Shown here one piece after another: positions 1-64,000 of a DNA stretch of 64,000 nt. The notes under the pieces are model-generated. The model was not told the DNA's origin. It was given only the letters and a program-made list of their open reading frames with translations, and did not search any database. Position 1 is the stretch's first letter. Each line of letters starts with the position of its first letter. The stretch comes from a virus. The DNA lies in IMG/VR virus record IMGVR_UViG_3300045988_118131. One strand, given 5' to 3'. The position numbers were made by a program, and so were the translations under genes.

Positions 1-981
1 ATCAGATTCCTTGTTAAGAGATGCTGGCAAACTTAATTTACGTTTCTTTGTAACTGTAGTTTTAGCATTAGCATAATCCTGAATAAGATTAAAAACTCCC
101 TCTACAGGATCTTGACCAGATGCAGCTGCCTTAGCAGCTAAAAACTTTTTATAGTTATCCGGAAGAGATTTATACAAATAATTTTTTGCAGCTTCTAATT
201 GAGCTAAGTTAGTTTCATCTGTTATATTTTCTTCTACAACTCCTTGTTGTAGCAATTCTAATCCCTTTTTTACGTTTCCTAATTCTGAACCTGGTATAAA
301 CTGGTTATATTCACTTGAAGTTTTACCAGCTTCGTTTATAACAGTTCTTATATATTCGTCAATCTCCTTACTTCCAACAGCATTTTCTAGTATATTAAAT
401 ATATTAGTGTCGTAAGCTAAGTTAGAATTATTCATCCTAAGATTAGCTAATTCAGCATTAGTCAGTGGTGCGTATCTATCAGAGTTTTCAGCTAATTCTG
501 TTGGACTTATTTGTTTTATTCCTCCAGCCTCATTGTCGAATGTTATGACCTTACCAAATGAAGTTACTGCAACTTCATCTAAAGCTCCTGACGTTCTAGC
601 TGCATCCACTGCTTTATCAAACATAGCTTTTCCGTTTTGTATTTGATTAATCCTAGATATTAAGGTTAATTGTTTTCTAGCTATATCAGAACTATTTAGT
701 GAGGATCCAAAAGGATTAGCTTCTAAAGGATTTGAGTACATAGAATTAACTTCTGATACAAATCTATTTACATCGCTAGTTAATCCCTTGCCCATCAAAG
801 CCTTTATCATATCATCTGACAATATACCCCCCGGTTGTTCTCCAGTGGGCACTCCAGTTTTACCACTTCCGGCTGTTTGAGCTGTTTGTGGTATATAAGG
901 AGTATAGTCTAAAAATCCATATGCTTGAGCAGAGGAGCCTAACGCTCCTCCCTCTTGCATTTTTCTAATATTTAATTTCAT
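1..981 (-). CDS. hypothetical virion-associated protein, C-terminus outside window (N-terminus MKLNIRKMQEGG)
   Basis: ATG at 981-979 overlaps the upstream TAA (TAATG). The frame stays open, with no TAA/TAG/TGA, down to position 1. It is missing from the ORF track only because no stop lies in the window. Confidence 0.6.
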   Translation of the reverse strand, partial: MKLNIRKMQEGGALGSSAQAYGFLDYTPYIPQTAQTAGSGKTGVPTGEQPGGILSDDMIKALMGKGLTSDVNRFVSEVNSMYSNPLEANPFGSSLNSSDIARKQLTLISRINQIQNGKAMFDKAVDAARTSGALDEVAVTSFGKVITFDNEAGGIKQISPTELAENSDRYAPLTNAELANLRMNNSNLAYDTNIFNILENAVGSKEIDEYIRTVINEAGKTSSEYNQFIPGSELGNVKKGLELLQQGVVEENITDETNLAQLEAAKNYLYKSLPDNYKKFLAAKAAASGQDPVEGVFNLIQDYANAKTTVTKKRKLSLPASLNKESD

Positions 982-3752
982 TACAGTTTTAAACTATTCT
1001 TAATTAGTGATGCAGAATAATTAGAAATTCCTCTTATAGTTTTATTACCCTCTGTTATAGACAGCCTTAGTAATTTATTAAACTCTTTCTTGTCCTGAAG
1101 TAATTTCTTATTATATTCTCTTATATTCTGTAGTGCTACCCTCTCTCCAAAGCTTAGAGAACCGCCCTTCTTAAGAAATACAGAAGGTTTTCGTCTTCTA
1201 GCCATAATATCCTCATAGCCGCGATTTGTTATTTCTCTGGCTTTCTCGGTCATAGCTCTTCTTATTCTAAGTTGCTCCTCTGGAGTTTTAGCATTTGCTA
1301 GTTGGATTTCATATGGAGATAGCTCATTATTATATATTTGGCTCCATTTATTTCTAGTCGTTTCTAAATCTAGATTTCTATTCCACTCATTAATCCCTTC
1401 CAGCCTTTGCTGTTTACCGAATAGCCAATTAGCCAAATTTTGACCTCTCTTAAGACCTTTAGCTCTTTCAAAAGCAGCTTTAGCCTCTTGAGCAGATGCC
1501 ATTCTAAGTTTATTTTGATTGGCGTTTTGGATTCTAGATAGCGTATTGGTATTTTGAACTTCTTGTGCCCTCTGGGAAGTTGTATTATAGGTATCCAAAT
1601 TGGCTAATCTCCCTCTTTCTTCCTGACCTACTGCAGCGGATTCAGCCTCTAGTTGTTGTGCAAAGTTTCTAACTGAATCACTTGTAGCAGCTCTAGCTCC
1701 AAGTCTTCTAAACTTATTAGCTGCATTTTGATAAAACATCTCCATAGGGAGATTATATTGAACCTTAGAATATAGTGTGGGAGCGTCAGTTAGAGCAATT
1801 TGTGGGTTATACTTTTGTCTATTATTGAACCATTGAGTGAGTCCAAATCTTAAATCGCCTATATTTTCTGAAGATAGTCTTATGTTAGGAAGTTTAGATG
1901 GATTTATTTCATTTCCAGAAATATCTTTAATTTTCGAAAACGTTTCAGAAGTTGAACCATTTAAAGAAGAATTATCCAAATTTGGCTGAATGTTCTCTTT
2001 AGATGGTTGCTGAGCCATTGGTCTTATTCTCCATCCTCCATGAGTTGCTTTATAAAACTTCAACCCATTTTTATTAAGCTCTGTATTGTATAGTTGAGCT
2101 ATTTCATCAGATATTCCTCTACCTAAAGTTCTTTGTATAGTCATATTTCCGAATCTTCCATCTTCTCCCAGGTTTGGTCTATCTCCGCTATTTCCAACTC
2201 CAGTAAATCCTTTGAATATGGGATTATTAAGACCTCTAGAGTTTCATACAAATTGCATTCTTTTAGTTTTGGGATCGAACTTTATATTGCTTAGAGATTG
2301 TGTTCCCCAGTTATTCAAACTTCCTTCTCCATAAGTGCTTGTATAATTATTATCGTAGAGATCTTCATACCCATTAAACTGCGTATAATTATCTCTATTT
2401 AGACTTCTAAGATAATTTAGTGTTTCTTCTGATTTCAACAAGTCTCTATCTCTATTATAAGAAGAATTCATAGAAGTATTTCTAATACTTTTAGCGGCTG
2501 GATTATATAAAGCTGCTCCACTCTGAGCTTTCACAATTCCTCCATTTTTATAATAATAACTAGGCTTTTCTTGTTTTTTAATAAAAAAGTCTATAAACAA
2601 GTCCTTTATCTTATTAGCTACAGCATTAGTTGCTTCAATTCTCTTATCCTGAAGACTACCCTTTTCTATTATAGGTTGTCCTGGAATTACTCAATTACCT
2701 ATTTTAAGAGGCGGTCTGATTTGAATGTTTTTGTGATTTGGAGTTCAAGGTTCAGATATTCCAGATACTGAAGATTCTCTAAATAAGTCTCTAATAGTGG
2801 CTTTAGTTTCTTCTTTTTTAGCTGCTTCCTCAGCTTGTTTACGTTCTAATTCCTCCATTTTGGCTAAATGTTCTGGAGAATCTTCTTCTGCTATACGTTC
2901 AGATTCTGTCATTTCTCCTAATTCATCCTCCAATTGTTGAGTTTTAATACGAGCCTGCTCTTCAGCTGCTTGTCTTTGCTCTGGTGTCATTCTAGAATAA
3001 TCGTAATCAGCTTTGTTCATAAATAATGAATATAAGTCAGCTTCTCCAACATTGTACAAAGATTGTTTTAAAGAATCTAAGTTCTTAGATTTCAAAGCCG
3101 CCTCAACTTCAGCAAGAGCATTTAAGTATTCATTTTTATCTTTAAATGAAGTTGATGAAAAATCATAATCTCCAGTTAGAGATTCTCTATAATTGTTTAA
3201 AGCATTTAAAGCAGTATCTCATTTATTTTCATTTGCATACCAAATTTCTTTTTCTGCATCTGATTCATTATTATCTTTAAATATATTTTTTCTAAGTTGT
3301 TTTCCATATCCGTAAGTAAAAGATTGCTTTGCAGTATTAGGAATATCTTCTTGACTACTGTTATGTGGAGATAATGAATTAAATACATTATTAAAATATG
3401 CTAAAGCTATTCTCTTCTTGTCTCCTCTTATTTTTCCAAATAAGCCTCTTCTAGCTGGATTACTATCTGTGATAAGTGACTCATCCGAAACAGCATATGT
3501 TCCGTCTACATTTCTTCTAATTTTTCCTTCTTTAAATCCCTGTAAATAAGAGTTCAAGTATCCTCGTATTTCTTCTGCATCCTTACCCTCTATGCCTTGT
3601 TTTTGTAGGTAAGAATCAAAGTTATTATTCATAACTGCATTTTCAAAATCAGAGTATTTATATTGATTAGAACCCCAAATTACTGGATTTTCTTTAAGTT
3701 TATTAGAATCAACCTTATCACCGTTAGCTAATTTTAATATTGCTTGTGACAT
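981..3752 (-). CDS. large hypothetical structural or ejected protein (~923 aa), TGA read-through
   Basis: Track ORFs 981..2144, 2244..2600, 2745..3095 and 3219..3776 share one frame. The gaps contain only TGA (3219, 2745, 2691, 2244) and no TAA/TAG. ATG at 3752, TAA at 981-983. Contains NGGIVKAQSG motif. Confidence 0.7.
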
Positions 3753-3815
3753 TTTTATATAACAAAAAGGGAACATACAGATTACCTTCTATATGCTCCC
3801 TATTAAATTTTAGGA

Positions 3816-4139
3816 CTAGTTTTTAATTCTACCAACAAATTTTCCGCCTTTTCTATAGACTGGTTCCCCCTGTGGAGCAGTTTCAGGTCCACCAGCTTCT
3901 CCAGCCATCTGTTGAACTAACTGTAGGAAACCTTGACACACTTCTAATGCCATTTGTCCGTCATTATTCTGTAATGCTTGAGCAGCCATTTGTGCTAACA
4001 TTAGTAGAGCATCATCTTCTCCTTGAGGTGTGTTTCCGCCTTCAGCCGTATTTCCAGCAGGAGCTGCACTAGTATCGTTTGTTTGTGCTCCCATCGGTCC
4101 ACCTTCCTGTAAAAATTGTACATTTGTTTTAATTTTCAT
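3816..4139 (-). CDS. small Gly/Ala/Gln-rich protein with N-terminal FLQEGG motif
   Basis: Track ORF. TAG stop at 3816 is followed one codon later by in-frame TAA (3810-3812). Confidence 0.6.
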   Translation of the reverse strand: MKIKTNVQFLQEGGPMGAQTNDTSAAPAGNTAEGGNTPQGEDDALLMLAQMAAQALQNNDGQMALEVCQGFLQLVQQMAGEAGGPETAPQGEPVYRKGGKFVGRIKN

Positions 4140-4184
4140 ATACTTAACAATTAATTAATTATTTAGTTTCATCTAGTAAATATG

Positions 4185-4192
4185 CAAATTTA
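4185..4192 (-). promoter_or_regulatory. candidate Bacteroidota-type -7 box (TAAATTTG on minus strand)
   Basis: Matches TAnnTTTG about 45 nt upstream of the 4139 start, in a 120-nt AT-rich intergenic gap. Confidence 0.3.
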
Positions 4193-4260
4193 CAACAATA
4201 GTTGCATATTTAAAAATATTTTTATAATTTTAAAGGAAATCAATTTTATATAGACTATTA

Positions 4261-4830
4261 CTAATCTTTTTTGTTTTCTGGAGAGTCTACGTACTCAGGT
4301 TCGTTTGAATCTTGTATATCTAGAAATTTAAACATCTTTTTTCCTAAGGCTCTAAAGTGTTTATCATCCTTAGATGCATCTGCCTTTTTAGCCATTTTTA
4401 TTAGAGCTACAGTATTCTTTCTACTGAATATTCTAGCTCCATTTTCTAACTCATATTGTATAGACCCATCTGGAGCTATAACCTTCAGGTTAGAATCATC
4501 ACTATCTAATTCTAATTCGTCTCCTTCTTCTATTCCGGAGTTTACGTTAACTTCTAAAACATACTTTACATTATCTTCTTTAGCTATATCTAAATTTCCA
4601 GGCTCACCTTGATATATTGAAATGACCTCTCCGTCCTGATCTATAAAGATAATATCTAGAGGAATAAGGGTGTCCTTCATTCAGAATCCTACTGTTTTAG
4701 GTTCATCGTATATAAATAACATTCCTTCATCATCCTCTAACTTAGAAACACCCTGTAGACCTTTCAACTTGTCCTCTTCAGATTCTACTAGTCTTACGTT
4801 ATATTCTTTGTCTCCTATTTCTATTTTCAT
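4261..4830 (-). CDS. DUF192-family protein
   Basis: GMLFIYDEPKTVGF-W-MKDTLIPLDIIFID fits the DUF192 core (GMLF...FWMKNT..PLD). The conserved Trp is the in-frame TGA at 4681-4683. ATG at 4830 (TAATG overlap). TAG at 4261 is directly followed by TAA at 4258-4260. Confidence 0.7.
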
Positions 4831-6383
4831 TACTCTACCTCATTTAAAAGTCCTGTATTATCCTGTGTATTATATAATATCTCTTGAACTAGTAATTTTC
4901 CTGCTTCTATAGCTATTGCGTCTTTTTCTTTAGATGAAGATTCATCATCAGAATATTTGTCTCTAAGTTTTTCTAATTTTTCAGTAATCTCCCTTGTAAA
5001 AATAATTTCATTCTTCTCTATTTCAGCAACTTGTTTTATTCCATTTTCCCCTTCTACGATTACTGGAATACCTTTTTTTGTTATTTTTCCATCTAATTCT
5101 GGAGCATCTATATTATGCTTTCTAGCATGTAAAGCGCCTTCAGGAATTATATTAACTTTACCTCCTTTTTCAAATTTTTCAAAGAATTTAGGTCAGCCTT
5201 TCTTATATTCTTTGGCGAATATAATGGCTTCTTCTGGAGTCATTTTTAAATAGTTTCCTGTTTCTATAGCTCTATTTATAGCATCTTTGTGATTAAAGAA
5301 TTTAAGTTCTCCATCAACTTCCTGAATACGAGGAATAACATATTCTCCAGCTGATTCTAAATAATGACTACCTTTAGCTGTATTTCCATCATCGTCAACA
5401 AATTCAATTCCTCTTGGAGCTTCTGATAATCTTTGAATAAATCTTGGATTACTTTTTTTAGCAAAATTTATAAGTTCCTCTATAGAACGAGGTTTACCTC
5501 CTTGCTGAAGTTTTTTTGGAGATTCTTCTTTTAAATGGTTAAGAACTTTATGTGCAAACGATAAATCATAAGACATCTTAGCTCCAGACTTTCCAAATCT
5601 AATTCCATTATTTTGTTGTCAACCTCCAGACATGTTTAGATTATATCTATTTGCTAAGTTTTGTATCGAGCCGGCTGCTGCTTCTTGATCTGTTTTTGCT
5701 GATTTAAGAATACCTTCAGATTTAGTCCTTTGCTGCTCTCTTTCCGCTACTTTTTTGGCATATCTTTTACCTGCTCCAATACCAAATAGTCCAAACTTTT
5801 TAGAATCTAACTTATCTAGTCCTCCATATGAAGAAGAACTATCAGTCAATTCTTTAGCTGTATTACCTTTAACGTTCGGACCTATTGAAGTAATCAATGT
5901 ACCAAGAACTTTGGCGCCTGCTCCCACTAAACCACCTACTGGTCCAAATGCGGAGGCTATATCTCCTATAGTATCCATCGCTTGACCAGTTATTTGACTT
6001 CCTTTGTCTTCTGCCTGTGGAGTTAAAGATTTTATTACTCCAGTAGCTATATTTGTTCCTGATAGTAGTCCTGCCCCACTTTTCTTTAGAAATCCACTTA
6101 GATTTCCTATTTTATTAGCACTAGCTGTAGTAGAAGTTTTCCCGAAAGAATCTACCTGTGCCTTGATCTGTTCAGGAGTAGCCATTCCTGGTATTGGGTT
6201 ATTCAAATAAGATCGTTTTCTATTAATATTATCCACAATCCCTTGACCGTAATTCTTAAATTGGTTAGCAAAATCTAAAGATGCTGGCACAGTATAAGCT
6301 AATGGAGCAGGATTTCCAGAAAGTGTTGTAATTTGATTAAAGGGAGGAATTCCTCCTCCCTGTAATTTTTTAATTTTATGCAT
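4830..6383 (-). CDS. hypothetical structural/cargo protein (517 aa) with repeated QGG/KGG motifs
   Basis: Track ORFs 5619..6383 and 5193..5576, plus the open frame down to TAA 4830-4832, form one frame. In-frame TGA at 5619 and 5193. Motifs MHKIKKLQGGG, KKLQQGGK, FEKGGK. Confidence 0.7.
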
Positions 6384-9300
6384 AACTTATAGAATATATA
6401 GTTCTTAAAGCTGAAATTATAGCTTTATCTTCTCCACTATATCTAACTTTAATCCTAATATACTTATCTCTAATTCTTGTTTCTTTTCTAGAAGTTCAAC
6501 CATCTAAAGGTAATGTCACATCCGTAATATCGTATTGACTAGGAAGATCCTCTGAGCTTATTTCATCCTTTTCTATATCATTTGGAATATTGTTTAATAT
6601 AATCTGTGGAACTTTATTCCACTTAGACTCATTCTTTTGAACATAGTTTATAGGGCGTATTTCAACTTCTCATATGTCTTCTTTATATTGCATATTACCT
6701 CTCAGTCTTCCAACTTCTGTTAAATCAGCTCCCTTGCAATGAGTAACTAAAGAATATTCTCCTAAATTGTCATCATAAACTACTTCCGTTCCTGTCATAT
6801 TCTGATAGTCTTTATTAAAAGCTGATTGCTTTTGCTGATAATTATCATAAATCTTATCAAAAGTATCAATTCTTTCATAATACCACGGAAATAGAGTAGA
6901 TGGAGATTTTTGATCTAATTTAGTATCAGTATAATTTCTATTAAATATAATATCTGAACCTAAATTTTGATATAGTTCTTTTGTAGCCTCTTGTCTATAA
7001 TATATATTAGGTTTATCTTTAGCAAATCCATATACCTCTCCAACTATTTGATAATGGAAAGATTCTGGTTTAACCTTGTTAGATATTATGTTTAAATTTT
7101 CAAATATCTTATGTATTCCCGGATTGTCATTTACTATAAACTCAAATTCAAATGGATGTTGTTTTCCATACCAGAAACAAGGTTTCAATTTTTCTTGAAC
7201 ATCTATGATTCCAGCTTTTCCATGTTTCCAAAAATCTGTAGTAAGATTAATTAATCTTCCAGACTCATCTGTTGCATTGACAAAACTAGAGTCTACTACA
7301 GCTATAGTATCGCTAAATTGACCTCTATTTACAGTTATATATTCCTTCCAGCCATTTAAATGCTGAGACAGATTTGGATCTTTAGAAACTTCTTCTGAAT
7401 TTAAATCACAGTAAATGTCTAAGTATATTACTTTATCTCTCGGATAATCCTCTTTAGCATATAGTTTATTATCTTCTATGTAGAAATATTTAGAGAATAT
7501 ATTCTTCTGTAGGGAGAACTTAAACAGTAAATTAGAATCTACTTTAGTAGAAGTATTTAGAATATTATCCTTTAAAACTCTGTTAATAATGTTTAGATTT
7601 CCTACAAATCCAGGGGATTGTATCATAACATTATCTAATACTATTCCATCTCCAGACATTTCTGAGTCTATACTACTTATAGAATATTGTTCGCCAGTCA
7701 TTCCTAGTTTAGCAATGGCTTTGGAAGTATCTCTATTAAAACTAAAGAATATATTATCTATGTTTCCAGAGTATGAAGGAACCCAAGAATACTGAGTTAC
7801 CCATTTTCCTAATACTTCACTAAAACATATATTCCATACGTTCTCTTCTATTCCATATAAATTGTCATAGAATGTAAACATTACATCTTGTTTATAAGCA
7901 TTGTAATGAGTTTTTACATTTCTAATTCCTATAATTGGAGTTTTCTCTCTTTCCTTTAGAGTAATATTGTCATTTAAATACCTTTGTATTTTAAAATCAG
8001 AAATAACTTCAAAGGTTTCTCCATTAGTTCTCCATATTTTCTTAGCAACAGTATCTACTCCATACATGAAATTTGGAGTAAGTATCACGCTCTCTGGTCA
8101 CATACTTCCATAATTAGTAGATAGCATTCTAGGATTCAGTGGCAGAACATTAGCTGTATTAATAAAGGCTGGGCCTCCAGCACCTTCTCCAGATACTACT
8201 CTTTCATTTACTGGAATCAAAGCAACTCCATGTTCAAATACACACAATATATTTCCAGAGAAAGATTTAAGACTTACTATAGAACCGTGCTCTCTAGTGT
8301 AATCTTGAAATTGAGTAGATTTAAATACCCTATATCCATTTTTAAATGCATCATTTACAAATATGTCAGAATATAGTATTCTATTATCAAATTCATTTTT
8401 TAGATATGGAACATTAGGCATTACATAATTGTATCTATATGACAATGTACTTGCCTGCCCAGAGTTATATAAACTAGATTCTGGAATTTTAGATTCTCCT
8501 GTTCAACTTAATTCATATAATGGATGGAAAGCTCTAGGTCTCCCTGTTAATCCCAACTCATTATAATAATTATTATCAACGTCTCTTAAACTAAGATTTA
8601 TATTTGCTAAACATTTGAAAGTTGCTCAGTGTCCTATTTCTACAGCATTAACATCTCCTCTATTTATATCTCCATTCTTTTCATTGTCGTCTATACTATA
8701 ATTTTCTTTTCATGTAGTTTCATCTACTATAAGGTCATTGACTGGAGCTTCTGGGTCTTGGAAATTACGTTGCATTCTGTGAGTAAAGTTTCCAATATAG
8801 CAATCTCCTCTATAACATACAATATTTCCTACTGTTCTATCAGATAAATCTACACGCTCACTAATAGCAATAAATGGAGTTTCATCAGTGAACCTTATTC
8901 TAAAATACTGATCCATTCTGGAGTCATTGTATTCAGGAACTCTAATATTTATAATATTATTGTATCCATTGAAATCCTCTATTCCAATATAAGTTCCAAA
9001 ATTACCTCTCACAACATTAGTTGCAGCAGTATCTAAAGAGTCCTTACTCATATAAGAAAGCCTCCAAGCTTCTTCCCCCTCTCCAGCTCTAGCAGAGAAC
9101 TTCTGTGTACCAGAAGTAGTCATTTTTGTACCATCCTCTACTAAAGTTATTCTAATTCCTTGAATAGCTTTTATCTGCTCACCTAAATCTCGATATTTAT
9201 TAATGTAAAAATGACGCTGATCAAAATCTTGAGCTGATAGATTTTCAGATGGCTGATTTGGAGCTTTAGTTATTGTAAACTCACTTCCAGTAAATAACTG

Positions 9301-10947
9301 ATTAAAGAATGGAAGTTTTAATTCTGCTTCTGGACATATGGCAGCCTCAGTTCTAACATTACTAGATAATAGAATACGTTTATTAAAATCATGGGTTAAT
9401 AATCTATTAGAATCTATAAAAGATTCTACAAAACCTTGACCCTTTTTATATTCTATACAAGGCAAATGAGAATTTTGGTCTAGATATACAGTAAGTGCCT
9501 GAGCTAGGATAGTAGGGATTCTCTTTTGTCTTACAATAAAAAATCCTCTACAATATTTTTTTAGCTCTTCTAGAACATCCAAGTTAAATTTAAATTCTAT
9601 ACCTATTGGGTTAATAGAATCTGAGTGTATAGGATTAATGTTTTCATCAATTCTAACAGTTCCCTTTACATTTTCTAAGGTATCACCATTTAAAAGGAAT
9701 GTATCTTCATTAATTTCAATATAGTTTCTAGCTCCATTTTCATATAGAGGGATATCTGTAAAATTATTTTCTATATTTAAATTATTTATTCCTCTGGTAT
9801 CAAAAGCTGGAGATAGTGAATAATCTTTCATTATAAAGACTGCAGAAAATCTATATATTTCTCCAGGTCAGTATCCTAGTTTATAATATATATTTCAAGG
9901 ATTGTAATATTCATATAAATTAGTTTTATCTTTATATTCATAATCAACATATCCTATAGAGTCTCCATTGTAAACATGTGGAATAAATCTTAATGCTAAG
10001 TCTCTTAATTCTTTGTAGGGAATTTCAGGTCTAGATAGATTTCCTAAAAATAACCTATTTTGGCACTGAGCTTGGGTTTTAACCGTACTTGCCAAAAAGT
10101 ATTGAGCATTTATGTCTTCTAAGTTAATATCTATTTCAGGATCGTATCCAGATAATACTATTTCACATGATGAAGATTTAATAACAAAATCTCTGTCTAT
10201 TTTTACAGCTTTAGTTACTAAAACGCCATCGGGACCAGACGTAGTTCTAGTATAATATACTTTTACATAGTCGTAAGCTGTATCTATATTAGTAACCCTT
10301 AACTTTATTAATTTATTACTATTCTCGTCCATTAAACCTCCTCTAATAGAAGTAGGAGAATTGACAGACCCAATATAGCAACAAACGGTTCCAGATTCTG
10401 CTATGAAATCAGTTTCATTTCCATCTACATCAGAAAGAGTAAAATAGAAGTTATAATTTCCAACCTTATTTACACCTCCAGATTCTACCCCCTCAAATAT
10501 AACTTGAGGTATTTTGGTAATTCTTTTGTATAAAGATGTATCTAATTCAAACTGAACTGGATCATTTCTATATATATTAGTATTATTATTTTTATATCTT
10601 TCTATTATCTTGTATGTATTGTTTTCCAGACAAGTAAATCTGGAGTTTATCATCTTAGGAGTATTTACATCATCGTTCAATATTAAATTCACAGTTCCAT
10701 CATATGACGGTTGACATTCAATATTTACTGGATGATGTAAACTAAATTGAAGAAGATTAGTATCAAAATCTACCAATTCTCCTTTTATATGGTCTGAGCT
10801 ACTTTCAACTACTCTTAAATTTCTAAATGGGTTATATTCATAGGCTAAGTTTCCCTCTTGATTTAATTTATTAAACTTTACCTTAAATACCTGACTGAAA
10901 TTTATAGAAGTAGTAGAAATTGCTACTCCAGATTGTACAACTCTCAT
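6376..10947 (-). CDS. very large virion (tail/baseplate-like) protein, 1523 aa
   Basis: Track ORFs 9895..10947, 8710..9831, 8098..8445 and 6670..8088 are all in one frame. I translated every gap and found only TGA (9895, 9868, 8710, 8626, 8503, 8098, 6670, 6496). TAA at 6376-6378. Confidence 0.75.
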
Positions 10948-10948
10948 A

Positions 10949-13900
10949 TTATTGCCAAGCTTTTAATTTTGGATAAATTGTTGCACTTAAGTCTATATCA
11001 AATGCAGACCTATCTTGTTTTATACCAGTTTTGTTTCTAACATTATGGGTTGCAGCAGAATTTATGTATATTAAAGGTCTAGAAGATTTAGCAGTTCTTC
11101 TAATTTTAAAGAAATCAGATTTAACAGACATAGTTTCACCATCAGGATATGTAAATTTCCCATCAAATGGAATATATTTTCCATTGGAATGTACATATAT
11201 AGTGTCTTCTTTATATGGCGATTCAGATAGATTGCCTTCCGGATCTACTGTTATAGATTCAAGCTCCTCTGCAGATGAGGCTTTACTAAAAGCAGAATAC
11301 CATTTTTCCATTGATACTGTAGATCCTAAACTATAACTTATAGTATAATCTAAATCATTAACAGTTTTTATATTAGTATGTATGATTAAATTATTATCTA
11401 GAGAATCTCCAATATCAGTATATTGAGGTAATAATCTAGCTATCTCTGCTTTAACATCTGTAGGATTAAAATTAATTTTAGTATTTCCGTTACTATAAGT
11501 TATTAGATTACGAGGAATGTCTTTTCTATTGTATTCATATGTATTTAATATAATACCGTATTTATATATAATTTTAAAATCCTCATTGAAAGTTCCGTGA
11601 TAAACTATAGTATCAGAATTTGGAACTTTAATATTGTTTACAGTGACTTTACTACTTTCTAATGTATACAGATTATGAAGCAGATTATAAATAATATCGG
11701 TAGTAGTTAATCTATTAACTTTTCCTTGTTGGGGATATTCATAGATACAATTTTCTACCTCAAACTTATTTACATTTATGCCATGATCATTATATCTCCA
11801 AGCTATAACTCCTCCTAAATTTATAACTCTAAAACTATAATCACTAATTTTTCAAGCTACTAATAAAGCATCAGCTCTAGCGTGAGTACTAGGATCATCC
11901 TCTCTATATACTTGCCAACTAGGATTAAGAGACTTTCCCTTAATAAACCAACCATCATCCATATCATATCCAGTAGAATCTATTGTAACATATACTATAG
12001 GATGCTTTAATTGAAAATTATTATAACTATTTATTTTTTCATTATTACAAGCACTATCTAGATCTTTTGACAATTTCTCTGCATCACCTGTAGGAGGAAG
12101 TCCAGGATCTCCTGTAAGTTCAGTATAATAAAATCCATAATCATTATGTCTTTGAAAAGGTAGAGCTCCATTATATTCTACATGGTCATGGTTTCCAGAA
12201 GTCATAATATTTGGAGAACCTACAACGCTAGCAGAAATATATTCACTCAAATCAGCAGTATCTCTAACAACTCTAGTCAATTGCATAGCTTCTAGTTCTG
12301 TAGACTGTTCTGCCACCCCAGTAGCCATAATTCCTCTTCTAATATAACCATTTATATGGGTAGAATATGTATTATCCTGTAATTCAAGTTTTGTTTCTTC
12401 TATATTACCTCTCCAGTTTTCTCCAAATTCAGCTTTCATTGCATTTTCTAATGCATCTTTATTTTCTATAGAAGATCCTAAGTACTGAGGAGAATCTTTT
12501 ACAGTATACGAATAAGTGTCATTCATTTTTATTACTAATCCATAGTCTTCATCATTTTCATTTATAGTAGCTTTCCAATTTAGTTCTCCAAATTGATTAT
12601 CATCAACTAAAGTTGGAATTAATTTAAATGTACCACTAACACTATAGATAGTAGATGCTCCAGCATATACTTTATCTCCTTCTTTTATTTGACTCATAAT
12701 TTTGCTCATATTAGGAGTAGGCAATGGAGTAACTTCAGCATTTTCTAAGTTAGTTTCTATTTCGTAATCTATAGTAACTGGATAATTCAGTTCAGCAAAA
12801 TCCTTAGTTTCATACTTAATGAAGTTTTCGTTAAATACTCCAGTTGTAAATACCATTTTGTAATATCTCTTTGGACTAACTTTACCTCCAGACCTATTTA
12901 CAAAATTTATATCAATAACTACAAAGTAAAAATGATCTTTCTTTAACCCGTATACTGTTTTACTATTTATAAATGGTATTTTTTCAGAAAAATTACCGTT
13001 ATAGTTATCTTTTGATCCACAAGTATAATACTCATGTGTTCCATCAGGAGCTGCAAATTTAACTGGAGCCAATCTAGGTTCCATCATATCATGAAAAGTA
13101 AATTTTACTTCGCTTACTTTTAAGAACTTTATAACATCAAAATCAAGCCCCCAGTTTACTTTTAAGTAATCTCTATCAGCATAATATCTCCACTCAGTTA
13201 GCTCGCAGAAACCAGTTCCTAAAGCACTAAAATCAATAATTCCAGATACAGCAAATGATGATAATTCTCCATATTTACAAATAGGAATTATTTTGTAGTC
13301 TAGAATATCAGTTTTCCTTAAATCAGCCAATTCTATATACAACCCAGGAGTAGTAGAGTATATTGGGTTATTGTTTAAGTTAGAGGTTAATTTAAACTGT
13401 TCAGCATGAATATTAGATTCTGTAGTATAACTTCCCTGAAAGGATAACCCAAATTCTGGATTAGTATTGGAGATACTATCCCCCTGCCCATCTACTGAGA
13501 GCAGTTTTATATCCCTAGAAATGTTAAACGTGTCAATAGTTAATAGTTCTACTATTATAGTTAAATATCCAGATGTCTTACTTGTAAATACTTGTCATTT
13601 AGTACTAGTTTCGATATCGTTTGTATCTATAATATAAGGGCTTTCTAAATCCTCTTCTATGTATGTTATATTGTTTTCTTTGTCTACTATACCTATATGT
13701 ATCTTTAAAATTCCTTCATAAGTACCTGAAAAATACTTAGATATACCAGAGGAAGTAATTATAAACTTATCTCCTGGATTAAGTCTATATAAATTTTTCT
13801 TGTTTTCGTCATATATATCTAGTCTGATATATGCATTGCTAGTATTTATGTTTGTGCTAGTAGCAAAGTTTCTGCCTAGTTCTTCAGTACTTATTTGTCT

Positions 13901-14188
13901 TTCGGGTGAAGGAAAGCTTCCTAATTGACTTTTACCAGTCAAAGGATTGTATGAAGCCACATATATAATACCTCCATACTCAGTCATTCCGACTGGAATA
14001 TATCCAGAAGGTAATCTAGCTGTCTCTACTCGTCCATTTCCTACATCATTTTGAAGAATAAACTCATTTCCATCATAAGTTACCAACGTTGCATTTAGAG
14101 CATCTGTAAGTACATTAGCTGGAGTATTAAGCGGATGTAGATCTTTTACAAGCCCTTCTGTAAACGTATTCACTGTCTCTTTTCTCAT
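10949..14188 (-). CDS. large virion (tail-associated) protein, 1079 aa
   Basis: Track ORFs 13595..14188, 11852..13342 and 10949..11311 share a frame. The gaps are open apart from TGA at 13595 and 11852. ATG at 14188, TAA at 10949. Confidence 0.75.
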
Positions 14189-14194
14189 ATTTCT

Positions 14195-15322
14195 TTACCT
14201 ATTTATTGTTTTAAACCCATTAGATTCTAATTCTCCTAAGTATTCTGCTTTATCTGTTCTAAAGTCTTTTTTCAAGTATCTATAACCTAAGTCAGTTCCA
14301 GTAGGGATTTTAAAAAAATATTTTTTATTATACTCAGCTACTTTACATTCTTTAAATATTTTATATAACATAATAGTATTATCAAACGTAAAGTATTTTC
14401 TCTTTCTCCCTTTAGATTTTTGTTGAGATAGGTAATTTTGATATTGATTATCTGATAAAGCAAAATAATAGTACCCATCTCATTGAGTTTTAGCCCTGTT
14501 ATACAGCACTCTAATCTTTACTATCATTTTTTTTACATAGTATTGGAAATGCTTAAGAGAATCAAAGGTTAGGTTTCCTATATAAAATAAAAACTTGTTT
14601 TTGGAATCATCCTTTAATATTGTATCTCCTCCATAAACATTATGCAAATATACGGATTTTCACCCATAATTCATAATTCTTTCTATATCTTTTTTTGGAA
14701 CTTCTGGAAATGCCTCAGAAACTTTATCATAGTAGTCTTTAGTAGTCTTAGGAATAGATACATAATATTGAAGTCCTTTGTTAGTATTCTCAGTTATTAA
14801 GTTCCTCATTCACTTACTTATATAAATTGGCTTATGAATATCTCTTTCACTGGCAAAATACATTAGCTCTAAGTGATACCCAGAAAAATTAGATGCAAGA
14901 TAATCGACGTCTAATCACTTACCATTTCTTCTGGCTTTTTTAAAGTCCTCTCCATAAACCCTTTTCATTTGTATGTAACACTCTCTCTGAGTAGGCAGTT
15001 TAAATGTTACATTATTTTCAATAATATCTAATAATATAACCTTAACAGAATAGTAAAATATTCTGATAACTACTGCCCTTCTGTCTAGTGTATTAAATAA
15101 CCTTTTACAATCTTCCCTAGAAATTAACAATTTTTTAAGGGGAAAGTTAGCAAAAAGGTCTTTGCTTGTAAAAGCATATCCAGTAGCAAAATTCATATAT
15201 TTTAAAGTTAGACCATTTAAAAGAAGAAACTCCGAATTAACTCGAAGTTCTCTTTTTAAATGGTTAGTGTATAGGTTTAAATGAAAAATTAAATCTTTTC
15301 CTGTCTCAGCTAGAGTTGGCAT
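14195..15322 (-). CDS. hypothetical protein (375 aa)
   Basis: Track ORF 14915..15322 continues in frame through TGA at 14915, 14810, 14660 and 14480 to TAA 14195-14197. All codons checked; no TAA/TAG. Confidence 0.65.
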
Positions 15323-16001
15323 CTAGAATTTCATTCCATTCATTTTGATTGATGTAGTATGGAACTCTAGCAGCGCTACATAATTTCAGCCATTCTTGAT
15401 AAAGCATTTGGTATTCTTGGAGTATAGCATTATTATGGGATACTAATCCGTCTCTTCTCAATCTAGTCATTGCACAGTATGTAGCTATAGCCAACGCTTC
15501 TTTTTCTGTAATATAAGGTAATCCTTCACTATCTAATACTACTCCTTTGTATAATATATTAATTGTACCATAATCTCTGTCGAAATATAGTTTATCCCCT
15601 ACCCTTTCGTATTTAACATATCTTCCAGAGATGTATAAAGGAGATTGTGTAATTTTTCTAGTTTCTATGTAATTTTCAGTAAACTGAGATGAATAATCCC
15701 CATTTACTGTCTTATTAGTAGTGTATTTTCAATCCTCCCATCCATATGTTACCGCTTCTAATATATCACAATTACATGGAAGTGACATGGAAAATCCTTC
15801 AACCTTTTGTCCACATCCGTTTCTACAGGGAGGAGTATCACAAATTAAATTTGCTGAATATCTATATAATTTAGTAAATTTATTACCTATATGTTTTCAC
15901 GCTATAAGTCCAATTTCTTCAAAGTCTTCAGGAGTTAATTCTACCCCATATAACTGCTTTATCAAAGGATAAGCAGTATAAAATTCATCCATATGTTCCA
16001 T
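15264..16001 (-). CDS. hypothetical protein (245 aa)
   Basis: ATG at 16001 (TAATG overlap with the upstream stop). Frame is open through TGA at 15897, 15729 and 15306 to TAA at 15264. Includes track ORF 15306..15494. The 3' end overlaps the next CDS by 59 nt. Confidence 0.6.
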
Positions 16002-16672
16002 TATCTAGCAATTTGATCATTAACAACAGGCATTGGAGCAAGTTGACGATAAAACCTTATCTTTTTCTCTGTAAGTCTTCTTTTAATTTCATTGTTCAAG
16101 AATGATGGATTATCAATATCCTCCGAGTTACAGCAGTTATACTCCATTGCTTGCCTAGGGTCTTTAAAAATAGCTACTACTGATACCATCCTTAATAAGG
16201 GAGCGTTAAAAACAAAACAGTCATACATATTATTTTTATTAGGAGTCATATCTACATATACATACGGTCTATTTTTACCTCTTTTTCTGTATTTGTGTGC
16301 TCTCCAAGAATTTATACTATTATACCATATAAAAGGTAACTGTCTATCTGTTGCTCCAATATATTCTATAGCATCAGTTCCAAAGTCTGCTATCACCTGA
16401 GGAATTTCAAAGTGTGCTACTAATTCATCATCTTCTGATTGAACACAGCATCTGTCTAGAGATTCACAGTCTACTGGGATGCAATTTATAGATAGCATTA
16501 AATCTTTTTTTGGAAGTATTCCCTTCAGTGCATACTCTTTAATAATCTGTAATCTTTCGTCTATAACATCATCCTCTAGCTGATCTAATGATAAAGATAA
16601 ATTAGCTGAATAGCCTCGTAATCCAGCTTGGATATCATTAAATATTGCTGATGCAAGTTTACTATATACCAT
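16001..16672 (-). CDS. hypothetical protein (223 aa)
   Basis: Track ORF 16001..16711. I prefer the ATG at 16672 because the track start lies inside the upstream terminator hairpin. Confidence 0.6.
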   Translation of the reverse strand: MVYSKLASAIFNDIQAGLRGYSANLSLSLDQLEDDVIDERLQIIKEYALKGILPKKDLMLSINCIPVDCESLDRCCVQSEDDELVAHFEIPQVIADFGTDAIEYIGATDRQLPFIWYNSINSWRAHKYRKRGKNRPYVYVDMTPNKNNMYDCFVFNAPLLRMVSVVAIFKDPRQAMEYNCCNSEDIDNPSFLNNEIKRRLTEKKIRFYRQLAPMPVVNDQIAR

Positions 16673-16680
16673 ATATTTAA

Positions 16681-16718
16681 AATAAAAAAGGCGAAAGGCA
16701 AAAGTGCCCATCGCCTTT
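16681..16718 (-). terminator. rho-independent terminator after decoration-protein gene
   Basis: Minus-strand hairpin AAAGGCGA..GGCA-loop-TGCC..TCGCCTTT followed by TTTTATT. Confidence 0.6.
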
Positions 16719-16736
16719 ATTTGGTTGATAATTTTA

Positions 16737-17876
16737 CTAAGCTTTTGCAGTTACAGTTACTTTACCCTGAGCTTCTTTGCCTTGGTAAACTACTTTGACA
16801 TTTATATCACCAGTTGGTGTACTATCCGAAGTTTTCAGACTACTTCCGGTGATAGATGCTCCAGTCACAGAACCGACAATAGACCAAGTTCCTCCAGAAG
16901 TCTTTTCTTGACTATCTACAGTAAACTTAAGAGCTATAGTTTCTCCTTGTTTAACTGTCTGTCCAGCAGGAACAGCTACTACAATTTCCGGAACGTCTGG
17001 ATCGTCTTCGTTAGTAATAGTTTCTAACGAGAGACCAGCAGCAGTAATAGCTGCTTCAAATGCTTCAGCTAAATCCTGTCTTACGAAGAATACATGATGT
17101 GTAATGGAAGTTACCGTATCACCTACAGCATCAGATCCCATAATTCCTCTATCTTTGCAGTATTCTAGAGTGTATTGGTTATATAGCATTCCTATAACTG
17201 GCATTTCATCCTGCGTAGGAGAACCAAAACGTAGAGCTTCCAAAGTCGGAAGTCTTAAATTTTTCATAATATAAGTATATGTACCGAAACCTTCTTTACC
17301 ATTGGCAATTACTGCTTCTGATACTTTCTTATATTGATTTTGGTCGTCGGGATATACGGATACGGTTGCAGAAACTAATTTCTGAAGCTCAGCTTTATTA
17401 AATACTTCGTATTCGTCTGTTCCAGAAATAACTACTTTATTACTATCGTTCTTACTAGCCTTGATATAAGGATAGAGATTTTGTTGGAAGAATCTAACAG
17501 CTTTTACCATATTGTCAGCAATAGTAGAAGCGTTATCTCCATGAGCTACTTTAAATTCAATATGAATAGGTTTGCTCTTATAAACTGTAGCTGCTGTAGC
17601 CATAGTTGAAGCTTGACTTCCAGACAGTCTCATAAATAACTCAATTCTATAGAAATCTTCGGCTCCAGCCTCAGACGGTGCTGTCGGAGGGGTGAATGTA
17701 GCTGTACTTATGATTCCTTTATATCCTTCTCTTTTGGAAATATATTTAACAGAATCTTTATTAAATCTCCCAACTCTCTTAACTCTAAATTGATTGTTTT
17801 TACCTTCGAACTTAACTAATCCGCTTAGTTCGTCAGTATCTGAATTGATAACTACTGTGTTTGTGTAAGTAAACAT
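16737..17876 (-). CDS. capsid-associated/decoration-like protein with C-terminal Ig-like (Big_2-type) domain
   Basis: Track ORF with no TGA. The C-terminal ~80 aa (VAVPAGQTVKQGETIALKFTV...GDINVKVVYQGKEAQGKVTVTA) looks like a bacterial Ig-like domain. Followed by a strong terminator. TAG at 16737 is directly followed by TAA at 16734. Confidence 0.55.
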   Translation of the reverse strand: MFTYTNTVVINSDTDELSGLVKFEGKNNQFRVKRVGRFNKDSVKYISKREGYKGIISTATFTPPTAPSEAGAEDFYRIELFMRLSGSQASTMATAATVYKSKPIHIEFKVAHGDNASTIADNMVKAVRFFQQNLYPYIKASKNDSNKVVISGTDEYEVFNKAELQKLVSATVSVYPDDQNQYKKVSEAVIANGKEGFGTYTYIMKNLRLPTLEALRFGSPTQDEMPVIGMLYNQYTLEYCKDRGIMGSDAVGDTVTSITHHVFFVRQDLAEAFEAAITAAGLSLETITNEDDPDVPEIVVAVPAGQTVKQGETIALKFTVDSQEKTSGGTWSIVGSVTGASITGSSLKTSDSTPTGDINVKVVYQGKEAQGKVTVTAKA

Positions 17877-17888
17877 AGATTAAAATTA

Positions 17889-18818
17889 TTATTTAGTTTG
17901 CGGCTGCTGTTGAACTGGTGAAGCAATAGCCTGATTAATAGGAATATTTGTTTGTAATCTTGGGTCTCCTGCATTTTCTAGCAGAAGTGTTACCAGCTCC
18001 TTTACAATCTCATAACATACATAATCTGGTCACTCAAGAACTTGAGATGTATCCTCTACCAAGTCTAACTCTTCTTGAGTTAATCTTATATACTGAGGAG
18101 TCTTTATATAATCAATAAATACTTTTTCTAACTCAAATAATGAGTTGTCTTTTCCATATCGAATTTCCATTCTTACTGGAGAGACATTTCCGTATCTTAA
18201 TTTAGCTAAGCGTTCTACGTTTGAAGCTGATCCTTTAGTTAACTTTATAGTAGTTGGAAGCCCTCCAGATATTTGAGAATCCTCCTCATTTTGAACATCA
18301 GTACCCCAAGTTCCATCATAAGGATTAGTGGGATTAGTTTCAGAAACATTTACATTATGTAAATAAAAGTAAGGCTTTTTGTAGGAAGGCTTATTGTACG
18401 CATTAATTATAACTGTAGGTCACATATCTCCAGTCAATCTTTGAGCTGGAAACTGAACCTTGTTACCTTTATTATAACATTTGAAATTTTTAGCAACATT
18501 GTATTGACACACACAATTCAAAATATGAAAATAGTCATTTGGAAGCTCTACTTCATAGACAGCACCATATAAAGAATCAATTCCAGTTTCGTCTCCATAT
18601 TTAGATGAAGCCAGTACTGGTCTCAATATTGCTGTTGCTTTAAGAACCCGCAAATCATCAGATGTTTGCTGATTTATATCATAAATGTTATATCGCTTAT
18701 CTAAATACTGATAAAAAGATTTATTAATTAAATACACATAATCCTCCAGCAGTAAACTTTGTGCTCCTACTTTATTAGTTTCTATTAGAGCATATTCAAA
18801 TAATTGTCTAGAGGTCAT
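17889..18818 (-). CDS. hypothetical head/neck protein (309 aa)
   Basis: Track ORF 18420..18818 continues in frame through TGA at 18420 and 18030 to tandem TAA TAA (17889, 17886). Confidence 0.65.
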
Positions 18819-18825
18819 TTATATA

Positions 18826-19668
18826 TTATTCTAGGTCAAGAGCTTTCACGGCATTAGGATTAGTGACTTCTAATTCATCGCCATACGTGTCTCTTTTAAT
18901 TAGTGCTAACATCTTAGAATTTCTTGGGTCTCTCATCCATGCTAACACAGCATCTATTGTTCCTCCCAAAGGTATTCCATCACCATAAATGTAAACTCTG
19001 TTTTTACTGTAAATAACGTCCTTGTCCTTAGCATCCATAAATAATACTCTAAGTACAAGATCTTCTCCAGTATATAAGTTGATAATTTTATCAGGATCTT
19101 TACTAGCTATGTCTAATAGATACTCTTTAATGTCTGCATCAGGAGCATTTCTAAGATTTCTTCCAAGTAATCTTGCCATTTTGAGTCTTCCATCTGCTCC
19201 TTCCGGATCATTAAAGACGTAAGTCTCAGCTGTGTGGATTTTCTCTCTACGACTAACCTTCTTGCTAGTTTCGTATCCAGGTCTTTCCACATATAGTTCT
19301 GCTGCACTGTATTTAATGCCTGATTGTCTACTAAGAACATAGTTACCGTTCTTATCCTTTTGGTCAATAGTTTTAGCAATCAAAGAACAATTCTTAATAG
19401 CCTCCCATTGTGCTCTTTCAATAGGATTATCTAGATTAAATTCTTTTCCACTTTCAAACGTAATAGAAAAGTTTTCAGGAATATAGACTTTGCCGCTGTT
19501 TCTTTCAGCATCAGTCATAATCATGTCACCTTTTGAATCTACATATTTTACACAATCGGGATATTGTCCAGTCACTCTATCTTTACATGGTTGTAGAGTA
19601 TATTTTTGACCTACTTTACCATATACACTTCTAAGGATAATTTTATTATCAACGTAGTCTTTTGCCAT
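18826..19668 (-). CDS. hypothetical protein (280 aa)
   Basis: Track ORF with ATG start and TAA stop. Lies immediately downstream of the putative capsid gene. Confidence 0.6.
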   Translation of the reverse strand: MAKDYVDNKIILRSVYGKVGQKYTLQPCKDRVTGQYPDCVKYVDSKGDMIMTDAERNSGKVYIPENFSITFESGKEFNLDNPIERAQWEAIKNCSLIAKTIDQKDKNGNYVLSRQSGIKYSAAELYVERPGYETSKKVSRREKIHTAETYVFNDPEGADGRLKMARLLGRNLRNAPDADIKEYLLDIASKDPDKIINLYTGEDLVLRVLFMDAKDKDVIYSKNRVYIYGDGIPLGGTIDAVLAWMRDPRNSKMLALIKRDTYGDELEVTNPNAVKALDLE

Positions 19669-19689
19669 ATTAATTCATTATTAATTAAA

Positions 19690-19725
19690 ATATAAAAAGT
19701 GTTGTGGAGGGTCTTTGCCCTCCAC
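19690..19725 (-). terminator. rho-independent terminator after putative capsid gene
   Basis: 8-bp GC-rich stem GTGGAGGG/CCCTCCAC with a 6-nt loop, then a T-run on the minus strand. Confidence 0.6.
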
Positions 19726-19746
19726 TTATCTGTATATTTTTTGATA

Positions 19747-21159
19747 CTATGCCTCAATTAACATATATGATCTATATGGGTTAAATACTGCAACTCCAGA
19801 ATAACCCCAGTTAATAAGTTTACTTGCTGCAACAGCAGAAGAAACTACTCCAGAACTTAAACCGTCTAAACCACCAACTCCAGGGAATCTATTAGAAATA
19901 AAGTCTCCTCCTTTAAGAGTGAACATCTGCAAAGCAGGTTTACCGTCTACGGAGTCAGCTGTTAAGTCAATAAATACTCCAAAGGCTTTTCTATCCCATT
20001 CATAAGATAGAGCACGGTCAACTTGGAATGTAACTTGGTTTCCAGCAAATTCATAAGACTGGAATGTAGCACCTACCTCTAGATATTTATTCTTTGCAGT
20101 AGAGTACATATAAGTTGAACATGGTTTAAATCTAGACAAATATTCTGAAAGAACATTTTGAACCATTGTCCACATAATCTCATTGCAAATGAAGATGTAT
20201 TTGTTTCCAATTGGTTTTTCAGACTTTTGAACCATTTCATTCATAGCAGTCTGGAATACATTAATAGTCATTTTGTTGAAGATATACTTACCGCAATATC
20301 TTTCGATTTGTGGAAGAACACCATCTCCAATATAAATTGGTCTACCAGTATCAGGGTCTTGAATAGTTGCTTTGCCGTTTTTATCAACGTTAGTTCTATT
20401 GAACATTGAACCGTTGTTACGAGCATATAAGAAAGAGTCTAACAATTGTTTTTCTTTCTTATCCATTTTGTAGATTGTCGGAATAAGAGATTTCTTATCC
20501 TTTCCTTCAGCTACTTGGATAAATACATTTTCCATAGCAGCAAACTGAGCTGAGTAAGATACATCAACACGGTGTGTAGTAATATATCCTCTGTGTGTTT
20601 CAACATTAGATTGATATTTGATGTAACCTTCTTCGTGCATTTCTGGCATAGCATTAGACTGGAATCTAGTAGTCATACCTACCTGGCAACCGTCTAGATC
20701 AAGAACTGAAGAATAATCGTTGTCGATTAGTCTTACTGTATATTCCCAGAAATCATCAGCTTTTCTAATAGGTCTTGAAACAACCTGACATTGCTGACGA
20801 GTTGCATCAATTTTAAAGATGTCATACTTTTCGTAGTATCTTTCTTTAAAATGCATAATAATATCTTCTCCTGCTGCACCCTGTTCTGGAACTGCAGCAA
20901 ATTCTACACGTTTAATGTAGTTAGTTTCGATGTCCCATTCAAAATAAGGAGCTTCTAATGATTTGTACTGTTCTTTCTTATGATCCATATAGAAAACATT
21001 TCTAAGACCTTCTGTAAGGAAAGAAGTAGTTAAATATGGATACATACGTGACATTACACCTAAACGATGTGGTTTAGCACCTACGAATTTATAAAAATCT
21101 TCGTAAGTCTTAGTATCGTTCATGTTTTGTTTGTTGGATACGTAACTTGCTACTAGCAT
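19747..21159 (-). CDS. putative major capsid protein (470 aa)
   Basis: Uninterrupted 470-aa ORF with no TGA, directly downstream of an acidic scaffold-like gene and followed by a strong terminator. Assignment rests on size and position; no homology search was possible. Confidence 0.55.
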   Translation of the reverse strand: MLVASYVSNKQNMNDTKTYEDFYKFVGAKPHRLGVMSRMYPYLTTSFLTEGLRNVFYMDHKKEQYKSLEAPYFEWDIETNYIKRVEFAAVPEQGAAGEDIIMHFKERYYEKYDIFKIDATRQQCQVVSRPIRKADDFWEYTVRLIDNDYSSVLDLDGCQVGMTTRFQSNAMPEMHEEGYIKYQSNVETHRGYITTHRVDVSYSAQFAAMENVFIQVAEGKDKKSLIPTIYKMDKKEKQLLDSFLYARNNGSMFNRTNVDKNGKATIQDPDTGRPIYIGDGVLPQIERYCGKYIFNKMTINVFQTAMNEMVQKSEKPIGNKYIFICNEIMWTMVQNVLSEYLSRFKPCSTYMYSTAKNKYLEVGATFQSYEFAGNQVTFQVDRALSYEWDRKAFGVFIDLTADSVDGKPALQMFTLKGGDFISNRFPGVGGLDGLSSGVVSSAVAASKLINWGYSGVAVFNPYRSYMLIEA

Positions 21160-21182
21160 ACTTTATTTTATTTTTATGGTTA

Positions 21183-22271
21183 TTAATCTAAGTCTAAAAT
21201 AGGAATATCACTACCTAAACTTATGGTTTTTTGTTTGTCTGATTTAGATGGAGAACTTTTCTTATTTATTTTAGATTTTTTACCACTTAAAGCATCCTTA
21301 TAGCCTTCTTCATACTTAGTCTGAGAATGTTGTTTAACAACATCAGTCCAGTAATCATTTAGTGCTTTTATAGAATCAGCACCATCTAAAAGGAATCATG
21401 CCATTTTAACTATACTTTCTGGGTCTTTTAAGGCTCTATACATGTAGTTAGTTCCAGTGGCATCAGTTCCTAAAATAAATTCTGCAATGCGTTCTCTGTC
21501 TTCGTCCTCTAAGTCAAACGATTCAATTGTTTTTAAGCCATTGATAGCTTCTATCATAGAATTAGCAAAAGCCTCTTGTGCTTCCTGGTCTTTAGCTTCA
21601 TCAACAAGTTTTTGTTCTTCTATCTTAGCTTCCTCTTTGGCTTTATATCCATCTCTTAATGCTTGTATCTTTTTATTCCATAGAGTCTCGTTAGCTTTCT
21701 CGTGTTCTAAATATTGCTGAGCCTCCTCTTCAGTAATATCTCCAAAATTATACTTTAAATCTAACAAGTATAATTCTTCATCAGATAACTTGTCTACTTC
21801 ATAGTGAGGTTCGCTATTAGCTGCTACAAAATCCTCTATGGCTTTATTACGAACATAATCTAAGTAGTCTTCTACGGATAAGTTATTATCTCTTAAAAGA
21901 CTTATAAATTCTGTCTCTTCAGGTTCAAGTCCATAGTTATCGTCTAAATCTGAAGAGTTTAATATATTGAGTTGCTCTTCTCTAGATAAACTGTTGAAAT
22001 CAACTTCCTGGATATTTCCCTGCTCATCTTCGTACTTAATAGCTGATGGATCTTTTATACCTTTACTTTTTAGTAAAGCAACTAATAGATCATCGTCGTT
22101 ATCTGAATTTTGGTCTGAAGTATCACCTTCGTCCCCTTTATTAGAGTCACCGTCGTCACCGTGATCATCTAAATTATCATCAAGCCCTTCTATATTTACA
22201 GAATCAAGAGCCTGATCATCTGAATCACCGTCTACGGGATCTATGTCTAAATAGTCTAAATCATCGTTCAT
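21183..22271 (-). CDS. putative scaffolding protein (acidic, coiled-coil; 362 aa)
   Basis: Track ORF 21396..22271 continues through TGA at 21396 to TAA at 21183. Very Asp/Glu-rich N-terminus. Position just upstream of the capsid gene. Confidence 0.5.
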
Positions 22272-22294
22272 ATTAATTCCCTTTAAAATTATTT

Positions 22295-22302
22295 ACAAAA
22301 TT
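22295..22302 (-). promoter_or_regulatory. candidate -7 box TAATTTTG (minus strand)
   Basis: Matches TAnnTTTG 24-31 nt upstream of the 22271 start. The same CAAAATTAGC string recurs at 57651. Confidence 0.35.
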
Positions 22303-22388
22303 AGCTATATTTTACGTGTTTGCAAAATAAAAAACAACTCATTTTAATTAAACCTGCAAAGTAGTAAATTGTAGTAAGTTATGTGCTA

Positions 22389-22721
22389 TTAATTATCTTG
22401 TGTTAACATAAGAATAGTATCAAGATTAGTTTCAGTCACTCCTCTAGTTTTATTTATCCTATTAGCACAATTTTTTAAATATTCTCTTTCTTCATTTGAA
22501 AATTCTATATCTACATAATGAGTTTTAGCCTTATCACTAATATATTTTAGCATTATGTTATTATTATTATCTGAATCTAAGACAATTCCCATGCCCTCTT
22601 CTTCTTTAGTTAATTTTATCTTTTCCTTTATACTTTTATTTTTTAACATATCCTCTATACTTCCATTCGGAGGAAGGAGTCCTAAAATAATAATTATTCT
22701 ATCAACTACACTAAGTTTCAT
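22389..22721 (-). CDS. hypothetical protein (110 aa)
   Basis: Track ORF with ATG start and TAA stop. Confidence 0.55.
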   Translation of the reverse strand: MKLSVVDRIIIILGLLPPNGSIEDMLKNKSIKEKIKLTKEEEGMGIVLDSDNNNNIMLKYISDKAKTHYVDIEFSNEEREYLKNCANRINKTRGVTETNLDTILMLTQDN

Positions 22722-22724
22722 AAT

Positions 22725-25541
22725 TTAAGTTTTACATGGACTTATCCATCATGTCTTGTTGTGATTATCTCATATGGCTATTATAGTTTCTTCTTTTCCA
22801 GATTGTTGAGAAGTTGAAGTTCCGCTACTTATTCCTCATAGTACCTTATTTCCTCCACCACTTATAGTAACAGTATATCCAGTATTTCTAATAAAATACA
22901 TTTGCCCATCTTCTGGAGACGAGGGCATAGTTAATGTTACATCTCTAATAGCTATAACTATACTATCCATAGTACTTAAAGTAGTAGATTTAGCTATTCT
23001 TCTAGTTCTTAGTCTAAATCCACAAATATCTCCCTTAGCTAAATATAGAGCATGATTTCCAGAAGTAATCAAGTCATCATATGGAATAGCTCCAGTAACA
23101 CTAACATATAATCCAGCATTTCCTCCTGGATAATCTTCTTTTAAATCTCTAGTAACTTCTAATCGTTGAGGAGCTACTAACGAACCACCACTAGTGGCTG
23201 GAATAGTATCTCCTCCCAAGTAAGCTGTAGAACCTACTGAGGAATCAGTAAATTTTATTAAATCAGCAGATAATAACATAGTCTTAGTCTTATCCGCCGA
23301 GGTAGCTTCCATTCTAGTATCTGACAATGCAAACCCTCCTATATTACCTTTATAAGAATATATAGTACCTTTAATATAAGCATTGTTAGCGTACATATTA
23401 CCGTTCTGGTCTACATAGAAAGCTCCACTTTCTATTTTCTCTAGTTCTGTTTTAGACATTAACTTTCCAGGTTGGTTTGGATCAGTAGACGGAGTAATTA
23501 CACCAGCTGAACTTATAGCGATTACTGGAAAGGTGTTCGTAGTATCTGCACCACTATAAACTCTCCCATTCATATAACAATTTTTGCTATTAGACCACAT
23601 CATCGCATTACTAAAATTCCATCCCCCCATATGACCGTTATTAGCAAATAATATTTCTGTAGCCACTGATTCAAAAGATGCTCCAAACCTTTTTCAGTAA
23701 TCGTTCTCTCCAGAAGTAGGAGGAGTTTTACCGCTGAAACTCCCGTTAACGGTTGTCTTACTATAATAATAAGCACCATTATGATATACAACTTCTACTA
23801 AGTCAGGGCTTCCTGTATAAGTAGCTCCTGATTCATAGTTACCTCTAAAATTCATAGCTGGACCTACAGGTCCAGGGTCTCCATCCTTAACTAACCTAGT
23901 ATAAACAGCTGGTGTAGACCAAGTTCACAAAGATTCTCCAACATCTTTAACTCCATTGCTATACCAAACAACTGGTCACCTTTCACTAGGAGCAAGAGCC
24001 GATGCTGACCAGCCACTTGGCACATCGTAAGAAGGACTGGGAGTGCTAGGTGTCCTCTCATCATAGTCATAGAATATAGTTCTAAAGCTAGCCCCATCTT
24101 CTCCATTATCTCCTTTCGAAGTATATAAATTCCAATAATTAGTATTAGTAGGTAATACATTACCATAAACATCCTTTATACAGATATAGGTACTTCCTTC
24201 GTAGGAAACTACGTCCCCTTTATTATATTTTATATTGGAACTCTGTATAAATGGTCCTCTTCAATTTATCATAACTGCGGTAGAGTCTGGATCTTCTTGA
24301 GTTATATATCCTTTTATAAACAATTGCTTTAAATCAGAGTCAAATCTGATGTATGTATTTCCATTACCTATCCTAAAATTACCATTAATCATATCCCAAT
24401 AACAATTTCCAGTTTGATCTTTTATAACTCCAGTAGTTATTGTATTTCCAGCAATTTCGGTAAACCCATACATAGTTTGAAAACTTCTTACTTTAGAAGC
24501 CTTTACTGTAGAGTCGCTAACTCCTCCAGATATTTCACTGCCTCCTTCACTAAGACTAGCTCTAGGAGTATTAAGTACTCCAACTCAGAACATATAATAC
24601 CCATCCTCAGACTCTAAAAGTTTTTGTTCTGTAGACAATAAGAACTCTCCTTGATTACTAGTTTTACTACATTTTGCATACAAGTAGTAAGGCTTTCCAG
24701 GATCTAAACCAGACTGGTCGAAATCTGGAGCAGTAAGTGATCCACTTATGTTATGCAAAACCTCCCAAGTAGCTCCTACCGTATCATCATTATTTTCTAA
24801 TCCTATTGTATTATGAATTAGCAATCCAGGTCTACTTATATCAACAATAAATGCGGCGAATCTATTTTCATCACCTAAGTGATTAGGAGAAAACTTAATA
24901 TTTTCTAAACTAAATTGCTGAGAATTAGTACCAACAATTAATTGAGCTGTATGTACTGCAAGTGGAGTAATTTTCTCAGTAAAATAGTTTCCCTCTGGGT
25001 CAAACATCATATCAAATGTCTCCATTACGTCCTGCCAAGTTCTCTGTGTAAAATCACTTTGGTTCTTTAAAGCATCACGTATTTCATCTAAATTTCCAGT
25101 AATCATATCTTCTAAGTCATTAACATTAAATAATGTGTTTACCCAATAGCCACCTTGTTGTACTAGCAAATCCCCATCTCTAAGGTTAACTAACATTACA
25201 TCTTCTAGTTCTGACAGTTTAGTAACTCCTTCAGAATTGTTGTTATTATTGCCAGCGCCTCCACCTAAAGGGATGAGTGATTTTTCTACTAAGGCATACA
25301 TTCCATCCCCATTTCTTACATAGTAAAATCCAGTTTTAGTTCCAATATCATTAATAGTATCTACTACGTGAATAATAACAGGAGCGTTAATTTTACCATC
25401 CTTTATTAAGTCTATGAAGGAATTTCCTTGCTGTATTTTTACCTTACCCTTAGTTTGTATAACAAAGTCCTTATCTCTAGAACCAGCTATAACTTGCTTA
25501 GTTCCCAGAACGGAATCTGATCTAATTAACTCTTGAGACAT
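22725..25541 (-). CDS. tail fiber/spike protein (938 aa)
   Basis: Track ORFs 24585..25541, 24261..24473 and 22836..23666 share a frame. The gaps were fully translated and contain only TGA (24585, 24261, 23976, 23925, 23694, 22836, 22770, 22749). TAA at 22725. Short collagen-like GDPGPVGP stretch. Confidence 0.7.
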
Positions 25542-25543
25542 TT

Positions 25544-25981
25544 TTATTTTACTTCTATAATTAAATTATCCTTATCTTTCTCAAGTAATTCTAATAGCTT
25601 ATTGTAAGTAGCCCTAGAATTTAATACTTTTCCTTTAACTAAATTTTGCCCAACTAAAATGCACCCCTCTGTATCAGAACTAGTATTTCCACTGTGTATT
25701 CTTATTCCTAAAAAGTGAGGAACATTTAATAGCTCTGGAAGTATTTTTTTAAATCTGTTAGAATAGGATAAAACAACTTTATATGTTCCAGAAGGAATTG
25801 CTGTCTTTCCTTTAATCTTTCCTTCACATTTGCAGTCTATTCCATTAGGAGTATAAGGACATTCATCTGGAAGTACTCTAACTGTATCTTCCAAAGTATC
25901 ACAAAACCATTCTCCATCAATGTAGAGCTTTCCTATCGTGTACTCTGAACCTTTAAAAATTCTATTCAATAATAGCTTCAT
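25544..25981 (-). CDS. hypothetical protein with YkuD-like His/Cys motif
   Basis: Track ORF. IRIHSGNTSSDTEGCILVG resembles the HxG...(S/T)xGC catalytic motif of L,D-transpeptidase-fold proteins. Function is uncertain. Confidence 0.5.
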   Translation of the reverse strand: MKLLLNRIFKGSEYTIGKLYIDGEWFCDTLEDTVRVLPDECPYTPNGIDCKCEGKIKGKTAIPSGTYKVVLSYSNRFKKILPELLNVPHFLGIRIHSGNTSSDTEGCILVGQNLVKGKVLNSRATYNKLLELLEKDKDNLIIEVK

Positions 25982-26082
25982 AACTTATTACTTATAATAA
26001 TTATTTCAAGATTAAACCATTTAAAGAGAATGTTCCGATTTTATTTTAAATTTGGAGTTCATCTTTAGATGGTTCCAGTCTG

Positions 26083-26090
26083 CAAATATA
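26083..26090 (-). promoter_or_regulatory. candidate -7 box TATATTTG (minus strand)
   Basis: Matches TAnnTTTG in the 210-nt intergenic gap upstream of 25981. Confidence 0.3.
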
Positions 26091-26145
26091 TAAATAATTA
26101 TGCCTTATTCCGAATTAATTAAGTTAAATTAAGTTAATATACTCC

Positions 26146-26186
26146 TAAACAAAAATACCACCGATACAATTAAGTACCGATGGTAT
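26146..26186 (-). terminator. rho-independent terminator
   Basis: 13-bp hairpin that pairs better on the minus-strand RNA (G-U pairs), followed by ATTTTTGTT. Lies directly after the TAG stop at 26193. Confidence 0.6.
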
Positions 26187-26192
26187 CTTTAG

Positions 26193-26507
26193 CTAGTTAG
26201 CTTTTTTATTTGCCTTAAATGTATTTACCAACTCGTCTACATCCTTATCAGTAAATTTAATTCGTCCTACTGTAAATCCGCCCATTCTCTTGATTTCTTC
26301 TCTGGCTGCTTCTCCAAGCATATCCACATTTATATTTCCATTCTTATCAATAAACAGATCTATAATTGGTCCATATTTATCAACAGCGTTTTTAACTACA
26401 TAATTTACAACAGCTTGTGTAGGCAATGAATTTAATCCAAACATAGTAGATGCTAAGTTTTTAGCATATTGTTCAAATGTTTTTACTAAAATCTCTTTAT
26501 CGCTCAT
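26193..26507 (-). CDS. hypothetical protein (104 aa)
   Basis: Track ORF with TAG stop followed by a terminator. Confidence 0.55.
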   Translation of the reverse strand: MSDKEILVKTFEQYAKNLASTMFGLNSLPTQAVVNYVVKNAVDKYGPIIDLFIDKNGNINVDMLGEAAREEIKRMGGFTVGRIKFTDKDVDELVNTFKANKKAN

Positions 26508-26522
26508 AATTTATTAATTTAA

Positions 26523-26960
26523 TTACTGGTTATTTGTAAGCATCTCCTCATATTTTTTCTTGAGGTCTGGGTCATTTTCTAGTAAATTTAGCAACTTGTC
26601 AATTTTTTGTTGCTTGGCTCTTAACCCTTCATTTACCCTTTCTTTTTGCTGTTTGATGGTTGTTAGAAGGTTATTAGCAGCTATTTTTCCGTCTGGAGTA
26701 GTAACATACTCCACAGCAAATTTGCTTCCTAAATATCCCAAAAACCCTGCCTCATATGTCTGTTTGGCAAGTTGATATTCTCTTGACTCTGCCATAACAG
26801 CCTGCTCTTCTGAACTCATAGAAGAAACAATTTTATTAATTTCTTCCAAGACTGGTACAGACGCCTGCTTTTGTTGCTGCATTGCTTGCATAGTTTGCAT
26901 CTGCTGCAAGTAGGTAGTCTGTAAGTCTTGAAGATTAGTACCAAACGGATTTTCAAACAT
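26523..26960 (-). CDS. hypothetical Gln/Met-rich coiled-coil protein (145 aa)
   Basis: Track ORF with TAA stop. Confidence 0.55.
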   Translation of the reverse strand: MFENPFGTNLQDLQTTYLQQMQTMQAMQQQKQASVPVLEEINKIVSSMSSEEQAVMAESREYQLAKQTYEAGFLGYLGSKFAVEYVTTPDGKIAANNLLTTIKQQKERVNEGLRAKQQKIDKLLNLLENDPDLKKKYEEMLTNNQ

Positions 26961-26961
26961 A

Positions 26962-27411
26962 CTAATTAAATCTTTCTATAAGAATATTTACGTTATAAGC
27001 TGGAGCATCGACTGAATTAATATTTAATGCAGAAGCTCCCGTATTTGTGATAGTTATTACATCTCCTTTATTAAGAGACAATACTGTCTTAATCTCATAC
27101 TCTGTATTTATGGCGGTTGCACCACTTGCTACTGGAGCTGCAGATACTATAACACCGTTTACAGAAATAGTAGGTATAATAGTAGAAGAAACAGTCCCAG
27201 GAGTACCTATAGCAGAAACATCTATCATATATGTACCCTTGTTAGTAACAACTAATGAGTTACCAGAAACTATAATATTGTTAGCACTAGAAGTAGCTAC
27301 AATGCTTCCTGGTTGTAAAACTCCGCCTAATGCCGCCCAAGTTTGGGTAACATTATTCTTTATATAAGTGTATCCAGGCGTACTGGATACACTTCTTCTG
27401 CAACAACTCAT
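26962..27411 (-). CDS. hypothetical beta-rich protein (BclA/C1q-like guess), N-terminus MSCCRR
   Basis: Track ORF. The Ser/Thr/Val/Asn-rich beta pattern ending in NILIERFN is reminiscent of TNF/C1q-like head domains. TAG stop is 1 nt before the next ATG. Confidence 0.45.
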   Translation of the reverse strand: MSCCRRSVSSTPGYTYIKNNVTQTWAALGGVLQPGSIVATSSANNIIVSGNSLVVTNKGTYMIDVSAIGTPGTVSSTIIPTISVNGVIVSAAPVASGATAINTEYEIKTVLSLNKGDVITITNTGASALNINSVDAPAYNVNILIERFN

Positions 27412-27432
27412 ATTTACTTCCTTTTTAAATTA

Positions 27433-28236
27433 CTATAAACTTTGAGAATTTCCGCAGCATCCTGTCCAAGTAGTTCCGCTGCCATTAGGAGTGAAAGGAG
27501 TACAATACAAAGGAGTGATATTAGGAACAGGAGCACATAGATTACTATAAGCATACTTTAATTCTCCATCAATTTTGTGATCTAATTGTCTTTGTAGATA
27601 AGCATCAGAAATCAAGTTTTGTTTTTCAGCTCTGCAGCAGCAATCGTCGGTATATTTGTTAGCCTTAACCTGAGTTAATTCGAACATTAATGGAAGAGCA
27701 GCAGCAGTAGCGGCTTCTTTCTTTTCAAGTTCATTAATTCTAACATTCAATCTAGTAAATATATCAGTTTTTTCCTGAATATCTTTTTCTCTATTTGCTG
27801 ACAATTTGTCGCATAGAGTAAGATTTTGAACGTTATCTCTAGTAATAAGGTCTACATACATATTACATTTTTCTCCTATATCCTGGATACGTCCTTGATA
27901 GTTTTGGTCACTCAAAACTTTAGTTTGACCATTGATATAAGTGTATAGATCTATATCATCTTGCATAGACTGTACTCTATTAGACCAAGCTAAATTATCA
28001 GCCATTTGACCTTGAGCATAAGCCATTTGCATTGCTCTTTCTGCTAAGCTACAGTTTCCGTTGTTTCCTCCAAACAGACCACCTAATAGTCCGCCATTGT
28101 TTCCACAACCGCATCCGCCGTTGTTAGATAGAGCAGCTAGACCTGTACCAATGATACCAAGAGTTAAAGCTGCATTAGTTTTACCTTTAGAACCGAACTT
28201 ATCTTCGGCTTCTGACATTGTTAAAAATTCTGCCAT
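27433..28236 (-). CDS. Gly/Cys-cluster protein (267 aa)
   Basis: Track ORF with GGCGCGNNGG, DDCCCR and TGCCGN clusters. TAG at 27433 is directly followed by TAA at 27430. Confidence 0.55.
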   Translation of the reverse strand: MAEFLTMSEAEDKFGSKGKTNAALTLGIIGTGLAALSNNGGCGCGNNGGLLGGLFGGNNGNCSLAERAMQMAYAQGQMADNLAWSNRVQSMQDDIDLYTYINGQTKVLSDQNYQGRIQDIGEKCNMYVDLITRDNVQNLTLCDKLSANREKDIQEKTDIFTRLNVRINELEKKEAATAAALPLMFELTQVKANKYTDDCCCRAEKQNLISDAYLQRQLDHKIDGELKYAYSNLCAPVPNITPLYCTPFTPNGSGTTWTGCCGNSQSL

Positions 28237-28331
28237 AATGTTTAAAATTGTGTGTTAGTGATTCGTCTTATCTATTTTTTACGCGTAAAATCAAATTTTT
28301 ATAGAGTAGTTTTTCCCTTTTATTTACACTG

Positions 28332-28339
28332 CAAAGATA
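28332..28339 (-). promoter_or_regulatory. candidate -7 box TATCTTTG (minus strand)
   Basis: Matches TAnnTTTG about 95 nt upstream of the 28236 start. Confidence 0.3.
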
Positions 28340-28402
28340 ATATAAATCTATGAGGTTGTCAAATAAATTATTAAAAATTGTTAAAATTAACAATTATAAA
28401 GA

Positions 28403-28440
28403 AAGCGTGCTAAAATCTGTTAAAAGATCTTAACACGCTT
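28403..28440 (-). terminator. hairpin terminator downstream of DGR-adjacent gene
   Basis: AAGCGTG...CACGCTT stem with T-rich flanks, in the 260-nt intergenic region. Confidence 0.45.
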
Positions 28441-28498
28441 TTGTTAAAAATTATTAAATAAACTACTTATGTGATAATTATATAAATATAGACTATTA

Positions 28499-29497
28499 TT
28501 ACTTAGCTATTTCTACATAAAGACCAACTAAAGCTGATAAATCATGATATACTGGCTGTCCAGAGTTTCTAGTACATTTATAGACCACACCATTTTGTGA
28601 ATAATATTTACCAGCAAATAATTCCATATTATTATTATAAGGAATAGGATCTTCTAAAGTTCCTTGATTAGTTTCGTTAATTTCTTCATATAAAGCAGCA
28701 GTATGAATTGAAGGTGGTTGATTTTCTAATACAGTAGCTATAGTCTGTTTAACTTTATATAATTTATTTTGATACAATACTTTCATTCCAGTATCTAATT
28801 TTCCACCTACAAAAGATTCCCATTTAGGATAAAGTAATTTCATTGAAAGAGATTGTTCATCTGTAAGTTCCAAAGTGTTAATAAATGATTGTGCAAATAA
28901 TACACTTTGATTTACTACAGAATTTTCTTCATATTCTTTTGCAGCTGTTACTAAACCTTCAGAAGTTAATTCTACCTTATCAGGAAATTTAATATCATAA
29001 TTCACTTTTTCCAAATCTTCTAAAGAAGTACACTTCTTAATAGAATCTATTAAATCTTCTCTATTACTTTCACAAGTTTCATAGTATTCATTTAATCTAA
29101 TCATTGCTTGTAAAGCAGACTTACTGTCTAATGAGATACCACAATCTACACAAGGAATAGTAACATTAGCATCACTATTTTCACATTTAATTTTAATAGT
29201 AGATATAGCATCTTTACTTAATACACATTTATGACCATTAATTGATGTTTCGTTTTTAATAAAAAATTCATTACACCAACTTATAATGGTTTGTTTAATA
29301 TCTTCTATAGATGGTTTAAAATAGAACCTTTCATAAGTCCAAGTAGCTAAATTAGTTGGAATTGTTCCAGGTTCGTTTTCTGGAGTGCCTTCTTCTTTAT
29401 CAAATACATCTTTATAATACCATCTAACTACAAAAACGTTTTCACTTTCTTGTTCAAATTGTTTGTAATTAGTCTTTAAATCAGTAATTCTAATCAT
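28499..29497 (-). CDS. hypothetical protein (332 aa) immediately downstream of the DGR reverse transcriptase
   Basis: Track ORF. ATG lies 3 nt after the RT stop. No TGA. Confidence 0.6.
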   Translation of the reverse strand: MIRITDLKTNYKQFEQESENVFVVRWYYKDVFDKEEGTPENEPGTIPTNLATWTYERFYFKPSIEDIKQTIISWCNEFFIKNETSINGHKCVLSKDAISTIKIKCENSDANVTIPCVDCGISLDSKSALQAMIRLNEYYETCESNREDLIDSIKKCTSLEDLEKVNYDIKFPDKVELTSEGLVTAAKEYEENSVVNQSVLFAQSFINTLELTDEQSLSMKLLYPKWESFVGGKLDTGMKVLYQNKLYKVKQTIATVLENQPPSIHTAALYEEINETNQGTLEDPIPYNNNMELFAGKYYSQNGVVYKCTRNSGQPVYHDLSALVGLYVEIAK

Positions 29498-29499
29498 AA

Positions 29500-30699
29500 T
29501 TAATAGTTGTTTTGAATTATTTTGTTTAATAATCTATGCTTAGTAGTATATTCTTCCTTACATATAAATTTACTATAATCTGGAGCTATGTCCACTACTT
29601 CATATCATCTTTTAGAAATCATATTAGCATATTTCTTTCTTATATTATAGGATTCGTATTTACCTAAAAACCCATAGTAGCTATTAAGAACGCTTATGAA
29701 ATGCTCAGCTTTTTCTGCTGGATAATATTCATATTTCTCAGCTAGATCGTTGAATTTAAATATAGTTTGATGTAAGTATGCTACTGTCCTGTTTGCAGAA
29801 TATTTAAACTTACCTTTAACTACAGCTCCTATAAATTTACAACCTTTCTTATAATATTGAATGTATAATTTCTTAGGGTGTAAAACTATTTTAAGATTAT
29901 CTTTTAAGTAATTTCTTATTCACGGAACAGAATCTAATAGTAGTTTTTTGTCTTTACTTATTACAAAGAAGTCGTCTACATATCTGCCATAGTATTTGAA
30001 TTTCTCTACCATTAGTTTGTCAAAAGTATTCAAATAAAAATTAGCAAACATTTGACTTGTTAAATTACCAATTGGCAGTCCATAATCTTTGTCTACAGTA
30101 AATAAAGATTTATTAGCTGGCAAATCATCTCACATGAAATCTGGAGATTTTCTAATACAATTGTTTTGAGGGCAATTGTTTACAATTTTTGTTACTAGTT
30201 CTAGTATTATATCAACATCATCTTCTTTATAATTTTCTTTTATAAAAGTTATTAACATTTTCAATAAAGTAGGTTTGTGGATAGACATAAAAAATCCTTG
30301 CAGATCAAATTTAGCAATGTAACAAGGTTGAGTGTAGTTTTCACTACACTCTTTTACTTGTTCATGAAGTCTATTTATTCCGTATAGAGTTCCTTTCTCT
30401 ACTCTACAATTGTAATTGTCTTTTATAAATTCTCTCTCAAATAAGGGTTCTAATCTTAACATAACTAAATGATGTACAACCCTATCTCTGAAATCAGCTG
30501 CAAATACCTCTCTCTTTTTAGGTTTAGTTACTATAAATGCTATACTTCTTCCTATCTCATAAGTTCCATCCATAATATCTTTGTATAGTTTAGCACATTC
30601 TATTTCCCAATTTATTTCAAATTTTAATGCATTACAAGTATTTCTCTTATTTTTTCTGCATTTGTAATAAGCAGAAATTACATCCTCTAAAGCAATCAT
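29500..30699 (-). CDS. DGR reverse transcriptase (399 aa)
   Basis: Track ORFs 30130..30699 and 29920..30123 continue in one frame through TGA at 30130, 29920 and 29605 to TAA at 29500. Motifs are LPIGNLTSQMFANFYL (DGR-type [I/L]GxxxSQ) and GRYVDDFFV (YxDD). Confidence 0.85.
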
Positions 30700-30724
30700 A
30701 CAATATAATTAGGGCACTTAAAGA

Positions 30725-31121
30725 ATATCAGGGACGACAGTAGAGGGTGAAGTTCTTATCGTTGTTGTTGATGTTCAGTGTTGTTATCATAAAGCATTTT
30801 ATTCTTTATTTCATATAGTTTTCCATTCTATATGCTCAGACTATATCTTTATCCTAACAGGATAATGGGCGCTCGTGTTAGTATTATGTTCTCTTAAAAT
30901 TTAATTCGGATTTTTCTTTTAAATGGTAAGAGTTTCAACTATTAGTCGTTGAACCTTCTAAAGTTGTTAAGCTCTAGCTTGGCTGCTGATTGTCCATATT
31001 AATAGGAGGATTTCCAGCAATTCACCCATTTTTCTAATATTCATTACTGAATATTGAGGCTTGTTTAGTAAACCACTATCTCAATTCAATTTCCACGCGT
31101 TGTTCGACGAGTACTCCGTTG
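30725..31121 (-). repeat. DGR template repeat (TR), split into two exons (31121-31072 and 30775-30725)
   Basis: The 50 + 51 nt segments align without gaps to the 101-nt VR. All 10 mismatches fall at TR adenines on the minus strand. Confidence 0.85.
30776..31071 (-). ncRNA. group I intron (IA-like, no ORF) inside the DGR template repeat
   Basis: Minus strand carries P (AAUUGCUGGAAA, 31011-31022), Q (AAUCAGCAGCC, 30981-30991), R (GGUUCAACGACUAAUAG, 30939-30955) and S (AAAGAUAUAGUC, 30839-30850). P pairs with Q and R with S. Hairpins at 31036-31055, 30851-30863 and 30812-30834. The 5' exon ends in U and the intron ends in G. Confidence 0.8.
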
Positions 31122-31312
31122 CGTTCTTACGATTATATTGTCTTAGCTATTTCGTGTATTTTTATATATAATTTTTGTAATATTTTTACACGGGTCTAGC
31201 ACGTAAGCAGCTTCTTTAAGTTTGTTTAAAATAAATAAATAACATCTTACTCTAAACTTAGGCTCCTCCTAGCATAACCTTAGTCACACTAGCTCTATTT
31301 TATATATTGTTG

Positions 31313-31693
31313 TTAAGATGCTTGCATACATAAGCATTCCTCTATATTAGAGAAATGTTGAACGAAACGTGCTTGTTGTTGATAACTTATCAACTCTTTT
31401 TCAAAACTGGCTCTTATAAGTATTTTTACCGTTTCGTATTTAACCCTATATTTTTCTAGACAACTTTGTCTAGTATTAGGATTTTCCCAGTTTTGATGAG
31501 CTAGCGCCAAATAGGCTACTAGCTCACAACTATTATCCATAATTCTGTCTCCTAATGTAAATCTTGAGTTTTTAGGAAACGTTTCTATACATCCTATTAC
31601 TTCTAACATAAACTTATATGTTTTCTCATATAACGGTAAGCTTTCTATCTTACTTTTCATGTCATATTGCTCTTTTGTTTTAGTTTTTAACAA
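31313..31693 (-). CDS. avd: DGR accessory variability determinant (Avd-like, 23S rRNA IVS four-helix-bundle family)
   Basis: Track ORF located between VR and TR. LYEKTYKFMLEV...FPKNSRFTLGDRIMDNSCELV fits Avd-like proteins. The track start is TTG at 31693; the ATG at 31660 is an alternative. Confidence 0.7.
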   Translation of the reverse strand: MLKTKTKEQYDMKSKIESLPLYEKTYKFMLEVIGCIETFPKNSRFTLGDRIMDNSCELVAYLALAHQNWENPNTRQSCLEKYRVKYETVKILIRASFEKELISYQQQARFVQHFSNIEECLCMQAS

Positions 31694-31736
31694 AGTTAAT
31701 TTTACTTATATTGTTTCATTTAATTTCATCTATATT

Positions 31737-33875
31737 TTATAGTACATATCAGGGACGACAGTAGAGGGTGAAGCGCTTACCGCTGCTGATGATGGTACCA
31801 CTATCTCAACTCAATTCCCACGCGTCGTTCGACGAGTACTCCGTTGAAGCCCAATGATAACCTGTAAGCATAGCTGTACCTCCAATTTTACTTAGAGCAC
31901 TATCTACCTGAGATTTATTATTATAAGCTGTTTGTCATTCACCCAAAGCTGGAAGGTATCCTTTTCTATTTTCACCCCCAATATTAATGGACTTCGATCT
32001 ACACCAACCAGCAGCTATATCTTCACTAGAACCTAAGGCAGATATAATTTTATCGGTATTAGAATTTCCGTCATAGTCTAACTTAGCTTCAGTATTATTT
32101 GTAATATTACTTAATCCTGGAACATCTGTACCATATCCACCTCATTGGATACTATCATTGCTGTTTGTCTTATCTATAATAAAACTACATTTATCACTAA
32201 CAACAGCAACTCCTACAGCTTTACTATTGTTACTAGTGTTCCAACTACCTACAGCTGTAAGTTTACCGTCACTATCACAAATATATACACCATTAGCAAT
32301 CTTAGTATAAGTCATAGTTACTGATCTAGATACTTGATTAGCTGTGAAAGATTGAGTAGCTGGAGTATTATAGCCCTTTATATTAGAAGCTGAAATATTA
32401 TAACTAGTTCCAAATGGAATTTTATAGACCTTTGGAGAAGTAGTCTGAGAACCCTGACCGCTCACTGTAATAGTATAACCAGAAGCCCCACTTACATTAA
32501 CAGTTAAAAATTCTGATTGATATGTACCAGTTTCATTTTTACTAGCTGAGTTAGCTGTTCCAGATATAGCATCTGGAGTTTTATAGCCAGTCACTTCAGA
32601 GAAAGTAATATTATAACTAACTCCAAACGGTATCATCAATGTTTTGGAAGTATCACCGTCAGCAAAAGGAACTGGAGTAGAACTAGAATTATACCTTATC
32701 GTAGCTGTAGTGTTTCCAAGACCTTCACTTTGGTTGGATGCCCTGGTAACGGTCAGTTTTGTAGACTTATATTCTCCAGATTTGCTCATGGAGGCGCCTG
32801 CAGCAGTATCTGATATAACTGAGGGTTTTGTATAGTTAGAAATTTCTGGGAAAGTGATAGTAAATTCGCTTCCAGTTGGCACATTTATAGATTTAGTCTC
32901 TTTTCCATTAAATTGCAACTGATGATCTTCACTATCAAAATTTACAGTTACAGTTAAAGAGCTTAGCTCATCTGACTGATTAGATGTAACTTCTATAGAT
33001 AATACAGTAGTGTTATAAGATAATGTTGCCGTTCCAGAAGTGCCTTCAGCTATTTGTGATAGAGGATTAGGAGTTTTATATCCTTCAATATTTTCTCCAG
33101 TTATAGTATATTCAATTCCGGTAGGAATATTTACACTTTGAGGAGTATTAGTCCAATTGATCTCCTTGCTTACTTTATCATAAGATAATGTTAACTTTAA
33201 ACCATTTAAAGCAGAATCTGGCTGAGACTGATTAGAAGTTACTGTGATTGTAGTGAGTGTAGTCTGATACTCCGAATTAATTGTTCTTGTATTTCCTGCG
33301 ATAGCTGTAAACTCTTGAACATCTGGAGTTTTATATCCTTCAATAGCCTCACATTCTATTGTATAGCTTACATTTACTGGAATTGATGCAGTTAGTGGAA
33401 CTCCACTCCAAGTTAAAGTTGTGGTGTTGTCTAAATATTTAATATGAATTTTAACTCCCTCTAACTTAGCATCTGATCCTTGATTGGATGTTAAAGATAG
33501 AATTAGAGTTTCATTAGCTAATCCTCCACCACTTCCTGCTATCTTCCAATCTGCCTTATCTTTTTTTAAATCATATAGTTTGTAGAATACATACTCTTTT
33601 TTTTCTGTATCATAATATCTTGCTTCATCTCCTATACAGAAGGTATATGTTACTCCTTCTATAATATAAGTTAAGGTATTCTCTCCTGGAACAGATTCTA
33701 GTGTTGGAATGGGGTGTGCTAAACACTCTACTCATTTTCCACTTTTTCTATTATACATCTTTCCATCTTCAGGAGCGTCTGGAAACTGTTGAACACCTAT
33801 TTGTGAAATTGGCAAATACTCTTCTTCGGGAGTATGACCATCCCACTGAGGATTAGGAATTTTAAAAACTGCCAT
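31737..33875 (-). CDS. DGR target: receptor-binding fiber with Ig-like repeats and C-terminal CLec/DUF1566-like variable domain (712 aa)
   Basis: ATG at 33875. Frame fully translated and open except TGA at 33732, 32142, 31935, 31806 and 31749. TAA at 31737. C-terminus ...GYLPALGEWQTAYNNK...GYHWASTEYSSNDAWELSWDSG... is typical of DGR-diversified lectin folds. Confidence 0.8.
31746..31846 (-). repeat. DGR variable repeat (VR) at the 3' end of the target gene
   Basis: 101 nt colinear with the ligated TR exons. There are 3 + 7 substitutions, each opposite a TR adenine. TR encodes N-rich AAC codons (GNINNNDKN) where VR encodes GTIISSGKR. Confidence 0.85.
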
Positions 33876-33921
33876 ATTAATTCTTTTAATAATTTAAATA
33901 AATAATCTTCTTTTAAATGGT

Positions 33922-34116
33922 TTATTTTTCATCTTCTAAACTCTTCACTGCATCTTCCAGAGCATTGATATTTGGGGACTCAATGATCTTTATTCCTGGA
34001 ATTGTAACTCTGTAGACAAATTTGCCTGCAGAGTCTATTCCAGATAGAATACTAGATGTAGGGTAAATAGCTAGTATTCTTTGTTTACAATTAACAAGTC
34101 TTTCTTCATTAGTCAT
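33922..34116 (-). CDS. hypothetical protein (64 aa)
   Basis: Track ORF. Start overlaps the upstream stop by 8 nt. Confidence 0.45.
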   Translation of the reverse strand: MTNEERLVNCKQRILAIYPTSSILSGIDSAGKFVYRVTIPGIKIIESPNINALEDAVKSLEDEK

Positions 34117-34768
34117 AATAATGTAAACTAAGAGTACCTTTAATAGTTAATTCGTTATTACTATATTTAACTGTGTTATCTATTATAGAAATACTAGATA
34201 TACTCTTTAAATCAATAGTAGCTACTGATTCAGAATTGTCCATAATATCTACATAATTATAAGCAGTATCTAATAAGTAACTTTCATAATCAGAGTCAAT
34301 TTGTACTAATTTAGGCACTTTTGATAATGAATATTTTAAATCTATTGGTTCATTTATAACTCCAGAGCTATTTAAGGTTTGATGGGTTTCTTCTGATATA
34401 GTTATTGAATATTCTCCTGCGGGAATTTCTGTAAATGTTACAGATGTGTTATCTCCTGTATTTTCTACTCTTCTTACTTTATCAGAAGCTATAAATTCAA
34501 CTTTACTATTCTTAGCGTTAGAAGTTACTGTAACTGAATAAATAGGTTGTACCTCAATATTTAATGTAGAAGAATCTATCAATACTGCTTCCGAATATCT
34601 AGAAGTGGTTTCAGTCTCTTCTACTTCAATAGTATAATTGCCATGAGTTATATTTCCTAATGTAGCTTCTCCACTTGCGTTAGTAACTCCAGTAGCAACT
34701 AACTTTTGTATGTCCATGTTTTCTGGATTAGACATACTAGAATCAAATACTAATCTATCTTGTTCCAT
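34109..34768 (-). CDS. hypothetical protein with carboxypeptidase-regulatory-like beta-sandwich
   Basis: Track ORF. GEATLGNITHGNYTIEV resembles CarboxypepD_reg-type domains. Confidence 0.55.
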   Translation of the reverse strand: MEQDRLVFDSSMSNPENMDIQKLVATGVTNASGEATLGNITHGNYTIEVEETETTSRYSEAVLIDSSTLNIEVQPIYSVTVTSNAKNSKVEFIASDKVRRVENTGDNTSVTFTEIPAGEYSITISEETHQTLNSSGVINEPIDLKYSLSKVPKLVQIDSDYESYLLDTAYNYVDIMDNSESVATIDLKSISSISIIDNTVKYSNNELTIKGTLSLHYYD

Positions 34769-34769
34769 A

Positions 34770-37700
34770 CTATACAGCTATTATTTCTTTAAAACTATTA
34801 ACATCTTTTGATTCTGTTAATTCACCTCTAAAAGCAAGACGTGAACCTTTAGTATAGCTTATAGAGGTTGTAGTGTCGTTAGCATATGTATATGCTATGC
34901 TACCATTACCCTCAACTGCGTGCGCTCCAGAACGGGATAGGATTATTTCTTTACTCCCTAGAGTGTAATAGTAAGCACAGTAATTTTCTCCCAGTTGTTC
35001 TTGACTCTGTATAGAAGTAGGTATTACATCAAAGAATGGTCCTTTTTCAGCTTGTATATGTGATATATAGCCCATAGAACTATATGCTTTGACTGTTCTA
35101 ACAGAGTTGTCTAGATTAGTTATACTCCAAACATTATTATTAATAATAACACCTTTTACATATTCCTCAAGACCTCCAAATACTCCTTCTATACCTCTAA
35201 AGTTTACCCATCCAGAAGAGGCTTTTTCTGTGTCTCTATTTCCTAAAGCATCAGTCCCTCCTGTTTTAGTATTATATTCTGCCCCACCAATTCCTAGAAC
35301 AGCTTGTGAGTGTCTATTTCTATATTTAGCATAGAACAACATAGCTATTTGACAATGCTGATAATAGTCAATAATCTGATATCCAGTTCCTCTAGATTCT
35401 GAGTAGGTAGTAGCATTATTAAATGAAATATCGCCTTTAGGAGTTACTCCACTTCTACTGTATAATTTCTTACTTGATACATATCCTTTATATGCTCCAA
35501 TCAATGAAGCAGGAACGTGTATTCAATCTTCCCCTAAGTTTACACGAGAAAATCTATATGCAAACTTAGCACCTCCTAAATTTTCATAATGGTAATAATA
35601 CTCTGGCAAATACACCATTACATCACCTTCTGTACCATCAGTTTTAGCCACAGAACCATCAAAATATTTTAATCTAGTATTTTCATCTAGTCTTATAAAT
35701 GTTCCAGCTTTATCTCCTGTTCTCTTAAACAGTACACATCCCATTTCAGAAAGTATTTGAGATATAACAGAATCCTGAGATTCCTCTCAAACATTTACTG
35801 TAGCATCTGGTACTGGTTCCGATGTCTTAGTAACATTTGCTGTAACATTATACACTTTACTTATCACAAATGTGATAGCATTGATATTGTCTAATATATC
35901 CTTTGTAACTACTGCTTTAGAATAACCATCCTTCTCAATAGTAAAGGTGTAGGAACCATTTAAAAGATGTGTAGAAATCATTCCTCCTTCAGTTGTCTCT
36001 GTAATATAGTCTAAGACTCCATCTTCAGACTGTATCCTTACTAATGCATTTGGTACTATATTTCCTGATTCTGTATTTTCTTTAACCGTTATATTTACAG
36101 TAGCTCCCTGTTCCAATACTACTTCTTTACTTAAGTCACTACTCAAATTTTCAATAATTCCTGAGTAAGGAACATAGTCTTGATGCTCTACATAAAATGT
36201 AGAATCTTTTCCTGCTCTTAGTCTTAAAGTGGCTTCTCCAGATTCATTAGTTGGTTTCAGCTTTGAAGGACTATTATTTGGAATTATTTTTGCATTTTGA
36301 ACAATTTGAGTTCTCTTATTATTGAGTGAGGCAAATGCACGCACCCTACGCACATTGCCCTTAAGAGATTTATTTAGGTCACTTTTATTTCAATGCATTG
36401 ATCAGCTGGAGCTAGAATTGCATTGCGTGCTGGTTCAATAATAATAGTCTGTTGCTATTGCTGTGCCTCCGATAAGTGACATACAAGTATCTATTTCGTC
36501 CTTGTTATTATATGCTTCCTGTCATTCACTGCACGAACCTAAATAACCTCTTTCACCATTTTTAAACAAAAAACTTTGACACCAACCAGCCGCATAGTCA
36601 GAAGTATTTCCATATTGTGCTACAATAGCGGATGAATTTTGAGCGCCTCTATAATCAGTAGTCCTTGCCATTAATGGTTCAGTAGTCGTGGTTACACCTG
36701 GTACAACATCCTGTGCCCCACCTTTACTTCATATTTGAGTACTACTATTATCTGTTGGTGCGATCACGAATTGGCATTTGCTTAACAAGACAACTACTCC
36801 TACTGCTTTGTTGTTGTTTTCGATACTCCAATTAGAGCGAGTAACGAGACTATTATCCGTATCAAGGATATATATCCCTTCTTCTGTACTTCCTTGAAAT
36901 GGGAGAAAGGTAAAAGGCAAAACTTTAAAACTGCTATTTTTAACTGGTTGAAGAGATTTTCCATCTTGCCAATAAAGAGCCGCGTTATTAGTAGGTCCAA
37001 ACTGGGTACATGTTTGAATATATTGGCTCCCCCATAAAGAAAGACCCAATGTACGCAAAATCTCTTCCACCTGTGTTCTGTAAGAATACAAAATATTTAC
37101 CTCACCAAATGAAGGTAAATAACCACTTTGTCCATTCCCAAACGCATATGTCTTAGCATATTTTGCCGCAAGTGCGTTGTCAATTCCTAAAGCAGATATT
37201 ATCACATCAGTGTAAATAAACCCATGTGTTGCTTTACTTAAGTTTGAGATTGGTATACCAGAACTTAACAACGGTACATTGGGAATCAAAGTGTCTCGCC
37301 CACCAAAAGGATAGCTTTGGGCACTTATGGCTGTCGATACCATAAACGAATTAGTATCAGTTGAAATACCTATACCACATACATCAGATGTTCCCTTACC
37401 AGATAATGCCCATTCCTCTTTTGTGTAACGATTATCGTCTTTATCATAGATATACACACCATTTGGAACAGGATTGTATTCATAGGTGCAGAAAGGACGA
37501 GAATTACAAGGATTGGTTTTAGCATAACCACTGGGTGCAGAATCACCCCAATAAGCACTCCAAGCGGCCTGTTCGTTATATTGTGTCGAAGTCCAGAATA
37601 TAGCACTGCCAATAATAGCTCCACCTGCTATGCTTATTGAACCATTTATAATGGTTCTATTTAGTCGGGCTACATTCCACTGTCCACAAGAAGGCAAAAA

Positions 37701-38216
37701 TCAAGAACCCGCGCCAAATCCTTCTGTAGAATAAGCTGCACACTTATGAGCCGCCGTGTCTTCCGTTGGTTTCGTAAGTATGATATTTTGAGAATTTGTC
37801 TTACCTGCAAAATCACAAAGAGCTAAAGAAGTGTTTGTTTCAGTTGTAACATCAGGAATAAGGCTATTCGTAGAGGACCAGTAATCACTTTGTACGTTTT
37901 GCAAAGCAATAAAGTCAAAATCCTTGCTTCTTACATCAGTAATAACCCCGACACATGTTTTAGTTTCACTTAAATTTGTACTTCAAGTTTTATCACTATA
38001 TACAAAATCTCCAACTTTTGGTCTAAAAATTAATTCATGTTTTTCTCTACCCTTAACATTAAAATCTACAGCCCAGGTATTATTTATATGTTCTCCATTA
38101 TATTTAACTCATAAGTTTTCTGGAGATTCAAATATTCCATTTCGTTTAATCATAGGCTCATAGGGAACCCATGAGCCATTATGATTAATATATTGTTCTA
38201 TTATCTTAGTTGTCAT
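34770..38216 (-). CDS. large fiber/adhesin protein (1148 aa) with three non-diversified DUF1566/CLec-like modules
   Basis: Track ORFs 37701..37904, 36729..37697, 35787..36353, 35523..35744 and 34770..35504 share one frame. The gaps were translated and contain only TGA (38109, 37983, 37701, 36729, 36522, 36435, 36402, 36390, 35787, 35523). ATG at 38216, TAG at 34770. Confidence 0.75.
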
Positions 38217-38219
38217 ATG

Positions 38220-39656
38220 TTATTGAGTTACAATTTGAAACCATATATCTCCATCTTTTCCTCCAGATGGCTCATCAGCTGAAACTGTTATTACTGGAAC
38301 TTTAGAATTAACTTCTTCTTTTGCATAGTAATTAGATAAATCTATAGAAGTATTTCCTATCAACTCAAATTTCGAGCCATCCCAAATGTATTCGTTATAA
38401 ACATCTTGACCTGATCCAGACTTAGAAACTAAGTATAAAACATTGCTATCTCCAGTTTGAGGTAATGATTCCACTTTCTTTACTTCAAACTGATGTACTT
38501 TAGCTATCTCTCCATCTACATAAGTTTTTGTAGTATAATTAGAGTCATTGGATAGCTGGCTTGTCTTTGTTGGAATAGTAGGTTTATTTAATATCTCAGC
38601 AGCATTTCCTGCAGATGCATTCCAATCTGGCTTTATATTAACTTGAGCACCTTCTTCTATTCCGTCTAATTTATTCTTTAGTGGATTAGTAAAATCGTTG
38701 GTAGATAGTCCCTTTCCAGGAACTTTAGTTTGGAACAATTCATTAGACTCTTCTTTAGTATAGCTTTCTACTACCTCAGATTCAGATAAATCTACCCAGA
38801 TAGGAACTTTAGTTTCAGGTTTAACACCGCTTGAAGTGTGAACTTCTTCTGGAATAGCTACTGCCTTTCCAGAAATTTCTATAGGCTCCCCAGCAAATGT
38901 TATAGATTCAATTTTATTTACCTGAGCTTTAGCTTCAATACCTTGAAGTTTGGTGAAGTTTTCACTAGACATTAGCCCGGCTTCTGTTGTACTAGCCATA
39001 GAAGAAGTTCCTCCTAGAGGATCCCAGTCAGTTCCTGTTCATGCATAGTTAATATCAGTTTTAACAACATTTCAAACATCACCTACTTCATTACTTTGAG
39101 TTGGAAGATCTTGATAAGTAGGTTTAGAACCTTTGTATTTATAAACACCAGGAATATTAACTCCCTCTATGAGATCGTTTACTTCAGTCTTTGTATATAT
39201 ATCTGGCTTATTTAATATTTTAGCCCCTCCAGACTCAGCATTCCAATCAGCTTGTGCTAATCCATCTAGCTTTGTTTTATCTTCTTTAGACATTAGACCA
39301 TCTAAAGAAGGAGATGCCAATTCTGTTGTTCCCTCAACTAGTCCCCACTTGGCTCTTCCATCTGAGATGTCAAATAATTTGTAAAATCTGTATTCTTGTT
39401 TATCTGTATCGTAAAATCTGCATTCGTCTCCTATTCTATATTTATAGTTTGTTCCTTCTAGATTGTAGCTAAGTAGCGACTCTCCAGGAATATTGGATAC
39501 TGTCACAATTTCAGACATTGGGTAATAAACTCCCTGAGTCCAAATTTCTCTAGTGTCCTCAATAAATGCAATAGAGTCTGGTTTTACCTCGGATGCAGAT
39601 AACTTAGCTTCGAATCCAGCTTTTGTCTTCGCTTGAATAAATAATGTTTCTATCAT
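38220..39656 (-). CDS. tail fiber protein (478 aa)
   Basis: Track ORFs 39072..39656 and 38220..38999 joined through TGA at 39072 and 39039. N-terminal IAFIEDTREIWTQGVYY adaptor motif. PTKTSQLSNDSNY fiber motif. Confidence 0.7.
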
Positions 39657-39660
39657 ATTA

Positions 39661-40005
39661 TTAAGTTATTGTAGTCCAATTTGTGTTATCAATAATGCCT
39701 CCAACTATGACTCCTCCTGAATCGGTTATAGTTGTTCATGCTACATCAGGACCTCTAGTAATCATAGCATGAAGCTTACTTATAGCAGTTTCAAAACTAT
39801 CTCCGGGCTGAGGTTGAGAGTTGTCTTTAGATGGTCCATAGTCTTCTCCAAGTATTCCATCATAGTCATAGAACTCGCCGTGAGTGTATATTTGTCGAGT
39901 GTCTTTGATAAAAACAATACTAGTGTCTAAGATATTTCCAGATTCCAGCTTCTCCTTAAATTTAGAGAATGTTTTGAAATGAATAAACCTCTTTTCAATA
40001 GCCAT
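39661..40005 (-). CDS. small fiber-adaptor-like protein (114 aa)
   Basis: Track ORF 39736..40005 extended through TGA at 39736 to TAA at 39661. N-terminus SIVFIKDTRQIYTHGEFY is shared with neighbouring fibers. Confidence 0.6.
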
Positions 40006-40020
40006 TGTACTAGTATATTT

Positions 40021-40047
40021 AAAATGAGAGGAGAATTAACCCCTCTC
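40021..40047 (-). terminator. rho-independent terminator after long fiber gene
   Basis: Minus-strand stem GAGAGGGG/CTCCTCTC with loop TTAATT, followed by ATTTT. Confidence 0.55.
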
Positions 40048-40049
40048 TG

Positions 40050-42842
40050 TTAGTCTTCTTCACCTCATTCTAGTAGAGATTCCGCGAACTTTTTAGCTCC
40101 TTTAATAGTTTCGGAATCTTTAGTATCTCCGTTAGTTCCTTTAAGTTCTGTTTTTGCTGCTTTTACTTTGAAGTCCACTGAACCGTTTACAGTGTCATTA
40201 CCGTTTAACTTAGTAATGGCAGCTTCATTAGCTGTGACACGTTCTTCTAATTCTGTAGTACTTGTAGCATTTTCCTTTATCTTATCTTCTAATTTCTTTA
40301 AAGTATTATAGTCAGCCGAAGCTCCACCTTTTATACCTGCTATGGCATCAGTGTTAACCTTAATTTGTGCGTCTAGTTTAACATCGGCATCATTTAAACT
40401 AGTAGCGTCGGCTATATAATTTGATTCTGAATTAGCTACATAAGTATCTGTAGACTGTCCAGTAACTGCTTTTCTTGCATTATCTGCATCAGTGCCAGCT
40501 TTTTTAGCGTCAGCAATAGCTGAGTCAATTGCAGACTGGTTTTTAAGTCCTGTTAATTTAGCAATCTCTGTATCTAATACCAAAGATTTACCTACTTCCT
40601 TATCTACTTTTTTGTCTAAAGCTGTCTGAGTAGCTGTAGAAACAGGAAGATCAGCAGGAGCTAGGTTTTCTACACTACCTAAACCTACTTGTTCTTTTGT
40701 TACTTCGTGAGGATTATCTGTGTCAGCTACGTGAGTATTTAATTTATCAGTAGTAGCTTTCCCTTTGCTACCTTCATAGGCAGTTCCAGCAACTTCTCCT
40801 AATACTAGATTACCAGAAGTAATTTGAATAAGACCTGATGTGTCTCCACCCCAACGATATTGCTTGTTACCATCAGCTACAGCAATATAAATCTTTCCAG
40901 CTTCTGGAGTTGTTCCAGCATCCACTGCTGTTGTGTAAGTAGCTTTAAATAATTTCTTCTCTGCAGTAGCATAGAATAATTGTCCTACTACTAAGCCAGA
41001 TGTTGGAATATTAGCTTTCGCAGCTACAACTTTCTGAATTTCAATTACGTCATCAACGTAACTTGGAAGTTGAGTAGAAGGAACTTTACCATCAGCACCA
41101 AGACTTGCAACACCGTCTGCCTGACCTATCTTAGAGCTGTCAATCTTAGAATCTACAAGCTCTTTTAATACTTTACCTTGTTCTGCAGATAGAGCTTTAT
41201 CGGCACCACCAGTAGTTAAATCATTTACAATCTGGATAATAGTTTGATTTCCGACGTCAACACGTTGCCATCCAGAATAGTCTCCTGAAGTAATTTTAGA
41301 AACATCTTTTAGAATATATACTGCAGGTTTACCTTCATCGTCAGCAACTACTACCATCATACCTTTATAGTAGTTCTTACCGGAGTAAGTACTAGCTGCA
41401 ATAAGGTCTGCCTTTGTAGGAACTAGAGAACGAGCATCTAGAGGAGCTTGACCTCCTGGCTCAAAGTTAACAGCGAATGCAGCAACACCCGCAGGACGAT
41501 TACCAGTAGCAGCAACAGCCATAGGTTCACTGTCCATAAACGGAACAGTTGTGCTATTCATAGCAACCTTACGGAATACTTCGTCAGTTATTTCCTCACC
41601 TTCATATGTATATGGTTCAGAATTTAGCATTCTTGAAACATTAGCAACAGTAAATCTTAACTGTAGTGCTCCAGATAAAGCTCCTTGTGTAGTTAATTTC
41701 TTATATGCTACATCATTGCCTTGAACTGATATATTCCCTGCATCAGAAATTACATAGTTGGCTGAACTAAATACTTCCCATTTACCAGATACGGTATTAA
41801 AGAATTCTACTTTAGTTACATTCTTTTGAGAAGGGAATTTAAATTCAAGACGTGTTCCAGTAGAAGCTTCAGAAGCAAATTTAGCTCCGATTAAAGTATC
41901 AGTCCATTTTTTTAACGGAAGTTTAGTATCTGGAGTAGGACCAGACGGCATACTACTTTCTCCGTTACCTGTAGAAGCATTAGCTCCGTTACAAAAATAT
42001 GGATAAGTACCAAAGATTGAAGTGCTTGCTGTTACACTGCCTGCAGGTAGTGGGTTGGGAGTTACACTAGCTTTATTACCTTTAGATGTTAACAAGGTAT
42101 CACCTTGACCGTAGTTAACAGTTAGGTTATAAGTCATTTGTCCTAATGTGACTTTTTGGGAGGCGTCTAAGGCAGCAGAACCTAATTTGATGCTACGACC
42201 AGTTTCTGCACCAGCACGGTTTTTATTTGCTTGCCCTACTACAGTACAAGTACCTCTATTAAATGACACGTTAAAATCACTTTCGGCTCCAGGAGCTGCC
42301 TGTCCAACTTCATAAATACCATTAGAAGCCCAACTACCTTTAGGAGAGATTGAACATGATGGGTTTTGAACAGTAGGCTGAATTTCTTCAAAAAGAATAT
42401 CATCAAAAATTTGGGACAGTGTCTTTTTCTCCAAATCTGATACCTTTGTGCCTTTAGCTAAACCACCATGTTTTTCTGGAGTAGTTAATTCATCAGGTAA
42501 TTCTGATGTGTACATCAAATTAGCAGAAAGTGTGTCGTCAATACTATCTAATTTAGCTTTATCTGCTGCAGACATCAAACCTGCCTGTTGTGTGGTAGCT
42601 GTAGCAATAGTAATTGTGTGTTGATCTCCACTAGCATCCGTAAATTGAATAGACCCATTATCTCCAAGCTCTACTGATACTAATGATTTTTTAAGTTTCT
42701 CGGCTAAGGTTCCGTCTATTCCATAGACCTTACCGTTCATTAAAATTTCGCTGGTGTCTTGAGCGAAATAGACTGCATCTAGATGCTTACTAGCAGCATC
42801 ATAGGAATTTTTACTTCCTCTAAAAAATTTAACTCTCGCCAT
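40050..42842 (-). CDS. long tail fiber protein (930 aa)
   Basis: Track ORF 40065..42863 (TTG). I prefer the ATG at 42842 (MARVKFFRGS...AVYFAQDTSEILMNGKVYG adaptor motif). TGA at 40065 is followed by a 4-codon tail to TAA at 40050. Confidence 0.75.
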
Positions 42843-42855
42843 AAAATTTTTAAAT

Positions 42856-43833
42856 TTAATCAATTACGTCGTGTCAATCTATACTTACATATAATCCATC
42901 ATTTTCATCTGTCAACAAATTACCCTCTTTAGAGGATATACTAACAGTTGAAGACATTTTAGCTAATGATATATAATATGTATGTACTATATGTTCATCT
43001 AATGTACTATACAATTTATAAAATAAAATATAATAATTTCCACCCTTATTAACTGGGTTTGAGACTGAGTCGTATTTCTTTCAATCTACATAATTAGGAG
43101 GATATTGTTGTATTTGTTCTTCTGTTATGTTTTCTATATACAATCCATAGAGTAACTCCTTGTTAGGAGACTGAAATTTACCCAATAAGTTCTCCTCAGA
43201 TATGGATTTTCCGTATAGTTTTATAAACTCTCCATCTCTTATAACTTGTATATTACCAGTCAGACCTTCTGTATCTATTGATATAATCTTATTATCCTTA
43301 ACTTTTACATCAGCAGAAACTACATTATCTTGGCTAGTAGAGAAGACTATTGTGTTCGTACTTTTAAACGTACAAATTTCGGCTATTTTTTCTAGATTAA
43401 CAAATATTTTATAGCCACTCTTAAAATACATTATAAGAATAGTATCTCCTTCTTCTATTTCTACTCCAGTTTTAGCTGCTTCTAATACATCCTCTGCGGT
43501 AGCTTTGCGAGTTATACTACTAGTAATATAATCTCCTGTTTCTACTCAAATAGTGCTTATTATCTCGTTTTTTAGATTTCTAAGATATATAGGTCTTCTG
43601 TTATCGACAATCTCCCCATATTCCAACTTAGCTCCAAGTTTGTCTATTTTATCTACTTGAGATTTATAAGAATCTGTAAAATTATTATCTGTATGAACGT
43701 ATTCTGGATCCACTATGTATCCAGAATCGTTCTCTAACTCGCTTAATTTAGTAGGAATCTTTACTCTTTTTTTGATTGTCATGCACCCTCTAGTTGTGGT
43801 AACTACAATTGTATTATCGTCATTAATTTCCAT
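42856..43833 (-). CDS. fiber-associated protein (325 aa)
   Basis: Track ORFs 43546..43839 and 43081..43431 plus a downstream tail are in one frame. TGA at 43546, 43081 and 42874. ATG at 43833, TAA at 42856. Motif PTKLSELENDSGY...HTDNNFT. Confidence 0.65.
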
Positions 43834-43851
43834 TCTCAACTAAATTTTAAG

Positions 43852-46257
43852 TTATTCTACAGTTGTTCAATCTAAACTAGATTTCAACTTATTTAGATCA
43901 TTTTTGTTTTCAGTAGTAAAATCCTCAGTTGATAGTCCTTTCCCTTCAATTTTATCAACCTTACCATTTAAAGAAGAAACATCCGCTTTAGATTCTAATT
44001 CTGCTTTAGTAGCCAATCCTGAAACATCCGGAATTTCTGTATCACTTGGAAGTGCTCCAACTTCTTGAGCTGTATATTGAGGCTTATTAGGTTGTTTAGC
44101 CCATTCTGGAACTGTTGGGTCAGATTCTTGTTTAATAAAAATATCGTCTAATACTTTTCAAGTTCCTTCCTGTCTGCCATAATATCTACTATCTTTTGGA
44201 GCGTCTTTTATGTAACTAGAATCATGATTATGAGTAGTGATATCTCCGGTTAATACGTTTTCTACCTTTTCTTTAGTAAGTTCATAATCACTACTTACTG
44301 AGATATTAGTATTAACATAATCATTTTCTTCTCAACTCCAAACTCACCAAGTTCCTCCTTGTATTTTAGGAGACTTACCAGGCTCCCCAGATGGCAATAC
44401 AAAGTCAAATATAGCTTCATGCTCATTACCTGAATTAGTTACCTTAGCCGATTCGCCTTCAGTAACAGTTCCTACTTTGATAGTAGCAGCATCTCCCCTA
44501 GGTAATACAAAGTCAAATATTGCTGCACTTGAAGTCCCAGAGTTTGTTATTTTAGCAACATCTCCACTAGTTACATTTCCTACTCCAATAGTAGCTGCAT
44601 CTCCTTTATCTCCTTTAATAGTACCTACGTTACTCCACTTAGGATTAGAGCTTACATTACCTCCAGAACCTACGTAAACATAAAGTTGACCATTTATCAA
44701 GTAGGCATCTCCTGATTTACCTTCGGCTGGTAATTCAGACTCTGAATTAAGTTCTCCAATGATATTTAGTCCGCTACCAGTATCTCCTTTTGGACCTGTA
44801 GCGCTTACTCCAGTGTTAGTGTAGGAATCATTGTTTTCATCCCAAACTCACCATGTTCCCCCTTCAATTTTTGGAGGATTATCTGCAAACTCTTTAGCTC
44901 TATCAGCTTGGGTTGTAGCGTTAATTGCTGCTTGATTTGCAGATGTTGCTGCTTGGTTAGCTGTTCCAGCTGCAGTGTTAGCCCCTTCTGTAGCTGTATT
45001 AGCACTCTCTGCAGCCTGGTTTGCAGCCTCAGCTGATGATTGAGCCAAAGTAGCTTTGTCGTCTGCTAGGCTGGCTTTACTGTTAGCATTAGTAGCTGCT
45101 TGGTTTGCATTACCTGTAGCTGTATCCGCTTTGGTTGCAGCTTCAGTCGCCTTAGTTGCAGCGCTATCTGCCAATCCAGCTTTTTCATTAGCTAGAGTAG
45201 CTTTTTCATTAGCATTATTAGCAGCTTCAGTTGCTTTAGCAGTAGCAGCTTTAGCTTCTTGTATAGCCTGATTTGTAGTTTCTACAGCATTATTAGCATT
45301 GTCAGCAGCAGTTTGTGCTAATATAGCCTTTTTATTAGCCTCTTCTGCCGCTTCTGTAGCTGCTATTGTTTCATTTTTAGCTGCTAGAGTATCCTGTCTA
45401 ACTTGATCAGTTTCATTTTTTACATTAGTAGTTTCAGAAATAATTTGATTAGTCTTCTGTTCTCTAGCAGCTTCTTGCTGTTCTCTTATAGTTTCTTGAG
45501 ATTTCCTAAGTTCTTCTGACTGTCTAGCTTCTCTCTCAAATTCTCTTAAATCAGAGGTAGCCTGAATAGCAGCGCTTGCAGCAGCCTTAGCCTCCTTAGC
45601 AGCATCTTTACTGTCTTTACTCAAAGATTCTAGCCATTCTTCTTCAGTGCCTCCAAATCCATGCTGTACTGCTATTTGATATGCGGAAAGTCCAGTAACA
45701 CCAGTAGCTCCAGATAAGTCTGTTATGAATTTCCAAGATTCTTCAGCCTTCATATATAGTCTAGAGTTTTCTGGATCTTCTATATCCTCAGTATTTATGA
45801 CTACAAACTCTCCAACTAGTACGTCTGGACTATTAAAGTTGTCCTCCATTTCTTGAACAGAAGAATAGGTTCTTTTTATAACAAATGAGTCCCCAATAGC
45901 TTTAATTCCAGTATTCTCATATCTACCAGTATCAATATTATAAAACCACCAATAGTCATTAACTATTTTAGGAGGATTTTCGTTTAATGTCTCTGAAATA
46001 TCTGCAGCTGCGTTAGCTCTGTCTGCAGCATTTTTAGCATCTTCTACAGCCTGAGGCAGGTCTTTATTTTGATCTAATATCTCTTTATATTCATCTGTAA
46101 AATTGTTATCAGTATGCTGATATTGAGCATCTCTGATAAAATTCATATCGTTCTCCAGCTCACTTAATTTAGTTGGAATTTGGTAGTCCTCTGGACTAGT
46201 GTAACAACTTCTACTTGAAGTTAATATACCAGTGCCATCAAAAAATTCTTTACTCAT
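43852..46257 (-). CDS. tail fiber with Ala/Asn/Thr-rich coiled coil and tandem FDFVLP repeats (801 aa)
   Basis: Track ORFs 44848..46257 and 44344..44700 share a frame. The gaps were translated and contain only TGA (44848, 44344, 44332, 44158, 43867). TAA at 43852. Confidence 0.75.
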
Positions 46258-46412
46258 GCAACAATGTAGAAGCTATATAGTTACTATTTTTAATATCTGG
46301 ATATAACTCTATTAAGCATACAATATTCATTAAATCATTGTATTTTATTTTATATCCCTTTTCTAGCCTCTTAACTAAGTGATCGAAATCATGTATAGCT
46401 TTTCTTTTAAGC

Positions 46413-47141
46413 TTATTTATTACACCCACAGCCAGAAATATTTAAAGTATCATTGTTAAGTTTTTTACATAAGCCATTACAGTAATTTAATTTACTTAAT
46501 CTTACTGTGGCTCCTTCTAAATCTCCAAACTCTACTGAATATTTAATTATATTAATTGCCATTCATAGTACATCTCTATTAAATGTTAACTCACTTAGTT
46601 GATCGCTTTCACATCGTAAATTAATAGAGAGTAACTTCTCTGCAAGTAAAATATAACAATGCATTAAATAAAATATAGAAAAATGATTTTGACAAGCTAC
46701 TGAAATAGTTGTGTTTAAAGGATTTCTTTCTAATATTTCTTCAATACATATCTCTGTAGTAACGGCATCTTTATATTTATAGAACTTTTCATTATCAATA
46801 TAATATACAGTATCATAAGTATATATCATTCCTCCATCCTCTAATGCCTTATCAAACCACTCCTTAGTTGGAAGAACTATATGGTGTACATCATACCAAC
46901 CGTCTTCTTTTATTTCGAATACATTAGACAGATCTATATCTGATATAAATACTCTTAATATCTTGGTTTCATTAACCGCATTAAATCTAACAACATCTAT
47001 ACTCTTAACCTCTGACCTTTTAAACCTTTGAAACACTGGAGTAGAGGAATCTTCTGGGAGGAAATCTGTCGTAGCATCACTTATTCTAATAGCACAACTT
47101 TTTTCTCCTCCCAGTTTACAAATGTTTAATTTTACTTCCAT
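46413..47141 (-). CDS. hypothetical protein (242 aa), Cys-rich C-terminus
   Basis: Track ORF 46563..47141 extended through TGA at 46563 to TAA at 46413. Tail ends ...YCNGLCKK...ISGCGCNK. Confidence 0.55.
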
Positions 47142-47142
47142 A

Positions 47143-49329
47143 TTAGTATTTTACTTTATTATTGTGAGGATTCCCATCATACATTTGAGCCTCTTCTACT
47201 TCTACTTTTTGTTTGTTAGTTTCAGCTACAGAGTCCTTGTATGCTTTATCTGTTCTAGCTTTATACCAATTAATTTCAGTCTCGGATTTTAGTCTATCTT
47301 GTTCTAATTTTATCTTAGCTTCATTAAGTGCTTCGAGCCTTCCATTAAGAGATTTATTCTCTGACATTAATTGCTGCAATTGCTGTTGAGACTGTTCTAA
47401 TTGTTGTTGTATTTGACCTACCTGATTTGCTTCCTGTCGTTTCTTCTTTAACGAATTTCCAACATTATTTCGTAGTTCTGTCATACTCTTTACAGTAAGA
47501 GCCTCTATTAAATCTTCTGGATCGAGAGCTTGAGCTTTAATTAATTCTGGAACTATTTGTTTTATAGTCTCCATATCTCTAACTATATTAGAACTAGCTT
47601 CAATATTAATGTCGTAGTCAGTTACAGTAAAATACTCTGGAAGAGCTGTAAATACTTTTACTCCTTTATCTCCAAGTATTAAGGTCCCTTTTAAACCTTT
47701 TTTCCATACTTTTTTAGCCACATTTAAGCAATCTACTAATAATTCTGTTGTTAACAAATCCATTTGATGAGTAAATTGCTTAGTAATAGTAAATGAGTTT
47801 TGTATTCCAACTTTTACATTAGTAACAGCATCTTTCTGCTGTATTCCATTTAGTCTTTCCCTAAATACTCCAGTTATAGATGAACAAGTATTCTCTATTC
47901 TGTCTATAGCCATTTCAATAGCTTCAATAGTCTGCGCTTTTACAGTATCGTCAAATCCAGTAAATGCAGTATTATTATTAAACGCAATTCCATCCTGAGA
48001 GGTATCTATTAGAGCTACTCCAGCTTTCTTTTTGTATTCAAGCCATTTCTGAACTCTCTCTGGAAGTTTAGTTCCCAAAAATTGTGGAAGCATAGATACA
48101 TCCAACCAATCCCCCACAGTACCACTAGAAGCTAATAAAGAGTCTCTATAAAAATGTAATACATCATATTTATCTTGCAGATTTGCACATGCCAATACTA
48201 ATGAATACGGTTCCGAGCTTCTTGTAGAGAAATATATTCCGCTAGTTGATAAGGTACAAAAAGTAGGATTATCCTGACTTCTTACTACCTCAACAGGTTC
48301 ATTTTGGGTAATATATAATGTATTTCCAATTTTTACTTGTTCGTATCTTTGCATTTTGAAATCAGAATCAGTCTCTACCCATTCCACTGTATATACTGGA
48401 ATTAGCCTATTAGTTAATACACCATACTGTTCGTTAGGGAGTCCTGGAGTTAACTCTCTTCCAGCTTCTAGTCCATCAGAAGCCGGAAATCCAGTACATT
48501 GGTTATTATAGCTCCTAACATATATAGACGAACTGTCTGTTACAGTCTCATACATATTTTCTAAATCTTCTATATCTTCTTCAGATAAATGTTTTCCATA
48601 TGTATTAAGAATTTGGGTTTTAGTTAGCCACTCTCTAACTACAGCTCTATAAGACAATTTTACGTAATTGGAACTAAAGTTTTTATCTATAAAAGTATTT
48701 AGAGGATCTAAGATTTTGATTTCAATGTTATTTCCTGATTTAGATGGTACTACTTTATAAAACGCGTAACCAGTGATTAGTAAGTCCAAAAGCAAAATTC
48801 TTAGTTTTTCTATTAGATCTGTGTCTCTTGAATTTAAAATATACTGAATAACATTTTGAGCAGCTACCTCATACTCGGAAATAAAATTCTGGTCTATATC
48901 TTCTATGATTTGATTTATTTGACCCTCTATTGCTTTATCGGTAATATTACGACCATTTAAAAAGGTAAGGATCGAATTATTCAAATGATTCTTAAGATAC
49001 GTATATACATCTTTAACTATTTTAAGATGTTTATCTCGTTCTATATTACTAATCGTTTTAGAATCCTTGCAAGTTATTTTAGGGATAATTGGTGTTTCCA
49101 AAAATTCTCCTACAATAGCGTCCACATGTTTTCTGATTAATGGAATAAATTCAAGAGAAGTTGGATTTCCTATTCCAAAGTTTGATTCTAAATATCGAAA
49201 TTGCTCTGGATCTCTAACTCCGTTATAGTAATTATAGGCTTTTTTCAATGTATATTTTGGGAAAACTAATTCATTAATAGCTTTGTTAGTAAAGTCTATC
49301 AACTCGTCTTCAGTCTTTTTCTTAGCCAT
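47143..49329 (-). CDS. putative portal protein (728 aa)
   Basis: Uninterrupted ORF with no TGA, one small gene downstream of TerL. Assignment rests on size, position and the N-terminal KKAYNYYNG pattern. Confidence 0.6.
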   Translation of the reverse strand: MAKKKTEDELIDFTNKAINELVFPKYTLKKAYNYYNGVRDPEQFRYLESNFGIGNPTSLEFIPLIRKHVDAIVGEFLETPIIPKITCKDSKTISNIERDKHLKIVKDVYTYLKNHLNNSILTFLNGRNITDKAIEGQINQIIEDIDQNFISEYEVAAQNVIQYILNSRDTDLIEKLRILLLDLLITGYAFYKVVPSKSGNNIEIKILDPLNTFIDKNFSSNYVKLSYRAVVREWLTKTQILNTYGKHLSEEDIEDLENMYETVTDSSSIYVRSYNNQCTGFPASDGLEAGRELTPGLPNEQYGVLTNRLIPVYTVEWVETDSDFKMQRYEQVKIGNTLYITQNEPVEVVRSQDNPTFCTLSTSGIYFSTRSSEPYSLVLACANLQDKYDVLHFYRDSLLASSGTVGDWLDVSMLPQFLGTKLPERVQKWLEYKKKAGVALIDTSQDGIAFNNNTAFTGFDDTVKAQTIEAIEMAIDRIENTCSSITGVFRERLNGIQQKDAVTNVKVGIQNSFTITKQFTHQMDLLTTELLVDCLNVAKKVWKKGLKGTLILGDKGVKVFTALPEYFTVTDYDINIEASSNIVRDMETIKQIVPELIKAQALDPEDLIEALTVKSMTELRNNVGNSLKKKRQEANQVGQIQQQLEQSQQQLQQLMSENKSLNGRLEALNEAKIKLEQDRLKSETEINWYKARTDKAYKDSVAETNKQKVEVEEAQMYDGNPHNNKVKY

Positions 49330-49601
49330 TAGTTACACGCTTTGTATCCGAGACTATAGGTAGTATAGTGTAGATGTCTTAGTCTTAGTTCTTCTCTAAT
49401 ACATTTTAAAAAATCTTCTATAGTCCCTTCCTTATTAATTGTAATAGGTTTATCTACATTATTCATTCCTAACTCTAGGTGATATCCTATAACCTTATTT
49501 TCACCTTTCAATTCTTTCACTTTTAGCTTAGCTATATATTTAACACAATATACCTCTTTAATTAAATCGAGGATTACTTGTTCTAATTCTTCCGTCGTCA
49601 T
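49329..49601 (-). CDS. hypothetical protein (90 aa)
   Basis: Track ORF. Stop overlaps the portal ATG (TAATG). Start overlaps the recoded TerL 3' end by 44 nt. Confidence 0.45.
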   Translation of the reverse strand: MTTEELEQVILDLIKEVYCVKYIAKLKVKELKGENKVIGYHLELGMNNVDKPITINKEGTIEDFLKCIREELRLRHLHYTTYSLGYKACN

Positions 49602-51885
49602 AATCAGGATATAAATTATAATTAGGTATTAGAGGATTTTGTTTAGGAATAGTTCCATATCTAATAATTCCTCTTTCATCTTTATATCATCCAAAGTCTT
49701 CTCACTCATCTTCGTAGACAGTCTCTCTTTGAGGTACAACCCCTGCCATTTCTTCATCCCCCAGTTCTGCCATCCCCATAGCAGCTACAATGTCAAACTT
49801 TTTCTTATTTTCATATGAATATTTAATTAATTCTTGCAACATTTCCTCAAATCATATCTCTGAGGCATAATCACTAATATAGGCAGCTATTAAGTCTAGC
49901 TGATGCCTAATAATAGCTTCTGTTGCTGGGGCTCCAAATTCCTTCGATCTACCTCTTTGAGTGTCTGCCATTGTAGATCTAGGTCTCCTCATTAAATAAG
50001 AGTCAGCTTTTTTCCTGTCTCTTAAATAAGTTACAAAGCTAACTTTAGATTTTTCTAATACAGCTTTGCAATTATAATATTGTAATAGTCTAAGTGCTAT
50101 TTTAAATGCTTCACGAATATCTTTAGGTCTATCCTTATATATAGCAACATATTTTGGAGAGTCCATACCTCGCACTCTTTTTTTAATTACTATACAAAAA
50201 TTAGATCCATTTTTAGTTCCTTCAGAAGTTTCGTCCTGCCCTAAGTCAATACTATCTATACCTGCTACATATAAATTTTTATATACTGTATTTCCCTCAT
50301 CTTTCTGGGGATGCTCTAATATAAGAACTTTACCTTTGGGATCTTTTATTCACTTAAACCCCTTAATATTTTCTTCTCTGTGTTCCCTTCCTCCGAAGTC
50401 ATATTCTAAAAACCCTCTTTCAGGTCTCGGTCCTACTTTATGGAGTATTATATTACTAAGCTGTTCTTGAAGTGCTACAATATCAAAATCATTATCTCCT
50501 TCTAGAGCTAAAGCATCGTCTGGAGTAAAGCAGAACTCAGCACAATCTATCCTATACGTATCAGCTTTTCCAGATAGTAATAATTTGTTTCGCTGTTCCT
50601 CATAAAAAGCCTTGGCTTTCTTAGAATCTGTTACTCCTCTTTTATCTACATATCCATCCTTATTTACAAAGGTAAACGCTGGAATAAAATACGCTGTCAA
50701 GACTTGCTCTCCAGTTTTAGTGTAGCTATGTCTATAAGGTAATACTCCAAATCCTTCTGGATTATTGAATATTTCACTCAATCCAGCCAAAGCCGGTCCA
50801 GAGTCTCCCCCAGTACCCCATACTAATCTAGTTCCGAATTTTCTTCCAGAAATTTCTACCAAAGCCTTACTCTGCAAATATGTTTTAATAAGAACTGGAT
50901 TAGAACCAGCTTCTTCAAAGAATAATCTGTCTGCACGGTCTCCACGAAGCTTTCTAGGAATATCAGCTGCAATCCCAAGTATTTCGGACATAAATCCAGA
51001 CTCTTCCCGTTGTTTATTTAGTTTAGAAGCTCTTTTATGATAGTCAGAATTGTACTTTTGTCTGACATGACGCATACCTCCTTCAGAGTCAGCGTTAAGA
51101 AATTCTAATTGTTCCCAACATTTTCGTAATACTGCAGATAAGAAATCATCACTATATGCTGAGTATAATACGTGAGATTCTTCTACTGTGGAGTAAAGTC
51201 TAACCCCTAAAGAAGCCGCAATCTCACTAAAACCGACTCCACGAGCTTTTAATGCACATACATCATGACCAGTCTTTTCACATATTTCTATATAATGGAA
51301 ATATTCATACTGTTTAGCGTAAAAGGTAGGAAAGTTTGAACGTCTACCTCCACCAGCTACCTTAACAGTAGAAATATCTTTTAGTCTATAAAAATTTAGG
51401 AAAAAGTAATTGTCTCCTGTAATCCTATATCCATGAGAGATGTACCCTTCGTTGCATCTTCTAAACTGTTCTTTTCAAAAGTCTAGATATTTCTTAGAAC
51501 CCTTTGGATAGGAGCAATACATTCCAGTATCTTGTTTTATTTTCCTAGTTTCTGTGAATCATTCAGGATTAAAATCTAATCCTTGAATTTCATTTATTGG
51601 TCTATATCCAGAAATTTCGTAACTTAGATTAGAATCAAAGAAGGTAATATTTTCACTAAGAGGGATATCCCAATTGTAAAAATCCTGCATACTGTTGTCA
51701 GAAACTCTATCCTCTATACGAGCTGCTTGCAAACCACTAGATACTTCTGGGTCCATATGTACTGGAGCGTTATATATGGGATTCTCTAGTAAGTCTTTTT
51801 CACCAGAATCTATTATTTTATGGATTTCTTCAACAGCTTTTTCTACTACAGGATCTTGAATTTTCTTCTTTCTACCTCTAGGCAT
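49558..51885 (-). CDS. terL: terminase large subunit (775 aa)
   Basis: Track ORFs 51559..51885, 50350..51075 and 49852..50175 share a frame. All gaps were translated and contain only TGA (51559, 51475, 50350, 49852, 49702, 49687). Walker A-like KARGVGFS, Walker B-like DRLFFEEAG, and a C-terminal nuclease-like region. TAA at 49558. Confidence 0.8.
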
Positions 51886-51887
51886 AA

Positions 51888-52466
51888 TTAATCAAATGCT
51901 CCAAGCTCTGCGTCCCCTCTAATAGAGGAATTAACCGCTTGAATTTCTTTCTTATACATAACTTCTAAGTTCTTAAGTTCATCTACCACTTTTGACGCAT
52001 TTTGCATTTCTGCAATAACATCTTTCGTTTTATATATTGGCTTTTGGGTAACAGGGTCTCTTTCACTTAAATCCAAATCGTTAAAATAATCCGTAATTTT
52101 ATCTACTACTCCTTGAGCAGCTTTGATAAATTTTAACGTTTTAGACGACTCCTGCAACTCTCTATATTTCCTACAAGCAGCTCTAAAAGTAGGATCAGCC
52201 CATTCTTCATCAGTAATACTAGCATCTTGTAAGCATTCTTGGTGTCTTTCCTGTTCATCAAATTGTGAATAAGGACTTAACCAATCTAACATAAGGAATA
52301 TATATTTAAACTCTCTGAAAGCTCTTAATCGTCTAGTTCCAGTAGGGTCTTCCTTACATTTATTTCTTCCTTTTTCCCATAATCCTTCAAATTCCCTAAC
52401 CAATAATATTTCTGGTTCATTTAATTCTAATTCTCCAGAAGCATTATTATATACAAATACTTTCAT
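51888..52466 (-). CDS. hypothetical protein, positional candidate for small terminase
   Basis: Track ORF directly upstream of terL. No motif support. Confidence 0.4.
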   Translation of the reverse strand: MKVFVYNNASGELELNEPEILLVREFEGLWEKGRNKCKEDPTGTRRLRAFREFKYIFLMLDWLSPYSQFDEQERHQECLQDASITDEEWADPTFRAACRKYRELQESSKTLKFIKAAQGVVDKITDYFNDLDLSERDPVTQKPIYKTKDVIAEMQNASKVVDELKNLEVMYKKEIQAVNSSIRGDAELGAFD

Positions 52467-52489
52467 ATTAATCCACTAAAAATTTTACA

Positions 52490-53545
52490 TTATTTTAATT
52501 TCGGAATACCTGAAGGTTTTAACATAACAAGATTATTCATTCCAGCCACAAAATCTGTATCCGTAGCTTTTTTACCAGCAGCTTTCAATGCTGTTAATAA
52601 TTTAGTATTTTGAGAAGCTGTTCCTTTATATTCTACATCACCAAAAATTTTCTGGAATAATTGTTTTCTCCCCTCGAAACTAGCGTCTTTGGAGTCAAAC
52701 CCATTTAACATCATCCATCCATATAAAGTAGATTGATCTAGTTTAGGTTTTTTAATTTTTGGAGCCGTAACTGTAACTTCTGGAAGTTCTCTCGGAGAAA
52801 CCTGACTCTCAGTTCTTCCCCATAAAGCTATTGGATCAGATGTTCCAACATGAGCTACAGGTCTAGGAGATGACTTTTTTTTTACAGTAGTTTTTGTTCC
52901 CTCTTGTGCAAAAATAATTCCTCCCTGTAAATGTTTTTTAATATTTTCTGTAGCCTTTTTACTTTGCTCTTTATTAGGAGCTTTAACTTTCTTTTTAGGA
53001 CTCCATCCATCTTCATGATGTCCTGAATTTCTGTTTAATTCTTGAAGACGTCTATGTTCTGGACTATTTTGTTTTATTTGGCCTTTCTTATATTTTTCTA
53101 CAAGATTAGCGTGCTCTCCTTCATTATATTTTCCGCCTTCTTGCATTTTCTTCTTTTTCATTTTTCCTCCACACTTGCTAGATTCTATCTCACTTTTAAT
53201 AGAATCCATTAAGGAGCCTTTTTTCATTTGAACAGTAGATTTCTTTTTGCATCTTGAACAAGGTTTCCCTCCAGCCATAAAGCGTTCCACTTCGTAACCT
53301 TCAGGGCATCCTCCATTAAGTCTAATAATATAATCCAATTTACTTCCAGCTTTTGCAGATTTAACAGAAGTGTTTTCTAATTGTTGTGCCATAATAGGTC
53401 AAATTTCTTTATTAAATTGATTTGCTAATTCATCTAATCTATCTTTCCCTAATCTTTTAATTTCTAAGTCTAGTTGATCAGGTTCATTAACTTTTAATAT
53501 CTCGGATAATCAAGAAATGAACCCTTGTTCTTTTAAATGGTTCAT
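52490..53545 (-). CDS. highly basic protein (351 aa) with KMQEGG and LQGGIIFAQEG motifs
   Basis: Track ORF 52490..53392 extends upstream in frame through TGA at 53399 and 53510 to the ATG at 53545, the first ATG after an in-frame TAG at 53570. Confidence 0.6.
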
Positions 53546-53556
53546 ACGCCTATAAA

Positions 53557-53588
53557 TACGAAAAGGAGACTACTTTAGGGTAATCTCC
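53557..53588 (-). terminator. rho-independent terminator
   Basis: 9-bp stem GGAGATTAC/GTAGTCTCC on the minus strand, followed by TTTTCG. Confidence 0.5.
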
Positions 53589-53600
53589 TATAATTTATAA

Positions 53601-53843
53601 TTACTTATTTTCTACTTTCTGCAAATCTTTAGTATTCCAAACTGCTTCTTGGAACTCTCCATTTGTAGTAAACCATCTACATTTAATACCTCTAAAATAC
53701 TCTACCGTATTTTTACCATCCATAGGAGTATCCAATTTAAAGGTTCTAGTTTCTTTTTTTACTACAATCATTATTGGTTTATTAGGAATATCTTGTTTTA
53801 AAGTTACAAGATCTCCTGGTTGAAAAAATACCTTTTCTATCAT
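53601..53843 (-). CDS. small YodC/DUF2158-like protein (80 aa)
   Basis: Track ORF with FQPGDLVTLK...IKCRWF pattern. Confidence 0.45.
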   Translation of the reverse strand: MIEKVFFQPGDLVTLKQDIPNKPIMIVVKKETRTFKLDTPMDGKNTVEYFRGIKCRWFTTNGEFQEAVWNTKDLQKVENK

Positions 53844-53849
53844 AACTTA

Positions 53850-54410
53850 TTATTGTTTAATTGAAGAAAATCTTTCAGTAAGTTCTTCATTGATTACTAC
53901 TAAAACATTATTTTGACTAACAACCCATAGAGCTTGTCCCAAGAATGGTGTTGGTCTTTGAGTTCCGTTGATAAAAATAATATCATCCCCCGGTCTTACA
54001 TACTTAACTTCTGGACCTACAGCTATTACCTCTGCATAGCCTACAGCCATTCTAGCAACTTCCTTTTCTCCAGTTTCGTGAGAAATATAAGTTCCGTCAT
54101 ATACTGGAATAATAAGTCCAGATTCTGTAGTTTTTACTTGATCCCAGGGATTTTTATTATACATTCTAACTAAAATATTTCCATTAGTAGGAAGGATTTC
54201 TAGGTTAGTTGCTTGTTCTTTCACCTGTTTAGAACGTTCGAGTTCTTTATCTATATTTTTACAGAATGATTCAGAAGCCTCTTTAGTAGTTTCATTAAAT
54301 GTCTTAATAGCACTTCTTCTTTCTTCTTCACTAAGTTTTTCTGCTCCAATCATACTAACTGCACTTCCTCCCATTACTAAATCCATTCTTCCGTTATTTA
54401 ACATAATCAT
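53850..54410 (-). CDS. GroES/Cpn10-like co-chaperonin domain protein
   Basis: Track ORF. ILVRM...TESGLIIPV...GYAEVIAVGPEVKYVRPGDDIIF follows the GroES pattern. Confidence 0.45.
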   Translation of the reverse strand: MIMLNNGRMDLVMGGSAVSMIGAEKLSEEERRSAIKTFNETTKEASESFCKNIDKELERSKQVKEQATNLEILPTNGNILVRMYNKNPWDQVKTTESGLIIPVYDGTYISHETGEKEVARMAVGYAEVIAVGPEVKYVRPGDDIIFINGTQRPTPFLGQALWVVSQNNVLVVINEELTERFSSIKQ

Positions 54411-54423
54411 TTAAATTTTAAAA

Positions 54424-54645
54424 TTACCATAAATCATTAGGGCAATGTTCTTTATACACCCTAGTTTTTGCATCTAATAAACAGCCGCATATCCCACACC
54501 ATGCTCCATCTTTGTCTGAACATTTATTACAGATCTTTATTCTGCTATTTCTCATTGCTTCGTTTTGACCTGTAAGTTTGTACCAAAATCCTATAACTAT
54601 GTGTTTTAGTTTTATTATAATACTTCTCATTTTCCAGCTGGACAT
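54424..54645 (-). CDS. Cys-rich zinc-ribbon-like small protein
   Basis: Track ORF with CNKC...CGICGC...HCP..W. Paralogous to the upstream small CDS. Confidence 0.5.
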   Translation of the reverse strand: MSSWKMRSIIIKLKHIVIGFWYKLTGQNEAMRNSRIKICNKCSDKDGAWCGICGCLLDAKTRVYKEHCPNDLW

Positions 54646-54854
54646 TTCTCAGTTTTTAATTTTGCTTTTAGTTTTATTTTGCACCCACATCCTTTTACAT
54701 AACCATCTAAAGGATGTATAGAGACATCTCCAGTTTGAGGATTGATATATAAACTATTGCTGCATATTCCTCCATTATTTGGAGAATATATGGGACAATT
54801 TTCACATATTCGTATTCTGGATTCTCATAGAGTTTGATTAATTCTTCCTTCCAT
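54615..54854 (-). CDS. Cys-rich zinc-ribbon-like small protein (79 aa), paralog of 54424..54645
   Basis: ATG at 54854. Frame open with TGA at 54825 and 54627, TAA at 54615. CENC...GICS...GCGC...KCPAGKW. Not in the track because of the TGAs. Confidence 0.5.
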
Positions 54855-54973
54855 TTTTACTTATATTTATAATTACAGTTGTGGCATTTGTAAAAGTTAT
54901 TTGATAACATCAATGCGGATTATTCGGCATATGGTTTGTTCTATTAATTATTTATTGCCACTGTATGTAATTA

Positions 54974-56863
54974 TTAAAATTCTATTCTTTTTCTCTTGGA
55001 TGCCCTCTCTTCTTGTATAAGCTCTTTTCTGTATTGAGATAGCATTCTTTCTACCTCGTTCTTTAAGTATTCTACTTCATGTGTGGATACGTTTCCATCA
55101 TGATCAAAATATACAAGAATTAATTTCTTTATATTAAATTGAGGATTATTTTTCTTAATCATCCAAGCGTAGGTACTTAATTGTAGAGTGTAATGCATGA
55201 AATTACAATCCATTAAATTGTTTAGAGGAAACTTCATCATAGCATATTTTTTAGCAGCTGGATCGTATCCAGATTTCATTTTTAATTCCTTATTAGTGTT
55301 ATGAGTAACAATCATTGATTCTCCAAATAGGAAAGTATGAGATGGACTATCCACCTCTAAACACTGTGTAGCTATTGTATCAACTCTCTCTACAGAAACA
55401 ATATTTCTAAATGAATGTTTGTCTATCAATGGAAAATTAATATCCTGATTTCTTACTAGGAATGGATTTAATCCATTAGTCGAGAAACATACATCCCATC
55501 CTTTAAATATCTTTCCGTTACACCTTTTATCAACTTCAAATAAAGTAGCTTTAATGCCCAACGTACTAACTAATTTAATTAAATCCCTAGCTTGCCACTC
55601 CTGAGTCGTTCCCATAACAAATCTTTTTCTACCCTCATGGTAGTAGCCATCCGTATCCATTAAACCTCTTAGTAAGTCAAGCCTTTGTTGGAATGATGCT
55701 CTCATATATAAGTCAGGAATAAATTTGTTATTTAATAATTCTAGATGATTTAGTTCTTTTCTGATACCATATATGGTTCTCATCTCTGCATGGGCTTCAT
55801 CAGATAGATTATCACCGTATGTATATCCCCTATTTGATATTTCTTCCCACACTTTCGGATTTATATTGGTTAAAATACCACAAGATTTAGAACCGTCTCC
55901 CAACCAACATCCTAATACATAGGGGTCAATCGGCAAATCAATTTCTGGCAGATTTAGAGGTTTACTGTTAAGTATCTTAGGGATATTATAAGAAGTTCTA
56001 GGTTTCTCTATAAGCCACTTAGCAATTTCTTCTGTAGTCATAATTCTATCACTAAAGGTCTTATCTGGTCTTCTGAATGAAATTAACCATCTATGCTCGT
56101 GGTCTGCAACTATAGATTCCCCATTGTCAAATGTAATTTTATAACATGGATTATAATGTATATCTGACTTATGGATAACTTTTGTGATGTTACCATCCCT
56201 ATCAAATATTTCATCACCTTCTTTAATATCACCTATAGTAGTCCATCCTGTTTTAGTAGGAATTACTGTATCTAAAGGTAATCCTTTATAGTCGATAATA
56301 TAAATATCATTTCCGTCCTTGACTAATAAGTCTATTTGTCCTGCTAATCTAATGTGCCCATCTTCAGATACTCTAGAAATTAAATACTCAGGATATACTG
56401 CAGATTCTAAATCTAATGGAGTGTAGTTTTGCTTACAAACGAATTTTCCTCCCAATCCATAAGATTTTAGAGAATAACTAGAAGCTCCAGAGTAAAACTT
56501 TTTTTCCATAGCTGCATGAATTTTAGTTCCTCTTTCACAAGATTCTCTATTAGTCTTAGCCCATTCATCTAATATGTCTTGCTGGGTAGAATTAAAAGTA
56601 ACCTCGTCAATATCATATAATTCTAATACTGAGTTATCCCATTTCTTAGATTTCAATAATCTCGGCTTTTCCATTGCTGCAAATTTTTGAGAACCTATTA
56701 ACCTCTCTAGTGCTTTGTATTTACTCCAAAAATCTTGATCAAAAGGTTGCTCAAATCTACCTATTAAGGTAGTTACAGAAATAAACTTTTGACCCTCATC
56801 ATTCCAATATTGATGAAATTCATCATTATAATTTACATTACCATTTCTCTTATCAACTTGCAT
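54974..56863 (-). CDS. PD-(D/E)XK (RecB/Cas4-like) nuclease interrupted by an intein
   Basis: Track ORF of 629 aa. The extein joins ...GQIDLLVKDGNDIYIIDYK to TNKELK..., restoring a D...(D/E)xK-type IIDYKT motif. Confidence 0.7.
   Translation of the reverse strand: MQVDKRNGNVNYNDEFHQYWNDEGQKFISVTTLIGRFEQPFDQDFWSKYKALERLIGSQKFAAMEKPRLLKSKKWDNSVLELYDIDEVTFNSTQQDILDEWAKTNRESCERGTKIHAAMEKKFYSGASSYSLKSYGLGGKFVCKQNYTPLDLESAVYPEYLISRVSEDGHIRLAGQIDLLVKDGNDIYIIDYKGLPLDTVIPTKTGWTTIGDIKEGDEIFDRDGNITKVIHKSDIHYNPCYKITFDNGESIVADHEHRWLISFRRPDKTFSDRIMTTEEIAKWLIEKPRTSYNIPKILNSKPLNLPEIDLPIDPYVLGCWLGDGSKSCGILTNINPKVWEEISNRGYTYGDNLSDEAHAEMRTIYGIRKELNHLELLNNKFIPDLYMRASFQQRLDLLRGLMDTDGYYHEGRKRFVMGTTQEWQARDLIKLVSTLGIKATLFEVDKRCNGKIFKGWDVCFSTNGLNPFLVRNQDINFPLIDKHSFRNIVSVERVDTIATQCLEVDSPSHTFLFGESMIVTHNTNKELKMKSGYDPAAKKYAMMKFPLNNLMDCNFMHYTLQLSTYAWMIKKNNPQFNIKKLILVYFDHDGNVSTHEVEYLKNEVERMLSQYRKELIQEERASKRKRIEF
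55298..56284 (-). mobile_element. intein (aa 194-522) with LAGLIDADG homing endonuclease, class-3-like
   Basis: Block A GLPLDTVIPT (Gly1). Block B GESIVADHEHRW. LAGLIDADG motifs LGCWLGDGS and LLRGLMDTDGYY. Block F ATQCLEVDSPSHTF. Block G MIVTHN followed by Thr+1. Confidence 0.8.
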
Positions 56864-56864
56864 A

Positions 56865-57500
56865 CTAGTTTTCCATTTGTTTTTTAACTTGGTTATAATC
56901 TAATAGTATTGCTAACCTTTGTATTCTCGGAGATACTGTTTTCATATAGTACCCTAGATTATATTGTGGTTTTGTTTTATATAAAACTATAACCATTCCA
57001 ACAGGGTCACTGACTCCTTCTATTGGATAAAAAGCTACAGCAGAAGCATTACATAATCTAATTTTTCTATATAATTTAGGAAAGGACTCTTTTAATTCGC
57101 CTATACTGTCCGCTCTTAAATACCTTAAATTATGTATTTTGATAAGCTCCTCTCCATAATTTATGTAGCTTAACTCCCTAAACTCTTCTCCCCACATAGG
57201 CTCATCATCTTTAAATTTTTCAGCTAAGAATGTTATATATTTATATGAGAAACCTTGAGAGCTGTGATTATTGTTGTGATAATTTAGCAATATTACATTA
57301 GTCGCGTCTGGATCACTTATAAGTATATACTGTATCTGTGTATTAATTGTAGGCGTTATACGTTCAGTATAACGTTCCGCTTCCATCTTCTCCAATCTCT
57401 CTTTACTAATTAACCTATTAACTACGTTAATGTTAGAAACATTAATGTTAAGTATAGCTAAAATTAGTAAAATAAGAAAGGCTCTATTCTCCTTACTCAT
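56865..57500 (-). CDS. hypothetical membrane-anchored protein (211 aa)
   Basis: Track ORF with a hydrophobic N-terminus. TAG stop is 1 nt before the next ATG. Confidence 0.55.
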   Translation of the reverse strand: MSKENRAFLILLILAILNINVSNINVVNRLISKERLEKMEAERYTERITPTINTQIQYILISDPDATNVILLNYHNNNHSSQGFSYKYITFLAEKFKDDEPMWGEEFRELSYINYGEELIKIHNLRYLRADSIGELKESFPKLYRKIRLCNASAVAFYPIEGVSDPVGMVIVLYKTKPQYNLGYYMKTVSPRIQRLAILLDYNQVKKQMEN

Positions 57501-57650
57501 TTGTAGAAAAAATTGAAGACTGTTTTTAAATCAATCTGCTAACATATTCACGCTATTATTTTTAAATGTATAACAATCAAACGATTTTATTTTTGGTTAT
57601 TAACATTATTCCATATTTTCGTGTCTAAGTAATTTTCATTTGTTCATGTG

Positions 57651-57658
57651 CAAAATTA
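57651..57658 (-). promoter_or_regulatory. candidate -7 box TAATTTTG in divergent intergenic region
   Basis: Matches TAnnTTTG on the minus strand within the 57501-57704 gap between divergent genes. Confidence 0.3.
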
Positions 57659-57704
57659 GCACTAATTTCGTAGAGTAAAAAATGAAATATAAAATATTTT
57701 AGTT

Positions 57705-58013
57705 ATGAATTTAAACGAACAGTTATCTAAATTAGTCAAAGACAAATTCCGCGAGGAAATACAAAAACTACCATTGAGCAGTATTTCCTATTTAAAAAAT
57801 GGTGGAAAAACAGTCAGATTATCAAAAAAGGGAGGTAAAAATAAGATTCACATAAAGAAGGAAAATAGAGGTAAGTTTACTGCTTCTGCTAAGGCTGCAG
57901 GGCAGTCAGTACAAGAACATGCACGTAGTGTATTGAATAATCCAAATGCTACACCTCTACAAAAGAAGAGAGCAAACTTTGCACGTAATGCAGCTAAGTG
58001 GCATCATAAATAA
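57705..58013 (+). CDS. small basic protein (102 aa) with YLKNGGK/KKGGK motifs
   Basis: Track ORF with ATG start and TAA stop. Confidence 0.55.
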   Translation: MNLNEQLSKLVKDKFREEIQKLPLSSISYLKNGGKTVRLSKKGGKNKIHIKKENRGKFTASAKAAGQSVQEHARSVLNNPNATPLQKKRANFARNAAKWHHK

Positions 58014-58021
58014 GATTTATT

Positions 58022-59731
58022 ATGAGCGATAAAAATAAATTAGTAAGAAAAATATCAACTGATACTGTTATTCCTTACTTTCCTACTAGTGATAATCTAA
58101 TTAAAGACTTAAAATTAGATAGTATATATAGAAATTCTATCGCTGCTGCTTTTATGCCTCAGTATATAAATGAAAGTGGCGGAAACCCAGAAGAGTGAGT
58201 CAAAACTTCAATGTTTAGAATAGGAGGAAAATTTACTCCTAAGAAATCCCAATTAGTTAAAAATGCAGAAGAACTAAATTCTAAAAGAGATATGAGAAAG
58301 AAACTAATTAAAGGAACTAGTTGACCTAGTACTAAAAAGCGCATGATTAAAAAACAACAGGGAGGAACACTAGATGATGAATTTCTGAATTATGATAATG
58401 TAAATATTTCTGAAACACCTTTACCAGAACTGACCTTTGATACTTCTAATTTTAATCCTTACAATTATATTAGTGAGGAACCATCTAAAAGAGAAGTTCC
58501 GAATCAATCTTCAGAAGAGACTTCTCAGGAACCTAATATTCAAAAGGAAGAGAAGCCTGTTCTAGAAAAGACTGTAAAATCTCCTGACTTCGATCCTAAA
58601 TTAGGATTAATGGGAGAGTTTGTTAAAATAGCTACAGAAGAAGGCATTCCATTTAGGGTAACTAGTGGCTACAGACCTAATTCAATTACTTCAAACGGCT
58701 CTCGCAGTTGACATAGTAAAGGCTTAGCTTTGGATATAATTCCTAAAGAAGGAGTTAGTTGGGAAGTATTTAAGAACTCATTCAACAAAGCTCCTAAAAC
58801 TCTTAAATGAATAAGAGATAATAAGATGGGAATATTAGACGAAACAACTCCAGAAATGTTAGCTAGAACTGGAGGAACAGGAGCTCACTGGCATATAGGA
58901 AGAGATAAAATGGCTGTAGATTCATTCAGTAAAATGTTTCCTATAAGTAAAAATGGAGGAGTTTTAAAGGCTCAATGAGGAACTAAACTTACAGGAGTTT
59001 ATACAGTTAATCCTGGAGATAACTTGACCAAGATTTCTAATTCTTTAGAAATTCCTCAAGACAGCTTACTAAGTTATAATAATATTCCTAAGTCTAAAGC
59101 AAATGATCTAGCAATAGGACAAGAACTTCTGTGAAGAAAGGAGCCAGAATTTCTAGATAATGTAAAGAGATTTTTCTTTGAACCTAAGGAAGAATCAGAC
59201 AAATCAGTGTCTAGAAATAATATAATAGAAAAGAATGTATGACTTAGTAAAACTACTAAACCAGAAGTCAATCCTATTTATTCAACTAGATTTAAAGAAA
59301 AGAATTTTAGAAAGTTTGCCAATACTATGAAAACTATATATTCTGAAGTATTAGACGAATTAGGATTACCTAAGCATAATATATCTAATTTAGTTAGACA
59401 AGATGCGTTAGAAAGTACCTATGGAACTAGCCCTAGAGGTAATGGATACAACTTAGGAGGAATTAAAGTTTTTAATAATAAGGAAACTTTAGGAACTCGA
59501 CATTCTGATGGGTATTACTATAGAAATTTTAAAGACCTGAAAGATTATGCAAGATATAAAATTAAATTACTACATAATGATTACGGAGCCATAGAAGCTC
59601 CGGCAGAACAATTTATAGATGCGTTACACGGAAAGAATAAAAAGAAGAAGATATACAGTGCTGGAAAAGATGCTTATGAGAAATTCAGAAATATGAAGTC
59701 TCTTAATAAATATCTAGATGAATCCAATTAA
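58022..59731 (+). CDS. multidomain peptidoglycan hydrolase (M15-type peptidase + LysM + glucosaminidase-like), 569 aa
   Basis: ATG at 58022. The frame joins track ORFs 58343..58711 and 59327..59731 through TGA at 58196, 58322, 58709, 58808, 58976, 59132 and 59240. SGYRP...S(W)HSKGLALDI...AHWH; LysM YTVNPGDNLTKIS...IGQELL; ALESTYGTSP...NLGGIK. Confidence 0.7.
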
Positions 59732-59776
59732 AGTTGGAATTCTTCTTTTAAATGGTTAAACTAATTTTGTACTAAA

Positions 59777-60040
59777 ATGTCATTTAAAGATTTTATTTGA
59801 GACACAGTATCAGAAGGTAAAAACCCTTCTAGTAAAAGAGTGGCTGGATGCTTAGGATGGTTAGTATGTTTATTAGCCTCTATAGTAGCTATATTTTATG
59901 TTATTCCCAGTCCTAATATAATTGAGATGTTATTTTGATCTAGCTGTGCACTACTAGGTATTGACTCAGTTGCAGGAGCTTTTAAACATAATCCATTTAA
60001 GAAAGATGCCAAAGGTGAAGTACGGAACGGAGGAGTATAG
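59777..60040 (+). CDS. holin-like small membrane protein (87 aa)
   Basis: ATG at 59777, TGA at 59798 and 59936, TAG at 60038. Two hydrophobic segments. Lies next to the hydrolase gene. Confidence 0.4.
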
Positions 60041-60818
60041 GAATGCATATAATAAAAGAAGTCTAGCCAATTACGATTTTAATTCTAAAACCTATAATTT
60101 AGCTAGACCTCTTCCTGATATTGTTGCTACTCCTAAAAATAATTTAGATTTGGGACAGGTAGTTAGAAATGGAACTTCAAAAATAGGTAAACCTATAGGT
60201 GTAGCTATTACTGAATTAGCAGCATTACATCCTGTAATAGGATTAGCTAAAGCTGGAGTAGATGCTAAACTAGCTGTTAATCAAAGAGATAAAATACTTA
60301 ATAGTCTAGCTGCATTACCAATTCCTGTAATTAGAAATCTTACAAAAGCTAGAAAGATTATTAGTCCTGTAACTAAAACTATGAAGAAAGTTGAACCAGG
60401 AGTTACCAGAATTTCGCTAAATAGTCCTAGTAAAGAATTGGGACATATAGACTTAAGTGATTCTTTTGAAAAGACTGCTGGATTTGATACCATCTATCCA
60501 GAGTATATCAAAGTTAATGAAAAAGGTAAGGGATTATCTAAAGCACTTTATGCTGCAGGTATAAAAGATATGAAAAAGCCTATAATAAGTGGAGAAGTAT
60601 TATTACAACCAGAAAAGACAGTTAAAACATATAAATACTTTGATGGACCAGTATTACCTCCTCTTATTATGGAAGAAGGGTATAATTATCCCAGAAAGAT
60701 TATGGTCAAACCAAAGAATCCTAATTTATATGAAGATACTATAAAAGAGTATCAAAATAAAACAGCTAGATATTCGGACAATCTATCAGAATTATGAAAA
60801 TTAGTGAGTAAGAAGTAA
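60006..60818 (+). CDS. hypothetical protein (270 aa)
   Basis: Track ORF 59961..60797 (TTG). I prefer the ATG at 60006. TGA at 60795 is followed by a 6-codon tail to TAA 60816-60818. Confidence 0.5.
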
Positions 60819-61603
60819 TGAAACTAAATATAAGAAAATTTCAAAAAGGTGGAAGTAGTAGACTTCCTACATTTAGTCTACCAGAAATAAATATTTATCC
60901 CAATAATAAATGAGGAGATATTGCTAGAAAACAAGGACTAGAAACTGCTAGGAACTGGAGAAAAGTTAGAGAGGGAACAACAGCTGGAATTAATGAATTT
61001 GTTAACGACCCAAGAGCACAGTTTGTTCAAGCCTTATTACCCTTACCTGAAGGATTAGAATATCTTGGAATGGTAGGCAGAAAGGCAATAAAAAGTAAGG
61101 CAGCACAACTAGCTGCAAAACAACTAAATAGAAATATAGATAAAACTAAACTAATTCCTAAGTCACTTCCATCAAATGTAGGCTGAGCACCTACTCAAAG
61201 TGTTAAGGTTATCCACGATAAAAATAATTCAGAAGCCTTAAAATTATTTTTTCCTGAAAGATGAGATGTAATTAATGAAGGAGCTAACCCATTTGGTATT
61301 TGATTTCAAGGTAAGTGAGGATTGCCTAGAGAGGGAGTTAAAGCAGCTAAGGCAGCTAAAGCTAGAGCACTATTTGCTAATAGACCCTATAGAGTTTCTG
61401 GCACTTTAAAATTAGATAAACCTATACAAACTGTAGGTGAAGTTTCTAATAGAGCTGCTCTAACCAAATCAGCTGAGCAAATGGGGGCAGATGGAGTTAT
61501 ATTCAACAATGTTTACGATAATGGTTATTCCAATAATCAAGTTATATTTAGTTTTAAAGACTTAATAGATGGAATAACAACAAAAAAGGCGGCAGGTAAG
61601 TAA
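60818..61603 (+). CDS. hypothetical protein (261 aa), N-terminus MKLNIRKFQKGG
   Basis: ATG at 60818 (TAATG overlap). Frame open through TGA at 60911, 61184, 61262, 61301 and 61316 into track ORF 61322..61603. Confidence 0.65.
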
Positions 61604-61618
61604 TTACCCGTCGCCTTT
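61585..61618. terminator. bidirectional terminator between convergent genes
   Basis: Long imperfect hairpin AAAAGGCGGCAGGTAA...TTACCCGTCGCCTTTT with A-run and T-run flanks. Confidence 0.55.
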
Positions 61619-61620
61619 TA

Positions 61621-61818
61621 TTATATTTCTGCATTGGTTTTATTCGCATTATGAGTACTATAATAGGGACTTACTGGTGTGTAAGGAGTACTTGTAGTTG
61701 TTGGAAAATTTAATAGCTTTTCCTCAACGATAGCATCCATTAACTTGAATAGCATATCTAAATCAGCAGTAGGAAGAATTTTTGAAAAATTCTTTATAGT
61801 TTGTTTGTAATTAATCAT
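61621..61818 (-). CDS. hypothetical protein (65 aa)
   Basis: Track ORF. Confidence 0.45.
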   Translation of the reverse strand: MINYKQTIKNFSKILPTADLDMLFKLMDAIVEEKLLNFPTTTSTPYTPVSPYYSTHNANKTNAEI

Positions 61819-61819
61819 T

Positions 61820-62026
61820 TTATTGTTCTGTTTTTATGTAAATTCCACAATGACATGTAGATCCAACAGGTTGTTGCTTAAACTCTTGACAAAAACATAT
61901 ATTCTCGTCAGTATGTTCTAATCTACATGGGCAATATCTTTTTCCGTAAAGTTCTTTATTTCTTTTTAATCCAGACTGGACTATTTCAACTAATTCTGGA
62001 TTATCTATTATAGCTACCTTCATCAA
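61820..62026 (-). CDS. ferredoxin-thioredoxin reductase catalytic-subunit-like protein (68 aa)
   Basis: Track ORF. YGKRYCPCR...ICFC...GSTCHCGIY matches the CPC...C(P)C...CHC cluster spacing of FTR beta chains. Confidence 0.55.
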   Translation of the reverse strand: MMKVAIIDNPELVEIVQSGLKRNKELYGKRYCPCRLEHTDENICFCQEFKQQPVGSTCHCGIYIKTEQ

Positions 62027-62237
62027 TTAAAACAGTTTTCTTGAATACATCATAACACTCCTTCTCATCTTTTCCATTTATTTTTAACAATTCCATACAA
62101 GGTGCATCCTCTAGATTTATATCTCCTTCTAAATTATCTAGTAAGTTTTTAGATAGTATTAAAGAGGTTTGACCATTTAAAGATAGAATCTCCAATTTAT
62201 ATGGAAAATGATTACCGTTCCACCTGTTTACATCCAT
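62001..62237 (-). CDS. hypothetical protein (78 aa)
   Basis: Track ORF. Overlaps its neighbours by 26 nt at each end. Confidence 0.4.
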   Translation of the reverse strand: MDVNRWNGNHFPYKLEILSLNGQTSLILSKNLLDNLEGDINLEDAPCMELLKINGKDEKECYDVFKKTVLIDEGSYNR

Positions 62238-62730
62238 TCTCTTTAAATTCGTTATATTGTTCTAATAATATAGGTAAGCTAGACTGTATTCCATACCTGT
62301 CTAGTAAATTGAACAGCTCTTTATATTTTTCATCTACAATTAATGCCATAATTTCTAGTGATAGATGAAAAACTTTTACAGGATTCTTTATTTTATCCTT
62401 TAGTTCCTCTATGATATGCTCTCCTTCCTCTTTTACTTTTTCTTCAAATTCCTCTAAAATGAGATCATCGTCTAACTCTTTAATACTTCCTACACATTCT
62501 TTATTAACTTCTTTTTCATCATTAGCGAGTTCTTTGTCTAATGATTTAACTATTTCTGATAGTTCAGATTTTAACCTAAGCAATTCCTTTCTAAGGAGTT
62601 CAATAGTAGTTTTTTGCTCTTTATTTTCAGCTTGTAATTGTTCAATCTGTTTTACCTTGTCTTGTCCTAATCTCTTTAATTGAGATATAATCCAGGAATT
62701 ATCCATTCCATTAAGTGTTTCATTATTCAT
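62212..62730 (-). CDS. hypothetical coiled-coil protein (172 aa)
   Basis: Track ORF. Confidence 0.5.
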   Translation of the reverse strand: MNNETLNGMDNSWIISQLKRLGQDKVKQIEQLQAENKEQKTTIELLRKELLRLKSELSEIVKSLDKELANDEKEVNKECVGSIKELDDDLILEEFEEKVKEEGEHIIEELKDKIKNPVKVFHLSLEIMALIVDEKYKELFNLLDRYGIQSSLPILLEQYNEFKENGCKQVER

Positions 62731-62756
62731 ATTAATTCATTTTTAATTTAAGATTG

Positions 62757-62842
62757 CGCACGCTATAGGATTCGAACCTATGATGAGGATACCTCCTGGT
62801 AGGTTAACAGCCTACTGCTTTCGTCCACTCAGCCAAACGTAC
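62757..62842 (-). tRNA. type-II (long extra arm, Ser-like body) tRNA with anticodon GUU
   Basis: Manual fold: acceptor GUACGUU/AGCGUGC; D arm GCU-GAGUGGACGAA-AGC; anticodon arm GUAGG-CUGUUAA-CCUAC; 17-nt extra arm (GAGG-UAU-CCUC); T arm AUAGG-UUCGAAU-CCUAU; G73. Confidence 0.7.
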
Positions 62843-63039
62843 AATGATTTTATTTACCTAATTCCCATAATGGAATTACACCCTCACTATTGGTATAATT
62901 CCTGTTGGAGTATAATACATAGGTTTACTAAATGTTTGTATTATCCAACTTCCAGCTTTCTTTACAATTCTTTTTATTGTCTTCATAACTGTAAGAATTA
63001 AGTTAATAAATATGTTTATCTAATAGATAATTAATCTTG

Positions 63040-63111
63040 CGCTTCATGTAGGATTCGAACCCACGTATTAACACTTTAGAGATGTTCGCCTAGCCACTCG
63101 ACCAATGAAGC
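63040..63111 (-). tRNA. suppressor tRNA, anticodon CUA (reads UAG)
   Basis: Manual fold: acceptor GCUUCAU/AUGAAGC; anticodon arm AACAU-CUCUAAA-GUGUU; T arm GUGGG-UUCGAAU-CCUAC; G73. 72 nt. Confidence 0.75.
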
Positions 63112-63122
63112 ATTTGGGAGAT

Positions 63123-63410
63123 TTACACTCCCATTGAAACTAATTCTAGTTTCTTGAATAAAGACCCGTCGTCAACAACAGCTATGGCAGTAGTCTTATT
63201 GTCTAAGTCTGGTTCTTTGAATATTGAGAAGTCCTTGCCAAGTAGGGATAATTTTTCTTTCTCGTGTTCTATATCTGCTGATAAATATATCAAATATTCA
63301 TTACTTCAATCCTTATGCTCTAGCATATATTGAGCAACTGCGTGTCCTCCTTGAACACATCCATATATAGGATTTAATTTTTTATCTATCAGCACGTATA
63401 GTCTTTTCAT
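63123..63410 (-). CDS. PTH2-like peptidyl-tRNA hydrolase candidate (95 aa)
   Basis: ATG at 63410, one in-frame TGA (63306), TAA at 63123. LYVLIDKKL..YGCVQGGHAVAQY...W...YLIYLSA...TTAIAVV...LFKKLELV parallels the PTH2 pattern, and the TGA falls at the family's Trp position. Not in the track. Confidence 0.45.
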
Positions 63411-63717
63411 TTTCAATCAAGCTTTTTACTCTACGTGAAAAATATTCTTTCACATAATCTACTCCTAAGTAATTACCATAACCATTCCAACCTTGGTCTT
63501 TCTTATAATTAGACATAACTGTATTTATATATTCCTCCGCATCAACATTATGTTTAACGATATACCATGCAGTATTTAACGCAAATAAAATACAGCGGTT
63601 ATAATAAACTTCTGAGTTAGCTTGATTTCTAGTTTGATAATCTGCTGATTTTCTATTGGCTTTAGCCTTGATTTGTTTTTCTTCTAATTTTTTAATAGCT
63701 TCTAATAAAGTTTCCAT
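63382..63717 (-). CDS. hypothetical protein (111 aa)
   Basis: Track ORF. Confidence 0.5.
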   Translation of the reverse strand: METLLEAIKKLEEKQIKAKANRKSADYQTRNQANSEVYYNRCILFALNTAWYIVKHNVDAEEYINTVMSNYKKDQGWNGYGNYLGVDYVKEYFSRRVKSLIENEKTIRADR

Positions 63718-63845
63718 AATAATTAATTTTTTAAGTTTAAAAATAGTATCTTACAATTCTCTGAATGATACTTTATTATGGAGAAGCTCTTCCAAAATTA
63801 ATCTATAAAAAAGTGTTCATAATTAATAATTTTAAATTTAGGTAG

Positions 63846-63917
63846 ATCCCGATGTCGGACTCGAACCGACGTTTCAAGATTACAAATCTAGCGTTCTAGC
63901 CTCTGAACTAATTGGGA
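63846..63917 (-). tRNA. tRNA-Thr (anticodon UGU)
   Basis: Manual fold: D arm GUUC-AGAGGCUA-GAAC; anticodon arm CUAGA-UUUGUAA-UCUUG (one mismatch); T arm GUCGG-UUCGAGU-CCGAC; acceptor has one A-C mismatch. Confidence 0.6.
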
Positions 63918-63922
63918 ATATG

Positions 63923-64000
63923 CACGGAAGTCAGGGGTCGAACCCGAATAATCCCTTTTGGAAGGGGACCAACGCTTTTGAAGAGCGTTTCTGTTTGCCG
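63923..64000 (-). tRNA. suppressor tRNA, anticodon UCA (reads UGA), long extra arm; 5' part outside window
   Basis: Anticodon arm ACGCU-CUUCAAA-AGCGU; ~24-nt extra arm (CCCUU-CCAA-AAGGG); T arm UCGGG-UUCGACC-CCUGA; 3' acceptor CUUCCGU; G73. The acceptor 5' strand and D stem are cut off by the window end. Confidence 0.65.

Follow-up and report, generated by a model that had tools for sequence, protein, structure and literature searches.

A group I intron divides the template repeat of a gut-phage DGR and recurs at the homologous site in related lineages

We analysed a 64,000-nt stretch of viral DNA (IMG/VR virus record IMGVR_UViG_3300045988_118131; hereafter, the window) and found that the template repeat (TR) of its DGR is split into two pieces by a group I intron. 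The VR of the target gene reads as the two pieces joined precisely, adenine mutagenesis extends over both sides of the junction, and the element has continued to diversify with the intron in place. The explanation that we favour, with a probability of roughly 0.88, is that the intron splices itself out, that the ligated TR RNA templates the VR, and that the intron is a selfish passenger. Beyond the one locus, the result applies to a conserved family of group I introns that reside in the TRs of gut-phage DGRs. It combines a DGR with a group I intron, both of them known, and is not a new kind of system.

The cassette lies on the minus strand (33875-29500) in the order target gene with VR, avd, TR exon 1, insert, TR exon 2 and reverse transcriptase (RT) gene. 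The target gene (31737..33875) encodes a tail-fibre protein of 712 amino acids and is open solely under genetic code 4 (TGA = Trp). In the code 4 translation, the in-frame TGA codons fall on conserved Trp positions, and the 712-aa gene is likewise called in relatives. The C-terminal 186 amino acids gave no Pfam match. The VR (101 nt, 31746..31846) is located at the 3' end of this gene, in its last ~35 codons, and no second VR matching this TR was found within the 64-kb window. The last 19 nt are common to VR and TR, and divergence begins after ...CCCTGATAT. A candidate hairpin read from the sequence, CTATA-AAA-TATAG (31730..31742, minus strand), begins 4 nt past the VR. Its stem of 5 bp, rich in A and T, is weak; the hairpin possibly corresponds to the IMH-flanking stem-loop in other DGRs.

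The avd gene (accessory variability determinant; 31313..31660, minus strand) encodes 115 amino acids from ATG and is separated from TR exon 1 by a spacer of 190 nt. Its product matched Pfam PF22296 (bAvd) with E = 2.4e-7 and 31.7 bits, under the curated cut-off of 40; an identical Avd protein has a precomputed bAvd match on record, and the position and size are typical of Avd. The RT gene (29500..30699, minus strand; 399 aa) starts 25 nt beyond TR exon 2 and contains three in-frame TGA (Trp) codons. The RT scored 52.9 bits against PF00078 (RVT_1) and has the motifs LPIGNLTSQ and YVDD, which we take to be marks of DGR RTs. Among its 6908 homologues with E <= 1e-20, the ones that were looked up occupy avd-TR-RT cassettes. 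A scan for promoters and terminators gave nothing exceeding background.

We compared the VR directly with the TR region. The VR, read 31846-31746 on the minus strand, is colinear with 31121-31072 (TR exon 1, 50 nt, 31072..31121) and 30775-30725 (TR exon 2, 51 nt, 30725..30775), with a gap of exactly 296 nt (31071-30776) between them. A preliminary description of this DNA had given the same coordinates and separation, and the comparison bore them out. The exon boundaries are unambiguous because the intron bases at both edges mismatch the VR. Exon 1 ends ...GAUAGUGGU, and its final GGU pairs with the internal guide sequence of the intron; exon 2 starts AACAUC. The junction of the predicted spliced product is GAUAGUGGU followed by AACAUCAAC (also written GAGAUAGUGGU followed by AACAUCAACAAC).

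The VR and the window TR differ at 10 positions, three in the part that matches exon 1 and seven in the part that matches exon 2, and all 10 are changes from A in the TR to another base in the VR; those on the exon 1 side are A-to-G changes. The preliminary description had counted these 3 + 7 substitutions. The count is correct against the window TR but not against the ancestral TR: the exon 2 side differs there at 11 adenines rather than 7, because four ancestral TR adenines have been replaced in the window. The window TR has T, T, C and T at 30751, 30750, 30745 and 30744, where every relative has A, and the stretch AAC ACC AAC has become TTC ACC CTC. The four changes, all at adenines, look like an overwriting of the 3' end of the template by mutagenised cDNA or by the VR. 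The sequence ...AAGAAC followed by TTCACC... occurs in neither parent repeat, which makes a k-mer mis-join unlikely. The window VR shares the four altered bases, at sites that are hypervariable in other genomes, as would be expected had it been copied later from its own altered TR.

To identify the insert, the whole 64-kb window was scanned against 4227 Rfam families. RF00028, the group I intron family that the preliminary description had proposed for comparison, matched significantly at 31081-30823 on the minus strand over the full model (71.5 bits, E = 3.6e-16; gathering score 50) and was the sole non-tRNA Rfam match within the window. The conserved splice-site U of the model aligns to 31072, the base where VR colinearity stops. 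The alignment contains a large insertion between P7 and P3', the place where subgroup IA introns carry P7.1/P7.2.

The intron (296 nt, 30776..31071, minus strand) contains the following elements, all on the minus strand. The internal guide sequence AAGCC (31062-31058), which pairs with the end of exon 1, is followed by P2 with a GUAA loop (31055-31036), the 5' strand of P3 (31030-31023), P (31022-31011), Q (30991-30981), R/P7 (30955-30939) and S/P7' (30850-30839). The P7.1/P7.2 insert and P8 lie between R/P7 and S/P7', P9 and P9.1 come after S, and the intron ends in its terminal G (omega G) at 30776. P, Q, R and S are present at the positions that the preliminary description had assigned to them, and it was also right about the final U of the 5' exon (31072) and the final G of the insert. 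Its statement that the insert has no ORF agrees with a longest stop-free stretch of 34 codons in any frame under code 4 or 11. In P1, U31072 pairs with G31060, with G-C, G-C on one flank and U-A, U-A on the other; the exon part of P1 comprises merely 3-5 base pairs. A P10 pairing with the 3' exon was sought by eye, and none was convincing. The intron consists of 42% A.

To examine the fold, we aligned the introns of the window and of three related loci (L014, L098 and L415) and analysed them with RNAalifold. Without guidance, the program recovered P1, P2, P3, P4, P5, P6, P6a, P7.1, P7.2, P8, P9 and P9.1, among them the P2-, P8- and P9-like hairpins noticed earlier. With P7 added as a pseudoknot, the 72-pair structure had 98.9% of its cells paired, and 13 pairs had changed on both sides. 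When the partners were slid by 1-3 columns, 0-2 such pairs remained, and 0 of 500 shuffles attained the observed values. A seven-sequence alignment gave compensatory changes at 22 pairs. The helices with compensatory changes are P2, P3, P6a, P7.1, P7.2 and P8, and the L2 loops are all GNRA (GUAA, GCAA and GAAA; 3/3). The two pairings claimed in the preliminary description, P with Q (P4) and R with S (P7), are both fully paired in the alignment. P4 is invariant among the four sequences; P7 is invariant as well, so covariation neither supports nor contradicts it. Modelling with related genomes supported helices P1-P9.1. L014 was rejected as an independent lineage and supplies no independent covariation, because it is a recombinant, 99-100% identical outside part of the RT gene. 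It is an example of cassette recombination.

The nested helix pair P7.1/P7.2 is supported by covariation in the window, L098 and L415. The corresponding segment is present, by sequence only, in L418 and L423 and is absent from the shorter introns of L421 and L422. The label 'td-type IA', given in the preliminary description, is plausible for the window intron, which has P7.1/P7.2, unlike those of L421 and L422.

The pairing between exon 1 and the guide sequence also varies among the relatives. The P1 exon/guide pair at TR exon position -3 covaries, being G-C in four sequences and A-U in two, and the splice-site U.G pair is kept in 6 of the 7 aligned sequences, L422 being misaligned. The guide pairings are GGU/GCC in the window, ACAGU/GCUGU in L421, GCGGU/GCUGC in L422 and CAGU/GCUG in L423. 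The internal guide sequence tracks the TR exon and has co-evolved with it. Taken together, the structural results point to a ribozyme that has been kept functional in this particular exon context. Based on the CM score, the U.G pair at the 5' splice site, the terminal G and the covarying helices P1-P9.1, the insert is a group I intron.

A homologous intron was found at the homologous TR site in five further DGR lineages, whose RTs are 57-83% identical to that of the window. The intron lies after the third codon past a conserved Trp, between GGT and AAC or between AGT and TC. The closest lineage is L098 (RT identity 83%), with an intron of 293 nt that scored 75.2 bits against RF00028. The others are L415 and L418 (57%; 251-252 nt; 81.9 bits for L415), L423-L427 (about 60%; 263 nt; 62.6 bits for L423), L421 (58%; 214 nt; 50.2 bits) and L422 (61%; 219 nt; 36.5 bits, below the gathering score). 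In all six intron-bearing lineages, a terminal G directly precedes the exon 2 sequence that matches the VR. Wherever the VR is on the contig, it corresponds to the ligated exons, and the differences fall on A on both sides of the junction (9/9, 20/21, 17/17 and 19/19). In five lineages, with intron lengths of 214-296 nt, the junction defined by the VR matches canonical group I splice sites exactly to the nucleotide.

We surveyed DGR loci for split TRs by self-BLAST and a screen for the R/S motifs. Among ~160 loci, a denominator that is approximate because many of them have no VR or TR in the fetched stretch, the positives were the window lineage and L098 only; the ~158 others, from IMG/VR and JGI metagenomes, showed neither a split TR nor an R/S motif pair. 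L118 and L174 were rejected as false positives caused by tandem repeats. Scans with a generic P/Q pattern returned 240 unrelated group I introns, and L415, which adjoins a DGR RT, was found in this way. A weak RT match (26% identity) lies 4 kb from the intron of L200. Whole-locus Rfam scans missed TR introns that scored 50-82 bits when the region was searched alone, so negative whole-locus scans are unreliable in such AT-rich DNA.

Uninterrupted TRs of the same family, which the preliminary description had suggested looking for in related phages, were found in neighbouring RT lineages. L015, L017, L428, L429 and L430, whose RTs are 55-62% identical to that of the window, have A-mutated VRs and a TR without an intron. 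In neighbour-joining RT trees, built without support values, the intron-bearing RTs formed one clade enclosing one intron-less subclade. This topology fits a history of one gain and one loss, or of more than one gain. Between the window and L098, the intron is 88.6% identical, compared with 56% for avd, 59% for the spacer, 78% and 60% for the TR exons and 80% for the RT gene. The high conservation of the intron could reflect selection for function or recent lateral transfer. A database search of GenBank phages, crAss-like and others, gave no more than short hits, all to the intron core, which over about 60-95 nt shares 76-82% identity with introns of crAss-like phages.

Population data were used to examine the activity of the DGR. 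Ten loci from different projects encode the exact Avd of the window (10 listed of 134 blocks on record). The 613-nt avd-RT spacing, the intron and identical TR exons are present in 10/10, with one SNP in the intron of one locus. Together with L014 and the window, these assemblies make a set of 12 intron-bearing genomes, which have 12 distinct VRs. All 167 differences between VR and TR in this set are at TR adenines, with 67 in the exon 1 part and 100 in the exon 2 part, and 30 of the 38 TR adenines are mutated. The VRs diverge pairwise at 12-22 of 101 positions, compared with 0.06-0.3% difference per site in the intron, avd, the RT gene and the next gene. In L423-L427, the TR and intron are identical in 5 contigs, which have 4 distinct VRs with 18-21 adenine-only changes per VR. 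Hypervariable VRs beside invariant flanks were thus found in two lineages, a pattern that shows ongoing mutagenic homing in both. Since the common ancestor of the 12 genomes had the intron, the VR has been rewritten many times since then, always from ligated exons. VR alleles containing the insert, which the preliminary description had named as evidence against its proposal, were absent among the VRs examined. The VR is also where one IMG/VR contig (175,639 bp) from the same phage terminates, and several other contigs likewise end in VR or TR; assemblies often break in heterogeneous regions.

The cassette is also present in a published genome. Phage Lera (ct1yV3; PV725988; 179,624 bp) is a Zeta crAss-like phage that uses code 4 and has CTA and TCA suppressor tRNAs (PMC12386605, 2025). 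The phage of the window is Lera-like; it, too, reads its genes in code 4 and has a CTA suppressor tRNA. Judged from the gene lengths and spacing in Table S1 of that paper, the Lera cassette is the same as that of the window: genes of 804, 999, 1200, 354 and 2139 nt and their spacing match (PMC12386605). The 2139 nt of the window target gene is the length of the Lera 'tail fiber protein', for which a C-type lectin-like model is reported (PMC12386605). Table S1 lists "TR1" (RT+26..+74, 49 nt), which is exon 2, "TR2" (RT+364..+438, 75 nt), which is exon 1 plus flanks, and a "putative TR3", all as separate templates. The 289-nt gap between TR1 and TR2 carries no feature in this table, and TR2-VR2 and putative TR3-VR3 are treated in the paper as possibly decayed (PMC12386605). 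As Table S1 contains no intron, the intron was, as far as this table goes, overlooked in print. The RT motifs described above are given as marks of DGR RTs in the same source (PMC12386605).

We propose the following scheme. The TR region would be transcribed as a precursor, in which the intron would fold and its internal guide sequence would pair with the end of exon 1, making the splice-site U.G pair. Judging from the structure, the covariation and the product, the intron would then excise itself and join the two ~50-nt exons. The ligated RNA alone would be a useful template, and RT-Avd would copy it to adenine-mutagenised cDNA that replaces the VR. Because a useful template needs ligation of the TR, productive diversification would require splicing. 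The cDNA of an unspliced A-rich intron would place a mutagenised, probably dead ribozyme in the target and would therefore be selected against. The intron most likely entered the TR of an ancestral gut-phage DGR as a tolerated selfish passenger, and would since have been inherited with the cassette and possibly exchanged by recombination, its guide sequence co-evolving with the TR exon.

Self-splicing of the TR precursor and copying of the spliced RNA by RT-Avd are strongly favoured, because five lineages whose introns differ in length all have the junction at canonical group I splice sites and because an engineered td-tagged TR behaves likewise (PMC5703328). We infer splicing, its rate and its order relative to reverse transcription from DNA only. 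Passenger status is the default reading of the intron and not a finding; Zeta crAss-like phages are generally rich in group I introns (PMC10136315, PMC12386605). The dependence of diversification on splicing might also act as a regulatory device.

The preliminary description had concluded from A-to-N substitutions on both sides of the junction that the VR was templated by ligated exons. The conclusion holds through the population data, but the two-sided argument alone left room for a late insertion of the intron into a dead DGR, whose VR had diversified earlier and whose TR is now disrupted. A single genome cannot discriminate here, as the VR matches the ligated exons either way. We regard a late insertion as extremely improbable. 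Twelve intron-bearing genomes with less than 0.3% difference per site in the flanks have 12 VRs that differ at 12-22 of 101 positions and at TR adenines solely, which means that the intron is not a post-mortem insertion; L423-L427 repeat the pattern. These two data sets rule out a relic in which the intron arrived after the last homing. The window VR, moreover, follows its own mutated TR, and the intron helices have been maintained by compensatory change across lineages. Splicing could also be dispensed with if the RT switched templates across the insert, as reverse transcriptases are capable of doing, or if the two TR pieces were independent templates for adjacent VRs. The Lera annotation does separate TR1 from TR2 (PMC12386605). 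We nevertheless consider this very improbable, as the junction falls exactly at group I splice sites (the U of U.G and the terminal G) in five lineages with introns of 214-296 nt, the guide sequence covaries with the exon, the VR halves are contiguous and scarless, and the sequence separating the two TR pieces matches RF00028 over the full model. The chance that the split TR is an assembly artefact is close to nil. Metagenome assemblers break or mis-join at VR/TR repeats, and several contigs here end in VR or TR, but the same architecture occurs in more than 20 independent assemblies from various projects and assemblers and in the published Lera genome (PMC12386605).

It is a more serious, though still unlikely, alternative that the intron has been co-opted and is kept by selection as a part of the DGR. 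Splicing might license the TR RNA in the manner of a checkpoint or timer, gating or tuning diversification (e.g., by GTP/Mg2+ status or infection stage), or the intron might aid the folding or maturation of the TR RNA. The division of the TR DNA into two 50-bp pieces might also guard the template against VR-TR recombination or cDNA homing into the TR. At least six lineages, whose RTs are only 57-83% identical, have kept the intron at this TR site, its fold has been maintained via compensatory changes, and between the window and L098 it is more conserved than any other part of the cassette. TRs do get overwritten: exon 2 of the window has lost four adenines, so a template-protective role is at least conceivable. 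However, the conversion tract of the window stops well away from the intron and shows no barrier effect, and the sister lineages L015, L017, L428, L429 and L430 work without an intron. Conservation of the fold is expected whenever loss of splicing would disable a useful host function, and Zeta crAss-like phages are full of group I introns anyway (PMC10136315, PMC12386605). A related possibility, to which we give the same low weight, is that reverse splicing brought the intron in through the TR RNA, which is reverse-transcribed in cis. If true, this would be a natural example of a long-postulated route of group I intron spreading.

The organization of the window resembles that of canonical DGRs (BPP-1 and gut-phage target-avd-TR-RT cassettes) in gene order, in Avd, in the IGxxxSQ and YxDD motifs of the RT, in a VR at the 3' end of a receptor-binding gene and in strictly adenine-specific VR/TR differences. 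It differs in that the TR is discontinuous in the DNA, which implies an extra RNA-processing step before reverse transcription. In Bordetella phage BPP-1, a TR with an engineered td intron was spliced before cDNA synthesis, and splicing-defective mutants gave no product (Naorem 2017, PMC5703328). Such td-intron-tagged TRs are a standard assay (Naorem 2017, PMC5703328, citing a 2008 Mol Cell paper, PMC2703419). As in the window, the cDNA receives the ligated exons only, and adenine mutagenesis is found in the spliced product (PMC5703328). The BPP-1 construct, however, was made artificially by inserting a T4 intron, together with its own exon tags, as proof of the RNA intermediate (PMC5703328), whereas the window intron occurs naturally with TR codons immediately on either side, has been conserved across lineages and carries a guide adapted to the TR.

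The window intron belongs to the same family (RF00028) as other phage group I introns, such as T4 td, nrdB and sunY and those of crAss-like phages, e.g., near the dUTPase gene of Carjivirus communis. Those introns lie within protein-coding genes and frequently encode homing endonucleases; in contrast, the window intron has no ORF and interrupts a non-coding RNA whose sole role is reverse transcription. As with the group I introns of bacterial tRNA, rRNA and tmRNA, the host RNA is untranslated and splicing is independent of ribosomes. Here, however, the host RNA is a retroelement template, the product is read by an RT, and its sequence is written into DNA elsewhere. We found no report of a natural intron-containing TR in the literature searched, a coverage that left out most subscription journals. 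The earlier statement that no intron-split TR had been described therefore holds for natural DGRs in the searchable literature but needs qualification, as engineered td TRs exist and the two halves of the Lera TR have been published as TR1 and TR2.

The split TR parallels in nature the intron-tagging experiment by which the passage of DGR information through RNA was established. For human-gut phages that are abundant but uncultivated, it is evidence of the RNA intermediate that does not depend on culture. The association is not a one-off, being conserved in at least six lineages, in which the paired exon and guide co-evolve. It would add an obligatory RNA-processing step, since the RT could use the template RNA only once this had folded into a ribozyme and been spliced, and this step would constrain the time and place at which models can have RT-Avd engage the TR RNA. 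Pipelines for DGR detection that assume an unbroken TR will divide such templates, cut them short or overlook them. At 214-296 nt and with no ORF, the ribozyme is compact; it is naturally compatible with DGRs and could serve as a splicing-dependent switch in engineered DGR mutagenesis.

We compared the intron of the TR (30776-31071) with its counterpart in L098 (2966-3258), a related DGR contig of another lineage. The intron was the best-conserved segment of the cassette, with 88.6% identity between the two, compared with 56% for avd, 59% for the spacer, 78% and 60% for the TR exons, and 80% for the RT gene. On these alignments, the high conservation of the intron could be due to purifying selection or to a recent lateral transfer.

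The TR introns of L415, L418, L421, and L422, four of the more distant relatives, were missed when the whole locus was scanned with cmscan, even with an E-value threshold. When approximately 400 nt was searched alone, the missed introns scored 50-82 bits. The speed filters of cmscan drop these AT-rich TR introns, and therefore routine annotation would overlook them. L415 also contains two additional group I introns (RF00028) just downstream of its RT gene, at 3723-3932 (67.6 bits) and 4047-4250 (85 bits). This contig (NZ_JBJDXL010000325.1) was derived from an 'Intestinibacter' MAG and is probably phage DNA.

The cassette of the close relative L014 (logan SRR16124341) is a mosaic. Its diverged segment is equivalent to 29615-30500 of the window; the middle and C-terminal parts of the RT gene showed 63-89% identity with the window, compared with 99-100% for all other parts, and the RT protein was 96% identical to the L098 type. 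Because the divergence is confined to part of the RT gene and the encoded protein resembles that of L098, the sequence comparison indicates recombination between lineages within this gene.

Within 29500-33875, the target and RT genes contain in-frame TGA codons, which specify Trp. The sole suppressor tRNA in the window is encoded on the minus strand (63039-63111) and has the anticodon CTA, which reads TAG. The same pattern appears in the published account of the Zeta crAss-like phage Lera, in which both suppressors are encoded and TGA alone is recoded (PMC12386605).

Several assemblies break within the VR or TR exon 2: IMGVR_UViG_7000000317_000001 terminates at the position equivalent to 31764 of the window, and the related contigs L419, L420, and L422 are broken at their starts. 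These breaks are consistent with VR heterogeneity within samples, and because of them either the VR or the TR is missing from many DGR contigs.

Non-adenine differences between VR and TR were of two kinds only. The VRs of L424 and L426, which are identical to each other, have a T-to-G change at the VR position that matches the start of TR exon 2, the nucleotide directly after the splice junction, and the VR of L415 has one C-to-A change at position 78. The junction-adjacent change could reflect chance, selection, or RT error at the ligation site.

In TR exon 2 of the window (30744-30751, minus strand), AAC ACC AAC is replaced by TTC ACC CTC, with the loss of four adenines that are retained in all 11 relatives and in the IMG/VR contig. 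The replacement bases are those of the window's own VR; it looks as though either mutagenised cDNA or the VR itself had overwritten part of the master template. The loss of these adenines leaves fewer sites open to diversification.

Follow-up and report, generated by a model that had tools for sequence, protein, structure and literature searches.

A mobile class 3 intein with glycine as first residue is predicted in the active-site motif of a RecB/Cas4-like exonuclease gene of a gut phage

Introduction

The whole 64,000-nt stretch of viral DNA analysed here (the window) contains a long open reading frame in which the catalytic motif of a PD-(D/E)XK exonuclease is interrupted by 329 amino acids that begin with glycine. 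What kind of element is this insert, how would the divided enzyme be restored, and can the element still move between phages? An earlier note on this DNA, made from the letters and their translations, had proposed a class 3 intein with a LAGLIDADG endonuclease. Very probably, in our view, the insert is a class 3 intein that is mobile and carries a LAGLIDADG homing endonuclease; its site, in a phage RecB/Cas4-like PD-(D/E)XK exonuclease gene, immediately follows the catalytic Lys of motif III (D-Y-K|T).

Results

The host gene and the borders of the insert

The gene and its parts are arranged as follows.

54974..56863, minus strand: precursor open reading frame, 629 aa plus stop; PD-(D/E)XK exonuclease with the intein inside (ORF list; Pfam PDDEXK_1 and LAGLIDADG_3)
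56285..56863, minus strand: N-extein, aa 1-193, with nuclease motifs II and III
56330-56332, minus strand: Asp178 of motif II (GQID), within the N-extein
56285-56287, minus strand: Lys193 of motif III (D191-Y-K193), the -1 residue
55298..56284, minus strand: intein, 329 aa (aa 194-522) (empty allele L005, class 3 intein matches and fold)
54974..55297, minus strand: C-extein, aa 523-629 plus stop, with the QxxxY motif of RecB-family nucleases
55181-55183 and 55169-55171, minus strand: Gln561 and Tyr565 of the QxxxY motif, within the C-extein

By its motifs, the host protein is a PD-(D/E)XK nuclease of the RecB/Cas4-like kind, with the catalytic Asp, a (D/E)-x-K and a QxxxY. The Pfam family PDDEXK_1 matched the precursor at aa 146-194 (3.9e-6, exceeding the curated cut-off), and the spliced form of the nuclease resembled phrog_298 'exonuclease' (2.8e-24). 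Asp178, Asp191, Lys193, Gln561 and Tyr565 were invariant in an alignment of 81 nuclease sequences that included homologues with and without an intein. The protein does not qualify as Cas4 proper (TIGR00372): its weak match, at nuclease aa 555-613, scored 14 bits against an NCBIfam cut-off of 65, and a non-exhaustive look at the host nuclease saw none of the four-Cys Fe-S quartet of Cas4. 'Cas4-like' is just a label that other annotators have given to allelic host proteins. A phmmer search of PDB sequences with the spliced extein returned no match at E up to 1, so we can name no near relative of known structure for the host nuclease. Searching 50,697 phage records with the gene by megablast likewise gave no match, and its relatives surfaced solely in protein-level searches.

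The insert separates Lys193, in the D-x-K motif of the nuclease, from Thr523. Many 300-aa nuclease homologues lack it, and the intein-less allele P0121/L005 reads ...IIDYK|TNKELK..., the very junction (IIDYK|T) that the earlier note had expected splicing to restore. The empty-site sequence in L005 is GGAAATGATATTTATATTATCGACTATAAG|ACTAATAAGGAATTAAAAATG. Against the gene spliced in silico, this allele shows differences at 4 of 903 nt and at one amino acid. Shifting the border by a single residue, in either direction, fails to give an L005-like product, and Gly is therefore residue 1 and Thr the +1 residue. The insert coordinates and length in the earlier note were exact (aa 194-522 correspond to nt 56284..55298), and its reading of the ends, from GLPLDT to VTHN followed by Thr, was borne out by the ORF translation and by the empty allele. 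The marks by which an intein is recognised, namely an in-frame insertion, homologues without it and a contiguous host sequence once it is removed, are all found at this locus.

Splicing blocks and class assignment

Splicing blocks A, B, F and G were located in the sequence of the insert, and a HINT fold was predicted by its structure model.

56267..56284, minus strand: block A, GLPLDT; Gly194 (56282-56284) is intein residue 1, non-nucleophilic
56081..56122, minus strand: block B, GESIVADHEHRWLI; Asp254 at B:7, His257 at B:10 (56093-56095), Trp259 at B:12 (56087-56089)
55325..55372, minus strand: block F, ATQCLEVDSPSHTFLF; Cys501 at F:4 (55361-55363), the predicted initiating nucleophile
55295..55312, minus strand: block G and C-terminal splice junction, MIVTHN|T; Thr520 at G:5, His521 at G:6
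55298-55300 and 55295-55297, minus strand: junction residues Asn522 (G:7) and Thr523 (+1)

Class 3 inteins provided the top sequence matches in the PDB (phmmer; Mch DnaB-1 6rix, 1e-21; Msm DnaB-1 6bs8, 1.1e-20), and the prototype MP-Be aligned over its full length (BLASTP; 30% identity, E 3e-38). In the HMMER alignment, intein residues 64, 66, 308 and 329 fell on His65, Trp67, Cys118 and Asn139 of Msm DnaB-1, which have been defined as B:10, B:12, F:4 and G:7 (PMC5222942), and Thr520 aligned with the Thr of THN. The BLASTP alignment placed the His, Trp, Cys, Thr, His and Asn of the intein on MP-Be His65, Trp67, Cys320, Thr339, His340 and Asn341, the residues mutated in the study of that intein (PMC2807308); this numbering was verified on the Bethlehem gp11 sequence. 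The alignment to known class 3 inteins that the earlier note had proposed as a check was thus positive for both Msm DnaB-1 and MP-Be, and the signature it had described, Trp259, Cys501 and Thr520, lies in the correct blocks. Its Cys501, in ATQCLEV, is encoded by a TGT codon exactly where it had been placed (55361-55363).

By alignment to these reference inteins, the insert carries the Trp-Cys-Thr (WCT) triplet at B:12, F:4 and G:5, and His257 occupies B:10, whose His is required in class 3, along with Trp(B:12), for activation of the N-terminal junction. Position 1 holds no Ser, Thr or Cys nucleophile, the empty allele having fixed it as the non-nucleophilic Gly that had been claimed. A non-nucleophilic first residue is typical of class 3 without being obligatory, as Catera gp206 has Ser1. 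The C-terminal end, His521-Asn522|Thr523, has the expected penultimate His, terminal Asn and nucleophilic +1 residue. Gly1, Asp(B:7), His(B:10), Trp(B:12), Cys(F:4), Thr(G:5) and the final His and Asn were invariant in 120 homologues of 57 to 100% identity. The -1 residue was Lys in all 120, and the +1 residue was Thr in 119 and Ser in one.

A non-nucleophilic residue 1 followed by Thr at +1 is also allowed in class 2 (KlbA) inteins, and by such a route Thr523 would attack the Lys193-Gly194 bond directly, with no block F thioester and with Cys501 in a structural or activating role. We regard this as very unlikely, since the WCT triplet is complete and invariant in the 120 homologues and the nearest sequence relatives are all class 3 inteins. 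Moreover, class 2 is known solely from archaeal KlbA proteins, which are without WCT (PMC2807308, PMC3196547), and mutation of Cys320, His65 or Trp67 blocks splicing of MP-Be (PMC2807308). By its sequence, the insert is a genuine class 3 intein, one more member of a large family for which descriptions and tests already exist.

The LAGLIDADG domain

Between blocks B and F the intein contains an endonuclease domain with two motifs.

55409..55963, minus strand: LAGLIDADG homing-endonuclease domain, approximately aa 301-485 (Pfam, Foldseek and motif conservation)
55889-55924, minus strand: LAGLIDADG motif 1, PYVLGCWLGDGS, aa 314-325, with Asp323
55643-55681, minus strand: LAGLIDADG motif 2, LDLLRGLMDTDGY, aa 395-407, with Asp405

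LAGLIDADG_3 (PF14528) matched aa 395-446 (Pfam, 7.1e-6, exceeding the curated cut-off). Both motifs are intact, as had been noted before, and their acidic residues are conserved: Asp323 was retained in 120 of 120 homologues and Asp405 in 118. The AF2 model had a mean pLDDT of 85, falling below 50 at both splice junctions (residues 193-195 and 523-525). Foldseek searches with this model matched PI-SceI (1.9e-17), I-DmoI (about 1e-5) and PI-PfuI, and matched Mch and Msm DnaB-1 at target TM-scores of 0.80-0.83. The sequence and the model agree with the two LAGLIDADG helices, each closed by a catalytic acidic residue, and the alpha-beta-beta-alpha-beta-beta-alpha fold that characterise such endonucleases. 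A tblastn search of the 64,000-nt window with its intein and MP-Be as queries found no second related intein.

Selection and probable mobility of the intein

Contig L010, nearly isogenic with the window, has an intein of 78% identity in this position. Over 1503 nt of exteins and flanks the two differ at 6 sites, and over the 987 nt of the intein at 213; the divergence lies within the intein and stops at its borders. Between these two inteins dS was 1.75, so that synonymous sites are near saturation, and dN/dS was 0.06 (0.04 in the splicing domain and 0.07 in the endonuclease domain). Both domains are under strong purifying selection.

These values bear on whether the insert might be a relic, dead or in decay, that has lost splicing and leaves the nuclease non-functional. 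There is a precedent in the Gly1 pseudo-intein of Arthrobacter FB24 (Arth_1007; Arsp-FB24), an inactive class 3 relative (PMC3196547) that starts with Gly1 (PMC2807308), and a frameshift within LAGLIDADG motif 1 cuts short one of the related alleles, P0129. However, Arsp-FB24 is without His(B:10) and Cys(F:4), whereas the window intein keeps all catalytic residues, which are invariant or nearly so in the 120 homologues, and dN/dS stays at 0.04-0.07 across the intein. The exteins of intein-containing alleles also keep the Asp, Asp-x-Lys and QxxxY of the nuclease, which is sensible only if splicing restores the enzyme. Decay of the intein is in our judgement highly improbable.

The history of the intein is decoupled from that of its exteins. 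Some pairs of alleles have inteins that are 99-100% identical in exteins of 55-59% identity, and other pairs show the reverse. Possible chimeric assemblies among the metagenomic alleles (e.g. P0126 and P0128) could inflate this mismatch; such a concern is hard to apply to L010, given its sharp borders and intact open reading frame. P0126 (437 aa), considered as a candidate mini-intein, was rejected: it is a tandem duplication or a chimeric assembly of the C-terminal part of the nuclease and lacks a HINT domain. P0128, from a 1-kb contig, is chimeric: part of it is a histidine-kinase ATPase fragment.

Near-identical backgrounds carry three states of the site: empty, occupied by the window lineage and occupied by the 78%-identical lineage. 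The comparison with L010 points to active homing and cassette replacement, and the intein is apparently still mobile. An intein that splices but has an inactive endonuclease, inherited only vertically, would leave such allele patterns to ordinary phage recombination. Mosaicism is indeed general in these phages: in L005, for example, differences also cluster some 140-160 nt upstream of the gene. Nevertheless we think this explanation unlikely, although less so than a loss of splicing, as both LAGLIDADG acidic residues are conserved and dN/dS in the endonuclease domain is only 0.07 while dS is about 1.7. This domain is also conserved beyond the exteins (mean identity 68% vs 58%), and the three states, in near-identical exteins, are separated by divergence that breaks at the intein borders. 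The four extein differences of L005 cluster near the junction; a co-conversion tract is only suggestive there, because the other cluster of differences sits in the upstream gene.

Proposed pathway of splicing and homing

For the class 3 intein with an active endonuclease, which remains our preferred reading, we propose the following sequence of events; the splicing steps are drawn from experimentally studied class 3 inteins. The gene would be translated as a 629-aa precursor with a divided nuclease active site, and because of this division the intein must splice out for an active 300-aa enzyme to form. The thiol of Cys501 (F:4), helped by His257 and Trp259, would attack the Lys193-Gly194 bond, giving a thioester-branched intermediate at block F. 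The N-extein would then be transferred to the side-chain oxygen of Thr523 (+1), giving the standard branched ester at block G. Cyclisation of Asn522, assisted by His521, would free the intein, and an O-to-N acyl shift would produce the native Lys193-Thr523 bond.

Once free, the intein is predicted to act as a LAGLIDADG endonuclease with two motifs, working as a monomer. When phages co-infect a cell, it would be expected to cut intein-less alleles at the predicted target ...GACTATAAG|ACTAATAAG..., and with the intein-containing copy as repair template the element would spread by homing. We infer both splicing and endonuclease activity from homology and conservation.

Comparison with known inteins

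The insertion site and the type of intein are known from RecB/Cas4-like nucleases of mycobacteriophages (Kelley et al. 2016, PMC5050341). The inteins of Catera gp206 and of RecB/Cas4-like exonucleases in cluster C1 mycobacteriophages share with the window intein a phage PD-(D/E)XK exonuclease as host, the WCT triplet, the THN|T ending, a two-motif LAGLIDADG domain and a similar length. In Catera gp206 the intein likewise lies directly past the Lys of (D/E)-x-K and ahead of Thr (VELK|S...THN|T), and the two align through both junctions at 34% identity. Its efficient splicing is reported by Tori & Perler 2011, as relayed in PMC3196547. They differ in residue 1, where Catera has Ser, ScoobyDoobyDoo Ala and the window intein Gly, and in their hosts, G+C-rich actinobacteriophages for the C1 inteins and an AT-rich (33% G+C) crAss-like gut phage for the window; beyond the catalytic motifs the exteins are barely alignable.

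Allelic inteins were found in Streptomyces phage Frankenweenie, Mycobacterium phages Traft412 and ScoobyDoobyDoo and Pseudomonas phage Rollin. Those of Frankenweenie gp79, Traft412 gp72 and Rollin, although from other phage lineages, have the same site and signature, (D/E)xK|GL.L.T ... THN|T with Gly1, and are 35-42% identical to the window intein. To our knowledge these three alleles have been neither analysed nor tested as inteins. Their records are labelled 'exonuclease', 'Cas4 family exonuclease' or 'hypothetical protein', with one note of 'intron'.

The prototype class 3 intein, MP-Be 'DnaB' of Bethlehem gp11 (PMC2807308), shares His(B:10), Trp(B:12), Cys(F:4), Thr(G:5), the terminal His and Asn and Thr+1, and also contains a LAGLIDADG domain (341 aa vs 329 aa). 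It has Pro1 in place of Gly1 and Ser in place of Asp at B:7, and is inserted after Gln in another host protein, so it is not allelic to the window intein. In spite of its name it is absent from the Bethlehem DnaB-like gp62 and was found in gp11, adjoining the portal gene.

The nearest solved structures are the mycobacterial DnaB-1 inteins (Msm 6bs8, Mch 6rix; PMC6195587, PMC7664689, PMC5222942). Their block A reads ALALDT against GLPLDT in the window, and Gly194 aligns with Ala1 of Mch and Msm DnaB-1 (A-LALDT) as well as with Pro1 of MP-Be. Asp at B:7, Lys at -1 and Ser or Thr at +1 are alike (GVGK|A...THN|S vs DYK|G...THN|T). Unlike the window intein, they are mini-inteins without an endonuclease, start with Ala1 and have a bacterial replicative helicase as host, in which they interrupt the P-loop.

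Discussion

Two statements of the earlier note, on abundance, were not supported. Class 3 inteins had been called rare, yet many annotated phages carry one at this same insertion site. Gly1 had been called unusual, yet Gly1 together with WCT and Thr+1 occurs in 108 of 166 domains of the nearest relatives, measured on database representatives. Within this D-x-K|T allelic family, Gly is the first residue most often found, and class 3 inteins with Gly1 are widespread: 18,244 clusters at 50% identity are related to the window intein. In the literature we found no reported experiment on a class 3 intein that naturally starts with Gly, the tested relatives having Pro, Ala or Ser.

For annotation, the 629-aa open reading frame is best taken as encoding an exonuclease of 300 aa together with a class 3 intein; it should not receive the labels 'HNH endonuclease' or 'hypothetical protein', which several allelic genes bear in public records. 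The window intein leaves the understanding of intein function unchanged. A compact class 3 intein with Gly1 and a K|T junction might interest protein engineers.

The class 3 intein allele first seen in actinobacteriophages is now also known from the human gut, in crAss-like phages that are abundant and AT-rich. There, empty alleles and two old intein lineages, cleanly swapped at the splice borders, form a natural record of homing and replacement that could serve studies of mobility. Going further, we advance tentatively, at slightly worse than even chances, that, in natural human-gut phage populations, diverged class 3 inteins whose endonucleases are functional invade the D-x-K|T site time after time and displace one another, and that Gly1 is the selected first residue at this site and not a neutral variant of Ala1 or Pro1. 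If this is true, these phages would provide, on a very large scale and with natural replication, a system in which the intein homing cycle and competition between inteins can be studied.

An exactly bordered insert in the exonuclease gene of a crAss-like phage

A divergent crAss-like gut phage is the source of the window, which represents its structural block. Its portal is 26–28% identical to Crassvirales portals and 52–60% identical to unannotated human-faecal contigs, the contigs with close homologues measure 160–185 kb, and the phage probably fits the large-genome Zeta group of Yutin et al. 2021 (PMC7886860). For most of the other large window ORFs a PHROG or Pfam match is absent.

Features of the window and of the nuclease precursor
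19747..21159 (-), Crassvirus-type major capsid protein (PF23898, 1.3e-12)
40065..42863 (-), 932-aa protein with tail-fibre repeats
47143..49329 (-), portal (phrog_6547, 7.9e-48)
53850..54410 and 54424..54645 (-), two ORFs just downstream of the nuclease, one of 186 aa with a weak GroES co-chaperonin match (phrog_3188, 8.4e-5) and one Cys-rich, of 73 aa (phrog_13558, 4.2e-11)
54974..56863 (-), nuclease precursor, 629 aa
56284..55298 (-), 329-aa insert, GLPLDT...MIVTHN, between ...DGNDIYIIDYK(193) and T(523)NKELKMK...
55361-55363 (-), TGT codon of Cys501
to residue 194 (-), PD-(D/E)XK nuclease domain (Pfam, score above the curated cut-off)
aa 395-446 (-), LAGLIDADG_3 domain (Pfam, score above the curated cut-off)

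On related contigs, the counterpart of the Cys-rich ORF has a faint DUF6171 match.

The precursor is encoded by a single unbroken ORF, and conversion of residues to nucleotides placed the insert and the Cys501 codon exactly where the earlier note had them. When 5.8 billion proteins were searched with the in silico spliced protein of 300 amino acids, the best match was P0121 (74 member sequences), a natural intein-less protein of 300 amino acids that reads ...IIDYKTNKELK... and is one residue off the prediction. Between L005, the contig that encodes it, and the spliced window gene there are 4 mismatches in 903 nt. Placing the borders one residue to either side fails to give the P0121 product; residue 1 of the insert is therefore Gly194, the last is Asn522 and the +1 residue is Thr523, and the predicted restoration of IIDYK|T by splicing agrees with a natural protein. 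The insert is missing from hundreds of further 300-aa homologues found with the spliced query and present in all of the best 120 full-length matches.

Class 3 features of the insert and a proposed splicing route

The top matches among solved structures were two class 3 mini-inteins, Mch DnaB-1 (6rix, 1e-21) and Msm DnaB-1 (6bs8, 1.1e-20). Intein residues 64, 66, 308 and 329, counted from Gly194, align to His65, Trp67, Cys118 and Asn139 of Msm DnaB-1, which are B:10, B:12, F:4 and G:7 (PMC5222942). The prototype class 3 intein, MP-Be 'DnaB', was found in Bethlehem gp11, where Pro1, Ser62, His65, Trp67, Cys320, Thr339, His340 and Asn341 agree with the numbering of PMC2807308. BLASTP aligned it with the window intein over the full length (30% identity, E 3e-38), with His, Trp, Cys, Thr, His, Asn and Thr+1 all in register. 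An AlphaFold2 model of the whole precursor, built from an 81-sequence alignment (mean pLDDT 85), matched PI-SceI (1.9e-17), other endonuclease-bearing inteins and I-DmoI, and gave target TM-scores of 0.80–0.83 with the class 3 DnaB-1 inteins. The check proposed in the earlier note, alignment to known class 3 inteins, thus has a positive outcome, with Cys, Trp and Thr in the F:4, B:12 and G:5 register.

Conservation was examined in 120 homologues (57 to 100% identity). They show no variation at Gly1, Thr6, Asp(B:7), His(B:10), Trp(B:12), Cys(F:4), Thr(G:5), His(G:6) and Asn(G:7), and at +1 there is Thr in 119 of them and Ser in the remaining one. Both LAGLIDADG motifs, PYVLGCWLGDGS and LDLLRGLMDTDGY, are intact as the earlier note had described, with the acidic residues Asp323 and Asp405 retained in 120 and 118 of the 120 homologues, respectively. 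The intein is better conserved than the nuclease it interrupts, mean identity to the window being 66–76% in its three parts versus 57–58% in the exteins. These data confirm the original observation and support its interpretation as a class 3 intein with Gly1 and a Trp-Cys-Thr triplet.

Borders, key residues, fold, signs of selection and allele patterns were observed here; the splicing chemistry most likely runs as worked out for MP-Be, Dra Snf2 and Msm DnaB-1 (PMC2807308, PMC5222942). By analogy, Cys501 would attack the Lys193-Gly194 bond, assisted by His257 and Trp259; the N-extein would be transferred to Thr523, Asn522 would cyclise, and an acyl shift would restore the Lys193-Thr523 bond, completing the D-Y-K-T catalytic motif of the exonuclease. 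A class 2-like route by direct attack is unlikely, since the triplet is invariant and the phylogenetic neighbours speak against it. The intein freed by the class 3 route would be a monomeric LAGLIDADG endonuclease, expected to cut empty alleles in co-infection.

Three allelic states at the insertion site

Several allele patterns suggest that the intein is active and mobile. The empty allele L005 (ENA ERZ28580683 scaffold_21260) lies in a nearly identical background. Of its four differences from the spliced gene, three fall in the 43 nt upstream of the junction, one of them at the third position of the Lys(-1) codon (AAG versus AAA), and the fourth lies 66 nt downstream. They could reflect a co-conversion tract or target-site variation; the clustering is suggestive only, because a second cluster of five differences lies in the upstream gene.

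L010 (ENA ERZ27303534 k141_1009752, encoding P0004) is near-isogenic and carries an intein at the same site. Compared with window 54674..57163, it has 6 mismatches in 1503 nt outside the intein versus 213 in 987 nt inside, at 19–25 differences per 100 nt throughout, and the divergence ends at the intein borders. By the Nei-Gojobori method the intein pair has a dS of 1.75, a dN of 0.10 and a dN/dS of 0.06 (0.04 in the two splicing segments, 0.07 in the endonuclease domain). These values point to two intein lineages in one recent phage background, each of them old and subject to purifying selection, and the pair looks like a cassette replacement of one lineage by the other. That the intein is dead is unlikely: its catalytic residues are invariant, dN/dS is low, and intein-containing alleles keep their nuclease motifs. 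Among partial alternatives, an intein that has lost just its endonuclease activity is the most plausible, and even that seems improbable.

In all 7,021 pairs drawn from the 120 homologues, identity in the intein is weakly correlated with identity in the exteins (r = 0.39): inteins that are 99–100% identical can sit in exteins that are 55–59% identical, and the opposite also occurs. Assembly chimeras in the data (the homologues P0126 and P0128) could contribute to this mismatch, but the ORFs are intact and the borders sharp, which speaks for a real main signal. G+C is 33.5% in the intein versus 32.9% in the window, so the intein did not arrive recently from a source of different base composition. 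The clean three-state polymorphism, with the site empty or holding either intein lineage, is a by-product and brings no new principle.

Another homologue, P0129 (325 aa, six member sequences, ENA contig of 170,821 nt), is identical to the window protein as far as LAGLIDADG motif 1, after which come ...GCWLGRRF and a stop; either the copy is frameshifted and dead or its sequence contains an error.

A widespread intein family and its members in phage nucleases

When 1.84 billion cluster representatives were scanned exhaustively with HMMER, 18,244 clusters matched the window intein at E ≤1e-3, and 3,486 did so at E ≤1e-30. Among the best 150 of the 18,244 representatives, 108 of 166 long intein domains carry Gly1, the triplet and Thr+1. 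Where the N-terminal junction could be aligned (139 domains in these proteins), residue 1 is Gly in 117, Ala in 15 and another residue in 7, and the -1 residue is Lys in 132; Gly1, which had been thought unusual, is thus the common state in this family. Relatives in P-loop proteins read G-x-G-K|A...THN|S, and comparison with the nuclease site, D-x-K|G...THN|T, gives common flanks of Lys(-1) and Ser/Thr(+1). P-loop sites are where a concentration of class 3 inteins was first noted (PMC2807308), and, judging from these sequences, the likeness of the flanks may have helped the intein to jump between P-loop and nuclease sites.

Within the same best 150 representatives, the inteins are nearly always preceded by Lys and followed by Ser or Thr, in P-loop and nuclease hosts alike; a smaller set is inserted after Glu (..GE|ALxxxx...THN|S), and several large proteins of 1,100–1,900 aa hold 2–5 such inteins apiece.

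A tblastn search of 50,697 phage records revealed numerous annotated phages with the same nuclease and intein architecture; these and the 18,244 related clusters do not bear out the rarity supposed earlier. The insertion point is identical to the window's in Streptomyces phage Frankenweenie gp79 (VDWK|GLALDT...VTHN|T), Mycobacterium phage Traft412 gp72 (VDYK|GLDLDT...PTHN|T), Pseudomonas phage Rollin (FDLK|GLPLGT...PTHN|T) and the C1-cluster phage ScoobyDoobyDoo gp195, in which residue 1 is Ala (VEFK|ALAVDT...PTHN|T). The public records mostly leave the intein unannotated, and those of OQ921725 gp79, MZ820085 gp195, OR577172 and DQ398053 gp206 label these allelic genes inconsistently ('HNH endonuclease', 'exonuclease ... 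and intron', 'terminase large subunit', 'hypothetical protein').

Forty inteins were described in a 'RecB-like/Cas4-like' nuclease of C1 mycobacteriophages, at a single insertion point in the PD-(D/E)XK motif, and were grouped with class 3 (Kelley et al. 2016, PMC5050341). Catera gp206, which is this gene, aligns to the window protein across both junctions (34% identity; VELK|SLACST...PTHN|T), with Ser where the window intein has Gly1. The window element therefore belongs to a known, experimentally validated class 3 intein allele family, and what is new is a member of that family in a new phage lineage.
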